From: Hemiscyllium ocellatum | Taxonomy: Eukaryota | Length of the DNA: 64,000 nucleotides | Assembly (NCBI RefSeq): GCF_020745735.1 | Contig: NC_083417.1 | Location: 75,702,001-75,766,000, forward strand | Reading direction: 5' to 3' | Shown: piece by piece, positions 1 through 64,000 of the stretch | How positions within the stretch are numbered: the first letter of the stretch is position 1 | Layout of the letters: the number at the start of each line of letters is the position of its first letter | Notes under the pieces: generated by a model | Databases searched by the model: none | What the model saw: only the letters and a program-made list of their open reading frames with translations | Told to the model about the DNA's origin: nothing | Program-made: the position numbers and the translations under genes

Positions 1-59
1 TCATTTATTACAGTTCTTTTGTCCACCTGCTTTTGGCTCTGCATAACATTTAGTCTGTG

Positions 60-668
60 ATAGCAAAATACTCAGTGCGATCCTTGTGGTCCATGCTGTC
101 TTGCTAAATCATATACATATGGTTCAATTTTTGTCAAAACAATCTCAGGTCACTATGCTGAACAACATCCATGTGATTGCTGGTCTGATCTTGTATTCTG
201 GCGATGGCACTGAATCCTTTCTCAACCAAATAAGATGTAGGAAATCGTAATGCAAACCACTTTGCCTCTTCGATTAATAGCCAGAAACAACATCGGGTGG
301 CATCTTGGATCCAAAATAGGGGCTCAACCATTTGCGAAAACCGAATTTTCATTGCAGAATCATTTTCGAGCTCTATAATTTCTTCCTGAAGGCGAATGTC
401 CATTTCATCTGCGTATGAGATAAAGGGGTCAGTCAGCCATGTCGGGATCTCCATCTCGATAAAATCAGCAAATTGTATTTTCATATCATTCTCTAGTGCA
501 CAAATGTGAGCTGAGTAGATAAGGAATTGATCATCAGAAACATCCTCCCTAATGTTGTTTAATCGCGTGAACTGTTAAAACACACAACGATTGATATTTC
601 GATGAATGAGATCAAGTTTCACAGTAAAAGACGTAAGAGCATTCCTTGCTTTAATGAAAATCACATTA
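60..668 (-). mobile_element. hAT (Charlie/Buster-like) DNA transposase fossil, C-terminal part including the dimerisation region
   Basis: ORF 134-484 contains FPTSYLVEKGFSA...DLRLF, matching the hAT C-terminal F-x-S/T-S/T-Y-L-x-E-x-G-F-S motif. The reading frame continues upstream with a stop and ends at the CR1 tail near 670. Confidence 0.75.
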
Positions 669-669
669 T

Positions 670-1812
670 AGAACATCGAACATAGAAAAATACAGCACAG
701 AACAGGCCCTTCGGCCCACGATGTTGTGCCGAACATCTATCCTAGATTAAGCACCCATCCATGTACCTATCCAATTGCCGCTTAAATGTCGCCAATGATT
801 CTGACTCTACCACTCCCACGGGCAGCGCATTCCATGCCCCCACCACTCTCTGGGTAAAGAACCCACCCCTGACATCTCCCCTATACCTTCCACCCTTCAC
901 CTTAAATTTATGTCCCCTTGTAACACTCTGTTGTACCCGGGGGAAAAGTTTCTGACTGTCTCCTCTATCTATTCCGCTGATCATCTTATAAACCTCTATC
1001 AAGTCACCCCTCATCCATCGCCGTTCCAATGAGAAAAGGACGAGAACTCTCAACCTATCCTCGTACGACCTATTCTCCATTCCAGGCAACATCCTGGTAA
1101 ATCTTCTCTGCATCCTCTCCAAAGCTTCCACATCTTTCCTGAAGTGAGGCGACGAGAACTGCACACAGTACTCCAAATGTGGCCTAATCAAAGTCCTGTA
1201 CAGCTGCAACATCACTTCACGACTTTTGAATTCAATCCCTCTGCTAATGAACGCTAATACACCATAGGCCTTCTTACAAGCTCTATCCACCTGAGTGGCA
1301 ACTTTCAAAGATCTATGTACATAGACCCCAAGATCCCTCTGTTCCTCCACCTGACTAAGAACCCTACCGTTAACCCTGTATTCTGCATTCTTATTTGTTC
1401 TTCCAAAATGGACAACCTCACACTTGGTAGGGTTGAACTCCATCTGGCACTCCTCAGCCCAGCTCTGCATCATATCTAAGTCCCTTTGCAGCCGACAACA
1501 GCCCTCCTCACTGTCCACAACTCCACCAATCTTCGTATCATCTGCAAATTTACTGACCCACCCTTCGACTCCCTCATCCAAGTCATTAATAAAAATTACA
1601 AACAGCAGAGGACCCAGAACTGATCCCTGCGGAACTCCACTTGTAACTGGCCTCCAGGCTGAATATTTACCATCTACCACCACTCTCTGACTTCGACCGG
1701 TTAGCCAGTTTTCTATACAATTGGCCAAATTTCCCTCTATCCCATGCCTCCTGACTGTCCGCATAAGCCTACCATGGGGAACCTTATAAAATGCCTTACT
1801 AAAATCCATGTA
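670..1812 (-). mobile_element. Young 5'-truncated CR1 LINE (ORF2 reverse transcriptase C-terminal half plus 3' tail)
   Basis: Uninterrupted frame with YMDFSKAF, GVPQGSVLGPLLF, FADD and RPHLEYCVQF. The 3' UTR hairpin GGCCGAAGGGCC is followed by a TTCTATG-like tail at about 670-700. Confidence 0.95.
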
Positions 1813-2330
1813 CAGGGACTTACCTGCCCTTACATTTTCCAACATTTTCAGCATATCCTCTTTCATAACATCAACCTGCTCAAGCATATCAGCCTGGTTC
1901 ATGCTGTCAACATGTCACTTGATTACATTGTACTCGATCTGTCACTTTTTAAAAATCTCTCATTCTCTTAGTCTCTCAATGTCTCTTTGTGCATATATTC
2001 TATCACCTACAATTCTGTCTAACTTTGTATCATCAGTAAATTTGGCTACCATGATTCTTATACCCTTATCCAATTTGTTCGTAAGTCATACGGAAATGCG
2101 AAGCCCTAATCCATATCCTTGTTGGACATCACAGGTCACATCCTGCCATAATAAGTCCCTGTCCATATCCCAACTTTCTTTCGCCTACCACTTAACCAAT
2201 TTCCTAGCTGTATCAGTAACCTTCTCCCAGTTCTATGGGCCCCTGCTGTAATCATCAGTCTGATTTGTGGGATTTCATAAAATGCCCTTTTGAAGCTTAC
2301 AGAAACAATACCTACAGATATTCCATTGTT
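1813..2330 (-). mobile_element. Older degenerate CR1 fragments
   Basis: Encodes LEQVDVMKEDMLKMLENV (CR1 endonuclease-RT linker) and decayed RT-like sequence, abutting the young CR1. Confidence 0.55.
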
Positions 2331-3420
2331 GTCCACTTTCGTCATCTCTGCAAACATTTCAAATAATGGTTGTCACAAGCAACCATGTATACAGGGAATT
2401 TGCCATTAGCACAGAACGTGCTGGAGAAACATACATGTTTGGCAGGATACTTAAAGGGAGAAGCAAAATTTGAAATTAAATATCGCTTTTGTCATGATAA
2501 AAAAAACAACATAATTTGTGCTCGCAATTCATTGAAACTGAGGTGCAAATGCACAAAAATACGTCTTTGCTGAGAACAGATAATTCAATATCAAAATGGA
2601 GAGGTTAGAGTGTGGAGTGGTCAAAAGGTTATAATAGGAGGTTCTTGGAGTTAGAGAGAAATGGAGGAAGATTTCAAGGTTTCTGGAACTTGTGGTCCTC
2701 AACAAAGTGAAACAGAATGAAATGAGACAAATAAAAAATGAAATTTGGACCAGTACAACTTTGAGATAATATGAAGCATAATGAGAAAGAGTGAAGTCGA
2801 GAGCGTGCATTTGGCTACACACACCACAGAGTGTGGATCTCAAATTACAGTGGGAAGCAGCAGTCTGTGGGATGCTGTATGCCTCGGAGATACCTGTACA
2901 TTAAAAAGATGAAGCATGGAACTTCAGTTGAAGTAAAACAATGCTGGATCATCACTGAGGAAGAAGTCACTCTGAAAGTGACTGTTGGAAATCAAATATC
3001 AAACACTAGGAGGGAAACAGAGAGTAATGAATTTGAATAGATTTAAGAATTTCAACTGAACTCCTGTTTTATCGTGGAGCACAACTGTTTCAAGGTGGGC
3101 CTACACAGGAAAGAAGTGGCAGAACACTGATTAACAAATCACTGTGCAAAGAAATCAAAATACAAAATGAATGAAATCGAAATACTGTGGATGCTCAAAA
3201 TCTTTCACAAAAGAAAATACATGTCTTGAAGAACACAATAGGTTCAGTAGCATTTGTGAGACAACAAGGACAGTTAACATTTTACACCTGATATAACTGT
3301 TCTAAGGAAGGAAATGTCATATTTGCCTTGAAGGATTTCCTTAATTTCTCTTTCCATAGATGCTTCCAGATCTACTCCATGTATTGAGTGTTTCCCCCTT
3401 TATTACAATGTTAGCATTAC

Positions 3421-3620
3421 CCATATGGAAGGGGGTTGTGTTTGGAAGTCAGCCATGAATGTTGAAAGGTATTGACACCCAGCTAGGGGTTTGTCTAGAG
3501 ACTTCACATATTGAGCTAAATCTTTAGGAATTGGTTGACGAAAAGTTGGTATTGGACGAATGGAACTTGTTAGACCTACACCTGGGTCTTCACGAACAAT
3601 CAAGAAGCATGATACCATTT
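3421..3620 (-). other. Candidate orphan coding exon, unidentified
   Basis: Open frame ...DPGVGLTSSIRPIPTFRQPIPKDLAQYVKSLDKPLAGCQYLSTFMADFQTQPPSIW ends at TGG|gtaatg. It does not look repeat-derived, but the acceptor is unclear. Confidence 0.25.
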
Positions 3621-3689
3621 GCAAAAAAACAAGTAAATATCATTCAATCCTGCCATTGAAGATGACCAAATGAACAGCAGATGATATGA

Positions 3690-3885
3690 ATCAGAAATAA
3701 AAATAGAAATTGCAGGAAAAGTTCAGGAGCTCTGACGGCATCTGTGAAAAGTAATAAGAGTTAATGTTTCAGGGCAAGTGATTCTTCCTCATAACTTTGA
3801 GCCAAAACAGTACCTTTGATTTCTTTCCAAAGGTGCCGGCAGATCTGCTGAGCTTTTCCAGCAATTTCTGTTGTTTCTGGCATTG
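3690..3885. mobile_element. Degenerate foldback (inverted pseudo-LTR) PLE-derived mini-element
   Basis: Inverted arms cagaaat...gaaattgcaggaaaagttcagg / ctgagcttttccagcaatttctgttgtttctg. Similar relics occur at about 11.25, 23.55, 38.7 and 57.55 kb. Confidence 0.5.
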
Positions 3886-4724
3886 AAGGTACTTCGTTAT
3901 CTGACTCTGACACATTCTCAAACCGAAATGCCTCACCATCAGAACCTCACCTGCCATCTCAAATATCTCAATCTAGGAACAATTAATTTGATCACAATCT
4001 ACTTATCATCCATTGGCCTCTGGGAGGTGTCCACTACCTTAGCAAAATGCTGGTTTAATTTATAGGCAGAGCTTTTAAATTTCAAACCTTCCTCTCCGTG
4101 AAAGGCATTTCGGTTCATTTTCAACAAGGAACCTTGTCTGAATAATTTAATCTTGCCAATCTCAGGTCTTAAATCTTCGTCAAATTACACAAGTGATTTG
4201 TTTTATTTTACCGAGTACCTGAAATATGTTTCTCTTGACTGAATCAATTTCTCCCCGTCTCTCCCTAGGTGCCCAGTGCCTAGTTTCACGTATTCTGGAA
4301 GCAAACTAGGGGGGCCCTGTCCATTTCAAGATTAAACATTTTTATTTTTTTCTACCTTTCGCTGTCAAATTCCTTTCCGACATTACCACACCCACACTAA
4401 CAAGATCATTATCCACAACATTCAGTTTGAAAACTAACAGCAATCTTGCACAGTGATCAAGTCAAGATTCTAGGTTTTAATTTATAGAGAACAGGTTCTT
4501 ACCTCCCCTGAAAACGGCCTTCAATCTATTTTGTTCCATCAAATTATCTGAAGGACAAATTGAATCATCAGTCATGATCAATAACTAATATTTGTCAATT
4601 CATATTGTGTAGAAAATTTGAGCAAAAAAAATTCCGTTGGGAACAAAGTCGCCAGTAATCAATCTAACTTGATAATACCTCAAATGATGTACATCACTCT
4701 TGGAGGTTATAATCCACCATCACC

Positions 4725-5345
4725 ACTATCACAATCACCAATGCTTGCCTTCATTCGATGGGGTATTGAATATAACAGCTGACAGGTGATGTTAAAATTG
4801 TACAAGACTTTGGTTTAGTCGCATTTAGAATGCTGTGTACAGTTCAGGTCGCCACGTTACCAAAAGGATGTTGACGCTTTGGAGAAGGTGCAGAAAAAGG
4901 TTTACAAGGATGCTGCCTGGTATGCAAGGTGCTACCTATGATGACAGGTTGTGTAGGTTAGGATTGTTTTCATTAGAGAAACGGAGATTCAGAAGGGATC
5001 TGATTGAGGTCTACAAAATCACGAAGGGTATACACAATAGATCGTGACAAGCTTTTAACCAAGGCAAGGGATTCAATAACAAGAGGTCACACGTTCATGG
5101 CGAGAGGTGAAAATCTTAAGGGGGCTTCAACCGCAAAGTACTCTACACAGAGGATGTTGCGTGCCTGGAACGCATTGCCAGCAGAGGTAGTAGAGACAGA
5201 CACGGTAGATTCATTTAAGGTTCGGCTGGACAGATACATGAGTAGGCGGGAGCAGAGGGATGCTTAGTAATTGGGCGATACGTTTAGACAGTAGATTTTT
5301 ATTGGCTAAGGCATGGTCGGCCGAAGAGCCTTTTCCTGGGCTGTA
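4725..5345 (+). mobile_element. CR1 LINE 3' fragment
   Basis: Frameshifted RFTRMLPG and LFSLEKRR..DLIEVYKI motifs, followed by the 3' hairpin ggccgaagagcc. Confidence 0.9.
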
Positions 5346-6009
5346 AATGTCCTTTTTTTTTGGTCTTTACTGATAATGCCCTTTCTGAATTCTCTCTCCA
5401 ACTCGGGGTTGACGTTGTTACTTGATTTTTGTTATTCCTAAGTTACATGCACCGGCTTACAGTCCTTCAGTTATTCCAGGTTTTTTTTTAAAAAACTATT
5501 TGATAGTTTTTATTGAGCAGAAACCTGCGCAGTTCCCGAAAACTGGGGTCATTTCAAACTGCAAAATTTCGAGTGCTGCATTTTCAACGTGGGTTCGCAT
5601 ATCGTGATTTCCATTACGCAAGTTGCTTGTTAGATGTCATAACCATCTGCGAGGTCCACCACATGTATTATATCCAAATTAAGCACATGAAGCTAATGTG
5701 TTGCCTAAACACCTCAGTTCACCATGCCTCAATACTTCCAGTAAAATACCATCTTTTGCTAGGTACAGGCATATATATGATTTTGTATCCTTTGAGTTTT
5801 TCACATGGATCAATCTCAATCTCATACAGACTACGAAACTGTGGAATTTATTCAGTCTGTTGTAACGCTTTGGATGTCTTTGATTTGGCATATTCTTAAG
5901 AAAATGTCGCACCCAATTATTAGGATCTGATTCCCACCTTGTATGCAGCTCCGTTCCAGATAGTTTATGTAGCCAGCCTCTGCTATTAGCTCAATAATGC
6001 ATTTGAGAC

Positions 6010-6320
6010 CAGCACTGTGACTCCATGATTAACACTGCTGCCTCACAGTGCTGGGGACCTGCGTTAGATTCCAACCTCGGGCAACTGTCTGTGTGGATTT
6101 TGCACATCCTCTCCGTGTCTGGATGGGTTTCCTTCCACAGAATTGGCCATGCTAAAATTGCCCAAAGTGTTCAGGGATGTGTAGGTTAGGTGCATTAGTG
6201 AAGGGAAATGTAGAAAAACAGGGCAGGGAAATGGGTATGGGTGGGTTACTCTTCAGTGGATCAATGTGGATTGTTAGGCCGAATAACCTGTTTCTGGAAT
6301 ATCAGGATTCTATGAGCTTC
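6010..6320 (+). mobile_element. tRNA-derived HE1-type V-SINE (older copy)
   Basis: Head ...cactgctgcctcacagtgctggggacc..., core ctgtctgtgtggattttgcacatcctctccgtgtct, and a CR1-like tail ending gattctatga. Confidence 0.8.
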
Positions 6321-6469
6321 TATTTCAGGCGCCAGATGCCTTCTGGTCAAGTTGATAGAAAACCTGCTGTATCTCCAAAGCGTATTGCCTCATCATTCAT
6401 TATTCATTCCATTTAGATGATAGAGAATACTCTTTATGCCGGATGTACTCTGGGCTTTCTGAAAGGTAA

Positions 6470-6590
6470 GAGACAGTCAGGTCTGCAGATGCTGAAGATC
6501 AGTGTTGAGATTGTGTTGTTGGAAAAACGCAGCAGGTCAGTCAGCATCCGAGGGGCTGGAAACCTTCATCGGGAATGAGGGCTCTTTCCT
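6470..6590 (-). mobile_element. PLE pseudo-LTR fragment
   Basis: ctgcagatgctgaagatcag...ggaaaaacgcagcaggtcag is the reverse complement of the terminus of the 29-32.5 kb PLE. Confidence 0.7.
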
Positions 6591-6749
6591 GAATGGTACC
6601 TTACTTATTACTTTGTCCCAATAAGGTAGACAGAGCATCATACTAAAATTCTTATGCTTGTTGATGGTTATTCATGTCAAATCCATTTTTGTGTTTCTTT
6701 CACAGAAATCCAAGGCACCCAGATACCTGATGTACATGGCATTTCAAGA

Positions 6750-7150
6750 CTTGAATAGGTATGATAATTTTTCACCATCCTAGCAAGTTCTAGGATTTTC
6801 TATTTTTCTCCCTTTTCTGCCAGTTCCAGTCTCATAAAGACTTGCTTGTAAATTTTCCATGATGTCTTGACACAATGATGCAGTTTTCCAACTGTTATTT
6901 TCAAGGACATTGTCCAATTGCCAAATTAATTGTGTGGCCAGCATTTATCATCTTTGAAGCACCAGATACATTGCAAGCCCTGAGTCTTTTCTGTTGAAAA
7001 CTAATGTGGACAAACCTGTGTCAATGTTTGAGTTTGTCAGTGCTCATGCTTCAAAATCTTCAGCTTCTTGGATGACTGTGTTTGTGAATGTAAGACAAGC
7101 TCATTTTGTTTGAACAGTGAGCTAAGGTCTTCCCTCCATGAATTGCAGTC
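6750..7150 (-). mobile_element. Possible ancient hAT (Ac-like) transposase relic
   Basis: Stop-riddled frame contains ASKMINAGHTINLAI, which resembles the hAT AHTLNL motif. The evidence is weak. Confidence 0.2.
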
Positions 7151-7242
7151 TTTACGAAGATGAGATCAGAGTAATGCAGAATGATTGTTCTTTCCGAGCA
7201 TGATCATGCTGAGATCATCAGTGAAATATTTCTGAATTGAAT

Positions 7243-7244
<2 letters not shown>

Positions 7245-7287
<43 letters not shown>

Positions 7288-7300
7288 TGTGTATGTGTGT
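7245..7300. repeat. (GT)n microsatellite
   Basis: Pure GT run at 7245-7286 with an imperfect extension. Confidence 0.98.
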
Positions 7301-8635
7301 CATATTTTCGAATAAGACAATTGTTCTTAACACATGGAAGTGAATCAAAATGCCTTGCCAAATAAAGTCAAATAATAAAGCCTCAACTGATTGATTAGGC
7401 TGTGGTGGGAGTTTTAATCAAGAAGAAGGTTATGCTTTTGAATATTTCGTCGAGATGTGATTCGTGTATTACTGTATCACGTCCAGTCGCTATGTCTGTA
7501 TTGTATACTCTGATTTCGACCTAACATTATCCCATGCTCTCGTATTGTATCTAGTGTGTTGTAGCATTCCCTGAATTGAATGCTAATGGCAAAGTGCTTC
7601 GCTATATCAGTGAAACCTGAAAATTTTAAACGTGTATCACTGTTCCTCTCCACACTTTATGGAGGAGCATTCAGACTTCAAACCTGTAGGTTAGTCAAAA
7701 AGTCAACTTAACAGAAACTTTCTGGGCGTAGCAATTAATGAAAACTCGAGGGAAAGGGCTTGCCTGAATACATGCTCTTTGCTGTTGCTGAAGGCTGACA
7801 AAGCAGTTGCGACTTGGATGCTTGCGGCCATCCTTCTTTACAAGATTTTGCCGTGACTGAGAGTTTAGGACCAGGGGATAATCTCGGGATGGAGTGCTTC
7901 CAGGTGTGGTGCGAATTTAGGAATTAAAGCAGGTTGGAACACACTTGTCAGCTTTTGCCGAACAATAATTTTGAGTAAAAATCACATTTTGATTTTGAAT
8001 ATACCTGTACAAAAAGTGATAGAAGTCTTGTTTCTTTTATGTTTGTCCAGTCTCCTTGTAGGTCTTGATTGACAAAACCATTCATTTCATGAGCTTTAGA
8101 GTAATTAGTTGCTGAGTTTTAATTGCATCACTCTAGATCGGAGCAATACTTTGAACAATGACTGTAGAGAATACATACTGATTATATTTTTAAATAAATG
8201 CGTTAAGCTGCACAATTTACTCGTTAAAAATAAAAACAAAAAGTGCTGGAGAGACTGAATTGCTCTGGCAATCTGTGGAGACAGAAACGGAGTTCACATT
8301 TCGTGCCTGGAATGGCTCTTTTCCAGAAACTGCAGTAATTTGTTCCTACAGCAATGTGGTGGACTGTCCACTGCCCCCACCTCCCCCAACCCCCCCACCC
8401 CGGGAAAGTTGGGATTGACAATGAACTCTGGACTCATCAGTGAAACGCACATCCTCTGAATGCGGAAAAAGGAAACATCGAAACCTCTGCACTGCCTGTT
8501 GGAATGACACCACCCTAACTTGGCATTTCAATGACCCACCTTGTTCCCAGGCTAATATTTCTCTTTGGCTTGCTCCAGTATTGCAATGAAGCTTAACACA
8601 AGCTGGAGGAACAATTCATTTTCTGCTAAGTTAAC

Positions 8636-9320
8636 AATCACACAATACCAGGTTTTAGTCCAACAGGTATATTTAGAAGCACTAGCTTTCGAAGCGCTGT
8701 TCCTTCATCTGTTGGTTTGTGGAGAATAAGATTGTAAGACACTGAATTTATAGTAAAAGTTTCCAGTGATGTAATTGAAACTATATATTGAAAAAGATCT
8801 GGATTGTTTGTTAAGTCTCACATCTTTTACATACTTGAAGAATTACATTTTAATCTCTTCAAGAACTGAATGAATCCATGTAAGCTTCTCTAACGCCGTT
8901 TTTAAGACTAGAATCAGTCAGACCATTGCGGCACAGACAGCCTGACAGGGGTAACTCACACCTTCCATGCATTATCTGGGCCAACATGACACCGATTGTT
9001 AAAGTTGACTTGAGAATGCAACTTTCAAAAATAGTTTTGCATTTTACATATGAAAGAACTGAAACCAACTTGGTCATTCTAAAAGAGGAAAGACTTAACA
9101 AACAATCCAGGTCTTTTTCAATATATAATTTCAGTTATACAACACTGAAAACTTTTATTATAATTTCTTTGTCTTACAATCTTATTCTCCACAACCACCT
9201 GATAAAGGAATAACGCTCTGAAAGCTAATGTTTCCAAATAAACATGATTTACTATAACCTGGTGTTTTGTGATTTTTAATTTTGTACACCTCAGTCCAAC
9301 ACTGGTGTCTCGAAATCATT
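8636..9320. mobile_element. Foldback PLE-derived element with about 230-bp inverted arms, each carrying a degenerate hammerhead (AGCU stem-III family)
   Basis: Left arm caccaggttttagtccaacagg...ctagctttcgaagcgctgttccttcatctg is the reverse complement of right arm cctgataaaggaataacgctctgaaagcta...ataacctggtg. It is nested in older PLE GIY-YIG relics (about 8.2-9.7 kb). Confidence 0.7.
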
Positions 9321-12199
9321 TTCTGCTCCGGACTTTACAGCCTTTAGGAGTCAGTGCTGAGCTGCACCACTTTAGACTACGGTCTTCAGACTCTATTTTA
9401 ATTGCTTCATCCACCAACAATGGCCTTGTCAGGTCTTGCTGGCTTTATTCTCAGTAAGGCAGAACCATTATTTCCACACAGTGAACACATACCATGCACA
9501 GCTCCATCACCCAACCATCACTGCTGGTACTTAATATGTCTTTTTTTTTCTGAGAACTCTCACAATCAGTTTCCCTTGCTCCTCCTCCCCCTCTGTCAGA
9601 CCATAATAAACACCACTTTAAGGCTCCATTCATACTGAACAAAAAGTAATTCGTTTCCCCCTCCACAGATATTCGAGTTTCAACTTTCAACTTCCAGGCA
9701 TTTTGACTTTCTACAGCATTTTTGCTTTGAGTTCATATTTCTACCACAGACCGAATTTTACTTTTACATCAAATTACAAAGAACATCGCAGTATATAACA
9801 TCACAGTTGGTTACAAGTTATTGAGTCTGTGATTTGTTTTCCCACTGATTGAACTGTCTCTCTAACCTTGAAGCTTCCTTGAAATGTTGTGACCCAGAAA
9901 TCAGTGAGCCTGCAGAATTCACTCATTCAGCAGGTTGTTGAGGGCAAACCATTGTGTTTTCAAGAAGGAGGTGGATGTAGCTCAAAGGACGTAGAGGAAG
10001 GTAGGATTAGAGTATTTAGGTCAATGATCAGCCATCATTTTATTGGATGGTGGAGCATGTTTAAGGAATAGAATGGCAGATTCCTGCTCCTATCCTCTAT
10101 GCGTCCTCCTCAGAACTCAGAACCAACACCGAGTTTGTGTGTGTCAAGCAAATTTCAATCAATGACAATATAATACACTATATCCTACGCACTTCAGCTT
10201 AATTTATTCACATCCTCTTACAAGTAAACTTACCAAACGCCTTGTGAAAATCCAGCTACACCCCCATCGAACGATTCTCCCTCATCTATTATAGTAGCGA
10301 AGCTTTAAAAAGCTCCAGTGGATTTGTTGAGAATGATTTGCATTTCATAAACATCTGCCACCTTTGCCTAATCCTGTCAATCCTTTTCAAATATTTCGAG
10401 ATAATTTCTTTTATAATTTATAAAACAATATGTGGCAGAAATTAATTTTTGCACCAAATACCGTGCACATTCATGTGAAGAATTATTTTACCATTAGCCC
10501 TCCTCCTATTTATAGTTGTTATCTATTTTCCCCTGCAGTTCTCTCTTTAGATATTGTTATGTAATGCCTCCATATCTTCCGACTATGGTAAGTATACATT
10601 TACCCTCATCCAAATCCTCCTCGAGCTCTCATCCTCCAGATCCACCCACCCCATGCGCATGCGCACGCACCCACACACAAATGAACACACACATGAATTA
10701 GATTAACACATTATCCAACAGCTTCAGTTATTCAAATCCCCTACAGACAACACCCAGTGCCATTCAAACGAAATCTGTCCCACTGGATCATCTCTCTACT
10801 GTCCAGTTCTGATACCGTTGCTCCCACAACCTGAAACCAATTCGCAACATGTAATGAACCATGTATTTTTCCCATTGACTTATTTTTCATAGATCAGTTT
10901 GCGTTTTGGTCAGGTCCTAATCCCAAGAATATTTCTTTGCAGGTTGTACTTTTCTAATTTAGTTTGCAACTCTTCAAAATTTTCAGCACAATCACCAGTA
11001 CAGTCCTATCAATGTCATTCTTCCCAACGTGGGTGAAGACATCTGGATTCCTCTCATCCATCTTCAAGTTCCTGTCTAACCCGAGCAGATATCCTTGAAC
11101 TTGACACTGGACAGAAAATGCAGTCTTTGGACCACTCGTTCACTGATGTACAGAACAATATACATTCCGCTAATTGTATTAAAATACAGATGAAATAACT
11201 GCAGATGCTATATATTTGATTTTTTAAAAAGTGATATTTCTGGGAGAAACTCAACAAATCTGGTAGCATATGTGGAGAGAAAACAAAACCCAGTTAACCT
11301 TTTTAGTCCAGTGAGCCTTTGACAGAGCCATAATTGAAATGTTCACTACCACAACTTCATTTCTATTTTGTCTCCCAACTCGAATGCCCTGTGTTTGCAG
11401 GTACTGTGGTCAGTTTCATAATCCTCCTGTTTCTACCACCTTGTTCTTTTTTATTCCCTCACAGCTTTCAAGCTGTATGTATAACTGTTTCTCTGGCTGA
11501 GGGTCCTTCACTGAAAAATCTGTGTTCCTCTTAAGTACCTCACCTGAAGTCGCACACTCCTGTCGCTGCTAACACATCAACTTTGAATGAGCTGTTCTGA
11601 GTAGTTTGACAACCCAATGGAACAAAGTGTTAACTGAACTTTCCCCTTCCCTGGTGTAATGCAATGACTTTAACTCAGAATCTAGATCAAATGCAAAGGT
11701 CTTTGAGTTGGAAGCGCTCCTACAGTTATGTTTGCAATAGACTACATTGGTGCTCACCAGCTTCAACATTTTGCAGTCGCAATACATCATCCATCCTGGC
11801 ATCACTGTTTTATTTGATTTAATTTATACATTACTTCACTTAGATTGCTGACTTACAAGAGATAACACAAAGTGTCACTACTGGAAGATTAGAGATAATA
11901 ACATCAAATTCTTACAGGCACAGATCAGCGTCTAAACAGCGTGGCTATTGTCGTGAATATTCTCCTAAAATCCATTCTAACTAATCAGTGTATTGCTGTA
12001 CAATAATGACTACTCATCCTTCTATGCCATTGAATTTAATCCGACTATCAATTGTAGGACATTGTATTGTACTTAGTATCTTCGAAACTTAATCAGATTA
12101 GTACTGAGTCTAATTTGCTATTGATAATTGCCTATCTTGATAACATTGATTTCATTTGTATGTAGTGACCTCAGCTGTATGCATACCGAAGCCTTAACA

Positions 12200-15100
12200 T
12201 CATCTAGCATTTGATGAGATCAATAGTGGGCACAAGATTCCAAGGACGACCGATTACGAAAATCACTGCGGCCATTCCCCTCAATAATAAGTATACCATT
12301 TTGTTTACTGTTGGAGGGTGGGAGGTGGGACTTACCAAGGGAAAGCAGTGGGAGACAGGGCTCTGGCATATAGTCTGACCCTGCTGCTCAGAAGGAAATG
12401 GGGAAGAGAAGCAAGAAGTATTCTGTGGGGACTCCATCGTTAGGGGGACAGATAGCAGGTTCTGTGGGGACGAGAGAGACTCATAGTCGTGCTGCCTCCT
12501 TGGTGCCAGAGTTCATGATGTCCCTGATCGTGTTTTTGGGATCCTTAATGGGGAGGGGGAGCAACCCCAATTCATGGTCCACATAGGCACCAACGACATA
12601 GGTAGGAAAAGAGATGGGGATTTAAGGCAGAAATTCAGGGAGCTAGGATCGACACTTAGAGCTAGGATTGTTGTTCTGCCGCATGCTAGTGAGGCGAGGA
12701 ATAGGGAGAGAAAGGAATTGAATACGTGTCTACAGGGATGGTATAGGAGGGAGGGTTTTGGATTCTTGGATCTTGCGGCTCTTTCTCTGTTAGTTGAGAC
12801 CTCCATAAGCAGGATAGTCTTCATCTGAATCAAAGGAGCAGCAATATCCTGGGTGGGAATTTTGCTAAGGGCTATTGGGGTGGGTTTAAACTGGCAGGTA
12901 GAATGGAAACAAAATTGAAGTTCAAGTACAGAAAAGGTTGAGAGTAAGCAGCTCCATAATCAAGTTTCAGGGACACAACATGGCACCGGCAAGCAAGAAG
13001 TTGGTTTGAAGTTTGTCTAATTCAATGCCGGGGCATCCGGAATAAGGTGGGTAAACTTGCAGCATGGGTTGGTACCTGAGACTTCGATGTTGTGGCCATT
13101 TCAGTGACATGGATAGAGCAGGGACAGGAATGCTTGTTGCAAGTTCCAGGATTTAGATGTTTCAGTAAGAACAGAGAAGATGAGAAAAGAGGGGGAGGTG
13201 TGGCATTGTTGGTCAAGGTCAGTGTTACAGTTACAGAAAGGATGTTTGGAGACTCGTCAACTGTGGTAGTATAGGCTGAGGTTAGAAACAGGAAAGAAGA
13301 GGTCACCCTGTTGGAAGTTTTCTGCAGTCCTCCAAATAGTTCCAGAGATGTAGTGGAAAAGATAGCAAAGATAGGAATGAGAGAGACAGGGTAGTTGTCA
13401 TGGGGGACTTCAACGTTCAAAATATTGACTGGGAACAATATAGTATGAGTACTACAGATGGGTCAGTTTTTGTCCAGTGTGCAGGAGAGCTTCCTGACGC
13501 AGTATGTAGACAGGCCAACAAGGGATGAAGCCACATTAGATTTGGTACTGGGTATTGAGCCTGGCCAGGTGTTAGATTTGGAAGTTGGTGAGCAATTTGA
13601 TGATAGCGATCACAATTCTGTTATGTTTACTTTAGTGATAAAAAGGGGTAGGTGTATACCACTGGGCAAGAGTTACAGCTGGGGTAAAATAAATTACGAT
13701 GCGATCAGACAAGATTTAGGAAGCATCGTATGGGGAAGAAACTTCAGGGATGGGCACATAAGAAATGTGGAGCTTATTCAAGGAAAAGCTCCTGTGTGTC
13801 CTACATAAGTATGTACCTGTCAGGCAGGGAGGAAGCTGTAGAGCGCAGGAGCCATGGTTTATGAAACAAGTGGAATCTGTGGTCAAGAGGAAGAAGAAGG
13901 CTTATGTTAGGATGAGATGTGAAGGCTCGGTTAGGGTGTTTGAGGGTTACAAGGTAGCCAGGAAAGACCTAAAGAGAGAGATCAGAAGAGCCAGCAGGAG
14001 CATGAGAAGTTTTTGGCGTACAGGATCAGGGTAAGCCCCAAGGCTTTCTATAGGTATTTAAGGAATAAAATAATAATGAGAGTAAGATTAATGTTGTCGA
14101 GGAGAATACTGAGATATAGGTAAGACTGAGGTTCACAAGGAAGAGATATTAGAAATTCTGCAGAGTGTGAGAATAGATAAGTCCCCTGGACCGAATGGGG
14201 TTTATCATAGGATCAGTTGGGCAGCCAAGGAGGAGGTTGCCGAGCCTTTGACATTGATTTTTAAATCGTCATTTTCTACAGGAATAGAGCCAGAAAACTG
14301 GAGGACAACAAATGTGTTCCCCTGTTCAAGAAGGGGAGTAGAGACAACCAGGTAATTATAGAGCAGTGAGCCTTACTTCAGTTGTTGGTAAAGTGTTGGA
14401 ACAGGTTATAAGAAATTGGATAATCATCTAGAGAAGAATAATTTGATTAGGGATAGTCAGCACGGTTTTGTGAAGGGTAGGTCGTGCCTCAAAAAACCTT
14501 ATTGAGTTCTTTAAGAAGGTGGCCAAACAGGGAGATGGGAGTAAACCGGTTGATGCGTTGTGTCTGGGTTTCAGCAAGGTGTTCGATAAAATTTTCCACA
14601 ATAGGCTATTGTACAAAATGCAGAGGAATGGGATTTTGGAAGATATAGCAGTTTGGATCAGTACTTGGCTTGCTGTTTGAAGACAGAGGGTGGTGTTTGA
14701 TGGGAAGTATTCATTCTGGAGTCCATTACTAGTGGTGTACCGCAAGGGTTGGTGTTGGTCCACTGCTGTTCGTCATCTTTATAAACCACCTGGATGAGGG
14801 CGTAGAAGGGTGGGTTAGTAAATTTCCAGATGACACTAAGGTCGATGGATTTGTGGACAGTGACGAAGGATGTTGTACGCTACAGAGAGACATAGATAAG
14901 CTGCAGTGCTGGGCTGAGATGAGGCAAATGGAGTTTAATGCGGACAAGTGTGAGGTGATTCACTTTGGTCGGATTAACCAGAATGCAAAGTATTGGGTTA
15001 ATGATAAGATTCTTGGTAGTGTAGATGAGCAGAGAGATCTCGGTGTCCAGTTACATAGATCCTTGAAAGTTGCCATCCCGGTTGACAAGGTTCTTAAGAA

Positions 15101-15725
15101 GGCATACAGTGCTTTAACTTTTATTAACAGAGGGATCGAGTTCCGACCCATGAGCTTATGCTACAGCTGTACAAAACTCTGGTGCGGCCGCACTTGGAGT
15201 ATTGTGTACAGTTATGGTCACCGCATTATAAGAAGGATGTGGAAGCTTTGAAAAGGGTGCAGAGGAGATTTATTAGGATGTTGCCTGGTATGGAGGGAAG
15301 GTCTTATAAAGAAAGGCTGAGGGACTTGAGACTGTTTTCGTTGGAGAGAAGAAGGTTGCGAGGTGACTTAATAGAGACAGATAAGATAATCAGAGGGTTA
15401 AATAGGGTGGACAGGGAGAGCTTTTTTCCAAGTGTGGTTAAGGTTAGCACGAGGGTGAATAGCTTTAAATTGAGGGATGATAGATATAGGACAGATGTCA
15501 GAGATTGTTTCTTTACTCAAAGAGTAATAAGGGTTCGGAATGCTTTGCCTGAAACGGTAGTAGATTAGCCAACTTTCATAACATTTAAGTCGTCATTAGA
15601 CAAGCAAATGGGCGTACATGGAATAGTGTAGGTTAGATGGGCTTCAGATGGTATGACAGATCAGCGCAACATCGAGGGCCGAAGAGCCTGTACTGCGCTG
15701 TAATGTTCTATCTTCTATGTTCTCT
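12200..15725 (+). mobile_element. Near full-length decayed CR1 LINE: esterase-type ORF1, APE endonuclease, RT, tail
   Basis: VHIGTND (SGNH esterase block) at about 12.58 kb, GDFN and TLDLVL...SDHN endonuclease motifs at 13.4-13.62 kb, RT motifs at 14.4-15.3 kb, and a ttctatcttctatg tail. Many stops and frameshifts, plus an internal deletion near 14.1 kb. Confidence 0.93.
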
Positions 15726-16479
15726 TAACTTATAATTAGTAGTCTTGTCGTGTTTGTTTCTTTTGTTTCAAGTTGTTAAATATCCATGACTTTCCCTTTC
15801 TTCTCACTATTTCAAGGTTTTGTTTATGTGTCGTGCCAATGAAGTGATTGAACCATCGTTCTGATTCATTCAATTTCCAGACAAATGATGAAGGAACTAA
15901 TGAAACCAGCAACATTTCTGAAAATATCTTCATAACTGAAGCTTCCAGTACAAGCAACATGCTGAAAAATCTCCTTTGCACTCTATCTGGTGCCAACGCG
16001 TAGGCTTCTGATTAACATGTTGAAAGTTGGATTTCGGAACTGCCCGCAGTATTCGAGCTGTTTCTTATCCGAAATTTTATGCAGTCGGAGCGTAACCCCT
16101 TGCTCTTAAACTTTTCCCTTGACTGATAAAGGCAAGGAAAGCATATGCCTTCTTAATCGTTTTACCCACCTGTCCTGATACCTTAAATGACTGGTGGGCA
16201 TATATATGAATGACCTTGGGTCCTATTTTTCATCACGTATTTTCTTGCTTCATTTTTCCTCCCCAACTGCATTTACCCATCTTGAAATTCCATTTGCCAC
16301 CGATTTACCCATCTGACATGCTCATCTGTATCCGGTTCTCATTTAAAGCCATCCTCCTCAATATGTATCACTCCACCAACTCTAATATCGTGTGAGAATT
16401 GTCTGATCAACTCTTCTAATTCAAGTCTACTTGTGAAACCAATCGAAAACTCATGTGACCGACACTATTCCATTATCAT

Positions 16480-17010
16480 CCATATGTTTATCCAATTACC
16501 TGTTGCAGGCAGGGCATTCCATGCCTTTACTATTCTCTGAGTAAAGAGCCTACCTCTGACATCTGCCCTATAACTATCACACCTCAACTTAAAAACTATG
16601 CGCCCTTGTGCTTGCCAACACCATCCAAGGAAAACACTTTCATTGTCACCCTACCTAATCCTCTGATCATCCCGTATACCTTTATTATGTCGCTACTCAA
16701 TCTTCTTCTCTCTAGCAAAACCAGTGTCAATTCCATCAGACTTTCATCATCGTGCCTTCCCTCCATTCCAGGCAACATCCTGGTAAAACCCCTCTGCATC
16801 CTTTTCAATGTTTCCACATCCTTCCTATAATGTGGCGACTAAAGCTGTACGCAATGTTCCAAGTGCAGTCGCACAAGAGTTTTCTGCGGCTGCAATGTTA
16901 CCTCATGGCTTCGAAACTCAATCTCTCTACCAATAAAAGTTGACACACCGTATGCCTGATTATAAACCCTATCAACCAGGTGGAAACATTCAGGGATCTA
17001 TGGACATGGA
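16480..17010 (-). mobile_element. CR1 3' fragment
   Basis: RMQRGFTRMLPGMEGR motif (ORF 16596-16817). Confidence 0.85.
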
Positions 17011-17288
17011 CACATCTTTGAAAATTTCAATCAGATTGGTAAAAATTTACAAAACCAAGCAGATTGTTCTTGATTAATCGCTGTCCCTCCTGTTGAGATT
17101 AATCCTTTCACTGAGAATGGAGCCCATTAGTTTTCCCACGCGAAGGTTAGACTGACATGTCTGTAGTTTCTCAGTTTGCTCCTTTCTTGAGTAATCGTGG
17201 AGTAAATTACTGCAGACGCTGGAATCTGTACTGAAAACAAAAAATGCTGGCAATCACAGCGCCTCAGGGTGCATCCATGAATAGAGAG

Positions 17289-17329
17289 CAGCTAACGTTT
17301 CGAGTTTTGTTGACTCTTCATCAGAGCTG
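17289..17329 (-). ncRNA. Minimal type-I hammerhead ribozyme motif, intact core
   Basis: CAGCU-CUGAUGA-A-GAGU(CAACAAA)ACUC-GAAAC-GUU^AGCUG: perfect 5-bp stem I, 4-bp stem II and palindromic ACGU stem III. Confidence 0.75.
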
Positions 17330-17536
17330 GTGTGAAGTGTGGAGGAGACAGCATTTGTGCAATATTGAGGGGAGTGAGGATGGAGTTCTGGGCAGAAAGA
17401 ATGTTGATAGTGCAGGTTAAGTGTTAGGAATATCAGAACAATGGTGTATCTAACTTCCAAAGTGGATAGAACAGACAATCTCTTTGTAGTGGGGGGAGTG
17501 AAGAGAGGCAATGACAACTGAGAATGCAGCAAGAAA

Positions 17537-17875
17537 AGAATCATACAATCCCTACAGTATGGACACAGCCAATTTGGCCCAGCAAGCCCCCAAAGAGTAA
17601 CCCACACAGACCCATTTCCTTCCCCTATTATTCTGCATTTATCTCTGAATAATGCACCACACCTACGTATCCCTGAACACTATGGGCAATTTAGCACAGC
17701 CAATTCAGCTAACCTGCTCATCTTTGGGTTTTAGGAGGAAAAGGAAGCTCCCAGAGGAAACACACACAAATATGGGGAGAATGTGCAAACTCCATACAGT
17801 CACCCGAAGCTGGAATCGAACTTGGGACCCTGGTGCTATGAGGCAGCAGTGCTAAATACTGGGCAACAGTACCAC
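17537..17875 (-). mobile_element. HE1-type V-SINE
   Basis: tRNA-like head with B-box-like GGTTCGATTCC (gggtcccaagttcgattcc), conserved core and CR1-derived tail. Confidence 0.85.
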
Positions 17876-18844
17876 CCCAATTAAAGGAGAGGGAAGGAAT
17901 GGGAGTGGGTTCATGATCAGGTGTTAAATTCAATAATAAGTCCAGAAGGTTGTAAAGTGCCTAGTCTGAAGATGAGATGTTGTCCCTCCAGTTTGCATTG
18001 TGAGTTGCTGGAGCATTATAGTCTGCCAGCGACAGAAAAGTAAGCATGCAAGGGGAGTGGTACAGGATGGTCAAGGCCATACTTGCGCACGACGTACTTC
18101 AAAGCTGTCACCCAGTCTGCTTTTAGTGTGCCCAATGTAGTGTACGCTATATTGTGTACAGTGAATGCGATTGACCAGATTGCAGGAGCTATAGGTGAAA
18201 TGCTGCTTCACCTGGAAAGACTGGTTAGGCACTTGAATTATGACCAGGGAGGAGGTAAAGGGACAGCTGTTGCACGTTTGGTGGTTACATAGGAAGGTAA
18301 AAACAATGACTGCAGAGTGGTGTAGGAAAAGCACAGTGGTTCAGGCAGCATCCGAGGAGCAGGAAAATCGATGTTTCGGGCAAAAACCCTTCATCAGATT
18401 ACACGGGAAGGTGCTGTGGAAAGGGGGTGGTATTGTTGTTGGTAGAGGGAAGGGCGAAGGTGTCCTGGAATAAATATTTGCTGTGAAATGCACATGGGGG
18501 AATGAAGGGTGGTGACATTCTGCTGGAGTTGTCTGAAATTGCAGACGATGATCCTTTAAATGTGGAGGCTGGTGGGATGAAAAGTGAGATCGGGGGCGGG
18601 GGGGGGGTGTCAATCACATTGTTCTGAAGGATAGAAAGGGGCAACGTTGGAAGCAATTGTGAAATGTCAGATGTGGCTGGGTGCCCTGTCATAGAGTCAA
18701 AGTGTCATAGAGAAGAACAGCATGGAAACAGAACCTTCTGTCCAACCTGTTCATACCGACCAGATATCCCAACTCAATCGAGGCCCACCTGCAAGCACCC
18801 GGCCCCTATCACTCCAAACCCTACATACTCATATACCCAGAGCT

Positions 18845-19350
18845 GGAAATGTTTTGCTGGAAAAGCGCAGCAGGTCAGGCAGCATCCAAGGAGCAGGTGA
18901 ATCGACGTTTCGGGCATGATCCCTTCTTCAGGATGAGTGTGTCCTGCAGTCTAAGATAAAAAGGTCGGGAGGAGGCACTTGGGGGAGGGGCGTTGGAAAT
19001 GCAATAGTTGGAAGGAGGTCAAGGTGAGGGTGATAGGCCGGAGTGGGGGTGGGGGCGGAGAAGTCAGGAAGAAGACTGTACGTGAGGAAGACGGTGCTGA
19101 GTTCGAGGGTTGGGTTGCAGTAAATGATGTGTGTGGAGGTGCAGGTGGATTTGTGATGGATATGGACGGATCCCTTGGGCCCTTGGAGGGAAGTAAGGGG
19201 GAAGTGTGGGCACATGTTTTGCATTTCTTGCGGTTGCAGGGGAAGGTGCCAGGAGTGGAGGTTGGGTTGGTGGGGTGTGTGGACCTGACGAGAGAGTCAC
19301 GGAGGGAGTGGTCTTTTCGGAACGCTGATAAGGGAGCAGAGGGAAATATA
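18845..19350 (-). mobile_element. PLE 3' end (GIY-YIG fragment plus pseudo-LTR with an intact hammerhead core at about 18898-18935)
   Basis: KSTCTSTHIIYC motif, and CUGAAGA-A-GGGAUCAUGCCC-GAAAC-GUC^GAU on the minus strand. Same family as the 29-32.5 kb element. Confidence 0.85.
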
Positions 19351-19354
19351 TGAG

Positions 19355-20900
19355 CAGGTTGTTGCTGCGTAGGTGTTGCTTGATAGCATTATTGATGAGC
19401 CCTTCCATCACTTTACTGGTGATGGAGAATAGACTGATTGGGTGGTCATTGGCCAGATTGGATTTGTCCTGCTTTTTGTGTGCAGGACATACGTGGCAAT
19501 TTTCCACATTGTCGGATAGATTCTAGTGTTGTACCTGTACTGGAAGAGCTTGGCTAGGGAAGTGGCATGTTCTGGAGCACATGTCTTCAGTATTGTTGCC
19601 GGATGATATCAGGGCTCCTTGTCTTTGCAGTATGCATTACCTCCAGCCATTTCTTGATATCACATTGAGTGAATCGAATTGGCTGGAGATCGATGTCTGA
19701 GATGCTGGGAACAACTGGACGAGTCCGAGATAGATCATCTACTTGGCATTTCTGACTGAACATTGCTGCAAATGCATCAGTTTTATCTTTTGCACAGATA
19801 TGGTGAGCTCCTCCAACATCGAGGATGGGGCTATTTGTGCAGACTCCTCCTGCAATGAGTTGTTTATTTATCCACCACAATTCATCCTCTACACTCACCA
19901 TTGTACGTCGAAGGCCTGCAGAGCTTAGATTTGATCTATTGATTATGGGCTTGTTTAGCTCTGTATATCACTTGCTGTTTATGCAGTTTGGAATGCAACT
20001 CGTCCAGTTTGGTAACTTCACCTCATTTTCAGGTATGACTGATGTTGCTCCTGGAATGCCCTACTGCAAACTCCATTGAACCAGGGTTGATCTCCTGGCT
20101 TGATGGTAAAGGTTGAGTGAGGTATTTGCCAGGCCATGAGATTGCAGATAGTGCTGGAGTACAGTTCTGCTGCTGTTGATGGCCCACACTGCCTCATGGA
20201 TGCCCAGTCTTGAGCTGCTAGATTGGTTCAAAGTCTGTCCCATTTAGCATGGTGACAGTGTCATGCAACATGATGGAGGTTATTCTCAATGTGAAGGTGG
20301 GACTTCATCTTCACAAAGACAGTACGTTGGTCAATTTTACCTATACTATCATGGACAGATCCTTCTGCAGCTGGCAGGTGACTAATGATGAGGACAAGTA
20401 AGTTTTTTTTCCTCTTGTTGGTAACTTCACCAGTGCTGCAGAAACAGTCTAGGCATGATGTCCTTTAGAGCCCGAACAGCTTGATCAGTAATGCTGCTGC
20501 CAAACCACTCTTTGTGGTGGACATTGACTTCCCCCATCCAGAGTACATTTTTGCACTTGCCGCCCTCAGTGCTTCCTCCAAGTGTTGTTCAATATGGAGG
20601 AGTACTGATTCATCAGCCAAAAGACGACCGTACATGGTAACCAGTAAGAGGTTACCTTGCCCATGTTTAACCTGAAGCTATGAAACTGAATGGGGTCCAG
20701 AGTCAAGGGTTCCCAGCACAACTCCCTACCAATAGTATTCCAACATCTCTGTTGGATCTGTAGGACAGGACATAATTAGCGATCATAATGGTGGTGTCTG
20801 GGGTGTTATCTCTAGGGTATGATTCCATGAGTATGACTATGTCAGAGTCTTGTTTAACTAGTCTGTGAGACAGATCTCCCAATTAAAGCACGGGGTACCA
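19355..20900 (-). mobile_element. Degenerate LINE of a second CR1/L2-group family (endonuclease-RT linker region)
   Basis: Fragments such as AAMFSQKCQVDD...QPIRFTQCDIKKWL...SPD and NLANDHPISLFSITSKVMEGLIN (RT N-terminal YRPISL-like motif). Confidence 0.7.
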
Positions 20901-21254
20901 GATATTGGAAAGAAGGATTTTGCAATAAGCCTTAATGATTATTTATTTTAAAACAGGTCATTAAATTTGCAATTTTATTAAAATTATCACAAATTCATAG
21001 GTTTTTAAAATATGATTTAAATTAAATGTTAACATTAAAGAAGTGTGGCAATGAAGAGAAAAAAATGCTTGAATACTTAATATTGAGGAACAATGATGTG
21101 GAGGTGCTGGTGTTTCATAGGACAAAGAATTTGCTGTAAAAGATCACAGTGTCATACACCTGATGCGATGCTTGTGTTTTAGCTGTTGTCTTTTGCCCTA
21201 TTTCAAGATTGGTTACCTGTCTGGTTTCATTTCTTTGTTGTGACTTTGCAGTGA

Positions 21255-21560
21255 TTGATACAACTGAGTGGTTTGCTATGTCATTTCAGAGGGCAGTTGT
21301 GAGTCAACCACATCGCTGTGGCTCTGGATTCACATACAGGTCAGACCAGGTGTTGATGGCACATTTCCTTCCCTAAGGAACATTAGTGAACCAAATGGGT
21401 TCTTTTTCCTGACAATGGTTTCATAGTCATCAGTCGACTCTAAATTCCAGACACTTTTCTTACTGAGTTCAAATTCCACCATTTGCTGTGGTGGGATGCG
21501 GACCCAGGTGCCCAGAATATTATTCTGCGTTTCTGGCTTAATAGTCACGTGATACTAGCA
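21255..21560 (-). mobile_element. Deu-domain SINE relic (SacSINE1/AmnSINE1-like)
   Basis: The minus strand reads ccatttggttcactaatgttccttagggaaggaaatgtgccatc (Deu core), preceded by a tRNA-like head. A weaker copy lies at about 39.2-39.4 kb. Confidence 0.6.
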
Positions 21561-21732
21561 CATGAACATGTCCTCCACTCAGCAGCTCCCTTTTTCAGTG
21601 CTGTAGTTCACATGTGATATGACTTTATGACTATTGCAAACTCTCAAAAATGTTAAATGCAAAAATTTTTTTGCAGGATTTCATGTACGACTACATTCTT
21701 TTTTCATACTGTCCATTAATATTGCTCCTCAA

Positions 21733-22500
21733 ACTTAAAGATCACACAACACCAGATTATCATATAACAGGTGTATTTGGAAGTACAAACTTTCGAAGCA
21801 TTGCTCCTTAGTCGGTTAACTAGTTGGACATGATCATTTGACACAGATTTAATTGTGAAAGATCAAGGTAACATACAACTGATGTAATGCATTGAACAAA
21901 ACTAGATTGATGTTAAATCTTTAATCACTTAGTATAGGGTTGTAGGATTCGATTGATTAAAATATGAATTCCAAAACTTCTTTCAAGTCACAGTCCCAAG
22001 ATAGCTTAAGATTTTATAAAAGAAAAGTTACATCTCAGGTCAAACAATGCAATAATGATGTGAGGTTAGAGTCTGCATCCCAAACGTGAGTCAGACTGGT
22101 TCTATTTCCATACTAGGAATTTATAAGATATCACATGGGCAGTCTGCCTACAGATTATGTGTATATTGAACAAATTAGGATGCACCTCAAATTATCTCTG
22201 GACTGTGACATGAAAGAAGTTTGGGAATTTACATATTAATCAATCAAAACCTGCATCCCCATTCTAAGTGAATAAGAACTTACCAACAATCTAAGTTTGC
22301 TCAATACATCACATCAGTTGTGTGACATTTTGATCTTTAACAATAAATTCTGCATCCTATGATCTTGTTGCATTAGCTACCTGACGAAGAAGCAGCGTTC
22401 CGAAAGGTTGTACTTCCAAACAAACCTGTTGGATTATAACCTGGTGTTGTGGCACTTTAAACTTCGTCCACCCCGGCCGAACACCAGCACCTCCACATCA
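21733..22500. mobile_element. Foldback PLE-derived element (AGCU family) with probable 11-bp TSD
   Basis: Inverted arms of about 230 bp. The right arm carries cctgacgaagaagcagcgttccgaaag. Flanks are ttgctcctcaa (21722-21732) and tcgttcctcaa (22501-22511). Confidence 0.7.
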
Positions 22501-24029
22501 TCGTTCCTCAAGATCAAACATTATTTTTTTTCTGTTTGTTATAATTTAATGTAAGTTCTGTTTTAAAACCTATGAATTTTTGATAACTTTAGTAAAATTG
22601 CAAATTTAAGGAACTGTTTTAAAATAAATAATCTTAAAGGCTTTTTCCATACAAGTAAATCTTGAAGTGGTCAAATTTTCATGTCATTGTGTAATGTTAT
22701 AAGAAAAAAATCTACGAGCAACCTGAGAGAGAAAAAAAATCAGTGAAGTGAGAATTACTTCAGAAAACGGGTTCTGGAAGCAAATGAATGAAACTAAAAC
22801 CACATTTACTGCAATTTTTACATCCTCGCAGAGGGTTGAACAAGCTGAAATTTGCTCAGGATCCATTTTAATTTTCATTTTGCAAGACATTCTTCAGCCA
22901 TCCTCAATGTTTCTAGCAATCCAATATTCATATTATACCAACTCTTCACTCGTGAGCTTCAATGAAAGTTCGTGGTCTGCAATTATTGTGTTTCAAGTGA
23001 AAGCATTTGAACTAGTCAACAATGCTAATTGTCAGAACAAGAATCACGAAGCATCCTAATATAAGACACCGAATCGAAGGAATGATGAACCTGTGGACTA
23101 AAATGGAACAGTTAGAAGAGTCATTAAACTATTATCGATATCACGCTCGAACACATTCTATGAAACTATTTAATTCACGATTAAATATTAAGGTTGAAAT
23201 CATTTTTTCCTTAAGTTAATAACTGCAAAACCATAAACATCGAAAATATAAACCTTGAATTCACAGAGTTAAAAGTTTATCTGTGTTCTCTGCCTTGTGC
23301 TCCTCATATTAAAGTAGAATAAATTGCACTATGAAATTTAAGAATACATCACAACTATTCCACATAAATTCAGCAAATTGCTCACAGATATTGCTCTATT
23401 TTCTATCGATCTAAGTAAAATATAACTCAAGCGTAAAATACCATGGCTCATTAATGTAATCTCCATCATACAACATCAATTTGTTAGTGTACTCATTGGA
23501 AGTTTTGATTTCACAAAGTGTAATATTTGCTTCAAAAATAGAAATTGCTGGAAAGGCTAAGAAAGCCTGGCAGCATCGTTGGAGAAAAATCAGAATTTAG
23601 GTTTTGGGTTCAGTGACCCTTCCTTGGTTCTGATTTCTCTCGCCTGATGTTGCTAGACATGCTAAACACTGTCTGCAGTTCTTTTGGTTTTTATGAAATA
23701 CCTGTTTGCTTGTTTTTGATACATCTCCTCATGAATTTGATCAATATGCCTGTTCCAGAATAATTGATTTTACACGGGGAATATTACGAAAATGCTTACA
23801 AGCAGATTCTAAATAGAATGCAAGAATTCAGTATTTGTATATTACCTGCATAATCCACTAAAATGTATTGTTTAATGACGGTTTTTAAAATTATTATTTA
23901 TTTTCTCTGCATCGATTTGGTTGAACATTTGAAGCATATTCCTTTCTTTTGAGTGGAGGTTGGGCTGAGAATTGATTTCAAAAGAACGTCGGGATAAAAG
24001 TGACAATTGTGTCAACTAAAATCCATCAG

Positions 24030-24240
24030 GTTGGAAGTCACACGACACCAGGTTACAGTCCAACAGGTTTATTTGAAATCACCATCTTTCGAAGCACCGC
24101 CCCTTCGCAAGTAACTGTGAAGGAGTAGGGTCGCCAAAGCTTGTAATTCCAATTAAGCTTGACGGATAGTAACCTGGTGTCATGTGACTTCTGACCTTGT
24201 CCACTTGGTCCATCATCGACACCTCCACATCAGAAAAGCC
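24030..24240. mobile_element. Short foldback PLE mini-element (AGCU family)
   Basis: cacgacaccaggttacagtccaacagg... and ...aacctggtgtcatgtgacttctgaccttgtcc... form inverted arms. Confidence 0.65.
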
Positions 24241-24464
24241 ACCATAAAGCGGTATAATTGTACGCCGTATGGTCAATGAAATAAAGGTGAATGATCAGGC
24301 TGGACTGGTGAAATCATATTGGTGGTAGAAATGAGTATTTTTAATAATGCTACGGTTGGCATCGTTTTGGATTCATGGATAATATTCAAACGCCAATGCT
24401 CCTTGAATTAATTGTATTTCCAAGGTGCTCAATGTTTTTGTCAGGCAAGCAAACAGTAAAAACC

Positions 24465-24850
24465 GATTTGGAGATGCCGGTGTTGGGCGGAGGTGTACAA
24501 AGTTAAAAATCTCACAACACCAGGTTATATTCCAACAGGTTTAATTGGAAGCACACTAGCTTTTGGAGTGTCGCTCCTTCTTCAGGGGGTAGTGGGGGGC
24601 TCAATCCTAACACACACAATTTATCGCAAAAATTTACAGTGTGATGTAACTGAAATTATGTATGGAAAAATTGATTGTCTGTTAAGACTTTCATCTGTTA
24701 GAATACCGTGATAGTTTCACTTCTATCATGTGTAAATCACAAAACCCTTTTTTAAAAAGTTGCATTCTCGGTTTAGCTGTTCACAATGGTGCTAGCTAGA
24801 CAATATGTTAAAGGTGTTCGCCCCGTGTGTTCTCTGTTTATGCCATGATG
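24465..24850 (-). mobile_element. PLE terminus (AGCU family), one arm
   Basis: Same terminus as at 8.64 and 21.74 kb. The minus strand reads CUGAAGA-A-GGAGCGACACUCC-AAAAGCUA. Confidence 0.65.
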
Positions 24851-25506
24851 ATCGATTGATTTTAATCCAAATGAAATTTAGGAACATAGAACATAAATGA
24901 AATTGTTCTTTATACGGCATCGAATTTGTGAGCAACGAATGCCAACCAAGAATGTTAGTTTATCATATTCAGGTAGCTGACATTTTGTCTTCTGTGGAGT
25001 TTGTGGATCTAAGAATGACTGCATGGTAGGCACGTTTTGTCACCCTAGCTTTTAATTTGTCACAACTTTAGTTCCTGGGATTCCAAATGTGCTTTAAAAA
25101 GTATGTAACAATCTCTTTGGGTGTGTTGTGAAAAGCCCGTTTCGTCAGCGCACCCACAGACTATACTCTTAACTCAATATTGAGCAATATATTTACAAAT
25201 GGCAATTTCCTATTGGGTCCTTCAGGATTCTCACTGATGATAAGATCTTCACTGAATTACATTGTCTTGAATATCATGGGTGAAATTTCGATGTTCATGG
25301 TTGAAGTAATATACAGTGATGACCGTGTAGTGGTCAATTGTGCGGCGTGCTGGAGCTGATGTTAAAGCCACACGCAGGTGGACCCTTAAAATTATAAAAC
25401 CCACGTGCTGTTAATCGCAAATTGTGGATGAACTGCATATTTTGGCGAAACAACTGGGAGAGGCAATAAATTCTACAGGCATTATTCTGAAGCAAATAGG
25501 GTAGAA

Positions 25507-25752
25507 CCTCGGACAACTGTCTGTGTGGAGTTTGCACATTCTCCCCGTGTCTCCGTGTGTTTTCCCCGAGTGGTCCGGTTTGCTTGCACAGTCAAAACAT
25601 GTCCAAGTTAAGTTAATTGGCCATGCTAAATTGCCCCTAGTGTTAGGTGCATTAGTCAGAGGGAAATGGGTCCGGGTGGGTTACTCTTCGGAGGGTCGGT
25701 GTGGACTGGGTGAGCTGAAAGGTCTGTTTCCACAATGGAGGGAATGTAGTCT
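25507..25752 (+). mobile_element. HE1-type V-SINE, 5'-truncated
   Basis: Core ctgtctgtgtggagtttgcacattctccccgtgtct plus tail. Confidence 0.85.
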
Positions 25753-26638
25753 AAACTAATCTACCAAACGTCAAGATGCATATTCAGCTGTCTCTGCATT
25801 GTATAGTCTATCATCCGTTGTCTGAATAACTGTTTAGCTCTGGTGTAGTTTTTCTGCTTTCTTTGTACCAAGTCAAAATGATTTTCCTCGGCTAAAAAGG
25901 AGATGCCGAGTATTAAAAGACAGAGATGATAGGTTGCTGTTGTAATGTGTATTGCTGGTTAAAGGGCAGCAGGTCAGGCATCATCCAAGGAACAGGAAAT
26001 TCATCAGGATTTAGGGAGATTGCAGAAGTTCGGGTTTTGATATGTTAGGGAAGGGGGGTTAGTGTACGTGAAAATGAAACTGGAACTGCTTCGTCTAAAG
26101 ACCGTATATGTCATCTAAAAGTGTATGTTTACAATATTCTCAGGGCAAAAAGGAGAGAAAACCCATAAAACTCTAAACACATTTTGTAGAAAAAACGAAT
26201 AATTTGCATAGAAAATGTGGACAGCAGACATTGAATGTTTTCTTGAATTGTAATCATGTATAATGATAAATAAAAACTGCGGTAAGGGTGTAAACCACCC
26301 AGCTCCAGCAACGAAACTGTTCTTGGATCCTGAACTCAGTGCACATTATTAATGACATGGTTCCAGTAGGATTCTAAAATAGAAAATGTTGGGACTTCTT
26401 TCCCTGGTTATGAAGAGGTCGAGAGGTTACCTGTTAAAAGCTTCTAAAATAATGAGGGGTACACATACGGTGAAGCGTCGTTGTATTTTCTCTAGAATGT
26501 GCGATTTCAAAACTAAGGGTGCACATTTTTAAGGTGAGAGGAAGAGAGATTTTAAAAAGGAATGAGGGGCAATGTTTTTACAACGAAATTGCTTTGCATG
26601 TGGAATGAACTTCCTGAGGAAGTGATGGATGTAACAAG

Positions 26639-26928
26639 TTAGATTATTTACAGTGTGGAAACAAGCCCTTCGGCCCAACAAGTCCACACCGACCCGCCAA
26701 AGCGCAACCCACCCATACCTCTACATGTACCCTTTACCTAACACTACGGACAATTTAACATGGCCCATTCACCTGACTCGCACATCTTTGTGACTGTGGG
26801 AGGAAACCGGAGCACCCGGAGGAAACCCACGCAGACACTGGGAGAACGTGCAAACTCCACACAGTCAGTCGACTGAGTCGGTCTCAGGCGCTGTGAGGCA
26901 GCAGTGCTAACCACTGTGCCACCGTGCC
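26639..26928 (-). mobile_element. Young HE1-type V-SINE lacking its B box
   Basis: Near-identical to the 44.3-44.6 kb copy, but the gaattgaacc segment is deleted. Confidence 0.9.
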
Positions 26929-26929
26929 G

Positions 26930-29013
26930 GGCATGAGAGGAGGGAAAAAGGCATTTTTGATTAGGGGTAGTGTTACACCTGCACTGAGGGAGGATATATC
27001 TGGGAATACATCTCGATATGTTATTTAGATGGAGTTGTCAAATAAGAAAGGGATGATCATCTTATTATGATTGCATTACAGATCTCCCAATAGTCAGTGG
27101 TAAATTGAGGAACAAATTTGTAAGGCGATTTAGTTATCTGTAAGATTAATAGGGTGGTTTATGGTAAGGTATAAGTTTCCAAAATAGATTGGGACTGCCA
27201 TAGTGTTATGGGTTTAGGTGGAGAATTTTTTTTAAGTGTGTTCAAAAACATGTTTTTATTCAATATGTGGATTTATCTTAGAGTGAAGGAGCAAAACCTG
27301 ATCTACTCTTGAGAAATAAGGCAGGGCAGGTAACTAAGGTAGGGAAGGACGTTGGGCCTAGCAACTACAATTCTATTAGTTTTGAAATAGTGATGGAAAA
27401 GGATGGAACATACCTAAAAGTTGAAGTTGATGCTGCCGATAAGAAAAAGAAGGACACGTACGTCAGGTATAGACAGCAGAGATCGAGTTAATCCTTCGAA
27501 GCATTTAAAGGCAGTAGAAGTATACCAAAGAGTGAAATGTGGGGGCGGGGGGTGGTCAATAAAGGGACACGACATAGCTTTGATAAATAAGTTTTAAGAA
27601 GAATCCAAACAGATTCTGTGAGTATATTAAGGCCAAAATGGTAACGAGGGAGAGAATAGGCCCCTCAAAAATCAGCAAGGCAATGTATGTGTGGAACTGT
27701 AGGAGATGGGGGAGATAATAAATTAGGACTTTGCACGAGTAGTTACTGTGAAAAAAGGCATGGAAGATACAGAATGTGTGGAAATAAGTGGTGACATCTT
27801 GAAAGATGTCCATACTACAGAAGAGGTGATGCTGGATGTCGTAAAATGTATAAAGATGGCTAAATCCCCAGGACCTGATCAAGCTTACGCTGGAACCCTG
27901 TGGCAAGCGAGGGAGGTGATTGCTGGGCCCTTTGCTGAGATATTAGTAACATGAAGAGTCACAGGAAGACTGTGAGGTTGGCTAATGTGGTGCCAGTATT
28001 TCATAAGGATGGGAAAGAAAAGCCAGGAAACCACAGACCATTGAGAATGACATTGATGGTGGGCAATTGTTGGAGGGAATCTTGAGCTCCAGTATTTACA
28101 TGTATATTGAAAGCAAGGATTGATTAGGAATAGTCAACATGGCTTTGTGCATGGGAAATCATGTCTCACTGAGTTGATTGAATTTTTTGAAGAAATAACG
28201 AAGAGGATTAGTGAGGGCAGAGTGAAAGATGTGATCTATATGCACTTCAGGAAGGCGTTCAACAAGGGTGTTCATAGTACACTGGTTAGTAATGTTAGAT
28301 TACAACCATTTGGATACATAACTGGCTCGAGATAGAAGAGAGAGGGTGTTGGTGGAGTCGTTGCTTTTCAGCATGGAGGCCTGTGATCTGTGGTGAACCA
28401 CATGGATCGGTGCTGATCAATTGCTTTTCATCATTTATGTAAATGATTTGGATGTGAACACAGGAGGTATAGTTGGTAAGTTCACAAATGACACCAAAAT
28501 TGACAGGGAAAAGGAGGAAAACGAGATCTTGATGAGATGGGGTAATTGGTCAAAGACTAGCAAATGCTATCTAATTTAGAGAAACGGGAGGCTCTGTATT
28601 TTGAAAAGGCAAATCAGTACAGGACTTATACACTTAATGGGAAGGTCCTGGGGAGGGTTGCTGAAAAAGAGACCTTGGACTGCAGGTTCCTATTCCCCTG
28701 ACAGTGGAGTCACAGTTAGATGGAATAATGAAGAAGGTGTGCTTCCCTTTATTGATCAGAACATTGAGGTTAGGAGTTGGAATGTCACGTTGCAGTTCTA
28801 CAGAACACTGGTTAGGCCACTTTTGGAATAGTGTATGCAATTCTGGTCTCCTTCCTATCTGAAGAATGTTGTGAAACTTGAAAGGATTCAGAAAGATTGA
28901 CAAAGACAATGCTGAATAGGCTGGATCTGTTTTCCTGGAACATCAGAGGGTGAGTGGTGACCTGATAGAGGTTTATTAAACCATGAGGAGTAAGGATAGG
29001 GCAGATAGACAAG
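26930..29013 (+). mobile_element. Decayed CR1 (endonuclease-RT), left part
   Basis: SQHGFVHGKSCLTELIEFF and YRTLVRPLLE motifs. It continues after the PLE at 32557-32885. A separate CR1 3' fragment lies at about 26395-26635. Confidence 0.88.
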
Positions 29014-32000
29014 ATTCCAAAAACGTTCATGTACTTACCCCCACACTCTGAGTTCCTCACCTGTTGCAGAATCTTCTATCGGCCTCCGAAATCGCTGGGG
29101 CGCCATTAACCACGCGGCCGCTACAGCGCCTGTGGCAGCAACCGCCGCCACGAACCATGATGTCACTTCCTCCCCCACCGACCTCGCAGCCTCCGCGATC
29201 GCCGCCCAGAGGACTACGTTCAGACCAACCAAATTTGGACACAACCAGTACAACCAGCACCTACAACAAATCCGAAGCCTCCAGCAACAGACCTCTCTCC
29301 AGATCCTCCGCTCCATACTTGCAGCCATGCGCCACAACCTACATTCTCTGCAATTATCCCAAACCCAGCTCAGGACAACAATCTCACAGACTTGCAAAGG
29401 ACCTCTACTGTTCTTCATCCACAGAAGAATCCATAAACTAAACAAGCAGTTCTTTCTAGCCAAATCGGAAAGACAGTAAATACCAAAAACTTCCATGTAT
29501 TAACCCCACACTCTGTGTTCCTCAACTGTTCCAGAATCTTCCGTCAGCCTCCGAAATCCCTCGGGCGCCATTAACCACGCGGCCACTGCAGGGCCTGCGG
29601 CAGCAACCGCCACTGCGAACCACGGCATCACTTGCGCCCACCGACCTTGCAGCCTCCGTGATCGCCGTCCAGACAACCGCCTCCACGATCGCCAGGAAGA
29701 CCATCGCCGATAGATTCGCAGACTCGGTGGGGTCTACAACCACCGGGAACAACACCGTTTCTGCCGTCGCCACAGCCACCTCCACCCCAGTGACATCATT
29801 AACCTGCACAACCATGCATCTCCGTCCCCCGGCCGTACTCCGTCAATACACCTAAACCTGTACCCACGCCAATCTCCATCAGCACGCCTAACACTGCCCC
29901 CACGCCAATATCCTTCACCACGCCTAACCCCGTCCCCACGCCGATCTCCGTCAGCATGCCTAACACCGCCCCACCCCGATCTCCGCCCGCACGCTAACCC
30001 AGCCCCCACTCTCAGCTCCAGCCCCACGCCAGGTCCCAGGTCCTAGCTCCGAGCACCCAGCCCTGCCGTGTTTCCACCATCCCTCCAGACCACCCCCTTT
30101 CTGAGGATGAAAGATCAGTCCTCAGCAGAGGCCTCACCTTTATTCCGCTATGTTCTCGGATTAATGAGTTCAACATGTGGCGTGACATCGAACAATTCTT
30201 CCGCCGCCTTTGCCTCCGCGCCAAATTCTTCAACCAGGATTCTCACCAACCCTCTGACGAACCCTTCTTCCGACTCCAACACACCCCATCCACCTGGACA
30301 CACCGTGCTGGCCTCTTACTCGCCCTCGATCTCTTCATAGCCAACTGTCACTGTGACATTAACCACGTCAACCGGTCCACACCTCTAACCCACTCCAACC
30401 ACTCACCCTCAGAACGTGCAGCCCTCCACTCCCTTTGCTCCAACCACAAACTCGATATCAAACCTGCAGACAAGGGAGGCGCAGTAGCAGTTTGACGCAC
30501 CAACCTTTACACCGCTGAGGCCAAATGCCAACTCGCGGACACCTCCTCCTTCTGCCCCCCTTGACCATGACCACACCTCCCACCATCAAACCATCATCTC
30601 CCAGATCATCCATAACCTCATCACCTCAGGTGATCTCCCATCCACCGCCTCCAACCTCAGAGTGCCACAAACCTGCACCGCCCGTTTCTACCTCCTGCCC
30701 AAAATCCACAAACCTGACTGCCCTTGCCGACCCATTGTCTCAGCCTGCGCCTGCCCAACCGAACTCATCTCTGCGTACCTCGACGCGTAAATGTCCCCCT
30801 TAGTCGAAGAACTCCCCACCTACGTTCGGGTCACCACCCATGCCCTCCACCCCCTCCATGATTTTTGCTTCCCTGGTACCCAACGGCTTTTCTTCATCAT
30901 GAACATCCAGTCCCTGTACACCTCCATCCCCCATCACAAACGAATCAAAGCACTCCGCTTCTTCCTTTCCCGCCGTACCAACCAGTACACTTCCACTGAC
31001 ACCCTGCTTCGACTGACTGAACTGGTCCTCACCCTGAACAACTTCTCTTTCCAATTCTCCCACTTCCTCCGAACCAAAGGAGTAGCCATGGACACCTGCA
31101 TGGGCCCCAGCATTGCCTGCTTCTTTGTAGCATTTGTGGAACAGTCCATTTTGGCACCACACCCCACCTTTTCCTCCGCTACATTAATGACTGTATTGGC
31201 TCTGCCTCGTGCTCCCACAAAGAGGTTGAACAATTCATCCACTTTCCCAACACTTTCCACCCCGACTCCAAATTTACCTGGACCGTCTCAGACTCCTCCC
31301 TCCCCTACATAGACCTTTGAATTTCTATCTCTTCGACCGCATCAACACGGACATTTATTATAAACTGACCGACTCCTACAGCTACCTAGACTACACCTCC
31401 TCCCACCACGCCCCCTGTAAAAACGCCATCCCATATTCCCAATTCCTTCGTCTCCACCACATCTGTTCACAGGTGGACCAGATCCAATACCGTACAACCA
31501 AGATGGCCTCCTTCTTCAAAGACTGCAATTTCCCCCACCGCATCACCTCCACATCCCGATCCTCCACCCTTGAGCCCATCCCTCCAATCGTCACCTGGAC
31601 AGAACCCCATTGGTCCTCACACACCACCCCACCAACCTCCATATTCATTTTGCATCCGCCACGTCCAAACAGACCCCACCACCAGAAATATATTTCCCTC
31701 CCCTCCCCTATCAGCGCTCCGAAACGACCACTCTCTCCGTGACTCCCTCGTCAGATCCACAACCCCCACCAACCCAACCTCCAATCCCGGCACCTTCCCC
31801 TGCAGCCACAAGAAATGCAAAACTTGCACCCACACCTCCCCCTTTCTTCCCTCCAAGGCCCCAAGGGATCCTTCCATATTCACCACAAATTCACTTGCAC
31901 ATCCACACACATTATTTACTGCATCCACTGCATTCAAGATGGCCTCCTCTACATTTGGGAGACAGGCCGTCTACTTGCAGTACGTTTCAGAGAACACCTC

Positions 32001-32556
32001 TGGAACACCCGGTCCAACCAACCCAACCACCCCGTGGCTCAACACTTCAACTCCCCCTTCCACCCCACCAATGACATGAAGGTCCTTGGACTCCTCCATC
32101 GCCAAACCATAGCAACACGACTGCTGGAGGAAAAGCGCCTAATCTTCCGCCTAGGAATCCTCGAACCACAAGGGATGAACTCAGATTTCACCAGTTTCCT
32201 CATTGGCACTCCCCCCACCTTGTCTAAGTCTAATCCCTCGAGCTCAGTCTAACCCCTCGAACGCAGCTTTCCTAAACTGCAGTCTTCTTCCTGACCTCTC
32301 TGCCCCCACCCCCACTCTGGCCTATCACCCTCACCTTGACCTCCTTCCACCTCTCGCATTTCCAACGCCCCTCCGCCAAGTCCCTCCTCCCTATCTTTTA
32401 TCTTAGCCTGCTGGACTCACTTTCCTCGTTCCTGAAGAAGGGCTCATGCCCGAAACGTCGACTCTCCTGCTCCTTGGATGCTGCCTGACCTGCTGCGCTT
32501 TTCCAGCAACACAATCCAGCTCTGATCTCCAGCATCTGCAGTCCTCACTTTCTCCT
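29014..32556 (+). mobile_element. Penelope-like element (RT plus GIY-YIG endonuclease plus 3' pseudo-LTR with hammerhead), frameshifted and 5'-truncated, inserted into a CR1
   Basis: IKPADKGGAV, DIQSLYTSIPH-like, GVAM-GPSIAC and FTCTSTHIIYCIHC...RFREHL...PVAQHF motifs. Hammerhead core CUGAAGA-A-GGGC(UCAU)GCCC-GAAAC-GUC at 32432-32459. TSD agatagacaag (29003-13) / agattgacaag (32557-67). Confidence 0.92.
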
Positions 32557-32885
32557 AGATTGACAAGGCATTTTATCTGGCTTGGGGCACTCCTGAACTA
32601 GAGTCCAAAGGTTGAGGGTGAGAGCAGAAAAATTGACAATGGACAAAAGTACTATTTTTTTCGAACAACGGGTGGGGCATGTATGGAATAAGCTGTCAAA
32701 GGAAGTGGAGGAGGTTCGTATAGTTACAATATTTAACAGGCATCTGTATGGGACGATGTATTGGAAAGGTTTAGAGGGATATGGGCCAAGTGCTGGCAAA
32801 TGGGATGATATTAAGTTAGGATGTGTGGTCGGCATGGACAGGTTGGACCGAAAGATCTGCTTCCATTAGGTGCATCACTATGGAT
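32557..32885 (+). mobile_element. CR1 3' end (right part of the CR1 split by the PLE)
   Basis: The sequence resumes exactly where the left CR1 stops and contains the FEQRVGHVWNKL motif. Confidence 0.85.
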
Positions 32886-33099
32886 CTAATAGCGAATATC
32901 CCCACTCCTGAATTTAGTATAAAGGGAATTAACTAATAAAGCAATTGAAGATAATTAGGTATCGACACCATCCCATAGAACACATGAACAAACATTTTGG
33001 TTTTGTTATGTTTAGCCTCCGATAATCACAATCATTATATCATGCTAAGATTTGACATTGTTTTGGAGTTACGCAATCATACAGATCCAACTCGTCCAC

Positions 33100-34580
33100 G
33101 CTGACAGGAAATCCTAAATAAATCTGGTCCCAATTTTCAGTACTTGGCCCATATCCCTCCAAACACTTTCTACTCATAGAAATATAGAAAATAGGTGCAG
33201 CAGGAGGCAATTCAGCCCTTTGAGCTTCCACCACCATTCAAGGTGATCATGACTGATCATGCAATCTCAGTATCCCGTTCCCACTTTCTCCACGCACCTT
33301 TTGATCCCTTTTCTCACAAGGACCATGCCCAGCTCCCACTTGAAAGATCTAACGGACTGACCCTAACAGCTTTCTTTTGCAGAGATTTCCACAGATTCAG
33401 AACTGTCTGAGTGAAAACCTTCTTCCTCATCTCAGTACTAAATAGCTTAGCCCTTATTCTTAGACCGTTATCCCTTGTTCTGGACATGAGCACCATTGGC
33501 AACTTTCTTCCCACTTCTAGCCTGTCCAGTCCCAGCAGAATTTTAAATGTCTCTGTGAGATCCACTTCATTCTTCTAAATTCCAGTGATTCCAAGCCCAG
33601 TCGATGCAGGCTTTCCTCATACGTCAGTGCTACCATCCCGGGTATCAGTCTGTTGAACATTTATTGGATTCCCTCAATGGTATGAATGTCCTTCTTCAGA
33701 CGAGGAGGCCTAAGCTGTGCACAGTACTCAAGGTGTGGCCTTACCAAGGCCCTGAATAACTGTAACAAGACATTCTGACACCGATACTCAAATCCCCTCA
33801 CTATGAAGGCCAGCATGCCATTAGCTTTCCATACTACCTGCTGCACTTGTATGCCAACCTTCAGCACCTGTTCCACCATGACACCACGGTCCCGTGGAAC
33901 CTCATCTTTTCCTATACTGCCAACGTTCCGATAATATTCTGCCTTCCTGGTTTGAGACTAAAATGGATAACCTAACATTTATCCACATTATATTGCATTT
34001 GGCAAGTACTTGTCCGCTTAGCCAGTATGTCCAAGTCACACTGCAACCCCTTTGCATCCTCCTCACAGCACGCATGGCCACCCAGCTTTGTGTCATCAAC
34101 AAATGTGGATATACCCATCAGGATGCCTTTTAAATGTTGCAATTGTTCCAACCTCTACCACTTTCCCTGACAGCTCAGTCCATATACGCACCACCCTCTG
34201 TCTGAAACATTGGCCCTTAGGTTCCTTATAAATCTTTCCCCTCGAAGCTTAAACCTTTGCCCTCTAGTTTTGAATTCTCTCACTCCAGAGAAAAGACCTT
34301 GATTATTTACCCTATCCATGCCCCTCATGATTTTATAAATCTCTGCAAGGTCACCCTATGCTTCTTACACTCTAAGGAAATTAGACCCAGTTTATTCAGC
34401 CTTTCCCTATCCCTCAAGCCATCAAACTCTGGCAACATCATTCTAAATCTTTTCTGAACCCTTCCAAGTTTCACAACATCCTTCCCAAAGCAGGCAGACC
34501 CAGAATTGCATGCCGTCTTTCAATACTGGCCTAACTAATGTCCTGTTCAGCCACAACATGACCCTCCAACTTCTAAACTC
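33100..34580 (-). mobile_element. Cluster of CR1 3' fragments
   Basis: LFRALVRPHLEYCAQ and DLTETFKILLGLD motifs, with several distinct 3' tails. Confidence 0.88.
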
Positions 34581-35099
34581 ATTTCAAGGTGACTTTTCTC
34601 TAGATATTCATTGATTTTTCTTCCAGGGATCCTTGATGCCATATGTTGTCAAGTACTGCGTATTGCAGGGAAGTCACTTGCACCTCACCTCATGAGGTTA
34701 AAGGTTTTGTGCGTTTTTTGGAGTCTATGTGAAGTGATTGAGCATGATTTAAAGCGGCCTGAACCATCAGTCAATGAATAAAATCTGGGCACATGCCGCT
34801 TGTGAGCACATCACAAAATACTTTGTGTCAGTTAACTGATGACCAAAAATAATACCGGTGTGCACATGTGCGTATGTGCATGTGCTCGTGCATGAGACAG
34901 AGAGAGACAGACAGAGACAGAGAGAAAATGAGAGAGAGAAAGTGATACAGAGACAAGGTGAAGGAGAGAGTGTCTATATTGTAGTTGTACTAGATCATGC
35001 AGCCTTCCCCAGTTGTTGGAGATGGGAAAATCTGTGACTTGGTCTCTTCTGATTAATTGTTCAATTTGTCATCACAAGAAAGTGATGCATCACTAAAAA

Positions 35100-36225
35100 G
35101 GTTGGATTTTATCTGATATCTCTGTTCGTTCTTTTGAGATCCTTGAGGGGGAGTGGGAGCAGACCCAAGTCTTGGCCCACATTGGCACCAATGACATAGG
35201 TAGGAAAAAATGTGGGGTTCTAAGGCAGAAATTCAGGGAGCTAGGTTGGAAGTTTAAAGTCAGAAGAAACAGAGTTATCACCAGTTTGTTGCCCGTGCCA
35301 TGTGTTAGTGAAGTGAGGAACAGGGAGAGAGCGAAACTGAACACATGGCTGCAGGGATGGTTCCGGAGGGGGGGGGGGGTTATGGATTTTTGAATAATTG
35401 GAGCTATTTCTGGGATGGGTGGGACCTCTACAAATACAGTAGTCTTCACCTGAACCAGCTGGGTGCAATAACCAATGTCCTAGGGGAGAGATTTTCTAAT
35501 GCTCTTCGGGATGGTTATAACCTAGTTCAGCAGGGAGATGGGAACCTGAATTGCAGTGCTAGTGTACAGGATATTGAGGTTCGTGATGTCAGGGGAAGGT
35601 TTACAATGTCACATTAGGGCATCGGCAATTAGGATGTTAGTTTGAAATGTGCGTACTTCAATGTCAGGAGCATCCTGAGTAAGTTGGGTGAATTTGCAGC
35701 ATGGGTTGGTAACTGGGATTTTGCCATTGTGACCATTTGAGAGACATGGCAAGAGAAGGGACAGGAATGGTTGGGATTCAGATGTTTCAGTCAGAACAGA
35801 GATGATGGTAAAAGAAGGGGTGGTGGGTATGGCATTTTTAATCAAAGGTTGTATTACAGCAGCTGAGATGACGTTTGAGGTCTCATCCACTGAAGTAGTT
35901 TGGGCTGAAGTTAGAAACAGGGAAGGATAGATCACCCTGTTGGGAGTTCAAGTACTTATGATTGGTCAGCTTTTGTTCAATGTGCGCAGGAGGGTTTTCT
36001 GATACCTTATGTGGACAGGCCAATAAGGGGCAATGTCATATGGGATGTAGTACTGGGGAATGAAGAAGGCTTGTGGGAGGCTGAGGCGTGAAGGTTCAGT
36101 TTGGGGGTTTGAGAGTTATAAGTTAGCCAGAAAAGATCTACAGAGAGGGCTAAGAAGAGCCAAGAAGGGTCTTGAAAAGTTGTTGGCAGATAGGCTCAAG
36201 GAAAAGCTGAAGATCTTCTATAGGT
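35100..36225 (+). mobile_element. CR1 5' portion (esterase ORF1 and endonuclease start)
   Basis: AHIGTNDIGRKK and LHLNQLG motifs, homologous to 12.5-13.4 kb. Confidence 0.85.
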
Positions 36226-36759
36226 AAAATAGGAATCACAGTTCGATCACAATTGCAATGCACACAGGCATAAAGCTGCAGTTTCAAACTTGGAGCATTC
36301 ATGACATACATTGACAACATAAATGAACACAAGATTTTTGTTCAAATTAATACATCTTTTCACAAATTAATGCACAAATTAATGCAAGTATATTCCACAA
36401 GATCTTTGGACATGTGAGCAAAAGATGTTTGCATAAATGAACGCAAAATTAGCACACGACTGATTTTTGCACAAATTTAATGAAAATAAAACAAGCACAT
36501 GAAGTCAGCAAGCTTAATGAATGTAAGATTTAGTGATATGATGATAAATACATTAAACAATTGAACACCTGCATTACAATTTAATACAAGACTCTTATAA
36601 AAATGAACATAAATTTAACACAAAATTGAACAGAAGCATATGATAGAACTGAAAAGAAGAAGATTATCAAACAAACGTGCTTCATTCCTAGCATCATATC
36701 AAGAGATATTACAAGGTTGTTCCACTTTTTCATCAACAGGTCATCCCTAAGTGCTGGGA

Positions 36760-37605
36760 ATCCTGATCAGGTGGGCCAATGGGCTGAGACGTGGCAGATG
36801 GAGTTTAATTTAGGTAAATGTGAGGTTCTGCATTTTGGTAAAGCAAATCATAGCAGGACTTATACACCTAATGGTAAGGGCCTAGGGAGTGTTGCTGAAC
36901 AAAACTACCTTGGAGTGCAGGTTCATAGCTCCTTGAAAGTGGAGTAGTGGGTCGATAGGATAGTGAAGACGGCATTTGGATTGCTTCCCTTCATTGGTCA
37001 GACTATTGAGTACAGTAGTTGGGAGGTCATGTCACGGCTATACAGGACATTGTTTAGGCCACTTTTGGAGAATTGCGTGCAATTCTGGTCTCCTTCCAAT
37101 AGGAAAGATGTTGTGAAACTAGAAAGGGTTCAGAAAAGATTGACAAGGATGTTGTCAAAGTTGGACGATTTGAGCTACAGGGAGAGGTTGGATAGGCTAG
37201 GGCTGTTTTCCCAGGCCGGAAACTGAGGAGTGACCTTATAAGGTTTATAAAATCATGATGTGCATAGATTGGATAGTAGACAAAGTCTTTTCCCTGGGGT
37301 AGCAGAGTCCAGAACTAGCGGGCATAGGTTTAGTGTGAGAGGGGAAAGATATAAAAGAGACCTAAGTAGAAACTTTTTCAGACAGAAGGTGGTACGTGTA
37401 TGGAATGAGCTGCCAGAAGCAATGGTGGAGGCTAGTACAATTGCAACATTTAAAAGGCATCTGGATGGGTATATGAATAGGAGGGGTTTGGAGGGATATG
37501 AGCCAGGTGCTGGCAGGTGGGACAAGATTGGGTTGTGATATCGGGTTGGCATGGACAGGTTGGACCAAAGGGTCTATTTCGTGCCTACATTTCTGTGACT
37601 CAATG
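36760..37605 (+). mobile_element. CR1 3' fragment
   Basis: WQMEFNLGKCEVLHFG, LYRTLFRPLLENCVQFWSP and [14 protein letters not shown] motifs. Confidence 0.92.
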
Positions 37606-37756
37606 ACTCAAAGTAGCTGTTTGATACAAATTGTGTTAAAGACGTTTAAACTCAGGTGGTTTCAGTTACTGCACACACACCACCAATAGCAATCTCCCTA
37701 TGCTGGACTCTGCAAATATTATTCCTCCACACTCAGCCAATCCTGCATGATCCCAC

Positions 37757-37887
37757 NNNNNNNNNNNNNNNNNNNNNNNNNNNNNNNNNNNNNNNNNNNN
37801 NNNNNNNNNNNNNNNNNNNNNNNNNNNNNNNNNNNNNNNNNNNNNNNNNNNNNNNNNNNNNNNNNNNNNNNNNNNNNNNNNNNNNNN
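37757..37887. other. Assembly gap (131 N)
   Basis: Run of n. Confidence 1.
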
Positions 37888-37919
37888 GGTATCTTTTCTA
37901 AGTTTGTTCATAACGTGTC

Positions 37920-38590
37920 GTGAATTGGCTGAAGAATTGTACCTTTGATGGGGAACTCTGGAGGTGGCTGAGATTAATCATCCAGTCACTTCTGTTCGAA
38001 CGTTGTTGTAAAAGGGGTTGGTCGTGTTGAAGACGTGTGGACGCTGTAGAAGGACTAGGACAGGCTTGGACAGTGGACAATGCAATAGCAGATGGAATAC
38101 AATGTGGGAAAGTGTGAGGTTGTTCACTTTGGCAAGAAGAATAGCGGCTTAGATTACTTTACAAACGGGTAAAGATTTTGGAAATCTGAGGCATAAAGGG
38201 CCTTGGAAGTTCTCATTCAAGGTTCTCTTAACCTTGTAAGTTCAGGCAGTTAGAAGATAAATGCAATGTTAACACTCATTTCAAAAAGCTTGAATACAAG
38301 AGCAGAGATGTGTGCTATCGCTGCTTAAGGCTTTGGTCAGAGTGCATAGGGGATATTGTGAGCAGTTTTGGGCTGCATATCTAAGGGAGGTTTATCTGGT
38401 ATTTGAGGGACTCCAGTAGAGGATTACAAGAATGATGCTTGCTATATGAGGAGCAGTTGAGGACTCTGTGTCTGTAAACAATGGAGTTTAAAATAATGAG
38501 TGAGGATCTAATTGAAATTGACAGTCCACTGTGATGCCTGGATAGAGTGAACATGGAGAAGATGTTTCCATGAGTAGGATTTGCTACATT
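37920..38590 (+). mobile_element. Old CR1 RT fragment
   Basis: gcagatggaatacaatgtgggaaagtgtgaggttgttcactttgg (QMEYNVGKCEVVHFG). Confidence 0.75.
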
Positions 38591-40949
38591 ATGTTCTGAC
38601 ATTGTTATGTTTCTTAATAAATGAAATGCGTTTTATAAAATTACATTTGCTTATTTTCTTACATTTCTTCTTCTTAAGTCACCAATACCATGATGAAATG
38701 TTGAAAATCCTTCACAGCTTGTTCACCAAATAATTTCTGTCCACAGATGCTGCCAGATCTGCTGCATTTCTCTGAGCAATTGCTGTGATTTTTTTTTTGC
38801 TTTCAACAAATAATTAGCTAGGTTCCCTTCAGCAGAATGAGACTCAATTGCTGAAAGCTGAAAAAATTGTCATTAAATGCAAAAGAACAGGAACACCGCT
38901 TCCCCACTTTCCTTGTTCCTGAGCACTATTTAGGGAAGGGAAAGCAAAATCGAAACTGCAAATTGCAGTCATAATCCACTGCAAACTGCAAGCAAATTAC
39001 ATTCCTACAAAGTAATATCTTTCTACAAACCAAATGAAATGTTTCAATAATCAGAATCCAATATCCCCTGTCCTTAACATAAGAAAGGCATCAATTTGTA
39101 TTTATTCCATACGCTCCTAGCTCAAAACCTACGTTTTGTTTTGTTCATAATGATGCAGATGTTTCTGGCAAAACCTGAAGTTTTTCGTCTTTCACTAATT
39201 CAATCACTTAGATGGGTTTTTTAAAGCCCAACCCATTGTTGTAAATCTGGAGTCACACGTAGCAGACCAAGTTTGAACATTTGACACTGAACAATCATTA
39301 CTAGAATCAATTATGTGTTTATGCCCATCCTTACTGAGTTTAACTTTCAGTTGTAGATCTTAACAATTAAAATTAGGTTCCATAAGTTGCCGATGATGGG
39401 ATATGAATCCATGCTCATTCAATTGAATTTGATTTTCTTGATTAAAAGCAACATGACCATTTTCTCCCCATATATTTTACTTTTTTGGTGATAGGACAGA
39501 TGCATGAAACAATAACATTGTTTTTCTTTATAAAGGGGTTACGTAACCTCTGAGAGATTCCCCTCCCACAATCACCTTATAAATTTTTACTCTTATTTAA
39601 ATTTTTAATCATCTGCATTGTTCTGTATTTCAATTGATATAATTTAAATTTTATGGTCGGAAAGGAGATGAATTTGTCTCATGATTTCACAAAAAATACA
39701 TCAGGTCAGGATATACAGTCTGTATTGGTAGAGGGATTGCTGTCCTGTCTAAACAGGAGCTTTTCTCTTGTTCTTCTGAAGAAGAAATGAACCAGATTAT
39801 TTTCTTTGACAATATATATGTTTTATCTGATGTCAAGCTTATTTCCTGTTTATACAAACAATTGGATGTAAATGCACTTTGTATACCTTTTTACTTCTAA
39901 AATGTATAAATCTCAACATACAATATTCACAATGTGAACAACTAGCTGGCTTAATCTAATTTTTATTTACTTAAAAATAAAATACTATAGATTGATTTAA
40001 GAATAATGCAAACATTTTAATAATTAAAAATGGGCTTTTCATTTACTCAATCATATTATAACTTGTTAGGACAATAATAATCAGAAGACAGCACAGAACT
40101 AAATTGTTGATTGCTGATAAGTAGATAACAAGAACATAAAGCAAAATCGTGATCAGCAAATAAAAATTAGCTAGCATAAGTTGCATATCCTCAATTCTTT
40201 CACATCTCTCTATGATTGGTTTAATCGTTTCCAATGCCCCTACAGTTTTGAGTTCATAGCCCCTCCAGAAGTAATATTGCAGCCAATCAGTAACAAGAAA
40301 TTGAAATATGGGTAATTCAAGGGAAGTATTTTTTGCTCACTTAGTTGTATTTTGACCTATGATAATGCTTACTTGATTCACTTTTAAATTCCACATTCAC
40401 TTTTCAAAATAAATAATAACAATGGCAGTTACAATGAAGGTATAATCTGATATTGAATCCTGGAGTTAAAGGGAGAAGAGACATTCAAAACAATGAGGAA
40501 AAATATAATTGCAATCTGAGGCTATTTCCTGAATTGACCTTGCATTCTGCAGGTCTGCAAAGTATACTACATTGTGATTTTAAATAAAATTACATTCCCA
40601 ATCTATTAATGGGTGACTGTATTCAAGGCATAAATCAAAAGGATGTGATGGAGCTAAAAGAATTAAGAGACGCGGAGATCATGCGTGAACATGGCGTTTC
40701 AGTGTATTATGGGAGGACAGATGGGAAAGTGAGGTTGAGATTATAAACAAATCAGTATGATCTTCTCAAAAAGTGGATCAGTCTCAAAGGACTATTTCTA
40801 AATTCCGTGTATTTCTGGTGCTAGCATACCTGCTTTGTCTCCAAAGAAACTTATTTTACATCCATCCCCTGCATCCCTCTTACCTCAATAAGTCATAAGC
40901 TTCAAGTTTCCATGATCACTCAAAAGCTTGGCTTTGTAATTGATGTTGC

Positions 40950-41170
40950 TGAAAATTTGTTGCTGGTTAAAGCACAGCAGGTCAGGCAGCATCCAAGGAA
41001 CAGGAAATTCGACGTTTCGGGCCAGAGCCCTTCATCAAGATTCCTGATGAAGGGCTCTGACCCGAAACGTCGAATTTCCTGTTCTTTGGATGCTGCCTGA
41101 CCTGCTGTGCTTTAACCAGAAACAAATTTTCAGCTCTGATCTCCAGCATCTGCAGACCTCACTTTTTACT
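40950..41170. mobile_element. Complete 221-bp foldback PLE mini-element with two back-to-back hammerheads and an 18-bp TSD
   Basis: TSD ctttgtaattgatgttgc at 40932-40949 and 41171-41188. Near-perfect inverted arms at about 40948-41134, centred at about 41040. Confidence 0.9.
41038..41077 (+). ncRNA. Minimal type-I hammerhead ribozyme motif, intact core
   Basis: AGAUUC-CUGAUGA-A-GGG(CUCUGA)CCC-GAAAC-GUC^GAAUUU: stem I 6 bp including a G-U pair, ACGU palindrome at stem III. Confidence 0.72.
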
Positions 41171-41369
41171 CTTTGTAATTGATGTTGCCATATTGATGAA
41201 ATACTGTGGGTTATGGAAGGTCAACATCTTCCCTAATTTAAAGTAGGTATTAATTCTCAGGTATCCTGAATTCACAGAAAATTATCTGGCCAGACCTTTA
41301 CCTATAGTATTTGGAACACTATGTTATCATTATGATCTGCTTCAATTATTTTTGTTGGAGCCATCTTGT

Positions 41370-43195
41370 GGGTAGGACTAAGGTAAACCCCAAGATAATG
41401 TATGCTTGTGTGAGGAAGAAAAGGATGACTAGAGGGTGGAGCCAATCATGGATAGCAAAGTTTCATAGGCATCAGAGGAGGTAGGGGAGGTCCTTGATTA
41501 ATACATTGCATCAGTATTCACTTCTGAGAGGAATCTTGATGTTTCTGAGGACAGCGTGAGACGGACTGATACGCGAGAACATGTTGATATTAGGAAGGAT
41601 AATGTGCTGAAAATTTTGAAAAAAAGTAAGGATAAATAAATCCCCTTGACCTTACGGGATATACCCTTGGTTACTACAGGAATTGAGGGAAGGGATTGCT
41701 GCATACTTGGTGATGATCTTTGCTTCATCACTGTCCACTGAAGTAGTGCCATATGATTAAGGGTGGAAAATGTTATTCCCTTGTTGAAGAAAGGGAATAA
41801 GGATAATCCAATGAATTACTGACCAGTCACTCTAATGTGTGTAGTGGGCAAAGTATTGGAGAGGATTCTGAGACACAGGATTTAAGATTACTTGGAAAAC
41901 CATAGTTTGGTTTGAAATAATCAGCACAGCTTTGCCTGGGGCAGGTCATGCCTCACAAAACTTACTGAATTCTTTGAATATGTGACAAAACACATTGTTG
42001 AAGATCGAGTAGTGGATGTGGTATATATAGACTTGAGCAAGGCATTTGATGACGATCCCCATGGCAAGCTCATTCAGCAATAAGGAGACATGGGATACTG
42101 GGAAAACTGGCTGCTTGGATACAGAATTGGCTGGCCCAAAGAAGACAAATGGTGGTGGTAGATGGAACCTTTTCAGCCTAGAGCTTGGGGATCAGCAGAG
42201 TTCCTCAGGGATCGGCTCTTCAACCTCTGTGCTTTGCGATTTTTATAAATGACTTGGATGAGGAAGTGGAAGGGTGGGTTAGGAAGCTTGTCGATGGTGG
42301 AGTTTGTGGAGTTGAGGATGGTGTGGAGGACTGTCGTAGGTTGCAACGCGATGACAGGATGCAGAACTGGGATGAGAAATGCCAGATGGAGTTCAACCTG
42401 GAAAAGTATGAAGTCATTCAATTTGGAAGAATGAATCTGAATGCAGAATGCGGGGTTAAAGGCAGGAGTCCTGGCAGTGTGGAGGGACACAGCAATCCTG
42501 GGGTCCATGTATATGGATCTTTCAAAGTTGCCACCCGAGTTGAAAGGGCCGTTGAGAAGGCATATGGTGCGTTCGCTTTCATTAAAAGGAGGACAGAGTT
42601 TAAGAACCACAAGGATTTGCTGCAGCTTCATACAGCCCTGGTTAAACCGCATTTGGAATATTGTATTCAGTTCTAATCATTTCATTGTGGGAAAGATGTG
42701 GCAGCTTTACAGAGGGTGCACAGGAGATTTACCAGAATATTGCCTGGACTGGAGGCCATATCTTACAAAGAGAGGTTGAAAGAGGTAGGACTTTTCTCAT
42801 TACTGTGAAGAAGGATGTGACGTGACTTGAAAGAGGTGCACAAGATATTGACAGGCATAGATATAAAGGATAGTCAGAGACCTCTTCCCATGGCAGAAGT
42901 GTCTACCATGATGAGGAATAATGTGAAGATAATTGTAGGGAAGTTTAGAGGCGATGTCAGAGGTAGGTTCTAACACAGAGAGATGGTAGGGTGCATGGAA
43001 TGCACTGCCAGCAGTGGTAGTAGAGTCAGATACATTAGGGACATTTAAGTGACTCTTGGACATCCAAGTGGAAGGAAATATAATGAAACGTATTCAGTTT
43101 TGTCTGATCTTTGAGTAGGATTAAAAAGCCAGCACAACATCGGGGGCTGAAGGACTTGTACTGTGTTGTACTGTTCTATGTTCCATGTTCTGTGA
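41370..43195 (+). mobile_element. Decayed CR1 ORF2 3' half with tail
   Basis: VPQGSALQPLCFAIFINDLD and ALVKPHLEYCIQF motifs, and a (ttctatg/ttctgtg)n tail at 43150-43230. Confidence 0.9.
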
Positions 43196-43301
43196 TTCGT
43201 GTTCTGTATTCCATGTTCTGTGTTGTGTTTTCTAATGGACATTTTGGTCAAGACACACAACAATCAAAAACGCCTTGCCATTAACAGACTTTTCATTGCA
43301 T

Positions 43302-43448
43302 TTATCGCAAAGCTGGCCTTTGTTTTTCCAAGTGAACCTGAGCATACTCTATGTCCTTTTCCCTATAATTTGTTCTCCCTGTTTTCCTGGGGGCTGACAA
43401 GTCTAAAGCCGCATAGGTCATTTTGTGATCCTGAGGTCCTTTCCTGGT
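43302..43448 (-). CDS. Terminal cytoplasmic exon with two tyrosine motifs: [48 protein letters not shown]
   Basis: Acceptor ttgttttcacag|ACC. In phase 0 it gives MTYAAL (ITIM-like) and IEYAQV (canonical I-x-Y-x-x-V ITIM). Confidence 0.82.
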   Translation of the reverse strand, partial: TRKGPQDHKMTYAALDLSAPRKTGRTNYREKDIEYAQVHLEKQRPALR

Positions 43449-46400
43449 CTGTGAAAACAATTTTCAAAATATCATTGGTTCAATATTTAGTCACTTGGAT
43501 TCAGGTGTTAGGTTAAGCAATAAAAATAGACAGCATCTCAATGAATTAGTGCAAGTGCAACAGAATTTTAAAAAAAGTATAATTGTAGATATTTCATACA
43601 CTGAGCTCAAATTGATTCTTAATTACAGTTATATGGTCATTGTGTTCTGAATCTTTCCCCTACCTGGGCATATGCTACCATTTCTTAATGCATTGGTCTT
43701 GGAGCCTTCTGTAAATTGTTCAGATTTAGTGCAGCATAAGGTGTCATCGCATCAGTTGGTCCCTGCATGATTCGACAAAAAATATATAAGTGTTAGTTCA
43801 TACCTATATCCATGTCTGTCTCTCTTTCTACCACTTGAAGTTTAAAATTGATGTCGCGACCAGGACGAGGAATTCTAATTATGGATACCAATAAAACAGA
43901 TACAATATCTACAAAGTCACCTGGGAGCATGTTTACTAAATGTCAGTAATAAACGAAACTGGTGTGTGCTATTTGGCCCTTGCAGTCAGTTCTGGTGTTG
44001 ATTAATCTTCAGTGATTTTACTTAAGTGCCATAAACCTTAGATACGTTTCTTGAGTCGAGTTAACGAGTGAACATCCAAAGTTCTATGTGGCACAAAATC
44101 CTTATCATTCTTAAATTTTGAAGAAAGAAGTGTCTCTTCTTATCAATATAAATCCATGAGTCAAACCCATCCAAGGAGGAAAAAACACATTTCATAAAGT
44201 CTGTCAAATTCCTCACAAACCAAATACTTTTGAACTCAATCACGTTTTATTCATCAATTCGCTAAGAGATGGTGGCCCACTCTGCACAATCTTCCATGAT
44301 AAAACTATCCATTTATTCCAGGAACCAGCGTAGTTTACATGATTAGACTCCCTACAGTGTGGAAACAGGCCCTTCGGCCCAACAAGTCCACACAGACCCG
44401 CCGAAGCACAACCCACCCATACCCCTAAATATACCCCTTACCTAACACTACGGGCAATTTAGCATGGCCAATTCACCTGACCCGCACATCTTTGGACTGT
44501 GGGAGGAAACCGGAGCACCCGGAGGAAACCCACGCAGACACGGGTTGAACGTGCAAACTCCACACAGTCAGTCGCCTGAGGCGGGAATTGAACCCAGGTC
44601 TCTGGTGCTGTGAGGCAGCAGTGCTAACCACTGTGCCACCGTGCCACCCTAAGTTGGATTCTACCAGTGTTAAGCATGTTCTTCGTCAGGCGGGGCAGTA
44701 AAACCTCAATTTTACCGAAACATTGTCTTATTAATGCCATGCACAATTGTCAGTTGTGCGAAGCTTTCACTGATGATTTTTTTTTGCTAGGTTATAATCT
44801 ATTCTCTTCTGTAATTGATTGCTGAAATTGCATGAGAACTTCCTGTAATTGAGCTGTGATGAGAAGAACATCCTTTGAACTGGAAATGTTCTTCTTTTGG
44901 TCGTGAACATTTAAATTGAGAGTTTGTACAGAACAGGATGTTTGCTATTGCTGCTTATGAAAGGAAACTGCTGTTATGTGCTCAGTCTGTCTATGGCACT
45001 TTGTATTGGAAAATTGCAACTTCATGCCAACTCATTTCTATGAGTTGATTTCACGAGAGGGGAAATGATGGACAAATAAGCCTCAAGTTTAGAGGAAGCT
45101 TCTTCATACCTTCTTAGCATTGTAGATAATGGAAGGAATGAGTCAATTCAATCCTAAGAGTTGAGGCTGAAATTGTCCATTTTCTCTAAATTCCGAAATG
45201 TCCCACATGATCTGAACTGAAAAGAAATGAAAGCAAGAACAATCTTCTATTCGATGTCTCCTGCTGTTCTTGACATCACGAACCACTTTTTAGTCTGGCA
45301 CAGGGTGCATCAAAAAATCACAAAATTGCTGTCGTCAAAATGCAGCATTCAGAAAAAAACGTTATATTTATTCTGCATCTGGAGACATCACTGATAATGG
45401 TAATTACCATTGTCAATTCCTACTTGACTGGTAAAGTTGGGCTTGTAAGTAAATGTCAGGTGGAGGATAAAAGTCAATGTCTGTGGATTGGACAATGCTA
45501 CATGCAAACTTAGCATATTACAGTGGTTTCTTTTCCTAAGAGACAAAAACAAACATTCTGTTCCGTACAAACTCTTAATTAGCATGTTCACAATAAAAAT
45601 ATTATAGCTACATTACACACCATCTGGCCTACTGATGTTTTTTGTTTTAATCCTGTGTCACTGTGCTGCTTTGCATAAATAATTACAGCAACAAAATAAA
45701 ATATAGCTATTGAACTAAATGCAAATTAGTTATATACAGTTATATTTTGTGTAAAAACACTTGCCTTGTGTTCATCATTATTGCATTTTTCATCATTGGT
45801 TTTCACTACTGCGTAAGAAATAAAGTTTAAAATGAATAACAATCCAGGAAATGCATTTCTGCAAAGCTTAACGCAGATCATAACATAATCCCCATACCAC
45901 AATTTTAAAAACATATTGGCCCACATTTTCTAGTGCCAGATAATTGACATTTCATCATGGATGGGAGCTGAGCATGAAGACAATATCGACCGCTCAATAT
46001 AGACGACTCCAAAAGAACTTCCAGGAAATTGAAGTTTACACGGGCATTTTTTCTACACTTAGAAGCCTCTGAAAGCATCCGCTTAAATTGCATTTGGATG
46101 TCTCTCGTTAAATTAAATGCAGACACTCACATCAAACCTTAAACTATTGAAGATGTAGTGCAACTCCTGAATAACAATACGACCGACAGGCAACATTTGC
46201 TCAGACATCTTGACCCGAAATTCCGTTCCTCTGCCTGGTATCTGACACCATGCTGGCCTGTGGAAATGACAAAACCCTGGACCAGCTCCTCTTTCACTGC
46301 CTTGCATTTCTTGGATCCAGCGAATGCCCTTTCCCCACAGTGGGCCTGATGGGACTCTCTCGCAGGATGTTGCCCGTTCTTAACATCTCTGAATCTATCT

Positions 46401-49400
46401 GCTTTCACAGCCATAAAACTGAACTTCCCCTTTGCCCCAGTTTAAATCTCATGCATTCCTGTTCCCAAAGCTAGATTCATCACCCATTTTTCCCTACTGC
46501 AGACACAGCTCCACTTCTCCCTCTCTGGACAGAGTCATTGAGTCACATAACATGGAAACGGACCCTTCAGCCCCACCAGTCCATGCGAAACAAGTTTCCC
46601 AAACTGAACTAATCCTACAGCCTGCATTTGGCCCAAATCTCTCTAAACCTTTCCTGTCTATTTGTCTATCCAAATATCTTTTAAATGATATAACTGTACT
46701 TGCATTGATCAATTCCTCCAGCAGATCATTCCACACGCAAACCCTCTGTGTGAAAAAGATGTACCTCAGGTCCCTGTTAAATCTTTCTCCTCTCATCTTG
46801 AGCTTCCCCACCTCAGGGAAAGGACTTTTGCTGTTCACCTTAGCTGCACCTCTCATGATTTTCTAAACGTTGATAAGGTCACTCCTCAACTTTGTAAGCT
46901 ACATAAATAAAATCTGTCTGTGACCCCTTTGGTTCAGGATCATCTTCCCCAGCACAAGAAACAACAGTCTAATTTCCTCACTTCAGACTTGGCGGCAACA
47001 CCATAACCTGTCCTGAAGAAGCTCTTTCCTTCCCTCACTTCAAACCCAATCTGACTGCTCCTTCCTGGGACATGTTGCCCCCTTCCTTGCTTGGGACATG
47101 ATATCCCTCTCGCCGAATTTCCAGTATGGTCTGTCTTTGCCCTTCCTAGAACCAATCCATGCTCTTCCCACGGGGAGACCTGATTCCCTTAGGACAAGAT
47201 AATCACTCCCTATTGCGGTCTGCCGGACCAAAGGTTTCAACTATCCTGATGCACCTAATGCACTGTATTACTTCACTGGCTGACTAGCGACTTCTCATAT
47301 TGCAGTTATCCATGTGCCATCCCACTATCCTATTCACCTGGCACACGACATCCTGTCAACGTATTCCCTCTCCATTTGGCATTCTGCCCACCTGGCACCC
47401 TACACCATAGCAGAATATCCGCCACCCAATTGGCATCCTGAACATTTGGCATAATTACCACCTGCCACCCTAATTCATATTAGCTTGCCACGTCATCTCA
47501 CTTGGCATCCTATTTATCTGAACTTCATCCAGATAGCTGCATCCCCTTGCAGCACCCTCACGTCATACTTACATTTGGTACCGACCACTTGATAGCTGGT
47601 GTGAAAGTGGCTGTCTGTGTGGACAGCTAAACTTCATAAAGGGGCAAGTGACGGCCGTGAAAAGGGGACTTAGTTTGCTTTTCCCTGACCACTCTGTGTT
47701 ACAAGAGAACTATTAAAATGGAAGCAGATCTTTGTGTTTCGGATGGATGCTTGATCAGAAACTACTTTCAGAAATATGGAGCTCTTCATCGCTGACATTG
47801 AAGGGTCTGGATGCCAATTTGTGTGAGATTGGCATTCCTCAGAAATATGCGCCCCTATATTTGTTTATGGTACATATTTTGATGTTCAAAAATGGATTAT
47901 TCATCAATGAATGCATGCTGGGAAACCTGCAGAGTTATTCTCCAAAAGCAATGATCCCAGACAATGAAATGATCTTCCTTTTGCAGTAAAGCACACTTGG
48001 CATGCTCATATCTCTGGGAGGTTGGATAAAATTTGAATATTGTACCTCATTGACCTTATATTGCCCTGGCCATGTCAGATAAGCTAAGTATTGTTTAACC
48101 TACTGAGTTGCACAGAGAAAATCTTGAGATATGGTGCAAAGTTAAAATTGACATTCCATTTGGACATGGTGCATTTCAAAAGATTAAATAAGTTCCTACC
48201 CATGTTTTTCTTTGCTGCGTATCGCTTCACCATGATGAGGCTGAGCACCAATAATATCAATCCACCTGATACAGTTGCAGAAATCATCAAATACTTTGTG
48301 AACACACAATCTAAAACAACCAAATCACAAACATCAATTAACATTGTTTACTGTTCATATCAGTTAACACGAGAGTGCAAAGTTAGGGTACACTAAATAG
48401 TTTTAGTCATGTCTTAATGGAATACATAGTCAACTACAGAACTGAACTTAAGTTTTCCACTTCTCTTTGGATTTTCAGACTGAGGTAACAATCTTTACAT
48501 TATTTGTCTGAAACCTGCAGAGGATATAAATCATGGTGAGTGTTTTCTCAGTCTCCTGGAGCTCATTAGACTGGAGTGGCACATAAAACGTCCATAATTT
48601 TACTGTAGAAAGGCTACTGAACTGTGTTGAGGAACCCAATGCCAGAGAAATGCCTGTGAGAACTATCTGTTAGTGAAATATTCCCTGCCAAACACCAGAG
48701 TTAAGACCAAACCTCTATAGTATCTCATTCAGATCGTGATGGGTGTACACTTGGATAGCTAACTCAAAACCCCCTCCAATAATTCACCGGCCTTTGCTTG
48801 CCCACTAGTGGTGCACTGTCACTCAAGGTAGTACATAATTTCTCTTTATGTGATGGACATGTTGCACTCAAAAGTCAAGACTACTATTTGTGGTACATTG
48901 TGACCAGAACAACTATAATGTATTGATGTGAGAAAAAGCATTGGGCATCCTGTCGGTGAAATTTCTTCCTCCTCAACAAAATTCAATGGTTAATTCTCGC
49001 AAATATCAACCATTCAAAAAATGACATTTCTGAAATCCTGTATACTCCCCATATTAACACTAGCCACAAGGAAGAATGAGGAAGAATGGACCTAGTTCTG
49101 AGAGGCACATCTCCGGCTTCATTATAAACATCAACAGTAATATGCTATTCGATCCTTTTGATGTTACAACATTTTTCAATGATTCACATAAAATCTTTTG
49201 GCTCCGTAGCATATGAAATGGTTATTAGAGTTGTGGTCATGAGACCATGAAGTAGAAAATGATGATTAACTTAGTTTATGTTTGACAGAAAGGAAAATGA
49301 AACAACAAATGAAGATTAAAGAGGAAAAAAAGGCAACCAAACGTGATGAGTGAAACTTGCATCATTTTCGCCTATGGAATTCATTTAAAGCAGAGACCTC

Positions 49401-52400
49401 CACACCAGAGAAAGCATCCTGAGACACAGCAAAAGGTATTTAGCATAGGCTTGGGCAACAAAGCAAAAGTAATCTTTTCACAGGAATGACCTCTTTCAGA
49501 GAAAGTAGCTTCTGCAAGCAACCAGTGGAGAAATATTTTGACAGAAGGCGATGCTGAACAAAAGTTCATACTTCAAACACAGCGGTAGAATGCAGTGCGA
49601 TTCCCTCAGCATTAGTGTGTCAAAGGACTGAGCAGGAGCAGCAGCAGAACAACATGTGAAGGTCATGGATTGATAAGATCATTGGTGATTGTGACATTGT
49701 ATACGAACTGGGAGACAGGAGAGAACAACAGAATGACATATAAAGACTGACATCTTCAGATAGGGCAATTTAATGCACATAGCTGCGTAATGTGCAGTTG
49801 TATTAAATAAATCAGAGAGACATTGTGATCTTAATCATATCATTTCGAGATGCATGCAGTGTCAATTGAAACTGAGCATGCAGTTTCATAAGATTCAGGG
49901 CGTCTGGTGAAATAAGATGCTCTCGAATGCTCATGGAATTCTTTAACTTGCGTCAGAGTAACATTGAATACAAAATCATGGAAGTCATGCTAAACATTTG
50001 CAAATTACCGTTTAGTTCTTTGATGCAAAATTATGTATAATCCAGGACACAAGACTCCACTTATAGGGCAGACTGGATGGTTCAAAGTGATCAGTGGTTT
50101 GAGATCATTTAAGGAATTTGAGAACTGAGAAGTTTCTCATGCGATCAAAGAGGTTTGTGAGAGTGGCAAAAGGATATGGAATCATGAAGTTTGAACGATT
50201 GAGTGAAGTGGAATGAGGGAATGAATAAACAACCTGCAATTATAACATTCAAACTATGCACAAAGATGCACAAATTAAGTGAGGACAACTACTTTCTGAA
50301 GGAGGTCAGGAAGATTGATAAAGCTCTTACAATAAATGTTTTTGTGAATGATTTACATAGAAATATAGAGAAATGCAGTGGAATCTGTGTTTTCGGTGGA
50401 CTAACTTGTTGAGGTGCAAATAGCACACAGTGGTATGGGAGTAAATCTGGCACCCCATTCAAAGTACCATATTGGTGTGATGGACCAAATATGCTTCAGG
50501 ACTCTTGGATTCTATGGGTGAACTTGCTGTTCTTGTCAGCATCCATTCACTCGTGGTTTGTGTAAAGCTTTGAAGCTTGGATGATGGTTGCAGTTGCTGC
50601 GGACATGTTCACCAAGTTGCAAAACAATTTCCCTGGCCAGTGAACATCCCCACAGCAACAGCATCCATTCATTCAGTTTGGAGGGTGCTATGAGTTCTGA
50701 TGCCGATTAAAACAATTACATTATAATGTAGAGGTGCTGGTGTTGGACTGGGGTGGGCAAAGCCAAAAGTCACACAACACCAGGATATAGCCAAACAGGT
50801 TTGATCTCTTTCTAGTTTATTAGCTGAGCAATGTTGTTTATCCCAATTTCAGTTCTGATGGCACTCTTAAAATGAATGAAATTGGAACATGTAATTCAAA
50901 CATTTGATCCCATGAAAGGGTTTGCACTACAGCGAGAGGTTGAATAGGCTGAGGCTGTCTTCCGTGCAACATCAGAGGTTGAGGGGTGACCTTATAGAGT
51001 TTTATAAAATCATGAGGGGCATGGATAGCGTAAATAGACAAGGTCATTTTCCTGTGATGGGCGAGTCCAAAGCTAGAGGGCATGGGTTCAATATGAGAGG
51101 GAAAAGCTTTAAAAGGGACCTAAGGGGAAACGTTTTCTCGCAGTGAGTGGTGCCTCCATGGAGTGAACTGCCAGAAGAATTGGTGGAGACTGGTACAATT
51201 ACAACATTTAAAAGGGCATATGAATTGGAATGGTTCAGATGATTACGGGCCAATTGCTGGCAAATGGGACTAGATTAATTGAGGATATCTGCTCAACATA
51301 GCTGAGTTGGACCAAATGGTCAGTTTCCGTGTTATACAACTCTATGAACCTATGATTCTAATATGCTAGTTGATCATTTTCTTATAACCGTTTATAATGT
51401 CACCCCTCAATTTCTGATGCTCCAGGGAGAACAGGCCCAGCCGATTTAGCCTCTCCCTGTAGTGAAAACCCTTTCATGCAATCTGATTTTTGAATGATGA
51501 ATGCCAATGTCATTCATTTTAAGATTACCATCAGAACTGCAATTGTCTTCAATTGAATTTGCAAAACTAAGAATGACTGCACGGCAGATAAGTTTAATCA
51601 CCCCAGTTTGTGATTCATCATAGCCTCAATGTCCATGTTTCCAATGTGGACTGTTCCCTTATCAATACGCAAGAATCTTTTTAGATGTTTTATGAAAAAC
51701 CTACTATCTCATTGCATCCATTGTGGCCAAAATTGGGACCAGTACCTCTGCTCTAACAGACACGAATTTAGCAATATGTTTACAACTTTATATCATGTCC
51801 TCCAGGAATCACATTGATGACAAATCTTCACTGAATGACTTTGCAAATGAATGTGTCTTGAACAGATGGAGTGAAATTGTATGATTCATGGATGACAGAA
51901 AATTTTATGATGATCAGCTAGTATGCAGTGCTGAACACAGGAGCTGATGTTAAACCATACAGGTAAGCATTTCAAAATGGAAGAAACTTACGTATGTAAT
52001 TACAAATGGCTGTACATCTTGTCAAAACAGCTGGGAGAGGCAGGATATTCTAAACGGTATTATTCAGAGGCAGATATGGTAGAACGTCAAGTTGCATATT
52101 CAGCTATCTTTGAAGGGGCCATTGTAAGAATCTTAGGTTAAAAGAAAAATCCCCAAAGAACTGTGGATGCTGGAAATCAGAAACAATAACATAAATTGTT
52201 GAAAACACTCAGAAGGTCTGGCGTAATCTGTGGAGATTCAATGGTTCAGCTCCAGTGACGTTTTTTTTTCAGATAAGTGCATCACTCTGCAGACATTACA
52301 CTGAACATGGAGTGTAGATTCGTAGCTCCTTGAAAGTAGAGTCGCAGATAGACTGGATAGTGAAAAAGGGGTTTGATATCCTTTACTTTATTTCAGAGCA

Positions 52401-55400
52401 CTGAGTACAGAACATTTTGCAGCTGGACATGGGTTCGGCCACTTTTGGAATATTGAGTGCAATTCTGGTCTCCTTCCTATGGGAAAGATGTTGTGAAACT
52501 TGAAAGTGTTCAGAAAAGATTTACAAGGATGTGCCAAGGTTGGGGGATTTGCGCAATAGGGAGAGGTTGATTAGGCTGGGGCTGCTTTCCCTCGAGCGTC
52601 GGAGGCTGAGGGGTGACCTAATAGGGGTTTATAAAATCATGAGGATCATGGATAGGATGAGTAGACAATATATTTTCCCTGGGGTGGTGGAGTCCAGAAC
52701 TGGAGGGCATAGGTTTAGGTGAGAGGGGAAAGATATAAACGAGACCTCGGGGCAACATTTTCAAATGTGGTGGTCCGTGTATGGAATGAGCTGCCAGAGA
52801 AAGTGGTGGAGGGGATTAAATTTGCAACATTTAAAGGACATCATGATGGGTATATGAATAGGAAGTGTTTGGAGGGATGTGGGGCAGGTGCTAGCAGGTG
52901 GGACTAAATTGGGTTAGGATATCTAATCGGCATGGACGGTTTGGAACCGAAGGGTCAGTTTCCATGCTGTACATCTCTATGGCTCTATTTTGGACTAACA
53001 TTTTGCCTTTCAAGGTAATGCGAAAATATCTGCCTCATAATTCCTTTTATTTGTCCTTTTGTTTTTGAATAAACTTTCCAATACATATAATAGTTGTTGA
53101 TTGTTGTCACATCATGCAGATCAATAAGTTTTTAAAAAGTCTGACAACTACAGATGCTGAAAATCGGAAACAAAGCCAGACAAGGACAAGTTGGGCCGAA
53201 CTGTCTGTTTCCGTGCTGTACATCTCTGTGATTCTTTGACTCTATTAAAACCAGAGTTAAAGAAAACGATTGCATGTCTCCCATTCAAACTTTGTTGCAG
53301 TATTGGTGCAAAACATTATAAAAATCAATGTTTAGCATCATGTCAATTCCATGGACACGTACTTGCATCAGTTATCACAGTGAAAGACACCATCAGCATA
53401 CCTGAATTTCAAGAGATTCAAGAGGCAATGGTGAGTGCAGCGGCAGTTACAAGCAAAATTTGCTGGGTAAGCTGAAAGATGTGAAGGTAAATAAATCAAC
53501 CATACCAGACATACAGCTCTGAGATCTGAAGGAGACAGCGAAGGGGATCGTAGGGACATTTGTGGTGATCTGTCAGGAATCATTGGACGCAAGGCAGGTT
53601 GCAGAGGACTGGAAAATAGCTAAAATTACTCACCTGTTTAATGGCAGCATGGTTTCTCAGTGGTTAGCATTGATGCCTCACAGCGCCAGGGGTTCTGGTT
53701 TGATTCCAGCCTCGAGTGACTGTCTGTCTGGAGTTTGCACATTCTCTCATGCCACAAACTCTTAACATTCGCCTGTACCTGTGTTTTTATTTTTCCTGCT
53801 TCTTACCTATTATTTACTATCTATGCTACTAAATATCTGATCTGACTTTACTGCTCGCATGACAAAACTTTTCACTGTGCCTCAGTAGATGTGACAATAA
53901 TTTCAATTCAATTCAAGAGGAGGGAGAGTAGCATTGCTAATTAGAGGGACAAACACAGCTGCAGAAAAGAAGGTTGTTGTGAAGTGTTTGTCTACTGAGT
54001 CAGTATGGGTGGGAATCAGTAACAGAAAAGGAGCAGTCACTTTATTGGGTGTTTCTAAAGACCCGCCAATAGCAGCACAGAGATGGAAGAACACATTGGA
54101 AAGCAACTTTCAGAAAGGTGAAGATGTGTCAGAATTGTTGTTATGCGTGACTTCAACTTCCGAATATTGATGGGAATCTCTTTAGTGCAGATGGTCTGGA
54201 TGGAGCTGATTTTGTCAGGTGTTGTCCAGAAAGGATTCCTGACTCAATACTTAGGTAATATTAGGTTGGTGCTGAAAAAGCACAGCATGTCAGGCAGTGT
54301 CCAAGAAGCAGGAAAATCGATGTTACAGGCAGAACCGATTTTCCTGGTCCTTGGATGCTGCTTGACCTGCTTTGCTTTTCCAGCACAACTCTAACATTGA
54401 CTCTGATCTCCAGCATCTGCAGCCCTCATTTCGCCTACTCGATACGTGGGCAGGCTGACTGGGGGGAAGCCACATTGGATTTGGTGCTAGGCAACGAGCC
54501 AAGGACCAGTGTCAGATCTCTCGGTGGGAGACCGTTTCGGTGACAGTGATCACAACTGCCTCACCTTCACCACAGTCATGGACAGGGAAACGAACAGACA
54601 GTATGGAAAGGTATTTAATTGGGGGAGAGGAAGATTATAGAACTATTCGACAGGAGCTGTGGAGGATAAATAGGGAACAATTGTTCTACGGAAAATGCAC
54701 AACGGAAATGTGGAGGCTGTTTAAGGACCATTTGTTGCGAGTGTTAGATAACTTTGCTTCACTGCGACAGGCAAGGAATGGTAAAGTGAAGGAGCATTGG
54801 GTGACAAGAGAAGAGGAGCTTCTTATCAAGAGGAAGAACGAAACGTACTTATGGTTGAGGAGGCAAGGATCTGTCACAGCTTTAGAGGATCACAAGGTAA
54901 TTTGAAAATAACTCAGAAATGGACTGAGGAGAGCTAGGAGAGTTCACGAAAAAGCATTAGGGGAATAGTTAATGAAAATCTAAATGCATTCTACACTTAA
55001 AGTGAGGAATAAGAGAATGATCAGAGAGAGGTTAGGGACAGGTCATGCCTCACAAGCTTTTTTTGAGTTCTTTGAAGATGTGACGAGACAGGTTGCTGAA
55101 TAGCGAGCAGTTATGTGTTGAATATGGATTTCAGTAAGACATTTGATGAGGTTCCCCATGGTAGGCTCATTCAGAATATTAGGAGGTATGTGATACAGGG
55201 AAATGGGGTTGTCTGGGTACAGAATTAGTTGGCCGAAAGAAGAAGCAAATGATAGTGGATGGAAAGTATTCCACCTGGAGGTTGGTGACCAGCGGTGTCC
55301 TGCAGAGATCTGTTCTTGGGCATCTGCTCTTTGTAGTTTTTATATCGGACTTGGATATAAATGGAAGGGTGGGTTAGTAGGTTTGCCAATGACACAAAAG

Positions 55401-58400
55401 TCGGTTGTGTTGTACATAGTGTTGAGGGCTTTTGCAGGCGACAACAAGACATTGACAGGATGCAAACCTGGGCCGAGAAGTAGCAGATGTGTTTCAACCT
55501 GGATAAATGTGAAGTGATTCATTTTGGAAGGTCGAATTTGAATGCTGAATATAGGGTTAAAGACAGGATAGTTGGCAGAGTGGAGGAAATACATGGTTCT
55601 AGCAAGAAAAACGTACAACTTTGGGACTTGCTTCCCTGGAGATTAGGAGGTTGAGAGGTAACTCGATAGAAGTTTATAAAATAATGAGGGGTACAGATAC
55701 AGTGAAGGGTCGTTGCCTTTTCCCTAGGATGGGTGATTGCAAGACTATGGGCACATATTTAAGGTGAGAGGAGAGACATTTTAAAAAGGCATGAGGGGCA
55801 ATGTTTTTACACAGAAGTTGGTTCGCATGTTGAATGAACTTCCTGAAGAAGTGATGGATATGGGGACAATTACATTGTTGAAAACACATTTGGGTAAGTA
55901 TATAAATGGGAAAAGTTTGTCGGGATTACAGAGCAGGAGCAGGCGGGTGGAACTAGTTTCGTTTGGGATGAGGTTTGTCATGGACTTGTTTAACATAAGG
56001 GTCTGTTTCCGCGTGGTATGATTCTAAGTATCACAGATTTGATGTGATTTATTAATAATATGGTTCCAGTAGAAGTCTTACCCGTGTTGCCATTCATTAC
56101 GATGTGACTGACCGTGGCTGAAATTTGGAGGGTGCTGTGGGATACCATGCAAGTATAAACAGTTCCGGCTCGGATTGCCTGTGTTTCTTCCAACCAGCTC
56201 GATGCTTCGTATCGACTGTCGTCTGTTGCTTGAATGACTGTACTGATTCTTGTTGTAGTTTTATTGCCATCTTTGTACCAACTAAAACTGATATCCCTCG
56301 GGTAAAAGGGAGATGTGGAGCATAAAACAGCAAGAGTCACGGATGGATCTTTTTCAGGCTGCTGTGAGAGAATATTCAGTGGAGTCGGTGGAACTAGGGA
56401 AGTGAAAAGGAAGATAAAATAAAGTTATCTTGAGGTCAGAAGAGGATTACAGCCCAATCTTTTGTTTTGGTCCACTGCTGGACAGTTACTGTCCAGTTGT
56501 CGGGAGATGTGCTCATGGTGGTGAGGGTTGGACAATTCTCGCTGTTGGTGCCGAGATGCGAACATCGTACAGTATCAGAGGGAATATTAACTCATCCCCG
56601 GACAAAGTGCGGGCAAGAAAATGTGGACCGATGTTGTTACAGATCTCAGTTTTTCTGTTGGAAATAACTGTTGATAAGCTCCGGAATTGGATCCATGATT
56701 TGCTATTGCCGGTGGTGCAATAAGACAGCGGTGGAAATGACATAATAACAGATGGAAAAAAATAACTGATCCAAAACTGACACAGAAGTCAACGTAGTCA
56801 CTTACTTATTGCAAAGCAAAAACATGTGGAGTGTCCCGGACGGTGGCTTCAGCAGTTTTTAGATTTTAGCAATATCTGCTGTCTAAATTTTAATATTTAC
56901 CTATTAAAATCACACCAGCAAAAAATGAACCCGGTGCTAGAAAAGCAGAGCAAGTCAGGCAATATCCGAGGAGCACGAAAATCGACGTTTCTGGCAAAAG
57001 CCCTTCATCATGAATGCTGCCTGAGCTGCTGTGCTTTTCCAGTCTCCTGTCCCTCGGATGCTTCCTGACCTGCTGTTCTTGTCCAGCCTCCTGCTCCTCG
57101 CATACTGTCTGAGCTGCTGTGCTTTTCCAGTCTCCTGCCTTTCGGATACTGTCTGACCTGCTGTGCTTTTCCAATCTCCTGCTCCTCGGATAATGCCTGA
57201 CCTGCTGTGCTTTTCCAGTCTCCTGCCCTTCGGATACTGTCTGACCTGCTGTGCTTTTCCAGTCTCCTGCTCCTGGGATAATGCATGACCCGCCGTGCTT
57301 TTCCAGTCTCCTGCCCTTCGGATACTGTCTGACCTGCTGTGCTTTTCCAATCTCCTGCTCCTCGGATGTTGCCTGATCTGCTGTGTTCTTCCAGTTTCCT
57401 GCCCCTCGGATGCTGCCTGACCTGTTGTGCTTTTCCAGTCTCCTGCCCCTCGGATTCTGCCTGACCTGCTTTGCTTTTCCAGCAACACACTCTGGGTTCC
57501 AGCCTCCAGCATCTCCAATCCTCACTTTCGTTTAAAAATAAGCCCGTCAAGAAAAGCCATCAATGAAAATAAACAAAAATTGCTGGAGAAACTCAATAGG
57601 TCTGGGAGCATCTGTGAAAAAGCCGGGGTTAAATTTTGGGCACCAGGTAACCTTTTTCGCAACTGTCAATTTTGAGTGAAGAAGATGTTAAAAATAAATA
57701 ATCAAATATGAACAAATCTGTGTCGCTCACGACAGTCTATTGCCCTTAACCAATATCGTGGAAACGTAGGAGAAAATTACTTCAGATATTGGAATCTGTC
57801 TTGAGAGCAACAAATACTGGCGATCACAGCCAGTTAGGCAGCATCCATGGAGAGAGAGCACGTTAACGTTTGGATGACCTTTGATCAGGGCATGTATCTT
57901 TTCATCATATTGCAATAGTACTTGAGATTCCTGTCTATGGCCCACGGCTGTATAATTCAGGTGCAACTGCTAATACATTATTCTAAACTATTGAAATATT
58001 GAACATGAATTACAGCAGTCAGCGATGCAACTTAAATGTGGGCATGTATCACAAACTGCGGAGATGTTTCCAAGGAGCGCACACACACCGCCTGCCATTT
58101 GGGCCTGCTTGGACACTATGTCACTCAAAACATACAGCAACGTTGCTGACTCTCAACAACTCTCCTTATTGACCAAGGATTTACTCAGTTCAAGGATAAT
58201 TTGGGTTGGACAAAAATGTTAACTGGCCATTGAAGACATAAAACATCAAATACATTTTTAATAAATCCTGTAATGTGAACTTTCCCAAGCCAACCCGAGA
58301 ATTACTTCAAATATGTAATATTACTTGTCTATATCGCTTACATCTTGCTTTCATACATACCCCACACAGTTAAATTGGACCCTGTTCCGTTTCCAATCAA

Positions 58401-58902
58401 TTTGCCTTGATGGACGATTGTGCAATTGTACATTCCTCTGTCCTGTACATTGACATTGATTATCTGAAGGAAGCCACCGAATTTAGTCTGGAGGCCAATT
58501 ATTTTTCGGTCATCTTGTTCCGCGTTGAGATAATGAGGATCACCTTGCTTCCACCAGGTTACCTTGACAGCTTGGCCATCTTGAAATAAAGGAATTGAGC
58601 AATAGAAGCTCACATTTGCACCCACTGTTCCAGTCACGTTCGCTGGTAACTGGTTCACTGTAACCGAGATTACCCCAGAACCTACAGAAAAAGACATTAA
58701 CAAACAAACTATAGCAAGATTAAATAAAGAGTGGTATTCAGTAATTGACTTAACCTGTCCAAACGAAAATTGTACACGGTATATGAAATAAAATTAAATA
58801 ACAGGTCGACTTTACGGAAAGGCAATGCACCTTAGAAAGAGAAAGAATACCTGGGAAAATTGCTGTCTGAATAAAACAGAAAAGTGCAATACTCAGGAAC
58901 AT
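43302..58902 (-). CDS. Non-rearranging VJ-C1 Ig-superfamily type-I membrane receptor with dual-ITIM tail (SIRP/NKp30-like architecture), about 326 aa, spliced model
   Basis: Exons 58902-58851 (leader), 58681-58361 (V), 56393-56082 (C1), 48310-48200 (TM), candidate 47610/47614-47573, and 43448-43302 (ITIMs). All boundaries are canonical GT-AG, L/V/C1/TM are phase-1 compatible, and no exon has an internal stop. Confidence 0.85.
44340..44646 (-). mobile_element. Young full-length HE1-type V-SINE in the last intron
   Basis: A-box TGGCACAGTGG, B-box GGTTCAATTCC, V-SINE core and CR1-like tail gggccgaagggcctgtttccacactgtaggg. Confidence 0.93.
46500..46900 (-). mobile_element. CR1 3' fragment
   Basis: [23 protein letters not shown] motif plus tail. 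Confidence 0.88.
47573..47614 (-). CDS. Candidate first cytoplasmic exon with tandem acceptors 4 nt apart
   Basis: Strong donor AAAT|gtaagt. Acceptors ccacacag|ACAG|CCAC give a 42-nt exon (phase 1 to 1, [14 protein letters not shown]) or a 38-nt exon (phase 1 to 0, [13 protein letters not shown]). Confidence 0.45.
48200..48310 (-). CDS. Stalk/transmembrane exon: (D)[36 protein letters not shown]
   Basis: Acceptor ggttgttttag|AT and donor ATGG|gtagga, 111 nt, phase 1-1. An uncharged 22-aa hydrophobic stretch is followed by a KR stop-transfer signal. Confidence 0.85.
50905..51350 (+). mobile_element. Intronic CR1 3' fragment
   Basis: [16 protein letters not shown] motif. Confidence 0.88.
52300..52985 (+). 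mobile_element. Intronic CR1 3' fragment
   Basis: [20 protein letters not shown] motif plus tail. Confidence 0.9.
53380..56025 (+). mobile_element. Intronic CR1 patchwork (endonuclease, RT, 3' end) with an inserted SINE head (about 53640-53750) and a PLE mini-element
   Basis: GFLTQY...[11 protein letters not shown] endonuclease motifs, RT remnants, and the [16 protein letters not shown] 3' motif. Confidence 0.8.
54251..54436. mobile_element. Foldback PLE mini-element with both hammerhead cores deleted, inside a CR1
   Basis: TSD actcaatac (54242-50) / actcgatac (54437-45) interrupts the CR1 GFLTQY|VDRPT sequence. Confidence 0.75.
56082..56393 (-). CDS. C1-set Ig domain exon
   Basis: Acceptor cttttcacttccctag|TT and donor ACGG|gtaaga, 312 nt. 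Reads PPTPLNIL...[23 protein letters not shown]...[10 protein letters not shown], with the C1 hallmarks FYP, W and YxCxVxH. Confidence 0.93.
56925..57530. repeat. PLE mini-element whose right arm expanded into a 44-bp minisatellite (about 10.5 units, about 57010-57482)
   Basis: Unit tctcctgctcctcggatgctgcctgacctgctgtgcttttccag, with gcttttcc at 57121, 57165 and 57209. Flanked by a normal left arm and the normal pseudo-LTR end. Confidence 0.9.
58361..58681 (-). CDS. Germline-joined VJ-type (V-set) Ig domain exon
   Basis: Acceptor tctttttctgtag|GT and donor TGGG|gtatgt, 321 nt. Contains B-strand Cys (FYC), C-strand WW, DRGMYNC, and a J-like GTGSNLTV in the same exon. Confidence 0.93.
58851..58902 (-). 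CDS. Signal-peptide exon [17 protein letters not shown](G)
   Basis: ATG at 58902, hydrophobic core, phase-1 donor CCAG|gtattc, and a 169-bp intron to the V exon, as typical for Ig-type leaders. Confidence 0.85.
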
Positions 58903-59724
58903 GTTGATCTATTTGCTGGAGAGACAGAGCGTGAACTGGCTGATAGTTTGCAAGAACGTGAAAGTACCGTTCGATAGACAGTGTCATAGTGCAGCGTAAC
59001 ATCCGGTTCATTGATCAGGAACGGGACTCTTTCTTGTCCATTTTGCTAAAGTTCAGTGCAACAGTTGGCCATTCACCGTGTCTGGCTCGAGCTGATCATT
59101 CAAGCCAGTCTTTTCCTCGGTTGTGGATGTGTGGACTGTATGAGCAGAACAAACATCAGTGTGTTCTTTCAAATAATCACAGTTAATATTCCTAACTGAG
59201 CCAATCAACGATGGATTTTAAGACCGTAAGTAAAATTCCAACCGCCCCTCACCCCTACCCCATGATTAACAGACATCTATGTCGGTTGCATTTTTAAAAA
59301 GAACAAATATTCTGCTACCCCGCCTTTTGAGGACGTGTGATGTGATGAAATGATATTGATTTTTCTGTGTGAGAATAAGACGTTTTCCTCAACGATGTGT
59401 TACACTAAGGACTGTGCGCATTTATACCACTGCCATTAATTTTCTAACCACGCTTGGTTGTAAATATTCTGGTAACATGCACCTTGCCAAGACCCACATA
59501 GGATTCTACATGTTTCGGTCAATTTGACTTATCCTTCCGAAGCTTAACTTTATTGTCTCCAAACAATCCTTATAAATCAATGTGTCTCTTCGAAATATTA
59601 TTCTGGTAACCCATTTTGGCCTGCTCTCAAAGCCTTTACATTTTTCCTTAAATAACATGATGCCAGATATTACCTCATTAATATGATGTGTACTAAATAT
59701 AACTTTCTTACTTTTGTTTTTGTT

Positions 59725-59960
59725 TTTCATTACTGATCTGGAATATCTCCGATCCGGAAATCATTGATGAACTGGGAGATCCACTCCATACTGAAATCCA
59801 GGTCCGAGCCGTACAGATTGAGCAGCTAGGGTCTATCGGGAAAATCCAGCTAGGACCTTCAGAAGACCATCAGAGAAGTCAAGAGGCAATATAAAATAAG
59901 CCTGACACCCAGACCAACGACACGGACACCTACCATTTGTGGCAAGGTTTACACCAGCTT
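59725..59960 (+). mobile_element. Old non-LTR (Rex1/Babar-like) fragment
   Basis: Resembles the ...YDLRKAIREAKRQY...LWQGL segment of Rex1-type ORFs. Family assignment is from memory only. Confidence 0.4.
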
Positions 59961-61297
59961 ACAAAGGAAATTCAATACAGTTATTGAGAATTCAGCGCTC
60001 ATTAGCACCGCCCCATCAGATAACCTGTACCGAAATAAAGGAGGGAGTTAACTGGACAAAAAGAAATTAACATCAAAGTATATTTTGCTCCATCTATATT
60101 CTACTGGTTCAGTTGTTCTTCGTACAAACTCTTGCCTTCCTTGTGTTTGTGTCGAACTTGCAATGGCAAAAAATACTAGAATATACAGTTTTGATTTCAT
60201 GAATGATTATACATCTCTAAAATGAACAACTAAGATTTTATGACAGTAAGTACACAGCGATGTGTGGCACTCTCAATATGGCCGCCTGTACACCATCATT
60301 TCATGTAATAAAACAATTTCTATCCAAGAGGAACTCCAAGATGCTCTATCAAGGACAAATTTACAATATTAATTTTGAGTCAAACAGTGTGGCAGGGGCA
60401 TCAGGACGGGTTGTGCCTTATGCTTTTATGTTTGCACCTCATATCTGAACATGCATCTCGCAAGTGCCGTTACACTTAAATAAAAATAACTGCACAGGTT
60501 GTTCGCTGAATTCCTGCCGTGACATACTGGAGGTGCGAAGTCGAAATCGTTTTGATGTTACATTAGAAAAAGAAAATGGAACAACTCTGACTTGAATCGT
60601 AAACGAGCCATTATGTAATTAAGGCAATGATGCACTCAATGTTAAACCACAAAATGTTCCACCACTTTATCTCAGCTAGCCATCTTGAGTTATGTTAACA
60701 GCCAACCGCGCTGTTCAATCTCAAACGTTTGATCAATGGAATAGATTGATAGCATCTTAAAGTTTTTGTGCAAATTTTTAAATTGCTTCACCTAATATTG
60801 CCTTCGGAATGGCAAACAACAAAACCAAAGTAAGCTATTGGAATAACACTTAATTTAGAAAGAAAGATGTAAGAATATTTTAAGAGTGGCATGCATTTTC
60901 GAATTACGAAATGCTATTTATTTAAACTTCTTGCAATTAAATTTAACAAATGGATATCATCAGATGCAGTTTAATAACTGACGTTAATATATCCAAGACC
61001 TTGAAATTTAAAATAATCTTTATTTCCATTTGGGGATAACAAAGCAGAGCAAACAATGATTCATTTTATAAACCACAATCTATAGAAGTCTGGCTGAACT
61101 GTCTAAGCTTCTCTGAGGCAGGAATTTAGATCAGACATGTCCGTTACAGGCAAACTTTTGAAATTGCATGTTCTGTCACCCGAGAATTGACATTGACAAT
61201 CGAGACTTGTTGCATTTTTGCGGCCATCATTATCCATAAGAGATTAAGTATTCAAAGTTTGGGAACAGATTTGTAGCTCGTGTGCTCGTTGTTGTGG

Positions 61298-61521
61298 TTC
61301 TGTTTGCCGAGCTGGGAGTTTGTGCTGCAAACGTTTCGTCCCCTTTCTAGGTGACATTCTTAGTGCTTGAGAGCCGCCTGTGAAGCGCTTCTGTGATGTT
61401 TCCTCCGGCATTTATGGAAACATCACAGAAGCGTTTCACAGGAGGCTCCCAAGCACTGAGGATATCACCTAGAAAGGGGATGGAATGTTTCCAACACAAA
61501 ATCCCAGCTCGGCGAACAGAA
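61298..61521. repeat. Foldback element of another hammerhead-bearing PLE family: about 106-bp inverted arms around a 12-nt loop
   Basis: ...ctgtgatgtttcc|tccggcatttat|ggaaacatcacag.... The arms combine to give CUGAGGA-U-GUCACC(UAGAAA)GGGGAC-GAAAC-GUU. Confidence 0.75.
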
Positions 61522-62369
61522 TGGCATGTTTTCACACAGTAGGCACTCAGTCTTTAATTGGCACTACCGGATAATTTGCTGAAAATGACGCTTGTTTCCT
61601 CATGCCAGCACTACAGAGTTAATTAAAATGGTCACTTGTATTTGCCAGGGCCTAATCTGACCAGGCGTGCTTCCTCACTCAATACCTGTGTGGGTACTCC
61701 CTACGTTAAAAATGCAACAGTTCCCATGTCATCAACAACTAAATGCGATTAATAAAAACAGGAAAATCAGTAAATAACATTTCGAACACTGATTTTCGGA
61801 ATATACTGAAGTCCATACATTTCAAGGCCTGAACAAGGAATTCCACAGAGAGGGAATAACATTTTCGCAGACAGTTCTCAAACCTAGTAGACTTTATTGT
61901 AAGTTATTTTATATTTTGTTATGTACACCATCGAGTTTTTGTTTTAAAATGAATATCCCCCAAAAACAGATCTTGACGGGAAGGCGGACTGATATTAGTC
62001 GACTTCTGCCTCGCGCTAATGGTTATACTGAACTAGTTTAGCTCAGAACAAAGTGAATTACTCCCGTGCATTGCTACAGTGAAATAATGCAGGATATGAA
62101 GATCGATGAACACACATGCAGGACGACTGGCATTTTTTCTAATGAATTATGCGACCGCTAACAATTTTCCCACAACTATTCCTCAAAAGGGGGTTGTTCA
62201 ATTTACAAAATGCAATGTAATTCTTTGCAAGAGATGATTTTTAAAAAATCACTAGCTCCAGAATGTTGGCACATCATCATGACTTCATAACCATTAGCAG
62301 TTCATTAAGAAAAACGTGTTCACATTAGAGATAAGTCGATTTGAAATTCGAGAAAAAAGGCGATATTGA

Positions 62370-63080
62370 CCCGTAGCTGAAAATATGTTGCTGGAAAAGC
62401 ACATCAGGTCAGGCAGCACCAAAGAAGCAGGAGGAATCCTGAAAAGGGGCTCATGCCCGAAACGTCGATTCTCCTGCACCTTGGATGCTTCCTGACCTGC
62501 TGCGCTTTTCTAGCAGCACATTTTCAGCTCTGATCTCCAGAATCTACAGTCCTCACTTTCTCCGCAAAGATTTTAACCTACTGCGAATCCTCTTGCAAGG
62601 ATGCCTTCCTTGAAGAAGCTCTCTTCCTCCCTCTACAAGGATTTCAGTGAGTCCCTCTCTCACTGCACACCCCAGGTCATCTCCTCTACTATTCCTGAAG
62701 AAGGGTTCATGCCCAAAACGTCGATTCTCTTGCTCCTTGGATGCTGCCTGAACTGCTGCGCTTTTCCACCATCACATTTTCAGCTCTGATCTCCAGCATC
62801 TGCAGTTCTCACTTTCTCCTCGAAGATTTTAAGCTACTGTGAACCCTCTTGCAAGGATGTCTTCCTTGAAGAAGCTCTCTTCCGCCCTCTACAAGGATTT
62901 CAGTGAGTCCCTCTCTCACTGCACACCCCAGGTCATCTCCTCGACCATTCCTGAAGAAAGGCTCAAGCCCGAAACATCGCTTCTCCTGATACTTGGATGT
63001 TGTCTGACATGCTGCGCTTTTGCAGCAACACATTTTCAGCTCTGATCTCCAGCATCTGCAGTCCTCACTTTATCCTCGAA
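62370..63080 (+). mobile_element. Tandem PLE pseudo-LTR array with three hammerhead motifs at an exact 256-nt period (retrozyme-like)
   Basis: C3 of CUGA at 62439, 62695 and 62951. Each unit is a pseudo-LTR plus the start of the PLE ORF (MPSLKKLSSSLYKDFSESLSHCTPQVISS). Confidence 0.85.
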
Positions 63081-63242
63081 TATATTGACACGTTATATTC
63101 AGAGACACTGGGACATCACTGAAGACGCAAGGTTCTTCAGACCTGGACGCATCACACTCAAGAAAGAAATTGTAATGGTTAAGAACAAAACTTTGATTAA
63201 TTTAGGTAAGGAAAAATGAACTAAAATGTAACTCTCCCATTA

Positions 63243-63577
63243 ATTCAGTGTTCATTATTATCGCCCTTAAACAGATACGCAGCGGAAATCAGCCTTAAAC
63301 AGAATTGAGCAAGAGCATTGTTTGTGAATTAATAAACGCTTCCAAAAAATGGCAGGCATCCTAATTTGCGATTGAATATGAACAATTGGTCAACAGTTCT
63401 TTGTGAAGTATTCAGTGTTCATTGTTATCGCCTTTAAACAGAAACACAGCGGAAATAAGCCTTAAACAGAATTGAGCAAGAGCATTGTTTGTGAATTAAT
63501 AAACACTTACAAAAAATGAGAGGCATCCTAACTCGCGATTGAATATGAACAATTGGTTAACAGTTGTTTGTGAATTA
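63243..63577. repeat. Tandem duplication, 2 x about 167 bp, in the probable 3' UTR of the upstream paralogue
   Basis: attcagtgttcatt...ttgtgaa starts at 63243 and again at 63410. Confidence 0.9.
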
Positions 63578-63665
63578 ACAGGAAAAGAACATCACTGAAG
63601 ACACACTCGAGAAAGAAATGAAATCAATGCACATCACTAACATACTGCCTGTAAGATTAGCAACA

Positions 63666-63839
63666 TTATGAGATGCTGGTTTCTCCGAAGACGGCCTCAG
63701 TTGCTCCGGTTGGTGCTGTTACTTTTAGCTCGGCAGAGTCTGGAATCTTGGCGTTTATGTTCAGTTTTCTGACTTTGCTGGTGCCGTTCAATTCGAGACT
63801 GGCGGACGTTAATTCATCGTCTGCGTCCGATTGTTCCAT
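63666..63839 (-). CDS. Terminal cytoplasmic exon of a probable upstream paralogous receptor, tyrosine-free
   Basis: Acceptor gaacttcatag|ATG in phase 0 gives MEQSDADDELTSASLELNGTSKVRKLNINAKIPDSAELKVTAPTGATEAVFGETSIS*, which is colinear with exon 43448-43302. Confidence 0.65.
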   Translation of the reverse strand: MEQSDADDELTSASLELNGTSKVRKLNINAKIPDSAELKVTAPTGATEAVFGETSIS

Positions 63840-64000
63840 CTATGAAGTTCAGGGACTATTTTTAAAAAGAAAAACATACCTAAATTAAAATGCCACTTAC
63901 GAGCACGGGGAACCAAGAACATTTGCCCCTCAAGCCTGTTCCACTATTGAATTAATGATTGGTGTGCGCTGTATCTGCCTGCGCTCTGCAGTGCCATATT

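Follow-up and report, generated by a model that had tools for sequence, protein, structure and literature searches.

The minus strand of a 64-kb stretch of Hemiscyllium ocellatum DNA (the window) carries exons for a V-type domain, a C1-set domain, and a tail with tyrosine motifs. Do these exons make up a receptor that has the shape of an antigen-receptor chain but never rearranges, and that signals through an inhibitory tail? An initial annotation had proposed a five-exon gene of this kind. Our analysis indicates that the locus is, quite probably, a germline-joined (non-rearranging) VJ-C1 receptor gene with seven coding exons, a member of a cartilaginous-fish "SIRP-like" multigene family that would act through the inhibitory mechanism outlined below.

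Gene Structure

All five exons named in the initial annotation are present with canonical AG/GT borders, and the first four share phase 1. Phase-1 borders are typical of IgSF genes. The join as first written, however, gives 943 nt (1 mod 3) and is out of frame: the transmembrane exon ends in phase 1, whereas phase 0 is the one open frame of the tail exon, and joining the two directly leads to a stop after ~20 residues. Two exons (45805–45765 and 43762–43664) had been missed. The complete model comprises seven coding exons totaling 1083 nt, in frame and with consensus splice sites.

Exon 1 (58851–58902, minus strand, as are all exons of the gene; 52 nt) contains the start codon (ATG at 58902) and most of the signal peptide, and ends in phase 1 before a GT donor at 58850. 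The N-terminus that it encodes, MFLSIALFC, is common to the paralogue P0164 and the bamboo-shark protein P0166. Exon 2 (58361–58681; 321 nt, phase 1 to 1) encodes a V-set domain whose J-like G strand is already joined in the germline, and exon 3 (56082–56393; 312 nt, phase 1 to 1) encodes a single C1-set domain. Long open reading frames at 56890–57550 reflect a 44-nt tandem repeat within intron 2 and were rejected as coding sequence. Exon 4 (48200–48310; 111 nt, ending in phase 1) supplies a connecting peptide with Cys230, an uncharged transmembrane segment (residues 238–256), and the stop-transfer sequence KRYAAKK; it is 82% identical to the transmembrane exon of paralogue A, which is used in the NCBI model P0164. 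An alternative donor at 48231 (GTGAAG) would restore the frame first proposed, but it was discarded, as paralogue and family models instead keep KRYAAKK and use a 41-nt exon.

That short cytoplasmic exon, exon 5 (45765–45805; 41 nt, phase 1 to 0), was found by a frame-aware scan and has a GC donor (AAG/GCAAGT). A counterpart exon and GC donor occur in the NCBI model of paralogue A (DEHK/GITD), and the frame would be preserved as well by either of two alternatives, a GT donor lying 6 nt farther downstream (45759) or an AG located 3 nt upstream (45808). Exon 6 (43664–43762; 99 nt, phase 0 to 0) encodes a first pair of tyrosine motifs, TPYAAL ... VAYAQ(T); its homologue in P0164, P0152, P0153, and P0003 is the tail exon. 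Exon 7 (43302–43448; 147 nt) encodes a second pair, MTYAAL ... IEYAQV, and the stop codon; it corresponds by homology to the exon that ends the coding sequence in P0152, P0153, and P0160. The closest paralogue (NCBI model P0164) lies on the same chromosome, is 78% identical, and has homologous exons including the GC donor. The bamboo-shark model P0166 was set aside as evidence for the tail because its GC donor is read through into the intron.

V and C1 Domains

The two ectodomain exons bear out the initial description of a V exon with its own J-like strand followed by one C1-set domain. Exon 2 matches Pfam V-set at 36.3 bits (6.8e-9; cut-off 26) and exon 3 matches Pfam C1-set at 53.2 bits (3.8e-14; cut-off 21). 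V domain and J-like strand occupy one open exon, with no separate segments and with the strand directly before the GT donor; in a family profile search, this strand aligns with the Ig lambda J and with the J-like strand of SIRP-alpha d1. Only one C1 exon was found by tblastn between the V and transmembrane exons. With Cys230 placed between the C1 domain and an uncharged transmembrane segment, as had also been noted, the non-rearranging VJ-C1-transmembrane receptor with inhibitory-type motifs stands as first described.

An AlphaFold model of the V domain (pLDDT 90.9) matches the folds of NKp30, IgNAR V, TCR V, CD79b, and CD8b, and no SIRP appears among its best 30–50 structural neighbors. The C1 domain model (pLDDT 85.7) has as its fold neighbors, among the matches listed, MHC II beta chains (beta2 domain) and the Ig delta C (Swiss-Prot), with TM scores of 0.75–0.84. 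All structural neighbors listed for the two domains are of V-type or C1-type. At the sequence level, the C1 domain matches UrIg2, Ig C, and SIRP-alpha/gamma in the PDB. The profile of the V domain against PDB sequences was rejected as an indicator of family because titin, contactin, and other multi-Ig proteins crowd its list through their summed scores.

A Polymorphic Stop in the Cytoplasmic Tail

The reference sequence contains an in-frame TAA at 43685–43687 (minus strand), 21 nt before the exon 6/7 junction, where homologues have Q or H. Four DNA resequencing runs were aligned to the window; their even coverage of introns identifies them as DNA, which carries no splice information. In run X2, position 43687 is A>G on the plus strand at a depth of 9.65 of 9.65, and X3, X4, and X5 have the reference base. 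An intact CAA (Gln) codon is thus present in one of the four resequenced individuals. The reference allele has a predicted product of 304 aa with one motif (TPYAAL), as the stop precedes exon 7. The CAA allele has a predicted product of 360 aa with four motifs in two exons, TPYAAL/VAYAQT and MTYAAL/IEYAQV, the paired tyrosines being 22 and 23 residues apart in an arrangement like that of the SIRP-alpha tail. The tail with two ITIMs in the initial annotation therefore needs revision: MTYAAL and IEYAQV are indeed in the last exon, but the full tail has four motifs and the reference allele stops before that exon.

By the strict ITIM definition (S/I/V/L-x-Y-x-x-I/V/L), IEYAQV alone of the four fits: the −2 residue is M in MTYAAL and T in TPYAAL, and the +3 residue of VAYAQT is T. 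Such non-strict variants are kept across the family, and ITIM/ITSM-like motifs are borne by 34 of 54 sampled members with a transmembrane segment. Compared with the SIRP-alpha BTAM peptide, whose sequence is printed in PMC5589908, family tails score a median z of 4.75 and a best z of 8.9 against shuffles, and in other members the tail module is collinear with the peptide over both tyrosines. The tail of this gene itself resembles the peptide weakly (z 1.5–3.1). A tail-only protein search (P0153 residues 280–368) retrieved family members only, its reach being limited by the word index and database size. The sole Pfam match on the tails was sub-threshold, to the SHP2-interacting adaptor SIT (E 0.03), and we did not count it as evidence.

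The premature stop raises the possibility that the reference copy is a young pseudogene, a decaying member of the family that expresses no working receptor and in which the nonsense codon is the first visible lesion. Besides the TAA itself, several observations fit such decay. The protein of this gene is absent from a collection of 5.8 billion proteins that includes paralogues from the same annotated genome, so the locus may not be called coding by NCBI; the RNA runs on record, searched with the V exon and with the C1 exon, contain neither; and broken relatives lie close by. Against it, the other six exons are open and all splice sites are intact, the stop is polymorphic, an uninterrupted allele also being in circulation, and it spares the complete ectodomain, the transmembrane segment, and one tyrosine motif. 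Nonsense-mediated decay follows a 50–55 nt rule for the distance from the stop to the last junction; with its stop 21 nt from that junction, the reference-allele mRNA should escape. Finally, dN/dS against paralogue A is 1.59 for the V exon and 0.59 for the C1 exon. A V exon above 1 together with a constrained C1 exon argues for selection, since neutral drift would push both exons toward 1. We therefore regard a pseudogene as unlikely.

Another way to accommodate the stop is that exon 6 is skipped, the 41-nt exon being joined to the last exon to give a 327-aa receptor with the two motifs MTYAAL and IEYAQV, in effect the product first annotated after a single correction. Skipping this exon would keep the frame and bypass the stop, and the NCBI model of a Heterodontus member, P0160, is without it. 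Yet exon 6 has a good branch point, a polypyrimidine tract, a CAG acceptor, and a GT donor, and it is included in most full-length homologues. Skipping seems improbable to us on these grounds.

Proposed Mechanism

The exons, their frames, the domains, the family membership, and the polymorphism are direct observations; from them we infer that the seven-exon gene is expressed and spliced as modeled, and that its product would work as follows. The V domain would bind a ligand, and Src-type kinases would phosphorylate the paired tail tyrosines, whose separation of 22–23 residues resembles that in the SIRP-alpha bis-tyrosine module. SHP-1/SHP-2-type phosphatases could then dock on the phosphorylated pairs through their tandem SH2 domains, and these enzymes would damp cell activation. 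The reference haplotype, if exon 6 is spliced in, would make the 304-aa receptor with TPYAAL alone, probably a weakened inhibitor, and the other haplotype in the population would make the full four-motif tail. The segregating nonsense allele deletes three of four signaling tyrosines and so offers a natural experiment on inhibitory-receptor dosage.

A Multigene Family in Cartilaginous Fish

A genome search matched the V exon 59 times and the C1 exon 65 times; 56 and 53 of these matches, respectively, are on the contig of the window (C50). The family numbers about 55 loci on this chromosome, with 55 as a minimum. All of the ~60 homologues whose source species was examined come from sharks, rays, skates, or chimaeras. 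Two relatives, P0003 (skate) and P0168 (chimaera), are among those with two C1 domains. Decayed relatives are also found near the gene: a C1 remnant with a stop (25789–25909); paralogue B, whose V exon is interrupted by a stop; and a neighboring tail with Y to S changes.

Some members have an Arg in the transmembrane segment and a short tail, which fits paired receptors and agrees with the earlier suggestion of a little-characterized shark paired-receptor family. The novelty claimed for the gene is lower than was thought, as NCBI already uses SIRP-alpha-like and SIRP-beta-like names and the tail module is collinear with that of SIRP-alpha, although there is no clear 1:1 orthologue. Most homologues are named PTPNS1 (SIRP-alpha)-like or SIRP-beta-1-like, and some "immunoglobulin lambda-1 light chain-like"; the automatic names as a whole (SIRP-alpha-like, Ig lambda-like, tapasin-related, NCR3LG1-like, CD276, MHC II beta-like) disagree with one another and are unsafe to take at face value. 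We found no paper describing this family, and a literature search for "PRARP" gave unrelated acronyms only.

On the grounds that SIRPs unite a VJ-type V domain and C1-set domains in one chain, a kinship with the precursor of antigen receptors has been proposed for them since 2009 (PMC2785349). The present family adds a third set of non-rearranging VJ-C1 genes that is far larger and is present in all cartilaginous-fish lineages; its members join the minimal V-C1 layout of a TCR/IgL chain to a SIRP-type inhibitory tail. It belongs in antigen-receptor-precursor phylogenies and is apparently undescribed in the searchable literature. Per V-C1 unit, the family profile scores Ig lambda at 66.8 bits, SIRP-alpha at 65.5, and UrIg2 at 61.4, and by these sequence scores the ectodomain appears about equidistant from all three. 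A more ambitious reading would make the family, with its single C1 domain, SIRP-type tail, many loci, and V domain under diversifying selection, a surviving lineage of pre-RAG antigen-receptor type, sister to SIRPs and Ig/TCR and not a derived SIRP, that serves germline-encoded, polymorphic, paired inhibitory/activating recognition with tail-truncation alleles tuning the signal; this reading is speculative and, in our estimate, quite unlikely.

Comparison with Known Receptors

A close resemblance is seen to SIRP-alpha (SHPS-1/PTPNS1/CD172a) and the SIRP paired-receptor family, whose features are given here after PMC12975943 and PMC2785349. In common are an N-terminal V domain that includes a germline J-like strand, one or more C1-set domains after it, a single uncharged transmembrane segment, and a tail of two bis-tyrosine modules (xTYAxL ... 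xEYAx[VIL]) with tyrosines 22–24 residues apart. In the reference allele, the stop leaves the tail with its first motif alone. The members with a transmembrane Arg and a short tail are, in turn, SIRP-beta-like. The gene nevertheless has one C1 domain where SIRP has two, and in fold its V domain lies closer to NKp30, IgNAR V, and TCR V than to SIRP d1. It is also one of many fast-evolving V-bearing loci on one chromosome, in a family seen only in cartilaginous fish. The only synteny marker tried was syntaphilin (SNPH), a neighbor of the human SIRP genes; its homologues are on C4 and C19, not on C50. Given the single C1 domain, the V fold, and no linkage seen to this one marker, the gene does not appear to be a 1:1 SIRP orthologue.

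That it might be the shark orthologue of SIRP-alpha itself, the CD47 receptor on myeloid cells, is very unlikely. The NCBI names, the similarity of the tail module, the nearest ESM Atlas clusters (a chimaera member lies nearest to SIRP-alpha clusters, score 0.97), and a SIRP-alpha PDB match of 7.8e-31 for the family profile all favor that identity, but the domain count, the dozens of fast-diverging copies, the structural neighbors of the V domain, and the positions of the syntaphilin homologues oppose it. A Pfam CD47 search of the genome was blank, but its control matched nowhere either. The idea of a germline-joined Ig light chain or TCR-like antigen-receptor chain can draw on the V-J-C1 layout, the lambda-like names of some relatives, and the Ig lambda V-C unit scoring like SIRP-alpha against the family profile, but it is extremely improbable: the family as a whole conserves transmembrane and tyrosine-motif tail exons, which Ig light chains lack; the transmembrane segment is uncharged, unlike that of TCR chains; there are no separate V and J segments; and MHC class I genes lie on another contig, C113.

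Teleost NITRs, hagfish APAR, and the lamprey TCR-like gene also have germline VJ-type V domains in multigene, often paired sets with ITIM-bearing members. These receptors are not known to carry a C1-set domain behind the V domain, and our searches did not retrieve any of them.

UrIg and UrIg2 are likewise shark genes with a single-exon VJ followed by C1-type domains, and UrIg2 is the top PDB sequence match of the C1 domain of this gene (5.3e-19, summed over three domains). UrIg2 (PDB 9dmx), however, has nine C domains in the nurse shark and eleven in the epaulette shark (PMC12227049), as opposed to the single C1 exon found here. UrIg2 is linked to the Ig/TCR complex and UrIg to the MHC (PMC12227049); C113 accounts for all 82 matches to MHC class I and the contig of this gene for none, so that by this measure the gene does not appear to be MHC-linked. 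The term "ITIM" does not occur in the UrIg2 paper (PMC12227049), whereas the present SIRP-like family is defined by its tyrosine-motif tail. The gene is not UrIg.

The VJ set has been described as CD79, NITR, SIRP, CD8, and NKp30 (PMC11599192). Among Swiss-Prot models, NKp30 (NCR3) is the best structural match of the V domain (E 5e-8, TM score 0.76–0.80, 21–24% identity), PDB 3noi was also matched, and both are non-rearranging VJ-type domains. NKp30 is a lone V(J) with a charged transmembrane segment that pairs with CD3-zeta; it is MHC-linked and is not known to have a C1 domain or an inhibitory tail. The present gene differs in its C1 exon, uncharged transmembrane segment, and tyrosine-motif tail, and it is the V fold alone that the two receptors have in common.

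Gene Model and Domain Architecture

The receptor gene lies on the minus strand and comprises seven predicted coding exons. Five of these appeared in the initial annotation, which described a non-rearranging inhibitory receptor (leader, VJ, C1, Cys, TM, and two ITIMs) at 43302–58902. Their positions stand, as do their AG/GT splice borders; phase 1 holds for the first four, as is usual for exon borders in the IgSF. The set is nevertheless incomplete: the five exons sum to 943 nt, and their join meets a stop because the TM exon closes in phase 1, whereas the only open phase of the tail exon is 0.

The proposed VJ-C1-TM architecture is real. Exon 1 (58902–58851, ending in phase 1) precedes a V-set exon (exon 2, 58681–58361; Pfam V-set, 36.3 bits) that closes with a J-like strand seen directly before the donor, placing V and J-like strand in a single exon; the gene is non-rearranging, as had been claimed. 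Exon 3 (56393–56082) encodes a C1-set domain (53.2 bits, against a Pfam cut-off of 21 bits), and exon 4 (48310–48200, ending in phase 1) supplies Cys230 and an uncharged TM.

Homologues fetched with the V exon have a tail of three exons after the TM exon. We placed the two missing exons by a frame-aware scan, direct reading, and comparison with the closest paralogue (paralogue A, 78% identical, at 72.6 Mb on the same contig, C50). Exon 5 (45805–45765, 41 nt) is bounded by a TAG acceptor and a GC donor that fits the consensus (AAG/GCAAGT); this donor is also used in P0164, the NCBI model of paralogue A (DEHK/GITD). Direct reading and the paralogue A comparison place exon 6 (43762–43664, 99 nt), which carries TPYAAL and VAYAQ; exon 7 (43448–43302), the last of the original five, carries MTYAAL and IEYAQV. 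Adding both gives an in-frame CDS of 1083 nt.

Other elements were also recorded. Intron 2 holds a 44-nt tandem repeat (57017–57482; 10.6 copies, 83% matches), which accounts for long ORFs that are spurious, in several frames of each strand. A 386-aa minus-strand ORF at 745–1902 has a reverse-transcriptase domain (RVT_1, 1.2e-23) and is most likely a LINE-type retroelement fragment.

A Premature Stop in the Tail

In the reference, exon 6 contains a TAA at 43687–43685, where homologues have Gln or His. We mapped four public sequencing runs, one individual each (X2–X5), over 43000–48999; depth is even across introns, identifying the reads as DNA and hence silent on splicing. At 43687, X3, X4, and X5 match the reference and X2 has G on the plus strand, giving CAA (Gln) on the coding strand, which shows the stop to be a genuine allele. 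Within intron 5, a very high-copy repeat at 44200–44800 reaches a summed contig depth of 10^5–10^6 in all four runs, versus about 5–15 in the flanks.

The reference allele is predicted to yield a 304-aa protein ending after TPYAAL, and the X2 allele a 360-aa protein with TPYAAL, VAYAQT, MTYAAL, and IEYAQV; a transcript that skipped exon 6 would encode 327 aa and retain MTYAAL and IEYAQV. The two-ITIM tail originally described is present in the last exon as MTYAAL and IEYAQV, but the reference allele stops before reaching it. Nonsense-mediated decay follows an established 50–55-nt rule; with 21 nt between the stop and the final exon junction, decay is not expected here. The haplotype in the reference probably represents a hypomorph.

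X2 departs from the reference at two more positions. At 45809, a C>T change abolishes the more upstream AG in the tandem acceptor of the 41-nt exon, as would fit splicing at the TAG acceptor, and an A>G change at 43786, in the exon 6 polypyrimidine tract, is present at about half depth. Lying on one stretch with the CAA allele, the two changes together suggest a distinct haplotype.

Relationships of the Ectodomain and Tail

The closest folds to the V model (pLDDT 90.9) are NKp30, CD79b, CD8-beta, Ig kappa V, TCR V, and shark IgNAR V. The C1 model (pLDDT 85.7) matches MHC II beta chains and, in the Swiss-Prot list, Ig delta C; by sequence, the best PDB matches of the C1 exon are UrIg2, Ig constant domains, and SIRP-alpha/gamma. 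Per V–C1 unit, the full-length family profile scores Ig lambda at 66.8 bits, SIRP-alpha d1–d2 at 65.5, and UrIg2 at 61.4, near-equal values that do not allow the family to be assigned from the ectodomain alone.

The last-exon module of family members is collinear with the SIRP-alpha bis-tyrosine tail peptide (sequence from PMC5589908), both tyrosines included, as in the alignment of chimaera ...NTEYAEIQ with SIRP-alpha ITYADLNLPKGKK...HTEYASIQ. Against shuffles, family tails match this peptide with a median z of 4.75 and a best of 8.9; the gene's own module matches more weakly (z 3.1). The ESM Atlas places a chimaera member nearest the "PTPNS1-like" and "Signal regulatory protein alpha" clusters (0.97), a neighborhood that we take as a lead only.

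The best-supported reading is that the gene encodes an inhibitory receptor belonging to a SIRP-like family of cartilaginous fish, and that this receptor would signal via paired tail phosphotyrosines and SHP-type phosphatases. One-to-one orthology with SIRP was considered and rejected: SIRP was not among the best 30–50 structural matches of the V domain, and two syntaphilin-family genes lie on other contigs (C4 and C19), SNPH being a neighbor of the human SIRP locus. MHC class I matches all fall on another contig (82 of 82 on C113). Neither MHC linkage, as judged from class I, nor conserved SIRP synteny, for which one marker is thin evidence, is supported. The gene is not an antigen-receptor chain, nor is it UrIg/UrIg2 or NKp30.

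Family Members and Neighboring Copies

Searching the 3.98-Gb genome with the V and C1 exons returned 59 V matches (56 on C50, which is 84,986,831 bp) and 65 C1 matches (53 on C50). On C50 the family clusters at about 58.8–59.2, 63.1–64.5, 72.0–72.8, and 75.7–76.0 Mb, and among pairs with compared coordinates V and C1 matches lie about 1–4 kb apart on the same strand. Every homologue source looked up was a shark, ray, skate, or chimaera. Their names vary: PTPNS1-like, SIRP-beta-1-like, Ig lambda-1-like, tapasin-related-like, NCR3LG1-like, CD276 homolog, MHC II beta-like, and TCR beta-like. P0164, on C50, is "signal-regulatory protein beta-1-like isoform X2" of the epaulette shark Hemiscyllium ocellatum, the species of the genome searched here, and the V exon of paralogue A translates to exactly its V sequence. 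The gene's own protein was absent from the protein collection searched; its nearest relative outside this species is the bamboo-shark protein P0166, 83% identical over residues 1–282. Our literature search found no paper on the cartilaginous-fish SIRP-like family.

Several copies are degraded or altered. The next member upstream contributes a minus-strand tail exon at 63666–63839, the rest of that gene lying outside the window. This exon encodes DDELTSASLELNGTSK...IPDSAELKV; both module tyrosines (LTYASL and xEYAEL in relatives) are Ser, and the tail is therefore not tyrosine-phosphorylatable. A dead copy from this family, a degenerate minus-strand C1-exon remnant with an in-frame stop (SASPF-stop-PRKIILTWYKESRKTT... 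TVIQTTDDRLYNAET), sits at 25789–25909, roughly 30 kb downstream from the gene. In paralogue A (C50:72605001–72625000), the first tyrosine-motif exon lacks a GT donor (CAG/AT replaces CAG/GT) and runs on to a stop; a second motif exon was sought there and not found. The same tail has thus been shortened in two different ways in sister genes, by TAA here and by donor loss in paralogue A. Paralogue B, a second close copy (C50:72645001–72665000), has a TGA within its V exon, and it and a further broken C1 copy about 9 kb downstream are probably pseudogenes.

Possible Selection and Paired-Receptor-Like Features

In the comparison with paralogue A, dN is 0.148 and dS 0.093 for the V exon (ratio 1.59), against a dN/dS ratio of 0.59 for the C1 exon. 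These pairwise values suggest diversifying selection on the putative ligand-binding V domain.

In a sample of 71 family proteins, a TM is present in 54, and ITIM/ITSM-like motifs occur in 34 of those 54, frequently at four or more per protein. Only 6 sampled members have a Cys in the segment joining C1 to the TM, so Cys230 is no family hallmark. Eight sampled members have Arg or Lys in the TM, mostly with short tails; the short-tailed forms resemble the activating partners of paired receptors.

Follow-up and report, generated by a model that had tools for sequence, protein, structure and literature searches.

The analysis covered one 64,000-nucleotide stretch of Hemiscyllium ocellatum DNA (NC_083417.1), hereafter the window. 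Two members of a receptor gene family were recognised on its minus strand: a predicted upstream paralogue, represented by a terminal coding exon near the end of the window, and a downstream neighbour, whose exons served as the reference. A decayed exon of the same family lies further downstream. The features are as follows.

63839..63669, stop codon TAA at 63668-63666, minus strand: terminal coding exon of the predicted upstream paralogue, 57 codons, without Tyr (hereafter the tail exon)
63841-63840, minus strand: AG splice acceptor for the phase-0 reading of the tail exon, directly before the ATG at 63839
58851..58902, minus strand: leader exon of the downstream gene, with a phase-1 donor, conserved in Chiloscyllium punctatum (contig L001)
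58361..58681, minus strand: V(J) exon of the downstream gene, Pfam V-set 1.1e-08
56082..56393, minus strand: C1-set exon of the downstream gene, Pfam C1-set 5.4e-13
48200..48310, minus strand: transmembrane (TM) exon of the downstream gene from a splice-site reading, the span followed by KRYAAKKNM
43448..43305, stop codon at 43304-43302, minus strand: last exon of the downstream gene, the reference tail for comparison
25789-25909, minus strand: decayed remnant of a C1-set exon belonging to this receptor family, now a pseudo-exon interrupted by a frameshift and in-frame stops, ..PRKIILTWYKESRKTT..

Translated in phase 0 from the minus strand, the tail exon yields MEQSDADDELTSASLELNGTSKVRKLNINAKIPDSAELKVTAPTGATEAVFGETSIS. 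A first-pass annotation had described a 57-residue open frame with no tyrosine here, and this was confirmed at 63839..63669 on the minus strand: the Tyr count of the translation is zero, which is unremarkable by itself in 57 residues (with 3% Tyr, a probability of ~0.18 by our own estimate). Counted from the acceptor, residue 12 is Ser (TCC at 63806-63804, within LTSASLEL), residue 35 is again Ser (TCT at 63737-63735, within PDSAELKV) and residue 51 is Phe (TTC at 63689-63687). The triplet preceding the ATG in frame is TAG, so that the open frame begins right at the acceptor. Read in phases 1 and 2, the exon runs into a stop after 7 and 9 codons, respectively, and a junction in either of these phases would leave a tail of 7 or 9 residues as against 57 in phase 0. 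A second AG occurs 16 nt upstream of the acceptor, beside a pyrimidine tract; with splicing to this AG or a junction in phase 1 or 2, the predicted tail would be 7 to ~15 residues long. A GTAAGT at 63900-63895, 61 nt above the acceptor, was weighed as a possible micro-exon donor and set aside, the corresponding sequence in C. punctatum being ATGAGT. The remainder of the upstream gene is placed beyond base 64000 on the minus strand. Some 100 nt 3' of the stop codon of the tail exon there is a 167-nt tandem duplication (63243-63574, 2 copies, 92% matches), which falls in the would-be 3' UTR of the upstream gene.

The downstream gene combines a V-set domain, a C1-set domain, a single transmembrane span with no charged residue and a tail with tyrosine motifs, a SIRP-like V-C1 organisation. 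The boundaries of its leader, V, C1 and TM exons were read as phase 1. Since the TM donor was read as phase 1 and the motif frame of the last exon as phase 0, either at least one small cytoplasmic exon lies unlocated between them or the TM exon ends 29 nt earlier, at a phase-0 donor ATG/GTGAAG. The last exon, counted from its acceptor, contains MTYAALDL (Tyr12), Tyr28 and IEYAQVHL (Tyr35). This xTYAxLxL and xEYAxV wording presumably resembles that of the SIRP-alpha tail. IEYAQV is a canonical ITIM by the consensus (S/I/V/L)xYxx(I/V/L) (PMC12151841). In comparisons with PDB, the C1 exon gave its best match with shark UrIg2 (9dmx_A, 1.6e-17), further matches being immunoglobulin heavy chains, SIRP-alpha (4.9e-12) and SIRP-gamma (2.8e-10).

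Used as tblastn queries, the peptides of the V, C1, TM and tail exons matched no exon of this family in the window other than those listed above, the pseudo-exon at 25789-25909 included; this broken C1 copy shows that the receptor cluster includes dead members. Pfam returned no family for either of the two tails, and Rfam at gathering thresholds returned none for 59000-64000 of the window. Two tandem arrays were observed in the region, one of them between the tail exon and the downstream gene (62437-63080, a 256-nt repeat, 2.5 copies, 89% matches) and the other, a 44-nt satellite of 10.6 copies, further downstream at 57017-57482; both were linked by BLAST to a C. punctatum satellite (L001, ~15250-15550).

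The first-pass annotation had set the serines at residues 12 and 35 of the tail exon opposite Tyr12 and Tyr35 of the neighbour. This correspondence was reproduced by counting from the first exon bases, 63839 and 43448, and, as it had pointed out, a single A>C change leads from TAC to TCC and from TAT to TCT. With BLAST, the tails gave no match to each other at E <= 10, and their homology was visible solely by an in-register test. Aligned from the acceptors without gaps, the upstream and downstream tails scored 34 with BLOSUM62 (10/48 residues identical); shuffled versions of the upstream tail had a mean score of -35 (sd 12) and none of 20000 reached 34, giving z = 5.5. When all six frames of the 64-kb window were scanned, the pattern xT[Y/S/F/C/H]AxLx[LIVM] was confined to these two tail exons. 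The second motif, x[D/E][Y/S]Axx, follows the first at an identical distance in both of them, and the pair is found nowhere else in the window. The in-register score and the shared motif spacing together argue that the likeness of the tails is not due to chance, and thereby support the earlier reading of the exon as a paralogous tail with two motifs in the SIRP-alpha style, its frame open and the tyrosine of each motif replaced by serine.

In its present form the tail exon does not encode an ITIM, as no (S/I/V/L)xYxx(I/V/L) occurs in its 57 residues. LTSASL agrees with the consensus apart from the Ser in the Tyr position, and PDSAEL departs from it both at the Tyr position and at the -2 residue. 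A third motif-like stretch with Phe, EAVFGET, had also been proposed. Phe51 is indeed present there, but the stretch has Thr at +3, which is off the ITIM consensus, lies beyond the aligned part of the tails and reads EAVCGET in C. punctatum, so that its interpretation as a third motif did not hold up.

A plus-strand ORF of 71 codons (63673-63888) lies opposite the tail exon and has a counterpart of 81 codons in C. punctatum; it probably owes its openness to the codon composition of the sense frame. That the coding strand is in fact the plus strand, an idea that could draw on this frame being open in both species, or that the tail frame is open by chance, we regard as extremely improbable: the in-register similarity to an ITIM tail, with identical motif spacing, is far beyond chance, and the plus-strand frame has no such relative.

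A phmmer search with the 57-residue tail against 1.84 billion cluster representatives retrieved one true relative, GCC37395.1 of C. punctatum, an ab initio model of 136 residues whose start coincides with the ATG of the tail exon. Other proteins retrieved (P0001, P0003 and others, 570-3945 residues) were rejected as compositional; their scores sum up to 13 matched stretches, and the three that were inspected were all repeat-rich. Neither the 1.84 billion representatives nor word-based searches with the tail and with residues 1-57 of GCC37395.1 contained a full-length protein carrying the tail. Word-based protein searches with the tail, the V exon and residues 1-57 of GCC37395.1 added nothing new within their length window of 0.55-1.75x the query, too narrow a range for a single exon to retrieve a full-length receptor. 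An exact search of JGI metagenome contigs with a 34-nt conserved piece of the exon gave no match.

The C. punctatum contig L001 is collinear with 55591-63970 of the window at 85-89% nucleotide identity and also contains the leader, V and C1 exons of the neighbour, which identifies it as the orthologous locus. Its tail exon (L001 10001-10171) is 88% identical in amino acid sequence to that of the window and has no indel; 13/174 bases differ. As in the window, residue 12 is Ser (TCC). Residue 35 is Tyr (TAT, in DPEYAEL) as against Ser (TCT) in the window, and residue 51 is Cys as against Phe. At the position of the TAA stop of the window C. punctatum has GAA, and the frame continues for 55 more codons; with two species, the paralogue is the sole guide to the polarity of this change. 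An insertion of ~50 nt lies just 5' of the last 15 intron bases in C. punctatum, those 15 bases themselves being conserved. At -2 of the second motif, both sharks have Pro and the downstream paralogue has Ile; with Pro in this position in both species, the second motif would be off the ITIM consensus even with its Tyr.

The stretch of L001 in which upstream Ig and TM exons would be expected is a 5.4-kb N gap (4177-9609), and the 4.2 kb above this gap contained no Ig exon. No poly(A) signal common to both sharks was found near the stop; an AATAAA occurs in C. punctatum 202 nt past the position of the stop of the window and is absent from the window copy. Elsewhere on L001, a partial second C1-like copy (17421-17551) is located ~1 kb further downstream than the orthologous C1 exon, with 76% nucleotide identity to it and 48% amino acid identity over 27 residues; it has no counterpart at the matching place in the window.

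Descent of the tail exon from an ITIM-bearing tail is thus indicated by the in-register score, by the equal motif spacing and by the Tyr35 retained in the C. punctatum orthologue, and these sequence comparisons identify 63666-63839 as a genuine tail exon of ITIM origin, belonging to a predicted SIRP-like paralogue. The two tyrosines had been thought to be lost in parallel. This is contradicted by the C. punctatum exon, in which Ser12 stands together with Tyr35 (TAT): since Ser12 is common to both sharks and residue 35 differs, the two were not lost together. On the aligned codons, Tyr12 appears to have given way to Ser before this lineage and that of the bamboo shark parted; the comparison suggests Ser35 to be the derived state, with polarity taken in these two species from the Tyr of the paralogue alone. 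The two substitutions accordingly have separate histories, and the stop, residue 51 and the intron end likewise differ between the sharks.

The single-base difference at codon 35 (TCT in the window, TAT in C. punctatum) could reflect an assembly error or a heterozygous variant, in which case TAT would be the common allele and the first Tyr alone would truly be lost. We consider this very unlikely. Seven other codons and the stop also differ between the two exons (13 bases), a rate that is below the local background, so that one more difference at codon 35 is to be expected and is not a sign of error, and the sequence itself shows no sign of low quality.

Substitutions in the tail exon between the window and C. 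punctatum comprised 4 synonymous and 8 non-synonymous differences, corresponding to an omega of 0.58 (p = 0.29 against neutrality). The exon has diverged by 7.5%, compared with 10.9% over the surrounding alignment of 5.2 kb (one-sided p = 0.084), and has no indels against 1.2 expected at the local rate (P = 0.31). Its omega is lower than those of the V exon (0.70, at 76% amino acid identity with the C. punctatum orthologue) and the C1 exon (0.98) of the neighbour, which is itself a fast-evolving gene. Taken together, the data lean slightly to constraint, and a live, fast-evolving tail and a young relic would be inseparable by them.

The comparison with the orthologous exon therefore went only part of the way with the first-pass annotation, Ser12 being shared, Ser35 being absent with Tyr in its place, and the omega of 0.58 being non-significant. 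Its view that the receptor had been deliberately silenced is not borne out by this omega or by the divergence test (p = 0.08), nor by a stop, a residue 51 and an intron end that differ between the species.

The exon may be a relic of a dead gene, either because the upstream paralogue is a pseudogene or because the tail exon is its sole survivor, the frame having so far escaped any stop or indel. We regard this as a possibility, held with some doubt. Constraint that is statistically indistinguishable from neutrality is what such a relic would show, and it would also explain a stop that is not conserved (TAA against GAA with its 55-codon read-on in C. punctatum), the 50 nt inserted immediately before the acceptor in that species, the lack of a poly(A) signal near the stop common to both sharks, the failure to find an annotated full-length protein with this tail and the decayed C1 exon that this family has left at 25789-25909. 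Set against these points are a tail frame that remains open, without indels, in both sharks, an exon that has diverged less than its flanks, and an omega that is below those of the intact-looking exons of the neighbour.

An intact paralogue kept by selection as a partner of the neighbouring receptor, the idea put forward in the first-pass annotation, was also considered, whether as a decoy, as an activating receptor signalling through a charged TM residue and an adaptor, or under regulation by Ser phosphorylation. Activating receptors of the SIRP-beta type have a short tail and a basic TM residue for pairing with an ITAM adaptor such as DAP12. In favour of a selected partner, Ser12 is common to two shark genera, in both of which the long frame is open, and the partner would lie in tandem with an ITIM-bearing neighbour, as in the SIRP-alpha/beta/gamma loci (PMC12975943). 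We nevertheless think such a partner unlikely, because the retention of Tyr35 in C. punctatum means that the Tyr-less state is not a conserved design, purifying selection is not significant and no kinase motif was identified around either Ser; in addition, the activating and silent SIRP paralogues have tails of 6 and 4 residues and not full-length, point-mutated ones (PMC12975943). The decoy or activating-partner reading is hence unsupported, and an intact, expressed partner of the ITIM neighbour with a full-length Tyr-less tail and with Ser12 maintained across hemiscylliids appears improbable. If there were such a partner, it would be a non-inhibitory or decoy receptor that arose by point substitution, as against tail truncation in SIRP-beta and SIRP-gamma, and its Ser12 might be a phospho-serine or adaptor site.

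The explanation that we consider best, and to which we would give about an even chance, is that the tail has been drifting under relaxed constraint in a birth-and-death receptor cluster. According to this explanation, 63666-63839 would be the 3'-terminal coding exon of a second gene, in tandem with the first, from a family of shark V(J)-C1-TM receptors that do not rearrange and have SIRP-alpha-like tails. Its ancestral tail would have carried two inhibitory motifs, xTYAxLxL ... xEYAxx[V/L], like that of the downstream neighbour, and the phosphorylatable tyrosines would have been lost in steps, Tyr12 first and the one at position 35 later in the lineage of the window. Relaxed constraint would then have led to a signalling-dead receptor or to a gene heading to decay. 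We saw no sign of a specially selected decoy. Counting against drift, the open frame in both sharks and the lower divergence of the exon than of its flanks would also fit a maintained function.

In ITIM signalling the phosphate of the phosphotyrosine docks on conserved SH2 arginines of SHP-2, a machinery that is conserved across jawed vertebrates, sharks included (PMC12151841, PMC12975943). As SHP-type SH2 domains need phosphotyrosine, a Tyr-less tail would be unable to recruit SHP phosphatases; the upstream gene, if intact, would thus encode a predicted receptor of this family that is unable to deliver an inhibitory signal.

The mammalian SIRP-alpha/beta/gamma genes are likewise tandem paralogues whose ectodomains combine V and C1-set domains, as does the downstream shark gene. 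In SIRP, one member has tyrosine motifs that recruit SHP-1/2 and others are without them, the SIRP-beta and SIRP-gamma tails being 6 and 4 residues long (PMC12975943). The predicted shark tail differs in being full-length, with 57 residues and Tyr replaced by Ser. The downstream shark gene has one C1 domain and SIRP has two; orthology to the SIRP locus is not implied. Shark UrIg and UrIg2 (Flajnik et al. 2025, PMC12227049) are also non-rearranging V(J)-C1 genes, and UrIg2 is the best PDB match of the C1 domain of the neighbour. Nurse-shark UrIg2 has nine C1-type domains, and the text of the paper makes no mention of ITIM, SIRP, tyrosine or cytoplasmic tail (PMC12227049). With one C1 domain and an ITIM-type tail as against nine C1 domains, the receptors described here belong to a different family. 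Our search of the literature for SIRP-like V-C1 receptors of elasmobranchs, of V(J)-C1-TM organisation with SIRP-alpha-like tails, found no paper.

Loss of ITIMs in duplicated immune receptors is a well-known theme, of which a full-length tail with substituted tyrosines is a variant. Vertebrate innate immunity has repeatedly arrived at pairs of inhibitory and non-inhibitory receptors, and sharks offer the oldest jawed-vertebrate view on the origin of such pairs. Known from a single exon, the locus is of modest value; as read here, it would show an ITIM tail partway through its loss, with one Tyr gone in two genera and the other in one genus, and would document a stepwise route from an inhibitory receptor to silence or decay.
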